From an uncultured Desulfobacterales bacterium (GTDB lineage: Bacteria > Desulfobacterota > Desulfobacteria > Desulfobacterales > Desulfosudaceae), in assembly GCA_964439745.1 (NCBI GenBank), contig CAYTQK010000001.1, positions 1 to 40,512 of the forward strand: 40,512 nucleotides of DNA. The letters are read 5' to 3'. Below are positions 1 to 40,512 of the stretch, one piece after another. Below the pieces are notes generated by a model. The model searched no databases. It had not been told where the DNA came from and saw only the letters and a program-made list of their open reading frames with translations. A program made the translations under genes and the position numbers. Numbering within the stretch: the first letter of the stretch is position 1; each line of letters opens with the position of its first letter.

Positions 1-1937
1 GGGTGCGGGTCCTGGGGCTTCAGCTTCTGCCCGGAACCCCGGGACATGCGGCATTCCAGAAGATAGGCCGGCAGCAGCACGGCATATTCATTCTTGAAAC
101 AGTCCAGCACGATCGCCTCTTCCTTGGCGCCGATCCGGGTCTCCAGGAATTTCAGGATCCAGTAGCGCTGCCGGGCCTGCTGAATGCGTCCCACCTGCCA
201 CATTCGCTGGGCCAGGGCCTCCTCCAGGGCCGTGATTTCCGCGGCGGTGTAGGCCTGCCCCGTGCCCAGGGCGGCCTTGAGCTGCCGCTGGGTGACCAGG
301 TCCAGGTATTTGCGGATGGGTGAAGTGACCGTGACATACCGGTCCACGCCCAGGCCGGCGTGGCGGTGCGGCTCGGTGCTCAGCTTGACCCGGGCCATCA
401 TTTTCCGCTGGACCCAGTTCTGAAACAGGGTGCCGGGCAGCTCCTGCTTTTTGACCAGGCGCTGCCGGCTCTCCGGCTGGGCGCGATACGCCGCCGGCAG
501 GCCATGATCATGCAGGAAATCGGCCGCCAGCCGGTTGGCCAGGATCATCATTTCCGCCACCAGCAGCCGGGCGGGACCGGGCTGGTCCACCCGGTGCAGG
601 ACCACCTGGTCCTTGTCCACAAACTGGATATTCATCTCCGGCAGGGTGATGGGGGTGGCCCCGTCATGAACCCGCTGCGAATGCAGGCGCACGGCCAGGT
701 CATGCAGCCGGGCCAGGGCGGGATCGGTTTTGAGAAGCTGATCCACTTCGCCGTAGGTGTAGTGGCGATCCACCCGGATGATCGACTGGCAGACATCCAC
801 CTCCTGCACCGCGCCGAAGCGGGAAAACCGGACAAAGGTGGACAGGGCCGGCCGCAATTGCCCGGCCCGGAGGCTGCAGGTATCTTCCGACACTTCCGGC
901 GGCAGCATGGGGACTTTGCGGTCCACGGTGTAAATGGAACTGCCGCGGGAAAAGGCGGCTTCATCCAGGGGGCTGCCGGCGGCGATAACATGGGCCACGT
1001 CGCTGATATGGATGCCCACCCGGCAGGTACCGTCGGCCGCTTCCTCGAGGCTGATAGCGTCGTCATAATCGACCGTCTGGCTGCCGTCGATGGTAAAAAC
1101 CGGCAGATCGGACAGGTCCCGGCGGCCGTTTTGCCCGGCCGCCGGATCAAAAACCGGCAGCGCGGCAGCGGCGGCCCGCAACCCCTCCGGCCAGTCGGTG
1201 GGAATTCCGCAGCGATAAAAATCAAGATTTTCGTGGCGGTCCCAGATGCCCAGCCGGGTCATCAGCGAAAAGACCTCCTCCCGGGCGATACCGCCCGCCC
1301 GGGCCAGCATTTCCCGGGCCAGCTTATAATCTTCAGCCTCTTTATCAAACAGGTAATACCGCTGCAACAGATCAATGACCTCGGCCGGCGGTTCGGCGGT
1401 TTGCGCCCGGCTGCCGGTAACCGCCCGCAGCCAGTCGGCACCGGCCTGGACCAGTTGCTCCTCCTGCTCCTCTTTTTCCCTTTTGGCGGCGATCACGGCC
1501 ACCTGTTCGGCGGTCCGGGGCAGAAAACGGGTATGGTCAAACTTGAAATAGAGAGGATCAGCGAACATGGCCCGGACCACGGCCGCCTCATGATCCGGGG
1601 TGGTTTCCCCCGGGAAAGCCAGGTCCCGGATCATGGCCAGCGAGACCCAATGCTCCTGGTCTTTCAGCAGGTCCCATAATTCCGGGATATCGATCTGCTC
1701 TGCCAGCTGCTGGCGGCGAACTGCCGTCTCCTTAAGCCCGTCGGCCAGGGCTTTCCGGCCGGCGGCGGGATCCAGCCAGCCACCGGCATGGGTAATGCGC
1801 CGGGGCGGCAGGCTCATCTCCCGGTTATTCTCCGTGTACAGGCGCAGCCGACTGGCGGCGGCAGGGGGCGATTCCAGCAGAACAGCGCAGATGAGTCGCT
1901 GTTTATCGATATATTCCACAATGGTCCCTTTTTTCAT
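1..1937 (-). CDS. RNase II/R-family 3'-5' exoribonuclease (RNB domain), C-terminal end cut by window edge
   Basis: Not in the ORF track because it is open at the window edge. My reverse-complement translation from ATG at 1937..1935 (MKKGTIVEYIDKQRLICAVLLES...) runs to position 1 without a stop. It contains RNB-domain hallmarks: FTIDGSQTVDYDDAISLE and HAGLGVDRYVTVTSPIRKYLDLVTQRQL. Plus-strand ORFs 3..323 and 360..1679 are its antisense shadows. Confidence 0.85.
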   Translation of the reverse strand, partial: MKKGTIVEYIDKQRLICAVLLESPPAAASRLRLYTENNREMSLPPRRITHAGGWLDPAAGRKALADGLKETAVRRQQLAEQIDIPELWDLLKDQEHWVSLAMIRDLAFPGETTPDHEAAVVRAMFADPLYFKFDHTRFLPRTAEQVAVIAAKREKEEQEEQLVQAGADWLRAVTGSRAQTAEPPAEVIDLLQRYYLFDKEAEDYKLAREMLARAGGIAREEVFSLMTRLGIWDRHENLDFYRCGIPTDWPEGLRAAAAALPVFDPAAGQNGRRDLSDLPVFTIDGSQTVDYDDAISLEEAADGTCRVGIHISDVAHVIAAGSPLDEAAFSRGSSIYTVDRKVPMLPPEVSEDTCSLRAGQLRPALSTFVRFSRFGAVQEVDVCQSIIRVDRHYTYGEVDQLLKTDPALARLHDLAVRLHSQRVHDGATPITLPEMNIQFVDKDQVVLHRVDQPGPARLLVAEMMILANRLAADFLHDHGLPAAYRAQPESRQRLVKKQELPGTLFQNWVQRKMMARVKLSTEPHRHAGLGVDRYVTVTSPIRKYLDLVTQRQLKAALGTGQAYTAAEITALEEALAQRMWQVGRIQQARQRYWILKFLETRIGAKEEAIVLDCFKNEYAVLLPAYLLECRMSRGSGQKLKPQDPH

Positions 1938-2038
1938 GGCGTTGAACCTATCAGCGGCCTGCTGGAAAGTCAACCAGCCCCGGTGCGGCGGCAGGCCGGA
2001 CTTTACTTTTGCTTTTTTTCCTGATAAAATAAATAATT

Positions 2039-2605
2039 ATGGTTGAAAATAGAAATTGCCGGGAACGCTTGCAGGCCTGGCAGGGTGATATCACCACCCT
2101 GCCAGCAGATGCCATTGTCAACGCCGCCAACAAGAGCCTGCTCGGCGGCGGCGGGGTGGATGGCGCCATTCACCGGGCCGCCGGTCCGGAACTGCTGGAG
2201 GAGTGCCGTCGGATCGGCGGCTGCCCCACCGGCCAGGCCCGGATCACCAAGGGATATGAACTGCCCTGCCGGTATGTGATCCATACGGTGGGCCCGGTGT
2301 ACAGCCGGAGCAATCCCGAAGTCAGCCGCCTGCTGGCCGACTGTTACCGTAACAGCCTGCGGCTGGCAGCGGAATATGAACTGGCCTCGATCGCCTTTCC
2401 CGCCATCAGCTGCGGGGTCTACGGCTATCCCCTGGAAGAGGCCTGTCCCATTGCAATCGAGACAGTCTGCCAGGAATTACGAGACAAACCCGGTATCCAG
2501 AAAGTGATTTTTGCCCTGTTTTCTGCGGCAGATTATCGTTTTTACCGGCAAGCGCTGTTGGACCCAAACGGCCTGTCAGCCGATTCGGCAAATAAATCAG
2601 GATGA
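2039..2605 (+). CDS. ymdB: Macro-domain protein, O-acetyl-ADP-ribose deacetylase (YmdB-like)
   Basis: 188 aa. [41 protein letters not shown]...[11 protein letters not shown]...[15 protein letters not shown] is a canonical macro-domain ADP-ribose-binding signature. Confidence 0.9.
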
Positions 2606-2795
2606 TTTAGAGCAAAATAACCAGGGTCCGGGAAAATTAACCGGCGGCGTAATCCGGCAGCCAAGGGGCCGACCGGACAAAAAAAGATGGCATGGTTATT
2701 GCTTTTTTCATAGTCAGCAGGTGAAATAGTTTTTCCGGTTCCGGCACGAACGAACCGGGATTGAGACCAAAGGAACGAAGCGCCCGTGTTTTCAA

Positions 2796-2824
2796 TTGAC
2801 AAGCCGGCGGTTCGTTCTTATAGT
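2796..2824 (+). promoter_or_regulatory. sigma70-type promoter candidate, TTGACA-17 nt-TATAGT
   Basis: TTGACA at 2796..2801, a 17-nt spacer, then TATAGT at 2819..2824. It lies about 138 nt upstream of ATG 2963. Confidence 0.5.
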
Positions 2825-2905
2825 AATAAAAATTCGGGGCTTGCGGTCATAGGGGCCGCCCCGGAACGGAACCTGCGGTTAAAATTGTCAGCCTATGTTG
2901 CTATT

Positions 2906-2942
2906 TTAACAAAACCACCGGAAGGTTTTCCGGTTAACAAAA
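2906..2942 (+). promoter_or_regulatory. Leader element: hairpin CCGGAA-GGTT-TTCCGG flanked by direct TTAACAAAA repeats
   Basis: TTAACAAAA occurs at 2906..2914 and 2934..2942. A 6-bp stem spans 2918..2923/2928..2933. An alternative, mutually exclusive stem is AAAACC 2911..2916 / GGTTTT 2924..2929. The element sits just upstream of the RBS of the selenoprotein gene. Confidence 0.3.
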
Positions 2943-2962
2943 TTAAGGCGAAGGAGGTCATA

Positions 2963-3283
2963 ATGAGCGACATCGAAGTCACCACTCCTGCCCAGGAGCA
3001 GATCGGTGAATATTTCAAGGACAGGGAGATCCAGCCCATACGGATTTTTCTCAACGAAGGCGGCTGAGGCGGCCCGTCCTTTGCGATGGCTCTGGATGAG
3101 CCGCGAGACACAGACCATGTTTATGACATCGGAGATTACAAGTTTATCGTGGACAAAGCGTTCATGGAACAAGCCAAACCGGTCAAGGTGGATTTCACCC
3201 GGTTCGGATTTGCCATTTCTTCCAGCATAGAACTGGGACAGGGCTGCGGCAGCTGCGGAGATAAAGGTTCCTGCTGCAGCTGA
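2963..3283 (+). CDS. HesB/IscA-like (A-type Fe-S carrier-like) selenoprotein; in-frame UGA 3065..3067 read as selenocysteine
   Basis: Track ORFs 2786..3067 and 3086..3283 share one frame and are separated only by TGA plus 6 sense codons. Read-through gives ...IRIFLNEGG-U-GGPSFAMALDEP...YKFIVDKAF...GQGCGSCGDKGSCCS. The UGA falls at the invariant Cys of the GGCxG motif. The RBS GGAGG lies 5 nt before ATG 2963, and a strong terminator follows 3283. Confidence 0.75.
3069..3104 (+). promoter_or_regulatory. Candidate SECIS hairpin immediately 3' of the UGA
   Basis: GCGGC 3069..3073 pairs with GCCGC 3100..3104. CGUCC 3075..3079 pairs with GGAUG 3094..3098, with one G-U pair and a C/A mismatch between the two stems. 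The 14-nt apical region is UUUGCGAUGGCUCU. Folded by eye only. Confidence 0.4.
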
Positions 3284-3307
3284 TGTAAATGCTGCCTGCC
3301 TGTATAC

Positions 3308-3351
3308 CCCCGTTTCTTTCCGCTACCGCGGAAAGAAACGGGGTTTTTTTT
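3308..3351 (+). terminator. Rho-independent terminator
   Basis: Perfect 16-bp stem CCCCGTTTCTTTCCGC (3308..3323) / GCGGAAAGAAACGGGG (3328..3343), 4-nt loop, then T8 at 3344..3351. Confidence 0.9.
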
Positions 3352-3460
3352 GTGCGCCGCCCGGGTTGACCCCTCCGACGCTTCATGATAAGACCGGATA
3401 CAGTCGCACCGGTGCATGCCGGCCGCCTGGCCTGACAATCATAAAAGCGAAGGAGAAAAA

Positions 3461-4174
3461 ATGGAGGCCGTCACTTATACTCTGGACAACGAGATCGCCA
3501 TTGTCTCGCTCAACAGCGGGGAAAACCGGTTTAATAATGAATTTCTGGAAAATTTTCTGGGGATCCTGGATGAAATCGAGGCGGACACGGACGCCCGCAC
3601 CCTGGTGGTGACCTCGTCCCATGAAAAAATCTTTTCCAACGGCATCGACCTGGACTGGCTGTCCGGCTTTATCAACGCCGGGGATATCGACGGGGTCAAA
3701 AAATTCCTCTACCGCCAGAACGACATGTTCCGGCGGCTGGTCACCTATCCCCTGGTCACCGTTGCCGCCATATCCGGGCATGCCTTTGCCGGCGGCGCCA
3801 TCCTTTCCTGCGCCTTTGATTTCCGGCTGATGCGTTCGGACCGGGGCTATTTCTGTTTTCCGGAAGTGGATCTGGGCATTCCTTTTCTGCCGGGCATGCT
3901 GGAACTGCTGAAATCAGCCATTCCCCTGTACAAGATGGATGAGATGCAATACCTCGGTTCCCGGCTCACGGCCGCAGAATGCCAGCAGCACCATATCATC
4001 ACCAAGGCCTGCCACCGGGACGACCTGATGAGCGAGACCCTGGCCTTCGCCCGCACCTGCAACAAGACCCGCCACACCATCGGGGAGATGAAAGCGCGCA
4101 TGAACCGGCATATCGTGCACGCCCTTGATGTGGAGGACCCGCCTTACATCGAGCAGGGCCGACTGGTTCCCTGA
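3461..4174 (+). CDS. Enoyl-CoA hydratase/isomerase (crotonase) family protein
   Basis: Crotonase fold signature AAISGHAFAGGAILSCAFDFRLM...FCFPEVDLGIPF. I prefer ATG 3461 (MEAVTYTL...), which follows the RBS GAAGGAG, over the track start at 3416. Confidence 0.9.
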   Translation: MEAVTYTLDNEIAIVSLNSGENRFNNEFLENFLGILDEIEADTDARTLVVTSSHEKIFSNGIDLDWLSGFINAGDIDGVKKFLYRQNDMFRRLVTYPLVTVAAISGHAFAGGAILSCAFDFRLMRSDRGYFCFPEVDLGIPFLPGMLELLKSAIPLYKMDEMQYLGSRLTAAECQQHHIITKACHRDDLMSETLAFARTCNKTRHTIGEMKARMNRHIVHALDVEDPPYIEQGRLVP

Positions 4175-4216
4175 CCCGCGAAAACCGTTCAATTAAACGG
4201 CATCAAGGAGGTTTTC

Positions 4217-4756
4217 ATGGACATCAAAGAGGCCATTTTACAGCGGCGAAGTATCCGCAAATACGAAGATCGGCAAGTCTCCGCAGAGACCGTGCAGGAG
4301 CTGCTGGAGGCGGTCCGCTGGGCCCAGTCCTGGGCCAACACCCAGTGCTGGGAAGTGGTGGTGGTCCGCGATCCGGATACCAAGGAGCGCCTCAGCCAGG
4401 CGGTGCTCAAGGGCAATCCCGGCCAGAAATCGGTTGCCGCGGCGCCGGTGGTGCTGGTGCTGTGCGCCCGGCTGAAGAGTTCGGGCTATTACAAAGAGGC
4501 CGTTACCACCAAGTTCGGCGACTGGTTCATGTTCGACCTGGGCATCGCCGCCCAGAACATCTGCCTCCAGGCCCATGGGCTGGGACTGGGCACGGTGGTG
4601 CTGGGATTGTTCGACCAGGACAAAACCGCCGAAATCCTGGGGGTACCGGAAGGCTATGAAGCGGTCACCATGATCCCGGTGGGCTATCCCGCCAAGACCC
4701 CGTCCGCGCCCAAACGCCGGGAGATCGCAGAGTTCACCCATTACGACACCTTTTGA
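4217..4756 (+). CDS. Nitroreductase family protein
   Basis: 179 aa. AILQRRSIRKYEDRQVS...AVRWAQSWANTQCWEVVVVRD is a typical FMN nitroreductase N-terminus. RBS AAGGAGG is upstream. Confidence 0.9.
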   Translation: MDIKEAILQRRSIRKYEDRQVSAETVQELLEAVRWAQSWANTQCWEVVVVRDPDTKERLSQAVLKGNPGQKSVAAAPVVLVLCARLKSSGYYKEAVTTKFGDWFMFDLGIAAQNICLQAHGLGLGTVVLGLFDQDKTAEILGVPEGYEAVTMIPVGYPAKTPSAPKRREIAEFTHYDTF

Positions 4757-4867
4757 ACGGCAGCCGCCGCCCGGTTCAAACGGCTTTCGTCATGGCCCGG
4801 GCGGTTTCTCCCTCCTGCCCTGACCCGCGGTAGTCCCTCAACACAAAAAAAGATTACTGGCATGGAG

Positions 4868-4886
4868 CCATAAACATTGTTTATGG
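4868..4886. promoter_or_regulatory. Perfect 19-bp palindrome, operator candidate
   Basis: CCATAAACA-T-TGTTTATGG, with 9-bp arms and no mismatch. It ends 12 bp upstream of the -35 box of the putative ABC-operon promoter. Confidence 0.4.
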
Positions 4887-4898
4887 TTTCTTCCAGTG

Positions 4899-4927
4899 TT
4901 GACAGATCTTTTTTTTCTTGTTATGCT
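4899..4927 (+). promoter_or_regulatory. sigma70-type promoter candidate, TTGACA-17 nt-TATGCT
   Basis: TTGACA at 4899..4904, a T-rich 17-nt spacer, then TATGCT at 4922..4927. It lies in a locally AT-rich intergenic region upstream of the ABC operon. Confidence 0.5.
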
Positions 4928-5038
4928 TTTTATTGTCAGTTATCTGCTTTTTTTCCACGAGGCAGCGATGTCTGGACCGGGCGGACCCCGTAGCCCGGGA
5001 CATACCTGGTCGGTGAACAGAGCAAAGGGTCCCCGGTT

Positions 5039-6094
5039 ATGGATATGAAGCGGAGCTATTACGAAGATGTCGAAGTTTTCTCTTCCGGTGTAATTGCTTT
5101 CTGGATTGCCGCTCTCCTCGTGTTTCTGGCCGCTTTCCCCTTTCTCTGCCAGGGCGCCAACTATTATATTTACGTGGCCAACTACATTGCCATCCATGTC
5201 ATCGTGGTCGTCGGCCTCAACCTCCTGGTCGGTTATACCGGCCAGATCTCCCTGGGACATGCCGGCTTTTTCGCGGTCGGCGCCTACGGCACCGTCACCC
5301 TCATGGCCCAGGCCCAGCTGCCCTTCCTGGCCGCCCTGATCCTGGCCGCCCTGGCAGCGGCCGCCCTGGGATTTTTTATCGGCCTGCCGGCCCTGCGGCT
5401 GGAAGGCCCCTACCTGGCCATTGCCACCCTGGGATTCGGCCTGACCATCACCCAGGTCATCGGGAAAATCGAGCTGTTCGGCGGCCGGCAGGGGCTGAAC
5501 GCGCCGGACCTGGTGGTTTTCGGCCGGCACCTGAAGACGGACACCGAATTTTACTACCTGGCCATGACCATTACCGTCCTGCTGGTGCTGTTCGCCCGCA
5601 ACCTGGTCCGGACCCGTGTCGGCCGGGCGTTTATCGCCATCCGCGACGCGGATATCGCGGCCGAGACCATGGGGGTCAATCTGCTTTTGTACAAGACCCT
5701 GGCCTTTGCCGTCAGTGCCTTCTACGCCGGGGTGGCCGGCGGCCTGTACGCCTTTGTGCTACGGTTTATCGACCCGGAAATGTTCAGCCTGTTCATGTCC
5801 ATCATGTTTCTGACCATCGTGGTAGTGGGTGGTCTCGGTTCGGTGATGGGGCCCATTGCCGGCGCCGTTCTGCTCTGCTGGCTGGATCTGGAACTGCGCA
5901 ATATTCTCAGCATCCCCTACCTGGGGGAATGGCTGCGCCGGCTTTCCGCCAGCTATTTTTCCCTGACCGGGGTGGCCAATATCCAGTTTCTGGTCTTCGG
6001 CACCATCCTGATCACAATCATGCTGTTTGAACCACTGGGATTGTATGGTTTCTGGATCCGCATCAAGAAGTACTGGCGGACCTGGCCGTTCTGA
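5039..6094 (+). CDS. livM: Branched-chain amino acid-type ABC transporter permease (LivM-like)
   Basis: 351-aa polytopic membrane protein with the LivM-type motif GQISLGHAGFFAVGAYG. It is the first of five contiguous ABC genes. Confidence 0.85.
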   Translation: MDMKRSYYEDVEVFSSGVIAFWIAALLVFLAAFPFLCQGANYYIYVANYIAIHVIVVVGLNLLVGYTGQISLGHAGFFAVGAYGTVTLMAQAQLPFLAALILAALAAAALGFFIGLPALRLEGPYLAIATLGFGLTITQVIGKIELFGGRQGLNAPDLVVFGRHLKTDTEFYYLAMTITVLLVLFARNLVRTRVGRAFIAIRDADIAAETMGVNLLLYKTLAFAVSAFYAGVAGGLYAFVLRFIDPEMFSLFMSIMFLTIVVVGGLGSVMGPIAGAVLLCWLDLELRNILSIPYLGEWLRRLSASYFSLTGVANIQFLVFGTILITIMLFEPLGLYGFWIRIKKYWRTWPF

Positions 6095-6152
6095 CCCGGC
6101 GAGGGCAGTAAAAGCAGAATAATGTAATGATACCCTTACGAAAAGGTCGGCC

Positions 6153-7028
6153 ATGATCGAATTTCTGCAAATGATTATCAGCGGGATCGCCGTGGGCAGT
6201 ACCTACGCCCTGATGGGACTGGGCATGGTGCTGATTTACAAGGCCTCGGAAGTACCCAACTTCGTCCAGGGAGAAATGGCCCTGCTGCCGGTATTTGTCG
6301 CCTACCTGATCATCAATTCCTTCGGCCTGCCCGTTTACGCCGCCTTTGCCGGGGCGCTGCTGTTTTCCCTGGTACTGGGGTGTTTCCTGGAGTTTGCCGT
6401 GTTGCGGCGGGCCAAGGAGCCCAATGTCCTCGGTCTGATCATCATCACCATCGGCCTGGAGATGATTCTGCTGGGCCTGGTTTCCTGGAAATTCGGGGCT
6501 GACCAGCGCACCATGGACTTTCCCCTTACCGCCTACGACAGTATCTTCATCGGGGACATCTACATCAGCACCCTCAACCTATTGACCCTGATCTGCGCCC
6601 TGGTCATCATGATCGCCCTGTTTCTTTTCTTCCGGTTTTCCAAGTTCGGCGTGGCCATGAAGGCTACCCAGCAGAATGAAATGGCGGCGCAATTGATGGG
6701 CATCAAGACCAACCGGGTGAAAATGATTACCTGGGGCATCTCGGCGTTCGTGGGCACGGTGGCCGGCCTGCTTCTCGCTCCGGTCATCATGGAACCCTAC
6801 ATGATGTGGGACCCCATGCTGAAAGGATTCGCCGGCGCGGTGGTGGGCGGGATGACCTCCCTGCCCGGGGCCGTCTTCGGCGCTTACATCGTCGGCATCG
6901 TGGAGCATCTTTTCGGCGGGTATGTCTCCATTGAATTCAAATCGGTGGTGGCCTTTGTGGTCATCGTCCTGGTGCTGTGCGTCAAGCCCAGCGGCTTGTT
7001 CGCGCGGCATTATATAAAAAAGGTATAA
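6153..7028 (+). CDS. livH: Branched-chain amino acid-type ABC transporter permease (LivH-like)
   Basis: 291 aa. The N-terminus IISGIAVGSTYALMGLGMVLIY...NFVQGEM is typical of LivH/BraD permeases. Confidence 0.85.
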   Translation: MIEFLQMIISGIAVGSTYALMGLGMVLIYKASEVPNFVQGEMALLPVFVAYLIINSFGLPVYAAFAGALLFSLVLGCFLEFAVLRRAKEPNVLGLIIITIGLEMILLGLVSWKFGADQRTMDFPLTAYDSIFIGDIYISTLNLLTLICALVIMIALFLFFRFSKFGVAMKATQQNEMAAQLMGIKTNRVKMITWGISAFVGTVAGLLLAPVIMEPYMMWDPMLKGFAGAVVGGMTSLPGAVFGAYIVGIVEHLFGGYVSIEFKSVVAFVVIVLVLCVKPSGLFARHYIKKV

Positions 7029-7130
7029 CCCAGACAATGGGCAGACCGGCACGAAACCGGACATCCGAATTTTCGTCCGGAGAGTCTGCCGGCTGACAAT
7101 AACCGCAACCCAAAAGAATTGCAGGGGGGT

Positions 7131-8375
7131 ATGATGAAAAAGACGATTATCATTGCATTGACAGGTCTGGCGCTGGTGCTGGCGGTTGCATGGCCGGGGT
7201 TCAGCGAGGTGGGCGTCACCGATACCGAGATCCACATCGGCCAGTGGAGCCCGCAAAGCGGTCCGGCCGCGCCCTGGGGAGCAGTGGCCCGCGGCACGGA
7301 TGCCTATTTCAAGATGGTCAACGCCCAGGGCGGCATTCACGGCCGCAAGCTGGTTCACCATTTTTTTGACGACGCCTACAACCCCGCCAAGACCAAGGCC
7401 GGCGTCAAACAGCTCCAGGAAGATGAAGGCATGTTCTGCTGGGTCAGCGGGGTGGGCACGGCCTGCGGCCTGGCCGTGCGGGAATATCTCATGGAACAGA
7501 AGATTCCCTGGGTGGGGCCTTCGGCCGGTTCCCGCCACTGGGTGGATCCACCTTTCAAGTATCTGTTTAATGTCTATCCGCTCTATCTCGGCGACGCCCA
7601 GGTATTGTGTCAGTATGCCGTCAAGAACATGGACAAAAAACGCATCGCCATTGCCTACCAGAACGACGATTACGGCAAGCAGGGGCTGGAAGGGGCCACT
7701 TTTCAGTTGGGCAAGTATAACATGGAACTGGTCGAGGCGGTGCCGGTGGCGGTGACGGACACGGACATGATTCCGCATGTCAACAAGCTGAAAAAAGCCG
7801 ACGCCGACACGGTTCTCCTCTTTGTCACCCCGGGCCACGTGGCCCGTATCATGGGCACGGCCAAGGCCATGAGGTTCGAACCGCAGTGGATGTCGACCAC
7901 CACCTGCGCCGACTTTCCCCTGATGATGCACATCACCAAGGGCGCCTATGAAGGTGTCATCACCGCCTCTTTCGGGGTCATCGAGCCCAGCGGCAAGGTC
8001 GGCCAGGTCATGAGCCTGTCCAACCCTTCCGACACGCTGAAGAAATACAAGGAAGAAGCCTTTGATAAATTCGCCGCCCAGGATGAACGCTGGGGCTATA
8101 CCTTCTGCGCCGGCATTGCCTATGCCGAACCGCTGGTCAAGGCCCTGGAAATGTGCGGCCGCGACCTGACCCGGGAAAAACTGGTCCAGGCCCTGGAAGC
8201 CATGGATGATTTTGAAGGGCTCATGGGCGACGTCGACTACAAGCCCTATGACCCGGATGACCCGCTCTGCCGGATAGGCCAGGACGAAGTTTTTCTGCAG
8301 CAGTGCATGGCCAACGGCGACTCCAAGATTCTGACCGACTGGATCGAAACCACCTACCTGCCCAGGGACGAATAA
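7131..8375 (+). CDS. ABC transporter periplasmic substrate-binding protein (type-1 PBP, Leu/Ile/Val-binding family fold)
   Basis: Signal peptide MMKKTIIIALTGLALVLAVAWPG, then IHIGQWSPQSGPAAPWG...YFKMVNAQGGIHGRKL. The track start 7119 is TTG. I prefer ATG 7131 or 7134, after a G-rich SD. Confidence 0.85.
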   Translation: MMKKTIIIALTGLALVLAVAWPGFSEVGVTDTEIHIGQWSPQSGPAAPWGAVARGTDAYFKMVNAQGGIHGRKLVHHFFDDAYNPAKTKAGVKQLQEDEGMFCWVSGVGTACGLAVREYLMEQKIPWVGPSAGSRHWVDPPFKYLFNVYPLYLGDAQVLCQYAVKNMDKKRIAIAYQNDDYGKQGLEGATFQLGKYNMELVEAVPVAVTDTDMIPHVNKLKKADADTVLLFVTPGHVARIMGTAKAMRFEPQWMSTTTCADFPLMMHITKGAYEGVITASFGVIEPSGKVGQVMSLSNPSDTLKKYKEEAFDKFAAQDERWGYTFCAGIAYAEPLVKALEMCGRDLTREKLVQALEAMDDFEGLMGDVDYKPYDPDDPLCRIGQDEVFLQQCMANGDSKILTDWIETTYLPRDE

Positions 8376-8455
8376 CCCGGCAGCAATCCATGACCGTCGG
8401 CCCGCGCCGGCCAGCCCCCGGCGCGGGCCGTATTCACGGACAGGCACGAGGACAT

Positions 8456-9232
8456 ATGACCTTCTTCGCGGTGCAGGATCTTTCCATGGTATTCGGCGGC
8501 CTGGCCGCCCTGGACAGCGTCAGTCTGGAAATCGTCCAGGGGCAGATATTCGCGGTTATCGGGCCCAACGGTGCCGGCAAGACAACCCTGTTCAACTGTA
8601 TCAACGGTATTTATCCGCCCACCTCCGGTAGAATCGTCTTCCGCGGCCAGAACCTGGTCGGCAAAAAACCGGACAAGGTGGCCCGGGCCGGCATTGCCCG
8701 CACCTTTCAGAACATAGAATTGTTTGACCGGGCCAACACCATGGAAAATATCATGCTGGGCCGGCACCTGTTCATGAAGACGGGTCTTTTCCGGGGCGGA
8801 TTGATGTGGGGGCCCCGCTCTTTTGCCGGCCGCGAGGAAAAGGCCAACCGCCGCAAAGTGGAAGAAATCATCGATCTGCTGGAACTGCAGGCGGTCCGGG
8901 ACAAGTTCGTCGGTGGTCTGCCTTACGGCATCCGCAAGAAGGTCGAGCTGGGCCGGGCCCTGGCCACGGAGCCCGCCCTGCTGCTGCTGGACGAACCCTG
9001 CGCCGGCATGAACGCCGAAGAAAAGCAGGACATGATCTTCTGGATCAAGGACATCCAGGATGAACTGGGCATCACCATCCTGCTGATTGAACATGACATG
9101 TCCATGGTCATGGACATCTCCGACCGCATCCTGGCCCTGAATTTCGGCAAAATCATCACCGAAGGATCGCCGGATGAAGTCCGGCAGCACCCCGAAGTGC
9201 TCAAGGCTTATCTGGGAGAAGAAGAAGCATAA
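8456..9232 (+). CDS. livG: ABC transporter ATP-binding protein (LivG-like)
   Basis: Walker A GPNGAGKTT and Walker B LLLLDEP, with N-terminus MTFFAVQDLSMVFGG. The track start 8303 would overlap the binding-protein gene by 73 nt. ATG 8456 follows GAGGA. Confidence 0.85.
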   Translation: MTFFAVQDLSMVFGGLAALDSVSLEIVQGQIFAVIGPNGAGKTTLFNCINGIYPPTSGRIVFRGQNLVGKKPDKVARAGIARTFQNIELFDRANTMENIMLGRHLFMKTGLFRGGLMWGPRSFAGREEKANRRKVEEIIDLLELQAVRDKFVGGLPYGIRKKVELGRALATEPALLLLDEPCAGMNAEEKQDMIFWIKDIQDELGITILLIEHDMSMVMDISDRILALNFGKIITEGSPDEVRQHPEVLKAYLGEEEA

Positions 9233-9297
9233 CACCGGATACCGCCCCGGCAGTATCCGACCGCGGCCGCCACACGACAAGGACAACGGGATTCATC

Positions 9298-10074
<777 letters not shown>

Positions 10075-11898
10075 ATGACGCGTGCGACCGAAACAAGCGG
10101 CAAATTTGAAGTAACACCGACCACCACTCCGCAGGTGTTCGCGGACACGGTGGCGGCCCACCGCGGCCAGGTGGCCATGCGCTACAAGGATTACGGCCTG
10201 TGGCATGATATTACCTGGCAGGAGTACCATGACACCGCCCGGGCCATCGGCAGCGCCCTCATCTCCATGGGACTGCAGAAGGGGGACTGCGTTTCCATCA
10301 TCGGTGACAACTGCCCGGAATGGGTCATGATCGATATGGGGATCCAGTGTGCCGGCGGGGTTTCCGTGGGTATCTATACCACCAACGCCTGGGAGGAAGT
10401 GGCCTATGTGGTCAATCACTCCGAGTCGGTTTTTTTGTTCGCGGAAAACGAGGAGCAGCTGGACAAGTGGCTGCACTTCCGAAACAATGCCCCCACCCTC
10501 AAGAAGGTAATCGTCTGGGACACTAAGGGACTGCGGGATTTTTCCGACCCCATGGTCATGCCTCATGCCGACCTGCTGGAAGCCGGGCGGAACCTGGATT
10601 CGGCGGCGGTGGACCAGCGTAGCCGCGAGCTCGTCCCGGACGACCTGGCCGTGCTGATTTATACTTCGGGCACCACCGGTCCGCCCAAGGGCGCCATGCT
10701 GACCCATCGCAACGTCACCTGGATGGCCGCCGCGGTGGAAGCGCAGAACCGTATTTACGGCCATGACGAGGTGCTTTCTTTTCTGCCCCTGTGCCACATT
10801 TTTGAGCGGCTTTTCTCTGTTTTCGCGCACATGCGCTACGCCTATATTGTCAACTTCGTGGAAAAACCCGATACCGTCACCGACAACATGATGGAGGTGT
10901 CGCCGACCGTGGGCTACGCCGTGCCCCGCATCTGGGAAAAATATTACTCCGCCATCCAGATCCGCATGGCCGAAGCCACCTGGTTTAAACGCCTCGTCTA
11001 CGGCCTGGCCTTTAAAACCGGCATGAAGCGGGCCACCCTGCGCATGAACTTCCAGCCGGTTCCCCTCTACCTGGAGGTGCTGTTCCGGCTGGCCTACCTG
11101 GCCGTATTCCGTAAGCTCAAGGAACGGCTGGGGTTTGACCGCATCCGGGTGGCCTATTCCGGCGCCGCCCCCATTTCGGCGGATATCCTCCGCTTTTACC
11201 AGGCCATGGGCATCAACCTCATCGAGGGCTACGGCCAGACCGAGGGCACCGGCGTCACCTGCACCTCCCAGGCAGGCCAGACCAAGTTCGGCACGGTCGG
11301 CACGCCGGTGCCCGGATGTGAACTGAAAATCGCCGAGGATGGCGAAATCCTGGTCAAGTCGCCGGGGGTCTTTGTCGGCTATTACAAAGACGAAAAAGCC
11401 ACCCGGGAAACCCTGCGGGACGGCTGGCTCTACTCCGGCGACATTGGCGAAATCGACGAGGACGGCTACCTCAAGATTACCGACCGCAAAAAAGACATTA
11501 TCATCACCGCCGGCGGCAAGAACATCTCTCCCCAGTATATCGAAAACAAGCTCAAAGCCAGCCTGTATATCAATGATGCGGTGGTGGTGGGCGACCGGCG
11601 CAAGTACCTGACCGCCTTGATCATGCTGGACGAAGACAACGTGGTCAAGTTCGCCCAGGACAACAAAATCCAGTTTTCCACTTACCGCGACCTGACCCAG
11701 GACAAGCAGATCAACCAGCTCATTCGACAGGAGGTCGCTGCTGTCAACCAGACCCTGGCCCGGGTGGAAAACATCCGCAAATTTACCATTATTCCCAAAA
11801 AGCTCTACGAAGAAGACGGCGAGGTCACGCCGACCATGAAGGTCAAACGGAAAAACGTCTACAAGGTGTTTGCCGACCTGATCGAAGCCATGTATTAA
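10075..11898 (+). CDS. Long-chain-type acyl-CoA synthetase (AMP-forming)
   Basis: 607 aa. AMP-binding motif IYTSGTTGPPKGAMLTHRN, plus GYGQTEG and GWLYSGDIGEIDEDGYLKITDRKKD. Its ATG directly abuts the TAA of the preceding ATPase gene. Confidence 0.9.
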   Translation: MTRATETSGKFEVTPTTTPQVFADTVAAHRGQVAMRYKDYGLWHDITWQEYHDTARAIGSALISMGLQKGDCVSIIGDNCPEWVMIDMGIQCAGGVSVGIYTTNAWEEVAYVVNHSESVFLFAENEEQLDKWLHFRNNAPTLKKVIVWDTKGLRDFSDPMVMPHADLLEAGRNLDSAAVDQRSRELVPDDLAVLIYTSGTTGPPKGAMLTHRNVTWMAAAVEAQNRIYGHDEVLSFLPLCHIFERLFSVFAHMRYAYIVNFVEKPDTVTDNMMEVSPTVGYAVPRIWEKYYSAIQIRMAEATWFKRLVYGLAFKTGMKRATLRMNFQPVPLYLEVLFRLAYLAVFRKLKERLGFDRIRVAYSGAAPISADILRFYQAMGINLIEGYGQTEGTGVTCTSQAGQTKFGTVGTPVPGCELKIAEDGEILVKSPGVFVGYYKDEKATRETLRDGWLYSGDIGEIDEDGYLKITDRKKDIIITAGGKNISPQYIENKLKASLYINDAVVVGDRRKYLTALIMLDEDNVVKFAQDNKIQFSTYRDLTQDKQINQLIRQEVAAVNQTLARVENIRKFTIIPKKLYEEDGEVTPTMKVKRKNVYKVFADLIEAMY

Positions 11899-12155
11899 TC
11901 CTTTGCCATGCCTGTCACCGGCGAAGGCCTGCCGGCCCTAGCCGGACTGCTGCCGCCTTTTTCCAGTAATGTCCGCGCCCCGGCCGCGGGCAGATCGTAC
12001 CAGTGCTGAGAGGCCTCGGCCACGGCAAAAGAAAACCCTTCCCGGATATTGAGACAGTATATCTCATCCACCTGGGCGGCCAGGTCATCGGCGGTTCGCC
12101 ATCTTTCTTGCCATAATACTATCCTGCGCCGGATTCCGCCGACCGCCCTATACAA
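11895..12155 (-). pseudogene. Probable C-terminal remnant of a phosphoribosyltransferase-domain protein
   Basis: Only the segment ADDLAAQVDEIYCLNIREGFSFAVAEASQHWYDL...LLEK resembles the C-terminal aDevvCL..P..F.AVg..Y.dF...LL region of PRTase-domain proteins. It has a TTG start, no RBS, and no N-terminal catalytic part. The upstream minus-strand frames are broken. Confidence 0.35.
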
Positions 12156-12332
12156 TCAATCCTGTATTTTGACGTCGAACAGGCAGTAGAACCCGATTCC
12201 CGCAAAACAGGAACAAAACCGGTGAATGAAGGAAAGATCGCCTGGCCACCGCTGGCCGGTGTCTGCCAAGCCGGGACTTTGGCCGACTGCCCGGGGAATC
12301 GCGGTGATTCGCAAAATGGATGATTGGCCCCA

Positions 12333-12361
12333 TTTTCAAGCCCCCCCTTCCTTTTTATAAT
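12333..12361 (+). promoter_or_regulatory. Weak sigma70-type promoter candidate, TTTTCA-17 nt-TATAAT
   Basis: Perfect -10 box TATAAT at 12356..12361 and a poor -35 box TTTTCA at 12333..12338, upstream of the HPF-CSD gene. Confidence 0.3.
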
Positions 12362-12443
12362 ACAATAAATTAGATACCCGGGAAAATGTCCTGCCCAAAA
12401 GCAGGCCCGGAAACAATTGGAAAAAATCAAAAGGGGAAGCCTT

Positions 12444-13055
12444 ATGGAAGTACCGCTGGAAATTTCTTTTCGCGGCGTTGAAAAGACCGAACACTTGGAA
12501 ACCCTTATCAACGAAAAAGCGGCCCGGATGGAGCGCGTCTGTCCCCATATGGTCAGCTGCCGGGTGGCCGTGGAAGCTCGGCAGAAACACCAGCAGACGG
12601 ACAATCCCTATCGGGTGCGGGTGGCCGCCCATGTGCCGCCGGAACACGAAATCGTGGTGCGCCGGGAGGAAACCGCCGGCAAACTGCATGAGAGCGTGGC
12701 CACCACCATTCGCCAGGCCTTTGAGGCGGCCGAACGGCAGGCTCGGGAACTGGCCGAGCAGCAGCGGCACCACGTCAAGCGCCACCCGGAACAGGAGCTC
12801 CAGGGGGTGGTGTCGCGTCTTTTTGCCGAAGAAGACTACGGCTTCATCCAGACGGTGGACGGGGGCCAGGTCTACTTTCACCGCAACAGCGTCCTGCACG
12901 ACGATTTTGATCGCCTGGAACCGGGGACCGGCGTGCGGTATGTCGAATCCGCCGGGGAAAAAGGGCCCCAGGCAAGTACCGTGGAAATCGTCAGCAAACC
13001 CGGCGTCCGGCTGGGCAAATCCGGAAATCGCCTGGAAGACATTCCGGCCGGTTAA
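12444..13055 (+). CDS. HPF/RaiA-family ribosome-associated protein fused to a C-terminal cold-shock (CSD) domain
   Basis: The N-terminal part MEVPLEISFRGVEKTEHLETLINEKAARMERV...YRVRVAAHV is S30AE/HPF-like. The C-terminal part GFIQTVDGGQVYFHRNSVLHDDFDRLEPGTGVRYVESAGEKGPQASTVEI is CSD-like. ATG 12444 follows AAGGGGA. The track start 12417 is TTG. Confidence 0.75.
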   Translation: MEVPLEISFRGVEKTEHLETLINEKAARMERVCPHMVSCRVAVEARQKHQQTDNPYRVRVAAHVPPEHEIVVRREETAGKLHESVATTIRQAFEAAERQARELAEQQRHHVKRHPEQELQGVVSRLFAEEDYGFIQTVDGGQVYFHRNSVLHDDFDRLEPGTGVRYVESAGEKGPQASTVEIVSKPGVRLGKSGNRLEDIPAG

Positions 13056-13234
13056 CAGACCACTGATCATGAGAAAAAATCATGAGCAGCGACAACGGAC
13101 GGTTATATATCGACACCGCTGGAATTCGGTACGATCACGGCGGAAGATCTTCAACCTGGCGGATTACCGGATTCTGACCGTGCCTGCGTATTCGGACACG
13201 CAAACCGAGGCTGTAAAATGCAGCGGCACTGAAC

Positions 13235-13275
13235 AAAAAACAGGCCGCTGGCGCACTGACCAGCGGCCTGTTTTG
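13235..13275. terminator. Bidirectional rho-independent terminator between convergent genes
   Basis: A6, then an 11-bp stem CAGGCCGCTGG (13241..13251) / CCAGCGGCCTG (13260..13270), an 8-nt loop, then TTTT. Confidence 0.75.
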
Positions 13276-13352
13276 TGTCTGTGTGAAGAAAATAGGGCCA
13301 CGGTTGCGGCTTTTCCGGTTGTCTCACCCCGGAAAAAGCCCCGTCCAGCGGC

Positions 13353-14879
13353 TTAATTGCTCACGGCCGCGTAAACCGCCGCGGACGGCCCTGCGGCGGC
13401 TTCTTCTTCCTCGCCGGCGGATTCCTTCCCCCGGGCCTCTTCGAACTCCCGGCGGCGGCGTTCCACCTGCCCGGGGCTGATGCCGCAGAATTCCATCCAC
13501 TGCGGTGCCCATTGGCTGTACCCTTCCTTTTCCCAGGCATGGTCCATGACCTGGCGGACGCCTTCGGCATATTTCTTTAAAGGGGCTTCCAGCTGCGTGA
13601 ACATGACTTCGGCGCCTGCATGCGTCGGCCGGGCCCCATGTTCCTGAATAATGCGCCACATATGCCGGGGGTGATCAATCATGGGGCACGGTCGCAGGGT
13701 ATTGTAACAAAAGGGCTGTTCTGCGCGGATTCCCTGGAAAAACGGGGATTGCAGGGCTTCCAGCAGGGGCTTGTCATGAATATTATCGGTGGCGAAATGA
13801 CAGAAAATACAGGGCTCCACGTCGCCCCGGTGATTGACGTGAAAGTAGAGCCGTCCCCCGGCGATGCAGCCGCTGGTGAGCACGCCGTCATTCCAGAAAT
13901 CCACCAGCATGATGGGCTTGTTGTTGCGGATATGCTGCTGAAACCGCCGCATCTGGTCCCGCTGCGCCGGGGTCGGCATGAGATCCATGTCCGGATCACT
14001 GCCCACCGGCATGAACATAAAGAGCCAGCCATAGAGGGCGCCCTGCGCGGCCAGAAAATCGATCCACGCGTCCGCACAAACCGCGTCCATGTTGTGGCGG
14101 GTCACCAGCGTGGAAAAGCCGAATATCCCCCCGGCCTCGTGCAGATTCTGCATGGCCTGCAGGCAGATATCATAAGATCCTTGCCCCCGGCTGGCCTCGG
14201 TATACTCCCGGGGACCGTTGATGCTGATCTGGGGGGCGATATTGCCCAATTCCACCAGGCGCCGGGCCATCTGGCGGTCGATAAAGGATCCATTGGTGTA
14301 AATCTGGTAGAACGGATCCGGGTGCTTTTCCAGGACCTCCAGCAGTTCCGGGTAGATAAAAGGTTCGCCGCCGAGAATGGTGATGAAATTGATGCCCAGC
14401 TTTTCGGCCTCCCCCAGGACCCGGTCAAAAACCGCCGGATCCATGTCATCTTTTCGTTCGTAACTGCCGGCATAACAGCCGTGACAGCGATAGTTGCAGC
14501 GCATGGAAGGGGAAATCAGCATGGTGGCCGGCGGATTCAGCCCGAACTTTTCCTGTCCCCGTTCCAGCACGTCCTCATCCCGGAAAAACAGGCTGGTCAC
14601 CATCCGGGCCACGTACCGTTCCCGTACCCGGGGATGGATATCCCGGGCGATCCGGGTAAGAAATTCCCGGCCCGGGCCGTTTGCCCGCATCCAGTGGTAG
14701 AACCACTGGCGGACCAGTTCCTGCTTGGGATCGCCGGTAATATTATCCACGGCCTGAAGCACGAAGGCCGCGTTTTTGTCCGGATCCGCCCCCATCCCGC
14801 CCAGGGCCTGACCCAGAATTTTTTCCGCCTGCTTTCGACGGGGCATCAATTCCCATTCTTCTACAAGATTCTGTTTCAT
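13353..14879 (-). CDS. Radical SAM enzyme with C-terminal auxiliary-cluster (SPASM/twitch-like) Cys motifs; substrate unknown
   Basis: CNYRCHGCYAGSY (CX3CX2C) and ILGGEPF. Later motifs are CX18CX2C (CIAGG...VEPCIFC) and CX6C (CYNTLRPC). I prefer ATG 14879, which follows TAAGGAGG, over the track start at 14918. Confidence 0.85.
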   Translation of the reverse strand: MKQNLVEEWELMPRRKQAEKILGQALGGMGADPDKNAAFVLQAVDNITGDPKQELVRQWFYHWMRANGPGREFLTRIARDIHPRVRERYVARMVTSLFFRDEDVLERGQEKFGLNPPATMLISPSMRCNYRCHGCYAGSYERKDDMDPAVFDRVLGEAEKLGINFITILGGEPFIYPELLEVLEKHPDPFYQIYTNGSFIDRQMARRLVELGNIAPQISINGPREYTEASRGQGSYDICLQAMQNLHEAGGIFGFSTLVTRHNMDAVCADAWIDFLAAQGALYGWLFMFMPVGSDPDMDLMPTPAQRDQMRRFQQHIRNNKPIMLVDFWNDGVLTSGCIAGGRLYFHVNHRGDVEPCIFCHFATDNIHDKPLLEALQSPFFQGIRAEQPFCYNTLRPCPMIDHPRHMWRIIQEHGARPTHAGAEVMFTQLEAPLKKYAEGVRQVMDHAWEKEGYSQWAPQWMEFCGISPGQVERRRREFEEARGKESAGEEEEAAAGPSAAVYAAVSN

Positions 14880-15227
14880 CTTGACCTCCTTATCGACAGC
14901 AGCGGCTGTCGCCCCCAAGATCGGTTGATAAAATATTAGTATTTTTAAAGTAAAAATGCGGCCGCTTGGCGTAAATAAGACTAAAACTGTATTCCGGAAA
15001 CATGGAGAATGTATATTGATTCCCGGCTGCCAGGTTTCCGGAAGCCCCCCTGCCGCCCCATTTCCGGCTACGATTTTTGCAGCGGCAAACTACCTTCTTG
15101 ACGGTATTGCCAATATCACTCTAACTATTTATTTTATTTTATAAATGGGTTTGGAAAGGCCGTCGGAAAAGGACCTTGCTGCCGGGGGGAACGGCCCCTG
15201 ACATTGGCGACGAAAGGAGGCGATCCT

Positions 15228-15683
15228 ATGCAGCTTATACCGAGACGCAACAGAACCATGCCTACGTGGCGCAGAACGCCGGAAACCGCCCGTGACATGA
15301 TGGATATCCTGGATCGATTCTGGACGGAAACGCCTTTCGCCACCACGCTGAGCGAGTGGGAACCGTCCGTGGATGTTTCTGAATCCAACGGTAACATGCA
15401 GGTCCGGGCAGAACTGCCGGGTCTGAATCCGGAAGATATCGACGTCAATGTTTCCGGTGATCTGCTGACCATCAAGGGTGAAAAAACCAGTGAATCCGAA
15501 GAGGAGGAGCAGGATTTCTACCGCCGGGAAAGCTTCACCGGCGCTTTTCAGCGGACGATTCCGCTGCCCGCAGAAGCGGACAGCGAAAATGTTCAGGCCA
15601 GTTTCAAAAACGGAGTGCTGAACATCACCCTTCCCAAGACGGAATCAACCCGTTCCAAAAAAGTGGAAATCACTGCTGAATAA
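15228..15683 (+). CDS. Hsp20/alpha-crystallin family small heat-shock protein
   Basis: Alpha-crystallin domain EPSVDVSESNGNMQVRAELPGLNPEDIDVNVSGDLLTIKGEK...FQRTIPLPAEAD...ASFKNGVLNITLPK. ATG 15228 follows AAAGGAGG. Confidence 0.9.
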   Translation: MQLIPRRNRTMPTWRRTPETARDMMDILDRFWTETPFATTLSEWEPSVDVSESNGNMQVRAELPGLNPEDIDVNVSGDLLTIKGEKTSESEEEEQDFYRRESFTGAFQRTIPLPAEADSENVQASFKNGVLNITLPKTESTRSKKVEITAE

Positions 15684-15744
15684 TCCGAACTGAAGGCAAC
15701 AACACGGCCGTTCCGCCCTCAGACCCATGGTTGTCCCGAAAAAA

Positions 15745-15788
15745 GGGATGCCGCCCCTCTTTTGAAAAAGGGGCGGCATCCCTTTTTT
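15745..15788. terminator. Bidirectional rho-independent terminator (hsp20 / ppdK)
   Basis: A-tract, then a 14-bp stem GGGATGCCGCCCCT (15745..15758) / AGGGGCGGCATCCC (15769..15782), then T6. Confidence 0.85.
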
Positions 15789-15838
15789 ATGATTTTAACT
15801 TCTGTGCTGTCCTGACGGAAAACAACCGGTGACACCGG

Positions 15839-18550
15839 CTACGACCGGCCGATGGCTGCCCGCGCCGCGGCCAGGCGGGCGATGGGCAGCCGGAAGGGGG
15901 AACAGCTGACATAATCAAATCCCTGGTGATGACAAAACATCACCGAATCGGGATCCCCGCCGTGTTCGCCGCAGATACCGATTTTCAGTTCCGGCCGGAC
16001 CTGCCGTCCCTTGTCCACGGCCGCGGCCATGAGCCGGCCCACGCCGGCCGTGTCCAGGGTCTGAAAAGGATCCGCGGATAAAATATTTTTTTGCAGGTAG
16101 GCGTCCCGGAAATTGGCTATGTCGTCCCGGCTGAAGGCAAAGGTCAGCTGGGTCAGATCATTGGTGCCGAAAGAAAAGAAATCACTCTCTTGCGCCATTT
16201 CACCGGCGGTCAGAGCGGCCCGCGGGGTTTCGATCATGGTGCCGAAACGAAAATCAATGTCCGCGCCTCCGGCCAAAGAACGCGCCTCTTTCCGAATCCG
16301 CTCGACCTGGCGGCGCATCGCCCGAAGCTCGGCTGCCTCGCTGCACACCGGCACCATGATCTCCGGCCGCGGCTGTCTGCCGTCGGCGGCCAGTTTCGCG
16401 GCTGCCTCGATAACCGCCCGGATCTGGGCTTCGGCAATCTCCGGGTAGGTGACGGCCAGCCGAACCCCGCGATGCCCCATCATGGGATTGGTTTCAGCCA
16501 GGGCGCGGCTGCGCTGCGCCACCGTCTTTTCATCAATCTGCAGGGCGTCGGCCAGCTGGCGGCGATTCTCCGCCGACCGCGGCACGAATTCATGCAGGGG
16601 CGGATCCAGCAGCCGGACGGTTACCGGATGACCGTCCATCAACTCCAGCACCCTTTTCAGGTCTTCTTTCATGTAGGGATACAAATCGTCCAGGGCCGCC
16701 TGCCGCTCATCGGGGGTATCGCTCATGATCATTTTCCGCAGAAAGAAAAGGGGCTGGGCAGCGTCCTGGCCGTAAAACATGTGCTCGGTCCGGAACAGGC
16801 CGATGCCCTCGGCACCGAATTTGCGGGCCGTGGCCACATCTTCGGGGGTTTCGGCATTGGTCCGCACGCCCAGGGTACGAAAGCGGTCGACAATTTCCAT
16901 AAACGCATCCAGCCGCGGATCGGCCGTGGCATCCTGGAGGGGAAGCGCGCCCTCATAGACCTTCCCCCGGGTACCGTTCAGGGTGAAGACCGCGCCCTCT
17001 TGATAGGTGTTACCGTTGATGCGCACCTGCCGGGCCGGGCTGTCCACCGTAATGGCTTCGGCTCCCACGATGCAGCACTTGCCCCAGCCCCGGGCGACCA
17101 GGGCGGCGTGGCTGGTCATGCCGCCCTGAGAAGTGAGAATGGCCGTGGCGGCGCGCATGCCTTCCACATCCTCGGGACTGGTCTCTTCCCGGACGAGAAT
17201 AACGTCTTCCCCCTTGCCCTTGGCCTGGACGGCATCTTCCGGGGTGAACACGATCTGCCCCACGGCGCCCCCCGGTCCCGCCGGCAGGCCCTCGGCAATG
17301 GGCTGGTGTTCTTTTTCCGCTTCCGGATCTACCAGGGGATGGAGAATCTCATCCAGCTGTCCGGCATCCAGCCGGGTTACGGCTGTTTTGTCATCAATCA
17401 GCCCCTCTTTTCGCATATCCATGGCCATGCGCAGGGCGGCCACGCCGGTGCGCTTGCCGGTCCGGGTCTGCAGCATATACAGGTTCCCCGCCTGGATGGT
17501 AAACTCGATGTCCTGCATATCCCGGTAATGGCGCTCCAGGGTGTCGCGCACCTGCCGCAGTTGTTCGTACACCTCCGGCATGGCGGCCTCCAGGGACGGA
17601 AGATGCTCGTTCTGCGTTGTCTTGGTCTGCTCCGAAAGCGGGTTGGGGGTTCGAATACCGGCGACCACATCCTCTCCCTGGGCCGCCGGCAGCCATTCGC
17701 CGTAAAAACGATTCTCGCCGGTGGCCGGATTGCGGGTGAAGGCCACCCCGGTGGCCGACTGGTCACCAATATTGCCGAAAACCATGCTCTGGACATTGCA
17801 GGCCGTGCCCCATTCGTCGGGGATTTTCTCGATGCGGCGGTAAGAAACGGCCCGTTTGCCGTTCCAGCTTTTGAAGACCGCGTCGATGGCGCCCCACAAC
17901 TGCTCCCGGGCATCGTCGGGAAACGCGCTGCCCAGCACCGCCTGCACTTTTTCCTGAAACTGATCGCACAATTTTTTCAGATCGGACACCGAAAAATCGG
18001 TGTCATGGTCATAATTCTTTTGTCGCTTGCGCTCGGTCAGCAAGCCCTCCAGCAGGGTTTTGATTTCGAAACCTTCTTCCGGCTTGATCTCCTCGGCCTT
18101 TTCCATGACCACGTCGGCATACATCATGATCAGCCGGCGATAGGCATCATAGGCAAACCATTCATCCTTCGTCTGCCGGATCAGGCCGGGCAGGGTATGT
18201 GAGGTCAGCCCCACGTTCAAGACGGTTTCCATCATGCCCGGCATGGACTGCCGGGCCCCGGAGCGGCAGGAAACCAGCAGGGGGGCCTCGGGATCGCCGT
18301 ATTTCATGCCCATGATCGTTTCCACGCCGGCCAGGGCGTCGGCCACTTCTTCTTCCAGACCTTCCGGAAACACGCCTTTTTTCTGCATGTAATCGTCCCA
18401 GCATTCGGTCGAGATGGTAAACCCGGCCGGGACCGGCAATCCGAGATTGGCCATTTCCGCCAGGTTGGCGCCCTTACCGCCCAGCAGTTCTTTTTGATCA
18501 GCTCCGCCTTCGGCGGTTTTCCCGCCGAAACGATAAATGTATTTTTTCAT
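15839..18550 (-). CDS. ppdK: Pyruvate, phosphate dikinase
   Basis: MKKYIYRFGG...GGKGANLAEM. The phospho-His region is TSQGGMTSHAALVARGWGKCCIVG, and the C-terminal PEP/pyruvate domain has ICGEHGGDP. ATG 18550 follows AAGGAG. Confidence 0.95.
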   Translation of the reverse strand: MKKYIYRFGGKTAEGGADQKELLGGKGANLAEMANLGLPVPAGFTISTECWDDYMQKKGVFPEGLEEEVADALAGVETIMGMKYGDPEAPLLVSCRSGARQSMPGMMETVLNVGLTSHTLPGLIRQTKDEWFAYDAYRRLIMMYADVVMEKAEEIKPEEGFEIKTLLEGLLTERKRQKNYDHDTDFSVSDLKKLCDQFQEKVQAVLGSAFPDDAREQLWGAIDAVFKSWNGKRAVSYRRIEKIPDEWGTACNVQSMVFGNIGDQSATGVAFTRNPATGENRFYGEWLPAAQGEDVVAGIRTPNPLSEQTKTTQNEHLPSLEAAMPEVYEQLRQVRDTLERHYRDMQDIEFTIQAGNLYMLQTRTGKRTGVAALRMAMDMRKEGLIDDKTAVTRLDAGQLDEILHPLVDPEAEKEHQPIAEGLPAGPGGAVGQIVFTPEDAVQAKGKGEDVILVREETSPEDVEGMRAATAILTSQGGMTSHAALVARGWGKCCIVGAEAITVDSPARQVRINGNTYQEGAVFTLNGTRGKVYEGALPLQDATADPRLDAFMEIVDRFRTLGVRTNAETPEDVATARKFGAEGIGLFRTEHMFYGQDAAQPLFFLRKMIMSDTPDERQAALDDLYPYMKEDLKRVLELMDGHPVTVRLLDPPLHEFVPRSAENRRQLADALQIDEKTVAQRSRALAETNPMMGHRGVRLAVTYPEIAEAQIRAVIEAAAKLAADGRQPRPEIMVPVCSEAAELRAMRRQVERIRKEARSLAGGADIDFRFGTMIETPRAALTAGEMAQESDFFSFGTNDLTQLTFAFSRDDIANFRDAYLQKNILSADPFQTLDTAGVGRLMAAAVDKGRQVRPELKIGICGEHGGDPDSVMFCHHQGFDYVSCSPFRLPIARLAAARAAIGRS

Positions 18551-18894
18551 GGTCTTTGCTCCTTGGTTGATAAATTCTGCTTTTTTTACCAAATTATGCC
18601 ACCCGGCCGGCCACGGAAAAATAATGTCAGTTCAGTATTTAGAACTGCACAGTCTTGTATTTGGCGATACACTGGATGAAAATTTTTCCTGCCGACAGGT
18701 CCGGCTGAAGACAGCGCGCCAGGACGCTTTTCAACTGAAACTAGGCGATAAGACAGGGGAGCCGCCGGCATACTCTTTTTTCAGGCCGGGAATACACCAT
18801 CGGTTGTATTGTTTCTGCGGGTTTCCTGGGTCATTCTGGATAAAACAACTGAACGGTTCCGTGATACAGACTTTTGGCAAAGGAGAAAACCGCC

Positions 18895-19167
18895 ATGAAT
18901 GCCCCCTTGCGCCTGCTGCTGGATAATGATCCCATTCGCTTTACTTCGGAAGGTAAAATATTTATTCTGGATGCAATTTCCGCGGTGAGCCAGACAGACG
19001 CACCCCGGATGCTCTGGGAAAGGATCAAAAAAAAGAATCCTGAAATTGAAAACCATTGCGCAGAACGACCGCTATCCGGTGGTCCCGGAGAGCCGGTCTG
19101 TGACAGTGCCGGCTGGGAGTTGATCCAGGAATATCTGTTTGATTATCTGATCGGCACCAACGGATAG
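18895..19167 (+). CDS. Hypothetical small protein (90 aa)
   Basis: ATG 18895 lies 9 nt after AGGAG. The gene ends 38 nt upstream of, and is co-oriented with, the kinase-fusion gene. I recognise no family with confidence. Confidence 0.45.
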   Translation: MNAPLRLLLDNDPIRFTSEGKIFILDAISAVSQTDAPRMLWERIKKKNPEIENHCAERPLSGGPGEPVCDSAGWELIQEYLFDYLIGTNG

Positions 19168-19205
19168 CCAGGCATCCAACGCCTGCCGCTTACCGGAGTA
19201 CACCC

Positions 19206-20825
19206 ATGACCGAAACACAGCCGGATTTTGTGCGGGCCTTGCAGCAAGCCGCCGCCTACCCCCATGCCGTGGAAGGAATCTCTCTGCTGGAAACGCATAT
19301 CTCCTGGGTTTTTCTGACCGGCGCCTATGTGTATAAAATCAAGAAGCCGGTCAGCATGGGATTTCTTGATTTTACCGACCTGGCCAGCCGCCGATACTAT
19401 TGCCGGCAGGAAATCGAACTGAACCGCCGCTTGACCCGAAAGGTGTATAAACGGGTGGTCCCCCTGACCCGGGCGGAAGATGCAATCCGGCTGGACGGGG
19501 ACGGTCCGGTCATCGAATACGCCGTCCAGATGAAGCAGCTCTCCCGTGACGATTCCCTGGAAGTCATGCTCACCGAGAGAGCCCTTGACGACACCCGCCT
19601 GAACCGGCTGGCCGAAATTCTGGCGCGGTTTTACGAGGAGGCGGCCGCCGGTCCGGAAATCGACGCGGCCGGTTCCCGCGCCGCCATCGCGGAAAACTGC
19701 CGGGATAATTTTGACCAGCTGGCAGCGGCCGCCGATGACATCATCGATCATCGCCGCCTGGCGGTAATCCGGGCAGCCACTGACGGATTTTTGGAAAATC
19801 ATGCCGACCGGTTTGACGAACGCGTGCAGCAGGGCAGAATCCGGGATGGCCACGGCGACCTCCGCACTGATCACATCTACTTTACCGACACCGGCATCCA
19901 GATCATCGACTGCATCGAATTCAACCCCCGTTTCCGTTATGGCGACGTGGCCAGCGACCTGGCCTTTCTGGCCATGGAAATGGACGCCCGGGGATATCCG
20001 CGGCAATCGGGGCAGCTGCTCAGCAATGTAATCCGGCATTCCGGCGATCAGCAGCTTTTTTCCCTGCTGGATTTTTATAAATGCTACCGGGCCATGGTGC
20101 GGGCCAAGGTTAACTACCTGCGGCGGCAGCAGGCTGACGTGACGGCCGCGGAAGCAGAACAACTGGCCGCGCAAATCAGAAACTACCTGGGCCTGGCCTA
20201 TCGCTACGCGGTTCAATTCTCCCGGCCGGTATTGTGGGTGGTCTTCGGCCTGATCGCCACCGGCAAAAGCACCGTCGGCCGTGCCGTGAGTGAAGCCCTG
20301 GGGATCCGGCTGATCCGATCAGACGTGGTGCGCAAAGAACTGCTGGCCGACACCTTCCGCCAAACCGGGGTGGGCCGCTTCGGCGAGGGCATGTATACCC
20401 CGGCCGCCACCGCCCTGACGTACGGCACTCTCCTGCTGCGGGCCCAGGAAGAACTGGAGCAGGGCCGCTCGGTGGTCCTGGATGCCACCTTCAGCCGGCA
20501 GGAAGACCGGCAGGAAGCACTCCGCCTGGCCAAAGAAGCCGGCGCTCTGATCATCTTCGTGCAGTGCCGCTGCCGGGAGGAAATCATCCGGCAGCGCCTG
20601 GAAGCACGCGCCGGCAGCGATTCGGTCTCTGACGCCCGCGTGCAGCACTTAGACCGCCTGCAGGCGGTCTTTGAACCGCCGGCGGAACTATCGCCGCACT
20701 GCCTGGTTTCCGTGGACACGGAACAGCCCCTGGAAGAAAGCCTGCGCGCCATTTTTACCTACACGGCCACACCCAACGACTGCCTGGAAAGGGACTGGCT
20801 GGCCCCTGCCGGTTCCGGCCGATAA
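19206..20825 (+). CDS. Bifunctional APH-like (aminoglycoside/choline-kinase fold) phosphotransferase / P-loop ATP-binding protein
   Basis: The N-terminal half has the kinase catalytic loop HGDLRTDHIYF and IIDCIEFNPRFRYGD. The C-terminal half has Walker A GLIATGKSTVGRA and VVLDATF. Confidence 0.8.
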   Translation: MTETQPDFVRALQQAAAYPHAVEGISLLETHISWVFLTGAYVYKIKKPVSMGFLDFTDLASRRYYCRQEIELNRRLTRKVYKRVVPLTRAEDAIRLDGDGPVIEYAVQMKQLSRDDSLEVMLTERALDDTRLNRLAEILARFYEEAAAGPEIDAAGSRAAIAENCRDNFDQLAAAADDIIDHRRLAVIRAATDGFLENHADRFDERVQQGRIRDGHGDLRTDHIYFTDTGIQIIDCIEFNPRFRYGDVASDLAFLAMEMDARGYPRQSGQLLSNVIRHSGDQQLFSLLDFYKCYRAMVRAKVNYLRRQQADVTAAEAEQLAAQIRNYLGLAYRYAVQFSRPVLWVVFGLIATGKSTVGRAVSEALGIRLIRSDVVRKELLADTFRQTGVGRFGEGMYTPAATALTYGTLLLRAQEELEQGRSVVLDATFSRQEDRQEALRLAKEAGALIIFVQCRCREEIIRQRLEARAGSDSVSDARVQHLDRLQAVFEPPAELSPHCLVSVDTEQPLEESLRAIFTYTATPNDCLERDWLAPAGSGR

Positions 20826-21088
20826 AAAATGGTCAGGAATTCACCCTTGCCGGTACCGCCGGCCGCAACGCCGACAGCCTGATCGCCTCCGGCGGAAATA
20901 GTTTTTGATAAACGGCGGCTCATCTTCAATACCCCGATTATTCCACCGTCGGCTGCGGCCGGGAGAAGACAGGTCAGCCACCGTCTGCGACTGGTGCCCC
21001 ACCCGATGGTTCGGGGGATGCGTCCGGGGAATGACGTCCGGAACCGCCCTCGTCAAAAAACCGGTAACCGGGCCTTTCTGCCGGGTGG

Positions 21089-22384
21089 CTACTGGTTCTT
21101 CCCCAGCAGGTGGCCGCCCAGTCGTTTGCCCAGCGCCAGCAGGGTATAGGTCGGGGGCAGCCCCCATGGTTCGGGAATCACCGAACAGTCACAGACATAG
21201 AGGTGATCATATCCCCTGGTCTTGAGATCGGCATCCAGGAGTTCTCCGATCTTGACCGTGCCGCCGGGATGAGCGGCCAGCACCCAGGTTTTGTGAATCC
21301 CCTTGGCCCCGGCATGTTCCAGAATCCGCCGGGCGTGCTGATACCCGGCCTTGAGCTTGTCCTTGTCCGGCTTGCCCAGCCGCTTGCGCACCCCTTCGCC
21401 GTTGCTCAGGCGGCCGCCCAGTTCATCCCGGACCTTGACCATGATCCGCACCACGCTCTTCTGGTGAAAGATGCGGTGGGGGCGGAACCCGGAGCAGGCG
21501 AAAATGACATTGAGCATGCCGGGCAGCGCCATGTCGGTCATGACGTAGCCTTCCTCGGCCAGATGCAGTCCGGCCGACATGGGGATTTCATTTTCATGGA
21601 CCGCGTCCTTGACAAACCCGGCCACGGAAATCAGGGGATCAAAAAAGAAATCATACCCGGCTTCCGCGATGCCGCTGTTGCGCAGGATCAGGGGCGAACC
21701 GATGCCGCCGGCGCTGATGATGACGTCATCGGCGTATACTTTCTGGGAACCGTACTGGACGCCCACGGCCCGGCCGTTCTCCATGAGGACCTTTTTGACC
21801 CGGGCATTGTTGACCAGCTCGGCCCCGTGGGCAAGAGCATCGTCGACAAAGATCCGGGCGTTCCACTTGACGTCGTTGGGATCGCCGTAATAAAAATTAC
21901 CGAACTTCTGGGTCTGCCGGTCCCAGCGGTCCTGGTAGATGAACTTGTTCAGCTTGTGCCAGTCATAGCCCAGGTCCCGGGCGCTGTCCATGATCAGCTT
22001 GGCCTTGGCTCCCATGACATCGTCGGATAGAGGTCCGATGGGCACTTCCTCCCGGATGGCCTCGGCCTCGCGGGTAACGTCAATCCCGTGAGACTGGAGC
22101 ATGGCAAAGGGAATATCAAAACAGGTGCCGTAATAAAACACGGAGCTGCCGCCGGTGATGAGGCCGCGCACCATGCCCACCAGTTGACTGTTAAACAGCA
22201 TGCTTTTAAAGGGAAAACACTGGTATAAGGCATACTGCCAGAAGGCGCCCCGCAGCCGGGGTTTGCCGCCGCGCTCCAGGATCAGGACGGATTTGCCGCC
22301 CCGGGCCAGTTCCCGGGCGACGGTGGCTCCGCCCGGCCCGGTTCCCACCACGATTGCGTCATACTGTTTCTTGCTCGCTGTCAT
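21089..22384 (-). CDS. GMC-family FAD-dependent oxidoreductase
   Basis: FAD-binding fold YDAIVVGTGPGGATVARELARGGKSVLILERGG and a C-terminal GMC motif LYVCDCSVIPEPWGLPPTYTLLALGKRL. I prefer ATG 22384, which follows GAGGGTGG. Confidence 0.85.
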   Translation of the reverse strand: MTASKKQYDAIVVGTGPGGATVARELARGGKSVLILERGGKPRLRGAFWQYALYQCFPFKSMLFNSQLVGMVRGLITGGSSVFYYGTCFDIPFAMLQSHGIDVTREAEAIREEVPIGPLSDDVMGAKAKLIMDSARDLGYDWHKLNKFIYQDRWDRQTQKFGNFYYGDPNDVKWNARIFVDDALAHGAELVNNARVKKVLMENGRAVGVQYGSQKVYADDVIISAGGIGSPLILRNSGIAEAGYDFFFDPLISVAGFVKDAVHENEIPMSAGLHLAEEGYVMTDMALPGMLNVIFACSGFRPHRIFHQKSVVRIMVKVRDELGGRLSNGEGVRKRLGKPDKDKLKAGYQHARRILEHAGAKGIHKTWVLAAHPGGTVKIGELLDADLKTRGYDHLYVCDCSVIPEPWGLPPTYTLLALGKRLGGHLLGKNQ

Positions 22385-22624
22385 CTGCACCACCCTCGCC
22401 ATTGAACGTTGCACTTTGCCTATTTCCAAAAATGCCTTGTCGATTGTCGACAATAACACCAAACCAATCATCTGTCAAATCTTTTCTCACGCCGGTACCG
22501 GCCGGATCACCTGCTGGACAACGCTTCTGATCATTTTCTTTCTTTCAAAAAAATAATTAAATACAAAATGTTATTTTTATATTGGGTTGTTCGGTATATT
22601 TTTTTGCGGTCGTAGATTTTTTTG

Positions 22625-22654
22625 TTGACTCAGCCGCCGGAATCCGGTTAGATA
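22625..22654 (+). promoter_or_regulatory. Weak sigma70-type promoter candidate with palindrome in the spacer
   Basis: TTGACT at 22625..22630, an 18-nt spacer containing CCGGA-A-TCCGG, then TAGATA at 22649..22654. It lies in a ~430-nt AT-rich divergent intergenic region. Confidence 0.25.
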
Positions 22655-22813
22655 ATATATAAAAAGTGTACAAAAATTTTCCCACACCCAGGCCGACCCG
22701 ACCATCCCCTGAGCACTCGGGCTTTTCCGGCGCCGTGGCGAAAAACGTTTGGGGTTGCGTTCAATGTTTATTCTGATAAATTGGGATCAAGTCGATTCCC
22801 CGGGGAGAGCGCC

Positions 22814-24226
22814 ATGAGAGATGTTTTTGTCATCAGCACCCACATGATCAAGTTCAGCAAGTACCTGAAAAAAAGCATCAAGGATCTGGCCGCCGAGACC
22901 ACGCGGGCCTGCCTGGATACCGCCGGACTGGACAAAAAAGCCGTCCAGGCCCTGTGGTTTTCCAATTCCGGCTGGGGCTACAGCAAGGGACAGGACTGTA
23001 TCCGCGGGCAGGTAGCCCTGCGGCCCCTGGGCATTGACACCATCCCCATCACCAACGTGGAAAACGCCTGCGCCGGCGGGTCCACCGCCTTTCACCACGC
23101 CTGGCTGGGGGTGGCCAGCGGTCTTTACGACCTGACCATGGCCGTGGGCGCGGAAAAGCTTTACAGCACCAACAAAACGGCCATCTTCGCCGGATTTCTG
23201 GGCGGCATCGACATCGAAAACTGCGTTGAAATTGCCCAGGGGCTGTCGGTCTATGCCCTGAACGAGGAAGAAAAGCAGCGGCTGGCCGCGTTCAAACGCA
23301 AATATCAGCCGGCGGCAAACAGCGGCGGCCCCAAAAAGAAAAAACCGGTCAAGCAGCGGGGCCGGGAGATCCGGGACCAGCTGACGGTGGCTGTTCAGCT
23401 CGGGGAAAAGCTGGGGTATGACACGGTCCGCAAAATGAGCCGGCTGTCGTCCGGGGATCATTCCCCGTTCATGGACGTTTACGGTTTTGCCGCCCGCCAG
23501 CACATGAAAAAATACGGCAGCACCGTCGAACAGCTGGCCGTGATCGCCTCCAAGAACCATTTCAACAGCACCCTCAACCCCGAGGCCCAGTACAATTTCG
23601 AGGTGCCGGTGGACAAGGTTCTGTCCGACCGGATCGTCTCCTTTCCCCTGACCCGGGCCATGTGCGCGCCCATCGGTGACGGGGCCGCTTCGGCCATCCT
23701 GTGCGACGAGGGCACCGTCAAGAAACTGGGCCTGTCCGACCGGGCCATCCGGATCCGGGCCTCCATCCTCGGTTCCGGCCAGGAGCGCCCCTTTGATTCG
23801 GACCGGCCCGATATCGGCGAACGCTTGGCCAGGCAGGCCTATGAAACCGCCGGGGTGGGACCGGAAGACATTGATCTGGCTGAAGTACACGACGCCACCG
23901 CCTTCGGGGAGTTGGTCCAGGCGGAAAACCTGGGCTTCTGCTCCCGGGGCGAAGGCGGCCTGCTGGCAGAAAAGGGCGAGACCGGCCTGTCCGGACGTAT
24001 CCCCATCAACACCAGCGGCGGGCTGATTTCCCGCGGTCATCCCATCGGCGCCTCGGGCCTGGCCCAGATCCACGAACTGAGCACCCAGCTGCGGCAGGCA
24101 GCCGGCCGGCGGCAGGTGTCCGGCGCCCGGCTGGCCATCGCCGAGAACGGCGGCGGCGCCCTGGGATCCGAAGAAGCCGCCATGTGCATGCACATTCTGG
24201 AAGCACCGGACCGGGGCACGGCGTAA
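22814..24226 (+). CDS. Thiolase-like protein (SCPx / non-specific lipid-transfer-type thiolase family)
   Basis: MRDVFVISTHMIKFSK...; nucleophile region ITNVENACAGGSTAF; C-terminal GHPIGASGL and IAENGGG. A Lys-rich segment GGPKKKKPVKQRGR lies mid-protein. Confidence 0.8.
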   Translation: MRDVFVISTHMIKFSKYLKKSIKDLAAETTRACLDTAGLDKKAVQALWFSNSGWGYSKGQDCIRGQVALRPLGIDTIPITNVENACAGGSTAFHHAWLGVASGLYDLTMAVGAEKLYSTNKTAIFAGFLGGIDIENCVEIAQGLSVYALNEEEKQRLAAFKRKYQPAANSGGPKKKKPVKQRGREIRDQLTVAVQLGEKLGYDTVRKMSRLSSGDHSPFMDVYGFAARQHMKKYGSTVEQLAVIASKNHFNSTLNPEAQYNFEVPVDKVLSDRIVSFPLTRAMCAPIGDGAASAILCDEGTVKKLGLSDRAIRIRASILGSGQERPFDSDRPDIGERLARQAYETAGVGPEDIDLAEVHDATAFGELVQAENLGFCSRGEGGLLAEKGETGLSGRIPINTSGGLISRGHPIGASGLAQIHELSTQLRQAAGRRQVSGARLAIAENGGGALGSEEAAMCMHILEAPDRGTA

Positions 24227-24266
24227 TTTTGATTCATCAATACCGGAGCAGCAAGGAGCCTTTTTC

Positions 24267-25010
24267 ATGCCTGAAGAAAAAAAAGCAAAACCGGAAAAAC
24301 CCGACCTGAGCAGGTGGACGCCGGTGGAAAAAGTCATCATGGAACGCCGCAGCATCCGCGCTTTCAAAAAAACGCCGCTGCCGGACTTCATGATCCGCCG
24401 CCTGCTGGAAGCGGCCCGTTTCGCGCCCTCGGCCGGCAACGCCCAGCCCTGGAAATTCATCGTGGTCAAGAACCCGGAGATCCTGGCGGCCATGGAAAAA
24501 GATGCCGTCAAGATGGCCAAGCTGTTCATGTGGCTGCTGGACTATTCCCGCAGCCGGTGGCGCAGAATGTTCCTGAAGCCCTGGTCGAAACTGATCATCC
24601 GCCTGCGCTACAATGAACTCCACCCGGTCCCCTTCGGTCTGCTGCGGTCCATTGCCAACGACGAATGCCCGGTGTTTCATCACGCCCCCACCCTGATCCT
24701 GCTGCTGGAAGACCGCCGCGGTGTCTCCTCCCCCCCCACGGATATCGGTATCTGCGGTGAGCATATTGTTCTGACGGCCCACAGCATGGGTGCCGGCAGC
24801 TGCTGGGTGGGGCTGATCAAACTGCTGATGTATCTGCCCAAATGGAAAAAATATTTCGGCGTCAAGTATCCCTATCGGCTCAATGACTGTATCGCCGTGG
24901 GCTGGCCGCGGGTCAAGGCCGACGGCCAGGTCCCCCGGGAAAAACAGAAGGTACAGTGGTTTGTCGACGGCCTTGACATGCCGCCCAGAATTGAAGAACA
25001 GGGAGAATAA
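24267..25010 (+). CDS. Nitroreductase-family protein
   Basis: IMERRSIRAFKKTPLP...AARFAPSAGNAQPWKFIVVKN. RBS AAGGAG. Its stop is 2 nt before the next gene's ATG. Confidence 0.85.
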   Translation: MPEEKKAKPEKPDLSRWTPVEKVIMERRSIRAFKKTPLPDFMIRRLLEAARFAPSAGNAQPWKFIVVKNPEILAAMEKDAVKMAKLFMWLLDYSRSRWRRMFLKPWSKLIIRLRYNELHPVPFGLLRSIANDECPVFHHAPTLILLLEDRRGVSSPPTDIGICGEHIVLTAHSMGAGSCWVGLIKLLMYLPKWKKYFGVKYPYRLNDCIAVGWPRVKADGQVPREKQKVQWFVDGLDMPPRIEEQGE

Positions 25011-25012
25011 TC

Positions 25013-27142
25013 ATGCATCAGCCAATTGTGAAGCCCTGGACAAAAATTCCTGATTACATTGATGCCGCCGAGATGACCACCGGCATCCTGGCCTTTGATG
25101 AAAACACCTGCAAACGCTGCGGCATCTGCTCATTCATCTGCCCGGCCCGCTCCATTAAAAGCGATACCGGCCCCATGAAGTGGCGGGAGGGATTGCCCTG
25201 GCTGAGCGCCGTGGCACCGGGCGTGACCAACTGCATCTCCTGCGGCTGCTGCCTGGCGGCCTGCCCGGAAGGGGCCATCTCCATCGAACGCTGGTTCAAT
25301 CCGGGATTTTTTTATCAGCGGTTGTCCCAGTCCAGTGAACTGGCTTATCCCAGGTGCTACCGGGAAGGCGATCCCGTCCCGGCCGAGGAGCAGCCGCGGC
25401 CCGACCCGGCCATGATTCATCCCCGGTACGGGCGCCGCCAGTGGTTGCGCATGCAGTTCAACCGGGCCCGCATGGCCTGGCATGTCCTCTGGGGCCCGAT
25501 CCGCTTTTTTGCCGCCGAGGCCGCCGACGGCAATCTGCTGGCCACCCTCAAGGGCTTTTTGTCCCGGCAGCCCCGGGACATCTCCTGGTCGGATCTGCTG
25601 GAAAAAAACGCCGCCAAAAAACCCAACAAGAACTTTCTTTATTATCGGCAGGAAGTCTATACCTATCAGCAGATGAACGACAATGCCAACAAGGTGGCCC
25701 ACTTTCTGCTGGCCTGCGGCGGCGAGAAAAAGAAAGGGGTCGGACTGCTGCTGCGCAATTCTCCCCGGTTCCTGGATATTTTTTTCGGGGCGCAGAAGAT
25801 CGGCATGTACGTGGTGCCCATCAACCCGGAACTAAAAGGGGAGGGCCTGGCCTATATCGTCAATCACAGTGATATCTCCCTGCTGGTGGTGGACGCCGAA
25901 TTGCTGGACACCCTGCAGCCGGCCATTGACAGATTTGAACAACTGCGCACCATCATCGTCAACGACGTGGAGTCTGAAGCCGAAGGCATCCCCGTGCCCG
26001 CGGGCAGGGACCGATTGAGCCGGGCCTATACCGAATTTCCGGCCGGCGACCCGGGGATCGGCCATGATCCCGCGGATATCTGCATGATCATGTACACCTC
26101 CGGCACCACCGGTCCGCCCAAGGGAGTGGTCTACCGCTATCACAACACTTCGGTCAAACTGATGTCCCTGGCCGCCCACCTGATGCTTAAAGAAAGCGAC
26201 ATCTACTACACCCCCTACGCCCTCTGCCACGGCAACGCCCTGCTGGCGACCACCACCATGGCCATGGGCGTGGGCGCCAGCGTGGCCCTGGCCCGCAAGT
26301 TCTCGGCCAGCCGCTTTTGGGAAGATGTCCGCCGCTATCGGGCCACGGTTTTCAACACCATCGGCTCCATCATTCCCATTCTCATGAAGCAGCCGGAAAC
26401 CCCGGAAGACGCCGCCAACAACGTGCGGTTCGTCACCTCCTCCGGCTGCCCGCCGGAAATGTGGGGGCCTTTTGAAAAACGTTTTGGTGTCAAACTGTAC
26501 GAGGCCTACGGTGCCGTTGACGGCGGCGGCAAGGGCATTTTCAACTTCGGTACCGCCCCGGTGGGATCGCTGGGCAGAATCCCCCGGGTGGTCAAGTACC
26601 GGCTGGTGGACAGCAAGGGCCGGGACGTCCCCCTGGGTGTGCCCGGGGAACTCCTCTTTGCGGCCAGGAAGGATTCCAGCCGGGTGGAATACTATAAAAA
26701 CGAGGAGGCCACCCGGAAAAAATCCGGCGACGGCTGGCTGCACACCGGCGACCTGGTCAAGCAGGACAAAAACGGCTATCTCTATTTTATCGGCCGCAAC
26801 ACCGAATCCATGCGCAAAGGCGGCGAAAACGTCTCCGCCTACGAGGTGGAGCAGGTTATCATGGAGCATCCGGCCGTGGAGGAAGCGGCTGTCTATGCCG
26901 TGCCTTCGGACCTGGCCGAGGACGATATCATGGCCGCCATCCGGCTGGTGGAAGGCAAATCGCTTTCCCCCGAAGACCTGCTGGCCTTTCTTTCCGATAA
27001 GCTGGCCAAATTTGCCATACCCCGGTATATCCGTTTTGTGGACAACTTTCCCAAGACCAATTCTCACCGGGTTATCAAGGGTGTACTGGAAAAAGAAGGC
27101 GTGACAAAAGACACGTATGACGCCCAGACCGGGTCACCCTGA
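25013..27142 (+). CDS. Fusion protein: N-terminal 2x[4Fe-4S] ferredoxin domain + AMP-forming acyl-CoA synthetase
   Basis: CKRCGICSFICP and CISCGCCLAACP are two CX2CX2CX3CP motifs, at nt 25109..25267. After a ~100-aa linker comes an adenylate-forming domain with MYTSGTTGPPKGVVYRY and GWLHTGDLVKQDKNGYLYFIGR. Confidence 0.85.
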   Translation: MHQPIVKPWTKIPDYIDAAEMTTGILAFDENTCKRCGICSFICPARSIKSDTGPMKWREGLPWLSAVAPGVTNCISCGCCLAACPEGAISIERWFNPGFFYQRLSQSSELAYPRCYREGDPVPAEEQPRPDPAMIHPRYGRRQWLRMQFNRARMAWHVLWGPIRFFAAEAADGNLLATLKGFLSRQPRDISWSDLLEKNAAKKPNKNFLYYRQEVYTYQQMNDNANKVAHFLLACGGEKKKGVGLLLRNSPRFLDIFFGAQKIGMYVVPINPELKGEGLAYIVNHSDISLLVVDAELLDTLQPAIDRFEQLRTIIVNDVESEAEGIPVPAGRDRLSRAYTEFPAGDPGIGHDPADICMIMYTSGTTGPPKGVVYRYHNTSVKLMSLAAHLMLKESDIYYTPYALCHGNALLATTTMAMGVGASVALARKFSASRFWEDVRRYRATVFNTIGSIIPILMKQPETPEDAANNVRFVTSSGCPPEMWGPFEKRFGVKLYEAYGAVDGGGKGIFNFGTAPVGSLGRIPRVVKYRLVDSKGRDVPLGVPGELLFAARKDSSRVEYYKNEEATRKKSGDGWLHTGDLVKQDKNGYLYFIGRNTESMRKGGENVSAYEVEQVIMEHPAVEEAAVYAVPSDLAEDDIMAAIRLVEGKSLSPEDLLAFLSDKLAKFAIPRYIRFVDNFPKTNSHRVIKGVLEKEGVTKDTYDAQTGSP

Positions 27143-27238
27143 CCGGCGCCAAGGCACCCTTTTGAAAATCGGTTGCCGGACGGCGGACGGTACAGACCGG
27201 GCGGCAAAGCCAATATCCCTAAACCGGGAGTCCCTGAC

Positions 27239-28741
27239 ATGTTATCACGATCAGAAGCCAAGGCCCTGCTTGCACGAGCGCCCGCCTTTGATGACACCTT
27301 CTGCAGCCTCAATGCCGCCGCCAGAATGCCGGCCGGCATGGTGCGGGAAACCCGCCAGGTGGTCGCCCTGGCCCGCAAGTTCAATGACGAGGTGGTTCGC
27401 CCCTACACCCGGGAACTGGATCTGAAAATGCACCAGGACCCGGATTTTCTTCCCTACGAGTTCATCTCCAAGGCCAATGAATGGGGTTTTTACACCATGT
27501 GGATTCCCCGCGCCTTCGGCGGCAAGGGATACAACATGCCCAGCCTGTCGGTTTTCGTGGAAGAGATCGGTTCGGCCTGCCTGGCCATGGCCAACCTCAT
27601 CGGGGTGCACTACCTGGGCGTGGCCACGCTTTGCGCGCCCTGGAATGCCCGCCTCATCAGCCGCATCAGCCGCGAGGTGGCCGCAGGGGAAGCCGCCGGC
27701 AAACCCTGCCTCATTTCCCTGGCCATCACCGAACCGGGTGCCGGCACCGACGTGGAGGAGGTGGACCTGGTCGACCGGGCCAATGTCACCTGCCGCGCCG
27801 AGAAGGTGGCGGGCGGTTACCGGGTCAACGGCACCAAGATATTCATCTCCAACGGCCATGTCTCCACCTGGCACATGCTGATCGCCTATGCCGATCTGGA
27901 CAAGCCTTCGGAAAATACCGTCATGATGGCGGTCAAGACCGGCACCCCGGGATTCTCCTTCGGCCGCATGGAGCACAAGCTGGGGCAGAAGGGCTGCCCG
28001 GCCAGCGAACTGATCTTCAAGGACTGCTTTGTTCCCGACGACCTGGTCTGCCTGGACTGGCACAGCTCCGCCCTGCCCCGGCGCCCTCGTCCGGCCGCCA
28101 CCCAGCAGGTCATTGACTACGTGGTTTCGGCTACCCGGGCCGGGGTGGGCGGTTTTGCCACCGGCGCGGCCCGCGGCGCCTTTGAGGAGGCCCTGGCCTT
28201 TGCCGCCGAGACCGAGGTCAACGGCAAGCGCCTGATCAATCACGAGTGGGCCCAGTGCCTGCTGGCCGAAATGTATAAAAACGTGGTGATCAGCCGGCTG
28301 ACCTACATGGAAGCCAACTACGCCAACGGCCTGTATGGCTTCTACCGGTTGCTGCAGCAGCGGCTGCTGTTCTACTATTTCAAATACGTGCCGGGCTTGC
28401 TGCTTGATAAACTCATTACACCCTTTCTGGAAAAGCCCCTGGCCACCCGCATTTTCCGGCGGCTGATGTCGGACGGGCAGACCGACGAGATGATGGAACG
28501 CTGCTCCGGCCTGGCGTCGCTGTCCAAGTTCGCCGCCTCGGACGCCGGCATCCGCAACTGCCACCTGGCCCTGGACTTGATGGGCCAAGCCGGACTGCGC
28601 CATGACCGACGGGCCGAAAAATTTCTGCGGGATGCCAAGCTGCTTCAGATCTACGAAGGCACCAATCAGCTCAACCGGCTGAACCTGTTCAAGTGCCTCA
28701 TCGGACGGAACATACCGCACGTAACCGTGTTTGACGAATAA
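27239..28741 (+). CDS. Acyl-CoA dehydrogenase (catalytic subunit, long form)
   Basis: ACAD fold with SLAITEPGAGTDV. The catalytic-base motif LLQIYEGTNQ is present, with the Glu codon at 28655..28657. ATG 27239 follows GGGAG. Confidence 0.85.
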   Translation: MLSRSEAKALLARAPAFDDTFCSLNAAARMPAGMVRETRQVVALARKFNDEVVRPYTRELDLKMHQDPDFLPYEFISKANEWGFYTMWIPRAFGGKGYNMPSLSVFVEEIGSACLAMANLIGVHYLGVATLCAPWNARLISRISREVAAGEAAGKPCLISLAITEPGAGTDVEEVDLVDRANVTCRAEKVAGGYRVNGTKIFISNGHVSTWHMLIAYADLDKPSENTVMMAVKTGTPGFSFGRMEHKLGQKGCPASELIFKDCFVPDDLVCLDWHSSALPRRPRPAATQQVIDYVVSATRAGVGGFATGAARGAFEEALAFAAETEVNGKRLINHEWAQCLLAEMYKNVVISRLTYMEANYANGLYGFYRLLQQRLLFYYFKYVPGLLLDKLITPFLEKPLATRIFRRLMSDGQTDEMMERCSGLASLSKFAASDAGIRNCHLALDLMGQAGLRHDRRAEKFLRDAKLLQIYEGTNQLNRLNLFKCLIGRNIPHVTVFDE

Positions 28742-28774
28742 CCTCCACATATGCACCATGACCAGGGAGACGCC

Positions 28775-29893
28775 ATGATTGCCGTCACAGACAAGGGCTT
28801 ACAGCTTCTGGCCAGAAGCGCCGCCGAATTTGCCAAAAAAGAACTGGCCCCGGACCGGGAAGAGAACGATAAATTCCCCTTTGGTCCCTTTTTCCGCCAT
28901 GTCCTGGACAAGGCCTATCACGCTGATTTTTTCCACACCACCCTGCCGGAATCGCTGGACGGGGTCGGACAGGGGGCAAGCGCCCTGTGCCTGCTGCTGG
29001 AGCGGCTCAGCCGGGAGGACGCCAGCCTGGCCGGCATCATCTTCGCCCATACCGCTGCCCAGGAAATCATGCTGGCGGCCGGTGCCGGGAAAACACTGGG
29101 AGCCGTTGTCCAGGCGGCTGCGGACGCACCGGCCGGCCTGATCGGCATACCCGTTTTCAGTAATCCCGCCGATTCTCCGCCGACGGTGCGGGCCGGTAAA
29201 AAGCAGGAGGGATATTTTCTGGCCGGCTCCCTGGAATACGTGGTGCTGGGCGGCCTGGCCGGGCACATCCTTGTCCCGGCCGTTCTTTCCGGGCAGACGG
29301 ACATTTCCTGGTTTCTGCTGGAAAATGGTCAGCCTGGCCTGACCGTTAGCGAGCCGGTCCACAGCCTGGGCCTGCATGCCTGTCCCGCCGTGGATATTCA
29401 ACTGCAGGGCGCCGCCGGCCGGATCATCGGCGATGAAAACCGGGGCCAGGAATATTACGACACCATGGCGGACAAGATGTCCGTGGCCGCCGCGGCCATG
29501 TCCACCGGCATCATGCAGGGCTCCCTCGCAGAAGCCCTGGACTACGGCCGAAGACGCTTTCAAGGCGGCCGGGCAATCATCAACTGGTCGGAAATCCAGA
29601 TGATCCTGGCCAAGATGGCGGTCATGACCAAAAATGCCGAGATGACGCTAGCCCGGGCCTGCCAGGCCGTGGACAACCGGGAAAAGGGCTGGGCCGAGTG
29701 CAGCCGGGCGGCCGCCCTCCAGATCCAGTCCATGGCGTCGGAACTGACCACCGACGGCATCCAGGTGCTCGGCGGGGTCGGCTACATGAAAGACTTCGGC
29801 CAGGAAAAACGCTTCCGCGACGCCCGGCACATCCAGTCCCTGCTGGGCATGGTGCCCATGAAAAAGCTCCGCTGCCTGGCCCCCCTGATATGA
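28775..29893 (+). CDS. Acyl-CoA dehydrogenase-like protein lacking the catalytic Glu (probable non-catalytic partner subunit)
   Basis: ACAD-like throughout. At the position of IYEGT it reads HIQSLLGMVP (29831..29857). It starts 34 nt after the preceding ACAD's stop, and ATG 28775 follows GGGAGA. Confidence 0.75.
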   Translation: MIAVTDKGLQLLARSAAEFAKKELAPDREENDKFPFGPFFRHVLDKAYHADFFHTTLPESLDGVGQGASALCLLLERLSREDASLAGIIFAHTAAQEIMLAAGAGKTLGAVVQAAADAPAGLIGIPVFSNPADSPPTVRAGKKQEGYFLAGSLEYVVLGGLAGHILVPAVLSGQTDISWFLLENGQPGLTVSEPVHSLGLHACPAVDIQLQGAAGRIIGDENRGQEYYDTMADKMSVAAAAMSTGIMQGSLAEALDYGRRRFQGGRAIINWSEIQMILAKMAVMTKNAEMTLARACQAVDNREKGWAECSRAAALQIQSMASELTTDGIQVLGGVGYMKDFGQEKRFRDARHIQSLLGMVPMKKLRCLAPLI

Positions 29894-30015
29894 GCACGGC
29901 CCTTGGCCGCCGTACTTCTGGAAACGGCGGCGCCGACCTCCTTTATCCGCCCGGCCGGCGGGAAGGATAATTGTTTTTCCGCCAGCCGAAAACACCTCCC
30001 CGGTTCACCGCGCGA

Positions 30016-30044
30016 TTGCAAAACCGCCTGTTTTGATTTATGTT
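30016..30044 (+). promoter_or_regulatory. sigma70-type promoter candidate, TTGCAA-17 nt-TATGTT
   Basis: Hexamers at 30016..30021 and 30039..30044, about 55 nt upstream of ATG 30099. Confidence 0.3.
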
Positions 30045-30098
30045 GAAAAGAGCCCGTTTCATGCGGAGCAAATCCCAACCTTCAAAACAGGAACAAGC

Positions 30099-33000
30099 AT
30101 GAGAACAATCATCGTTGTCCTGATTCTGTCGGCCGCAGCGGTTACCGCCGCGGCCGCTCCCCTGGCCAGTCCGGACGTACCCGCCCCCCTGCAGCCCTGG
30201 ATTGACTGGGTCTTGTACGGAGAAACAACCACCGACTGTCCACTGGTTTACAATGATGTCTCCCGGACATTATGTCTCTGGCCGTCTCCGCTGACACTCT
30301 CCTGCGGGGAGGATGACGCCGAATTCTCACAGACCTGGACCAGCTATGTGCCGGACACCTGGATTGAAATTCCGGGCAGCAGCCGTCTCTGGCCCCAGGA
30401 GGTCACCGTCAACGGCCAGGCAGTGGCGGTCGGCCGTCAGCAGGACCGGCCGGCCGTGCGCCTCTCCGAACCCGGAACGTACCGGGTGCAGGGCCGCTTT
30501 ATTTATGACCAGCGGCCGGAGTGGATGCAGGTGCCGGCACAGACCGGCCTGGTGCACCTGGCCATTGATGGCAAGCCGGTCGCCTTTCCCCGCCTGGAAG
30601 AAAACGGCCGTCTCTGGCTGCGCCGGCTGTCAGCAGCTTCTCCGGCGGATACGCCCGAAGACCGTCTGCAGGTCCGGGTCCAGCGCCTGGTGGAAGATGA
30701 CATCCCCCTGCGGCTGGTTACCCGGTTGGAGATCACCGTTTCCGGAAAAACCCGACAAGTCCGCCTGGGGCAGGCCGCCACCGACGCCTTTATCCCCATG
30801 GAACTGTCCAGTCCGCTGCCGGTCCGGATTGATAAAAACGGTATGCTGCAGGTCCAGGTCCGACCCGGGCAATGGACCATCGAAATCACCACCCGCCACG
30901 TCGGTCCGGCCGCGGAACTGTCCCCGGAAACGGCCGGACGCTTTCATGACAAAAATGAAATCTGGGCGTTTGCGGCCGACCGCCAGCTCCGCCTGGTTAC
31001 CGTGACCGGTCCGCCCCAGATCGATGTCCGCCAGACCCGACTGCCGGACAAGTGGAAACAATTTCCCGCCTATCTCATGAAGCCGGAAGCGGTCATGCGC
31101 CTGGTGATAAAAAAACGCGGGGATCCGGATCCGGCCCCGGACCAGCTCCACCTGGACCGCACCTTCTGGCTGGATTTTGACGGAAAGGGCTATTCGGTGC
31201 GGGACCGTATCACCGGTTCCATGACGACCGGCTGGCGCCTGGCGGCCGCCCCGCCGTTGCAGCCCGGCCGGGTTACCGTCGACGGCCGGGAACGCTTTAT
31301 CACCCGGCTGAAAGATTCCGGGGAAATCGGCGTGGAAATGCGGTATGGCCGGGTGGACCTGTTAGCGGAAAGCCGCCTGCCGGCCGGGGATGCCCTCCCG
31401 GCGGCCGGCTGGGACCGCAATTTTCAGTCGGTGCAGGGAACCCTGAACCTGCCGCCGGGATGGTCCCTGCTGACCGCTTCCGGCCTTGACGATATCCAGC
31501 AGACCTGGCTGAAACAATGGTCCCTGCTGGACCTGTTTTTCGTGCTGATTGTCGCCGTGGCCATGGCCCGGCTTTATGGCTGGTACTGGGGCATTATCGC
31601 CCTGGCCGCCATGATCCTGATCATTCATGAACCCGGCGCCCCGGTCTGGCTGTGGCTGCATCTGCTGGCCGCCGTCGCCCTGCTGCGGGTGGTACCGGCG
31701 GGGAAAATCCGGACGCTGATCAGCGCCTACCGCCTGGGCTGCCTGATCCTGCTGATCGCCGTCAGCCTGCCCTTCCTGGTCACCCAGGTACGGAACGGCT
31801 TTTACCCCCAGCTGGAACGCTCCTGGCAGACCATGGGCGGCGTCGGCCCGGCAAAGCAGGCCGCCGCCGTTCAGCGGTTCGACGCTGCCGCGCCCCGTGC
31901 ACTCCAGGCCGAATCAAGGCCGGACCGCGAATTGCTGCCGACACCCGCCCCCAAAACCGCGGGTACGGTGGATTCCTCCTACCGGCAGGAACCGGCCCTG
32001 CACCAGTTCGACGTCAAGGCCAAGATTCAGACCGGGCCGGGGATACCCAGCTGGCAGTGGCAACAGGTAGATTTTTCCTGGAACGGGCCGGTGGCGGCGA
32101 CCGAACAGATCTCTTTTTGCTATCTTTCCCCGCGGATCAACCTGGTTCTGGCCCTGATCCAGGTGGTGCTTCTGGCGCTGTTGATCTACGGATTTTCCGG
32201 TGTCCGGTATACCCGCGGCAGCGGACTGAAATTTCCCTCATACGCGGGCACTACGACTTTTCTTTTGCTGATTATGCTGGTAAATGCAGATTTTGCAAAG
32301 GCCCAGTCCGAATTCCCACCCGAATCATTTCTCCGGGAGTTAAAATCCCGGCTGACCGCCGTGGAGAAACCCGACTGTGCACCTTACTGCGCCACCAGCC
32401 CCCGGATGCGTGCCGAGATCAACGAGAAAACCTTGACCCTCCTTATGGAAGTTCACAGCCTGGCCGACCAGGTGGCTATTCCCCTGCCCGCCTCGCCGGA
32501 GCAGTGGCTTCCGCAGCAGGTCCGCCTGGACGACCGGCCCGTCTCCGCTCTCTACCGGGATCCGCAGGACAACCTGGTGTGGCTGACGGTTCCCCGGGGG
32601 GTTCATCGCATCCACCTGAGCGGCATCCTGCCGGAACGCCGGTCGGTGCAGATTCCCCTGCCGCTGAAACCCCGCCATGTCTCCATTTCGGCCAGGGACT
32701 GGCGTGTGGACGGCCTGCACGACAACGGGCGCGCGGATGACCAGCTGCAGTTCGACCGCATCCGGCAGCCGGGAGGAAAAAGCGAGGTCCCCTCTCGCTT
32801 GGAACCGGGCGCACTGCCCGCCTTTTTTGAAATCCGCCGGGTGTTTCACCTGGGCCTGTCCTGGCAGGTCGAAACCACCGTGCAGCGCCTGACACCGCCG
32901 GGTACGGCGGCGGTGCTGGCTTTTCCGCTGCTGGAAGGAGAATCGGTGACCACCGATATCCCGGTGACGGACGGCCGGGTTCGGCTCAATCTGGGACCGC

Positions 33001-34226
33001 AGGACAAACAGTTCACCTGGGCTTCTTCCCTGGATCCGGCCGGGCAATTGTCCCTGCAGGCCGCCAACACCCTGAGCTGGCGCGAAGTCTGGCAGGTCGA
33101 TATCGGTCCGATCTGGCACGCCGAGTTCACGGGAATCCCTGTTATTCAGCACCAGGACTCCCGGGGAAAATGGCTCCCGGAATGGCGGCCCTGGCCCGGT
33201 GAAACCGTTACAATTCGTATTTCCCGGCCCCAAGGCGTGGCCGGGCAGACCTTTACCATTGAAAACAGCCTCCTGACCGTCAAGCCCGGTCAGCGCATGA
33301 CGCATGCCGATCTGGCCCTGACCGTCATCAGCAGCCGCGGCACCCAGCACCGCCTCGACCTGCCGGAACAGTCCGAACTCCAGGCGGTGGTGATTGACGG
33401 CAAAACCCAGCCCATCCGGCAGGAAGAGGGAACGGTTACCCTGCCCCTGACCCCCGGAAAGCAGCAGATCCAGCTGAGCTGGCGGCAACAGGCCTCCATG
33501 GACTGGTACTGGCAGTCTCCGCCGGTTGATCTACAGATCCCCAGCGTGGATGCCTTTACCACGGTACAGATGCCCCGCGACCGCTGGATCTTTTATTGCG
33601 GCGGTCCCCACGTTGGTCCGGCCGTCCTTTTCTGGAGCCTGGTCCTGGTCATTGCCCTGCTGTCGTTCGGCCTGGGCCGCATTTCCATCACCCCCCTGCG
33701 GTTCCATCACTGGTTTCTGCTGGGGCTGGGTCTGACCCAGGCCTCCCTGCTGACCGCCCTGCCGGTGGCCGCCTGGTTCCTGGCCCTGGGCTACCGGCGG
33801 CACATTAATATTACGGACAAGGTCTCCGGACTGACCTTCAATATTATCCAGATTTTTCTGGTTGCCCTTACTGCGGCGGCCGCTGCCGCGCTCTTTTACG
33901 GCGTCAAGCACGGCCTGTTGGGATATCCGGACATGCAGATTGCCGGCAACGGCTCCAGCGCCGCCCTGCTGCGATGGTACCAGGATATCGCCGGTCCGGT
34001 TCTCCCGCGGGCCCTGATCGTTTCTTTGCCGCTGTATGTCTACCGGATTCTCATCCTGATCTGGGCCTTGTGGATCGCTTTTGCCTGCATCCGGTGGCTG
34101 CGCTGGGGATGGGAGAGCTGGAGCACCGGCGGCAGGTGGCTGCCGATGCGGCTTCCCCGGATCCGGCCGACCGGCCCAAAAAATAAAGCAAGCCAAACCG
34201 GCGGGGATTTACCCGGCGGGGGATGA
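30099..34226 (+). CDS. Large (1375 aa) uncharacterized envelope protein: signal peptide, two paralogous periplasmic modules, each followed by a transmembrane cluster
   Basis: MRTIIVVLILSAAAVTAAAAPLA looks like a signal peptide. Hydrophobic clusters lie at about nt 31510..31790, 32135..32300 and 33590..34090. I recognise no family. I prefer ATG 30099 over the track start at 30033. Confidence 0.7.
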   Translation: MRTIIVVLILSAAAVTAAAAPLASPDVPAPLQPWIDWVLYGETTTDCPLVYNDVSRTLCLWPSPLTLSCGEDDAEFSQTWTSYVPDTWIEIPGSSRLWPQEVTVNGQAVAVGRQQDRPAVRLSEPGTYRVQGRFIYDQRPEWMQVPAQTGLVHLAIDGKPVAFPRLEENGRLWLRRLSAASPADTPEDRLQVRVQRLVEDDIPLRLVTRLEITVSGKTRQVRLGQAATDAFIPMELSSPLPVRIDKNGMLQVQVRPGQWTIEITTRHVGPAAELSPETAGRFHDKNEIWAFAADRQLRLVTVTGPPQIDVRQTRLPDKWKQFPAYLMKPEAVMRLVIKKRGDPDPAPDQLHLDRTFWLDFDGKGYSVRDRITGSMTTGWRLAAAPPLQPGRVTVDGRERFITRLKDSGEIGVEMRYGRVDLLAESRLPAGDALPAAGWDRNFQSVQGTLNLPPGWSLLTASGLDDIQQTWLKQWSLLDLFFVLIVAVAMARLYGWYWGIIALAAMILIIHEPGAPVWLWLHLLAAVALLRVVPAGKIRTLISAYRLGCLILLIAVSLPFLVTQVRNGFYPQLERSWQTMGGVGPAKQAAAVQRFDAAAPRALQAESRPDRELLPTPAPKTAGTVDSSYRQEPALHQFDVKAKIQTGPGIPSWQWQQVDFSWNGPVAATEQISFCYLSPRINLVLALIQVVLLALLIYGFSGVRYTRGSGLKFPSYAGTTTFLLLIMLVNADFAKAQSEFPPESFLRELKSRLTAVEKPDCAPYCATSPRMRAEINEKTLTLLMEVHSLADQVAIPLPASPEQWLPQQVRLDDRPVSALYRDPQDNLVWLTVPRGVHRIHLSGILPERRSVQIPLPLKPRHVSISARDWRVDGLHDNGRADDQLQFDRIRQPGGKSEVPSRLEPGALPAFFEIRRVFHLGLSWQVETTVQRLTPPGTAAVLAFPLLEGESVTTDIPVTDGRVRLNLGPQDKQFTWASSLDPAGQLSLQAANTLSWREVWQVDIGPIWHAEFTGIPVIQHQDSRGKWLPEWRPWPGETVTIRISRPQGVAGQTFTIENSLLTVKPGQRMTHADLALTVISSRGTQHRLDLPEQSELQAVVIDGKTQPIRQEEGTVTLPLTPGKQQIQLSWRQQASMDWYWQSPPVDLQIPSVDAFTTVQMPRDRWIFYCGGPHVGPAVLFWSLVLVIALLSFGLGRISITPLRFHHWFLLGLGLTQASLLTALPVAAWFLALGYRRHINITDKVSGLTFNIIQIFLVALTAAAAAALFYGVKHGLLGYPDMQIAGNGSSAALLRWYQDIAGPVLPRALIVSLPLYVYRILILIWALWIAFACIRWLRWGWESWSTGGRWLPMRLPRIRPTGPKNKASQTGGDLPGGG

Positions 34227-34289
34227 TCTGTTATAGTAGGCTGGTACCAACAAAATTCCGGCGATAGCCGCCACAAAAACGAGAAGTTT

Positions 34290-36989
34290 ATGCTTTCCCC
34301 ATACCGGATAAACAGCCATAATGATCGACGCAACCGGCCCGGCCACTTTCGGACACTGCCCCGGCCTACCCTGTTCCTCTGCCTGATCCTGGTAATGGTC
34401 ATCGTGCTGCCCATTGCCCGCGCGGCCGCAGAACAGCCGGACCCGCCCCAGCCGCTGGAACCGAATTATTCGCTGCTGGAGAGATCGCTGGACAAGGTTA
34501 GTGCCGCCGAAGAAAAACGGCTGGCCGACCTGGCCGCGCACCAGGAAAGGCTGCACCGGTCCCGCTCCTCGTTCCAGGAGTGGCTGAACGCCTATAAGCT
34601 GCAGCTATCGGCCTTTCGCAATTTCATGGCCCTGTCCGAATATGACGAATACGAGATGCGCCAATCCGGCCAGAAGCTGCAGGCTGCCCTGAACCATCTT
34701 CAGGGCCGGAAGAGCGGATACAGCGAAGCCATGGCCGAACTGGAAAAGCAGCAGCGTTCGGTGAAAAAACGGCTGGCTTTATATCAACAGGAAAAGACGG
34801 CCCTGCGGTCTCAGCCGGACCGAAAAGTGACCATCCGCGTCCTTTTGCAGAAAAAAGTGAACGCCGTCCTGGATCTGCTGGCCCTTCAGGATGAGAAGAT
34901 TGACAAAATTCTGGAAATTTACAGGCAGCGACAGACAGACCTCGAAACCCTGTACCAGTCATACCAGGCGGTTGACAGCCAGTTTGCAGAACAGGCCGAC
35001 CGCCAGACCCGGCGCTGGTTCCGGGAAAAAACGTCCAGTCCGCTGCATCGTTTTGACAGCCAGCAAATGCGCACAGAGGCCCTCCGGCTGGCCGAGGAAA
35101 TACATTTACTTCGCGACGCCTTCACCCTGCAGGCCCATGCCGTTCCGGACCAGCAGCAGTATAGCAGGTTCGTATTGACCTTTGTGCTGCTTCTCGCAGC
35201 GCTGATGGCCGGTCTGCTCCTGCTCCATCGGTCGCTGCGGCGGCGGCGCGATGCGGCCTGGGAAACCGGATATTTCTGGCAGTATCTCATCTTTCGGATG
35301 CTGCGCCGCGCGCTGCTGATGCTGGGCGCAATCCTGTTTATCTATTTTTACCCGGTTCCGGCGGAATACCGTATCACCCCCTTTTTTATCCTGATGAACC
35401 TGATCGCCGGCATGCTGCTGGTGATGCTGCCGATCCGCTGGGGCATTAATTATATCCGGGTCATGTCCCTGAAGGCCGAATCCTTCTTGTTTTTCTTTCC
35501 CACCGGCCTGTTACGGATACTGCTCTATGGCCTGCTTTTTTTCGGCACCATATACGCGGTCCTGGTCTGGGGACTCGGCGACAGCGCCCTGCTGGCCGGT
35601 CTCTGGCGGCTGGCCACGGAAGCGGCCGTATTGCTGTGGAGCATCGTCTTCTGGAACCGCTTTTTTCGCCAGCCCGACCAGGCAGCGCCCGCCTGGTGGA
35701 AGGCCATCAAGCCGGTGCTGCCGGTGGCGGGATATGGCTTTATCCTTTTCGGATTCTTCTGCGAACTGCTGGGATACGGCGGCCTGGCCTTTTTCTGGTT
35801 TCGCTCCTGGATTCTGACCCTGGCCGTGCTGATGTGGGCCGGCATCCTCTTCATGCTGTTAAAAGAGATCGACGCCTCCATCATCACCCCCCTGTCGGAA
35901 GAAACCATTGAGGCGGAAAGCGAGGCAGGGGAGGAGGAAGAGGATGAAGAAACATCCACCCCCGTTAAATGGCTGATCATCCGCCTGTGCAAAATTATCC
36001 TGCTGATTGTCACCATCCTGGCGGTGCCGGCCGCCTGGGGCGGCCGCAAAACCATGCTGATGGAGATGCTGATTGCGGTCAATTACCAGCTGACGCTCGG
36101 CAAATTCCAGATCAGCCTGCTGGATGTCATAGCCGCGCTGTTGTTCCTCCTGGTACTTCATACCCTGGTGACGCTGCTGAAACGGATTCTGAAAGAGAAT
36201 ATCCTGGCCCGGCGGCACGTGGAACCGGGCCTGCAGGAATCCATCGTGACCATTACCGGCTACCTGCTCTGGATCATCGGCCTGTTCATTGTCCTGCGCA
36301 TCGTCGGGATCAGCGCCGCTTCCCTGACGGTGCTTTTCGGGGCCATCGGTATCGGACTGGGCTTCGGCCTGCAAAATATTTTCAACAATTTTGTCAGCGG
36401 CATCATCCTGCTCTTTGAGCGGCCCATCAAGGTCGGAGATGTCATTGAAATCAACGGCATCTGGGGCACGGTGCGAAAAATCAACGTGCGCTCCACCCAG
36501 GTGCGCACCTACGACAATGCCGAGCTGATTATTCCCAACTCCGATTTTATCAGCCAGCAGTTGACCAACTGGAGTTTCAGAGACGCCCGGGTCCGGCGCC
36601 AGATCGTGGTCGGAGTGGCCTACGGTTCCGACACCCAGCTGGTCAAAGAAACCCTCTTCAATATCGCCTACAATCATCCCCAGGTTTACAAGCGCCCCCA
36701 TCCGGAAGTCCTATTCGAGGATTTCGGGGACAGCGCCCTGATATTCAAGCTGCGTCTCTGGGCCAGCATCCAATATTTTTTAAGAGTGGAAACCGACATC
36801 CGCTTTGAAATCGACCGGCAGTTTCGAAAACTGGGCATCACCATCCCCTTTCCCCAGCGGGATGTATATATCAAGGAAGCCGGCACCGGGGGTGCCCGGC
36901 CTCTTTCCCCGGGAGATGATAGCGACAGCCGCCCGGACTCCGGGGATGGACCGGAGCTGTCGCAGGATAGCGACGCAGACGGCGAATAA
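34290..36989 (+). CDS. MscK/KefA-like mechanosensitive channel (MscS family with long N-terminal periplasmic coiled-coil domain)
   Basis: The MscS core is LFGAIGIGLGFGLQNIFNNFVSGIILLFERPIKVGDVIEINGIWGTVRKINVRSTQVRTYDN. There is an N-terminal signal/TM segment, a Q/E/K/L-rich ~250-aa region, and multiple TM helices before the core. Confidence 0.9.
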   Translation: MLSPYRINSHNDRRNRPGHFRTLPRPTLFLCLILVMVIVLPIARAAAEQPDPPQPLEPNYSLLERSLDKVSAAEEKRLADLAAHQERLHRSRSSFQEWLNAYKLQLSAFRNFMALSEYDEYEMRQSGQKLQAALNHLQGRKSGYSEAMAELEKQQRSVKKRLALYQQEKTALRSQPDRKVTIRVLLQKKVNAVLDLLALQDEKIDKILEIYRQRQTDLETLYQSYQAVDSQFAEQADRQTRRWFREKTSSPLHRFDSQQMRTEALRLAEEIHLLRDAFTLQAHAVPDQQQYSRFVLTFVLLLAALMAGLLLLHRSLRRRRDAAWETGYFWQYLIFRMLRRALLMLGAILFIYFYPVPAEYRITPFFILMNLIAGMLLVMLPIRWGINYIRVMSLKAESFLFFFPTGLLRILLYGLLFFGTIYAVLVWGLGDSALLAGLWRLATEAAVLLWSIVFWNRFFRQPDQAAPAWWKAIKPVLPVAGYGFILFGFFCELLGYGGLAFFWFRSWILTLAVLMWAGILFMLLKEIDASIITPLSEETIEAESEAGEEEEDEETSTPVKWLIIRLCKIILLIVTILAVPAAWGGRKTMLMEMLIAVNYQLTLGKFQISLLDVIAALLFLLVLHTLVTLLKRILKENILARRHVEPGLQESIVTITGYLLWIIGLFIVLRIVGISAASLTVLFGAIGIGLGFGLQNIFNNFVSGIILLFERPIKVGDVIEINGIWGTVRKINVRSTQVRTYDNAELIIPNSDFISQQLTNWSFRDARVRRQIVVGVAYGSDTQLVKETLFNIAYNHPQVYKRPHPEVLFEDFGDSALIFKLRLWASIQYFLRVETDIRFEIDRQFRKLGITIPFPQRDVYIKEAGTGGARPLSPGDDSDSRPDSGDGPELSQDSDADGE

Positions 36990-37137
36990 AAAAAGCGTTG
37001 CCGGAAAAACCCGCGCCCTGGATTGCGAACGATGGACCGAGCCCCGCGGCCTGTATTGTTTCAGCGAAAAACAAGGCCAAAGCGATCAAACACACCTAAT
37101 CAAAGGTACGTTTACCTTGTAACCGGCAGGTGATCAC

Positions 37138-38115
37138 GTGCATATCGATATTCTGGCTACAGAATCCCTGGGCGTGCGCGGTCTGTGCTGCGCCGTGCGA
37201 ACCCGGCAGGGCCGTTTCCTGATCGACCCCGGCCTGGCCCTGGGCTTCATCCGGGAGGGCCTGCCTCCCCACCCGATCCAGGTGGCCGCCGGGGAAACCG
37301 CTGCCCGCCGCATCGTCCGGCACCTGGCCGCAGCCACGGATGTAATTTTTTCCCATTTTCACGGGGACCATGTGCCCCTGGCCGAGGCCAACCCCTACCA
37401 GTTGCCCCTGGCCGAGGTGGCCCCCCTGCTGCGCCGCCCCCGCCTGTGGGCCAAGGACACCCGGGGCGAACCGGCCGGGTTTGCCGCCCGAGAACGGGCC
37501 ATTGCCGCCGCGGCCGGGCAACCCCTGCGCCGCTGCCAAGCTTCCCGCACCGGCTGCCTGACCTTTTCCGACGCCATGCCTCATGGCAATCCCCAGTCCG
37601 GGCTGGGGCAGGTCATGATGACCCGGATCGAGGAAGACGACCAGGTGTTTGTCCATGCTTCCGATATCCAGCTGCTGGACAATGAACCGATTGAACAGAT
37701 TGCGGACTGGCATCCCACGATCCTGCTGGTAAGCGGTCCGCCCCTCTACCGGCATCTCCATCCGGCAGAAGTCACAGCCGCCGCCAACCGCGTCCGCCGG
37801 CTGGCGCGCCGCCTGAACTGCTGCCTTATTGATCACCACCTGCTGCGAAGCCGGGAGGGAATCCGCTGGCTGGATGACCTGCACCGGGAAACCGCCGGGG
37901 TGGTCTGCTGCGCCGCTGATTATGCCGGTCAGCCGCGCCGCCTGCTGGAAGCCGACCGCAGCCGCTTGTACGCCGACCATCCGGTCAGCGAAAACTGGCA
38001 TGACAGGTATCAGCGCCGCAAGCTGAGCCTGCCGGCCGGGACAGGCGATCCCGGCCCAGCGGCCGAACCACTGCCCATGCCGCCCGCCGGCCACAAGGAT
38101 CAACACACCGCATGA
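37138..38115 (+). CDS. Metallo-beta-lactamase-fold protein resembling the mainly archaeal UPF0282 family
   Basis: GTG start after AGGTGA. Motifs are HIDILATESLGVRG...FLIDPG...IFSHFHGDH...MPHG...FVHASDIQ...LLVSGPPLY...LIDHHLLRS. The family assignment is from memory of the UPF0282 pattern and is not a search result. Confidence 0.7.
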   Translation: MHIDILATESLGVRGLCCAVRTRQGRFLIDPGLALGFIREGLPPHPIQVAAGETAARRIVRHLAAATDVIFSHFHGDHVPLAEANPYQLPLAEVAPLLRRPRLWAKDTRGEPAGFAARERAIAAAAGQPLRRCQASRTGCLTFSDAMPHGNPQSGLGQVMMTRIEEDDQVFVHASDIQLLDNEPIEQIADWHPTILLVSGPPLYRHLHPAEVTAAANRVRRLARRLNCCLIDHHLLRSREGIRWLDDLHRETAGVVCCAADYAGQPRRLLEADRSRLYADHPVSENWHDRYQRRKLSLPAGTGDPGPAAEPLPMPPAGHKDQHTA

Positions 38116-38327
38116 AAAACCAGCCCGCCCCCCGGCCCTGCAAATGGTACCCGGTCTGCCCCATGAAAAGGTTTACCGAAGAGGGACGACTTGACCGCCG
38201 CTGGATAGAGGCGTATTGTCTGAAGGGCAACCGGGACTGTGTGCGGTTCCAGATGGAGGAAAAAGGACAGTATCATCCGGACAATATGCTGCCGGATGGC
38301 ACCATTGATCCCGGGCTGCCAGCCTGA
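38112..38327 (+). CDS. Small (71 aa) four-cysteine protein, CX5C...CX6C; function unknown
   Basis: MKNQPAPRPCKWYPVCPMKRFTEEGRLDRRWIEAYCLKGNRDCVRFQMEEKGQYHPDNMLPDGTID. Its ATG overlaps the TGA of the MBL gene (ATGA at 38112..38115), which suggests translational coupling. Codon usage is GC-rich like its neighbours. Confidence 0.65.
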   Translation: MKNQPAPRPCKWYPVCPMKRFTEEGRLDRRWIEAYCLKGNRDCVRFQMEEKGQYHPDNMLPDGTIDPGLPA

Positions 38328-38373
38328 CTGCGGTCCCGGGAACAAAGTTTTTTCGATTTGCGGACAAAGGACA

Positions 38374-40257
38374 TTGACACATCCTCCCGGAAACATACGG
38401 CCGACCGGCGGTATTGCCCTGGTCTCCGCGCCCTGGCCCATGTTCAGCCGGCCTTCGATTCAGCTGGGCGCGCTGAAGGCCTATCTGCGGGCCCAGCTGC
38501 CGCAGGTGCCGGTCACCGCGCACCATTTTTTCCTGGAGGCGGCCGCGGCCGTCGGCTATCCCCTTTACCGCCTTCTGGCCAGGGAAACCTGGCTGGCCGA
38601 AAGCGTCTACGCCGCCCTACTGTATCCGGAGCAGCGCGAGTCCGCCGCCCGCCTGTTTGCCCGGCAGGCCGGGCGATTTCCGGAACTGCGGAGCCAGGAT
38701 TTCGACGCCCTGGTCCGCCGGGTGGATGCCGCCAGCGAAGCCTTCATCCGGCGGACGGAGTGGCGCACCCTGCTGCTGGCAGGCTTTTCCATCTGCTTGT
38801 GCCAGTTAACCGCCTCTTTATATCTCATGCGCCGGATCCGGGCGGCAGCGCCGGACCTGGTGCTGGTGGCCGGCGGCGCCATCGGCGGAGAAGCCACGGC
38901 CGCTGACCTGCTGCACGTCTTTCCGGAAATCGACCTGATCATCCTCGGCGAAGGCGAACTGCCGCTGACCCGCCTGGCCGATCATCTTTCCGCCGGCGGC
39001 AGCCTCCGGGAACTGTCCGATTTTCCCGGTATCATGGACCGGCACCGGCCTCAGCGCAAAAGCGACCGGCCGCGCGCTTTTTCCCAGCTGCCCGACCTGG
39101 GACCGCTGCCCATGCCCGATTACACGGATTACTTTGCGGCCATGAAGGACCTGCCGCCGGGCCAGCGCTTCTTTGCGACGCTGCCGGTGGAATCCTCCCG
39201 CGGCTGCTGGTGGCGCGGCAGGCAACCGTCCGGTGCGCACAGCTTTCGCGGCTGCGCCTTCTGCAACCTGAACAACCAGTGGCAGGGATACCGGGTCAAA
39301 CCGGCTGCCCGGGTGGTCGCCGAAGTCGACCGGCTCACCGCCGCCCACCGGGTACTTTCCGTGGCCTTCATGGACAACGCCCTGCCCCCCCAAAAAAGCC
39401 GCTCCCTGTTTCAGGCCCTGGCCGACCAGGGCAAAGACCTGCAGTGTTTCGCCGAGCTGCGGGCGACCACCTCGCCGGAGACCCTGGCCAGTCTCCGGGC
39501 GGCCGGCATGTCCGAGGTCCAGATCGGCATCGAAGCCCTGAGCACGCGCCTGCTCCGGAAACTCAACAAGGGCACCACCGCCATGGACAACCTGGCCGCC
39601 ATGAAATACTGCCAGGCCCTGGGCATCAAGAACCTGGCCAACCTGATCATCCATTTTCCCGGCAGCGACGAGGAGGATGTGGCCGAGACCCTGCGCACCC
39701 TGCGTTATGCCCGGTTTTTTCAGCCCCTGCGGATAGTCCACTTCTGGCTGGGCCGGCACAGCCCGGTCGCCGAACATCCCCGGGACTTCGGCCTCACGGC
39801 GGTGTTCAACCATCCTTTTTACCGGTATTTATTTCCCGAACAAATCGTCCGCCAGGTTCGTTTTCCCCTCCTGGACTACCGCGGCGACAAGCAGGTCCAG
39901 CGCAAATTGTGGCAGCCGGTGGTCCGGGCGGTCAAACAATGGCAGGACACCTATCCCCGCCTGCGTAGTGCGGCCGGGGACGGCCCCATCCTGACCTGCC
40001 GGGATGGTAAAGACTTTCTGCTCCTGCGGGAGCAGCGGCTCGAAGAGGGGCCGGCCAACCACCGGCTGGAAGCCGCCTCCCGCCAGATTTATCTCTTCTG
40101 CGACCGGCCGCGGCCGGTGGAAGAAGTCTGTCAGCATTTTTCCCCGCTGCCGGCCGACCGCGTCCGGGCTTTTCTGGCCATGATGGCCGACAAGGACCTG
40201 ATGTATGAAGCGGACGGACAGGTGCTCAGCCTGGCCGTGCCGGAAACACATCGATAG
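38374..40257 (+). CDS. Class B (cobalamin-binding domain) radical SAM enzyme of the RiPP-maturase/C-methyltransferase-like type
   Basis: The N-terminus IALVSAPWPMFSRPSIQLGALKAYL and the B12-domain-like LVLVAGGAIGG...DLIILGEGELPL fit this type. The radical SAM site is ESSRGCWWRGRQPSGAHSFRGCAFCNLN. The start is uncertain: TTG 38374 (my preference, no overlap), ATG 38296, or ATG 38239 (the track start, 89-nt overlap). Confidence 0.8.
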   Translation: MTHPPGNIRPTGGIALVSAPWPMFSRPSIQLGALKAYLRAQLPQVPVTAHHFFLEAAAAVGYPLYRLLARETWLAESVYAALLYPEQRESAARLFARQAGRFPELRSQDFDALVRRVDAASEAFIRRTEWRTLLLAGFSICLCQLTASLYLMRRIRAAAPDLVLVAGGAIGGEATAADLLHVFPEIDLIILGEGELPLTRLADHLSAGGSLRELSDFPGIMDRHRPQRKSDRPRAFSQLPDLGPLPMPDYTDYFAAMKDLPPGQRFFATLPVESSRGCWWRGRQPSGAHSFRGCAFCNLNNQWQGYRVKPAARVVAEVDRLTAAHRVLSVAFMDNALPPQKSRSLFQALADQGKDLQCFAELRATTSPETLASLRAAGMSEVQIGIEALSTRLLRKLNKGTTAMDNLAAMKYCQALGIKNLANLIIHFPGSDEEDVAETLRTLRYARFFQPLRIVHFWLGRHSPVAEHPRDFGLTAVFNHPFYRYLFPEQIVRQVRFPLLDYRGDKQVQRKLWQPVVRAVKQWQDTYPRLRSAAGDGPILTCRDGKDFLLLREQRLEEGPANHRLEAASRQIYLFCDRPRPVEEVCQHFSPLPADRVRAFLAMMADKDLMYEADGQVLSLAVPETHR

Positions 40258-40411
40258 GATTTTGGTCTTTGTCCACTCCCCCTCTGATTTTTACACAAAT
40301 TTAACAGCTTTCTAAACGATTTTTAATTTTCGCGGCCATAAAATAGAACCGTGACAGCGACGGCTTTCGGCGCGCTGGCAGGCAGTGCAAATGTCGAAAA
40401 GAGGTGATTTC

Positions 40412-40512
40412 ATGATAAATTCCCTGAAGGCGGATCTTCACGTCCACTCCCGTTTCTCTACCCGGCCCCCCTACTGGGTGCTGCAAAAACCCGGCTGCGC
40501 GGAGAGTTATGT
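40412..40512 (+). CDS. PHP (polymerase/histidinol-phosphatase) domain protein, N-terminal fragment running off the window
   Basis: Not in the ORF track because it is open at the edge. MINSLKADLHVHSRFSTRPPYWVLQKPGCAESY carries the DLHxHS metal-binding motif. RBS GAGGTG lies 5 nt upstream. The in-frame ATG at 40391 is an alternative start. Confidence 0.6.
   Translation, partial: MINSLKADLHVHSRFSTRPPYWVLQKPGCAESY

Follow-up and report, generated by a model that had tools for sequence, protein, structure and literature searches.

The analysed window, a 40,512-nt stretch of contig CAYTQK010000001.1 from an uncultured Desulfobacterales bacterium, carries on its forward strand a small gene whose reading frame is interrupted by a TGA codon (Table 1). 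The list of open reading frames divides this region into two ORFs, 2786..3067 and 3086..3283. Their translation places both in one frame, in which they are separated by nothing but the TGA at 3065–3067 and six sense codons (GGPSFA). Translation of 2963–3283 yields MSDIEVTT...NEGG, the first UGA, GGPSFAMALDEP...GSCCS and a second UGA, and when the first UGA is read through, the product from the ATG at 2963 is a protein of 106 residues, MSDIEVTTPAQEQIGEYFKDREIQPIRIFLNEGG-U-GGPSFAMALDEP...GQGCGSCGDKGSCCS. A first, sequence-only reading of this DNA had already joined the two ORFs across the TGA and the GGPSFA codons, and its coordinates, frame and product length proved right. As listed, the upstream ORF begins at a GTG at 2786. 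The GGAGG Shine–Dalgarno sequence that it had recognised (2953–2957) lies 5 nt 5′ of the ATG at 2963; homologues begin at M-(S)-D/I/V-E-V-T, and several of them have stop codons just before that Met. The real start is thus the ATG at 2963 rather than the GTG at 2786.

The promoter and the terminator, described beforehand as strong and as textbook, respectively, were both recovered. Across 8 related loci the TTGACAA box does not vary and a TTA..T −10 box is conserved too; the terminator stem is followed by T8. With its own promoter, GGAGG and terminator, the unit is monocistronic. In the closest relatives, the leader between promoter and start codon is conserved in part, including a block, ATTTTAACAA. 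It contains an inverted repeat, GTTAAAAT (2878–2885) and ATTTTAAC (2903–2910), as well as a hairpin, ACCGGAA-GGTT-TTCCGGT, at 2917–2934, and may act as an operator or form a leader structure. The idea that the leader is a structured RNA was rejected because its fold is not significant (z −1.25), and a permissive Rfam search over 2900–3400 returned no match to it.

Table 1. Features of the selenoprotein locus (window coordinates)
Feature	Position	Strand	Basis
Sigma-70-type promoter: TTGACA (2796–2801), 17-nt spacer, TATAGT (2819–2824)	2796..2824	+	consensus scan, 11/12 matches
5′ leader, ~138 nt	2825..2962	+	read from sequence; partly conserved in closest relatives
CDS, IscA/HesB-family selenoprotein (predicted), 106 aa, Sec at residue 35	2963..3283	+	translation; NF038090; conservation across the TGA in 77 species-level loci
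In-frame UGA, read (very probably) as selenocysteine (U35)	3065..3067	+	aligns with invariant Cys of Cys forms and of solved IscA-type proteins
Longer alternative hairpin, lineage-specific	3069..3104	+	−21.7 kcal/mol, z −3.2; minimum-energy fold after the UGA in the window
Conserved core of the predicted SECIS, 5-bp hairpin GGCUC-UGGAU-GAGCC	3088..3102	+	RNAalifold consensus, pairing, synonymous constraint
True stop codon, again UGA	3281..3283	+	translation; relatives all end in SCCS or CCG before the stop
Intrinsic terminator: 16-bp stem (3308–3343), 4-nt loop, T8	3308..3351	+	z −7.1

With Cys substituted for Sec, the read-through protein matches the NCBI model NF038090 (IscA_HesB_Se) at 111.9 bits against a cutoff of 85 (E 1.4e-32), and the match spans residues 4–97 of the protein and positions 2–101 of the 101 in the profile. 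The two halves, searched separately, score 26.7 and 59.2 bits, both below the cutoff. The protein shares with this family the length class of ~103–106 residues, the G-[U/C]-G-G-P motif with Sec or Cys, and the Cys-rich C-terminal tail. In 86 DNA loci and in the protein alignments, either TGA or TGC/TGT stands at the same column, and C95, C98 and C105 are nearly invariant. There is no substantive difference between the window gene and NF038090; the former is a further orthologue, of Desulfosudaceae-like origin.

The sequence-only reading had proposed alignment of the product to PF01521 and TIGR01911 as a check. Neither the read-through protein nor either half matches PF01521 in a Pfam search at E ≤ 1; the Cys-form homologues bear weak precomputed matches to it. 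The score against TIGR01911 (HesB_rel_seleno), 41.6 bits, lies below the cutoff of 66.35, which places the protein in a sister clade, that of the sister model NF038090. The score against TIGR00049 (35.9 bits) is likewise below its cutoff of 58.8. Like members of the TIGR01911 HesB-like family, the window protein is small and HesB/IscA-related and has Sec in place of the conserved HesB Cys, within a UxGP motif (U-G-G-P, residues 35–38); it carries in addition a C-terminal CxxC...CC tail. In place of Pfam, the NCBIfam models and the comparison with solved structures support the homology.

The family profile finds the solved IscA-type proteins 1NWB and 2APN and E. coli IscA (1R94/1S98). Its GGcGg segment falls on GGCSG in 1NWB and 2APN and on SGCSG in 1R94, so that the UGA column corresponds to the Cys of that segment; among the Cys-form homologues (~103 aa), the same column holds the invariant Cys of G-C-G-G. 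The proposal that the UGA occupies the place of an invariant cluster-ligand Cys is borne out by both alignments. We take the matched first ligand to be Cys35 in E. coli IscA numbering. Relative to IscA, SufA and ErpA, the window protein shows a homologous fold region and shares the position of the first ligand within GGC(S)G. It differs from them in having Sec for Cys at this position, and GC-x-S-C-G-x-x-G-S-C-C in place of the canonical C-G-C pair of A-type carriers. The C-terminal sequence, GCGSCGDKGSCCS, holds several cysteines (G-C95-G-S-C98-G-D-K-G-S-C104-C105-S).

A comparative scan, restricted to one genome per species and to the best 80 loci, all of which come from Desulfobacterales, Desulfosudaceae or related deltaproteobacterial lineages, found TGA at the UGA column in 77 loci and TGC in the other 3. 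Recurrence of the same in-frame TGA in 77 of the 80 best species-level loci excludes chance. The closest genome loci belong to Desulfosudaceae MAGs (92% protein identity), and the Sec forms include cultured organisms, namely Desulfosarcina cetonica, D. alkanivorans PL12 and Desulfocicer vacuolatum. The protein is conserved on either side of the TGA; downstream of it, GGPS[LF]AMALDEP... is conserved in all loci, including the six codons that precede the internal ATG, and the frame suffers no other disruption in the 77 TGA-bearing species. A single conserved frame runs across the UGA, and at the ligand column Sec alternates with Cys. Orthologues ending at the UGA, with unconserved sequence beyond it, had been named beforehand as evidence that would speak against read-through; conserved sequence continues past the TGA instead. 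Four metagenome assemblies with contigs syntenic with the window have the same TGA and a product that differs by one residue. A protein search returned full-length Cys homologues of ~103 aa together with many 65-aa fragments starting with MALDEP, which are split Sec forms. Sec predominates over Cys among the closest homologues and is nearly universal in the closest Desulfobacterales ones.

If the UGA encodes Sec, a bacterial SECIS element is expected within the coding sequence shortly 3′ of it. The consensus fold of 79 distinct Sec-form sequences, calculated with RNAalifold, is the 5-bp core hairpin of Table 1. Its stem begins 20 nt past the UGA and its loop GG falls at positions 30–31 (U of UGA = 1), inside the range of 16–37 nt accepted by the bSECISearch model. 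The five pairs are kept in 97–100% of the 79 Sec forms, with G-U variants and one compensatory change from C-G to U-A; as the hairpin is almost invariant, its covariation support consists of this one change and several wobble variants. Folded alone, the core hairpin has a free energy of −9.1 kcal/mol (z −3.9), and its motif occurs once in the window as an exact copy, while matches with three mismatches are at chance level.

The hairpin is also visible at synonymous sites. In the Sec forms, the third-position entropies of its codons GCU CUG GAU GAG are 0.17, 0, 0.47 and 0 bits, and all other third positions in the 165-nt region range from 0.55 to 1.98 bits. The four least variable of the 55 third positions are thus those of consecutive codons, an arrangement with a chance probability of ~1.5e-4, and elsewhere in this alignment the codons for these four amino acids (Ala, Leu, Asp, Glu) are free to vary. 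In the Cys forms (n = 9), the hairpin codons vary as well (GCG/GCC/GCA, CTT/CTC, GAC, GAA) and the hairpin is absent in seven; the two exceptions are L086, with the full 5-bp stem, and L089, with a weaker, interrupted helix. The constraint at the RNA level is specific to the Sec forms, as one would expect for a bacterial SECIS element.

The earlier reading had noted a hairpin right after the UGA. Such a hairpin exists (3069–3104), but it is not the one conserved in the family, which is the shorter core at 3088–3102. As a SECIS candidate, the longer hairpin was rejected: its outer pairs form in only ~8–17% of the 79 Sec forms, and shuffled sequences match it; its helix 1 is paired in 68% overall. 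The codons CCG CGA after GAG extend this long hairpin in the window and in loci L001–L004, where the two hairpins, long and core, share their 3′ bases and so compete. Rfam searches found no SECIS family, either over the whole window at gathering thresholds or permissively over 2900–3400; the only hits in the latter interval are sub-threshold and driven by the terminator. The lack of an Rfam match is weak evidence either way.

Like the SECIS of the E. coli fdhF type, the window hairpin sits within the coding sequence, a little way past the UGA in the 3′ direction, and presents G residues in its apical loop. We note the following differences between the two. First, with 5 bp (sometimes 6) the predicted stem in the window is very short, and the loop is UGGAU, not GGUC. 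Second, the window hairpin has no conserved bulged U. Third, its loop presumably stands ~7 nt further from the UGA than that of fdhF. By analogy with the established bacterial pathway, we infer that selenium is actually incorporated here and that incorporation depends on SelB. SelB with GTP and Sec-tRNA(Sec) would bind the hairpin at 3088–3102 and deliver Sec to the ribosome at the UGA, and the second UGA (3281–3283), which has no such hairpin, would lead to termination.

Taken as a whole, the locus is most likely one small gene and not two, with the UGA most likely specifying selenocysteine at the position of the first cluster-binding cysteine. We hold with high confidence that the UGA at 3065–3067 is recoded as Sec in this IscA/HesB-family gene. 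The earlier call was correct both in what it observed and in how it read the UGA, and the checks it had proposed, as far as computation reached, all favour it. Among the alternatives, read-through by some other route is very unlikely in our estimate. A near-cognate or suppressor tRNA would then insert Trp, Cys or Gly, or the code would be reassigned, and neither SelB nor a SECIS would take part. Some database entries do have W at the position of the UGA; however, these are short contigs whose TGA was translated with code 4. The window itself uses the standard code: TGA is the stop codon of 7 of its 23 Pfam-supported genes, this gene included (3281–3283), which argues that the recoding is local and context-dependent and that the genetic code is not reassigned. 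The lack of Sec machinery in the 40.5-kb window (no selA, selB, selD or tRNA-Sec gene (selC) was found there, and no tRNA gene at all) would agree with such a mechanism, but the site alternates only with Cys, the classic Sec/Cys pattern, the Sec forms keep at SECIS distance a hairpin that most Cys forms have lost, and the family has been curated as one of selenoproteins.

We regard as highly improbable the reading in which the UGA is a genuine stop and the locus encodes two independent proteins, one of 34 aa (2963–3067) and one of 65 aa (3086–3283). Automatic calls on related contigs do list 34-aa and 65-aa products, an ATG is present at 3086, and the missing Sec machinery in the 40.5-kb window would fit this reading equally. 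However, that ATG has no Shine–Dalgarno sequence at a usable distance, and the GGPS[FL]A segment between the TGA and the ATG is conserved as protein in 77 species. Moreover, the Cys forms are single uninterrupted proteins of ~103 aa, only the fusion (111.9 bits) passes the NF038090 cutoff that both halves miss, and the invariant synonymous sites specific to the Sec forms would be left unexplained. The gene might also be a pseudogene, or an ordinary Cys-form IscA gene whose TGA arose through faulty sequencing or assembly, given that one base separates TGC/TGT from TGA. The comparative data already effectively refute this explanation: close relatives show the same TGA in four independent metagenome assemblies, as do 77 species whose frame is otherwise undisturbed, and promoter, RBS and terminator are intact.

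For the selenocysteine reading, the practical value lies first in annotation, since splitting the gene or translating its UGA as Trp hides a selenoprotein. The prediction that standard pipelines would mis-annotate the gene came true: Prodigal-type calls split it into 34 and 65 aa, or code 4 gives Trp. Trp at the Sec position in public protein entries (P0001–P0003 and P0006; L091–L093) is a systematic annotation artefact. As a candidate residue at the Sec column, it was rejected for P0001 and P0002, in which TGA on short contigs had been translated with code 4. The SECIS signature, i.e., synonymous sites that are invariant in the Sec forms and relaxed in the Cys forms, could be used as a precise pattern in searches for the family.

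The gene is flanked in the window by a macro-domain gene (PF01661) at 2039–2605 and an enoyl-CoA hydratase gene at 3461–4174. Among loci L005–L084, 46 of the 75 Sec-form loci with enough upstream DNA have a macro-domain gene as their immediate upstream neighbour on the same strand, and 26 of 67 have an enoyl-CoA hydratase gene downstream; neither neighbour occurs at any of the nine Cys-form loci. Unlike the Sec forms, the Cys-form loci L085, L087, L088 and L090 lie immediately downstream of ferredoxin-domain Fe–S genes. The upstream gene is a Fer4 plus CCG-domain (HdrD/GlpC-like) oxidoreductase in L087, L088 and L090, and in L085 the neighbour encodes a Fer4 protein, with a DHODB-type FAD/NAD/Fe–S protein after it. 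Elsewhere in the window no other selenoprotein or Sec-machinery gene was found, and no large stretch is left unaccounted for between the Pfam-supported genes. A 1397-aa ORF at 30033–34226 (+) has no Pfam match at E ≤ 1e-5, and an ORF at 37138–38115 and its antisense partner at 37096–38106 are also without a Pfam match.

The window gene is of an already known kind: the HesB-like family, its recoding included, has been known since 2005–2006, and a dedicated NCBI model exists. The HesB-like selenoprotein family was reportedly described by Zhang and Gladyshev in 2005/2006. Zhang et al. (2006) listed 11 HesB-like members and found the family in many selenoprotein-rich deltaproteobacteria (PMC1794560), a HesB-like selenoprotein was found in deltaproteobacterial symbionts of Olavius (PMC1976440), and a 2026 review treats HesB-like proteins as an established selenoprotein family with the motif UxGP (PMC13188914). 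The earlier statement that HesB-related selenoproteins are established in deltaproteobacteria agrees with PMC1794560, PMC13188914 and the curated NCBI model; among anaerobic deltaproteobacteria the family is common. For an archaeal HesB-like member, that of Methanococcus maripaludis, PMC11097638 cites identification by mutagenesis together with 75Se labelling; it is distant from the subfamily of the window protein and was the only precedent with 75Se labelling that we found. A literature search on the selenoproteins of Desulfococcus oleovorans returned no paper. To this background the present analysis makes modest additions, namely the exact conserved core of the SECIS, the predominance of Sec among the closest homologues and the recurrent macro-domain neighbour.

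As to function, Sec35 would stand in for the first of the three cysteines that ligate the cluster in A-type Fe–S carriers, the other ligands would most likely come from the Cys-rich C-terminus (C95, C98, C104, C105), and the protein would bind or transfer an Fe–S cluster via a selenolate ligand. In an A-type carrier, a selenolate in the role of first cluster ligand would represent interesting, uncharacterised chemistry. Homology slightly favours the Fe–S carrier function; since the C-terminal motif departs from the canonical C-G-C, this function is less certain than the recoding. The CxxC...CC tail, the predominance of Sec (77 of the best 80 loci) and the macro-domain neighbour lead to another proposal, which we consider unlikely, that the NF038090 clade may act in selenolate-based redox chemistry, in chalcogen transfer or as an Fe–Se cluster protein linked to an ADP-ribose-processing enzyme, with its short, near-invariant SECIS representing a distinct mode of SelB recognition.

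Finally, one Cys form (TGT) keeps a SECIS-like hairpin, GGCUC-UUGAU-GAGUC (L086:1096–1150; −6.1 kcal/mol), and its gene adjoins an IS66 transposase. This retained, fossil-like hairpin suggests a recent conversion from Sec to Cys, and a fossil SECIS has been reported for a HesB-like protein of Desulfitobacterium hafniense (PMC1794560).
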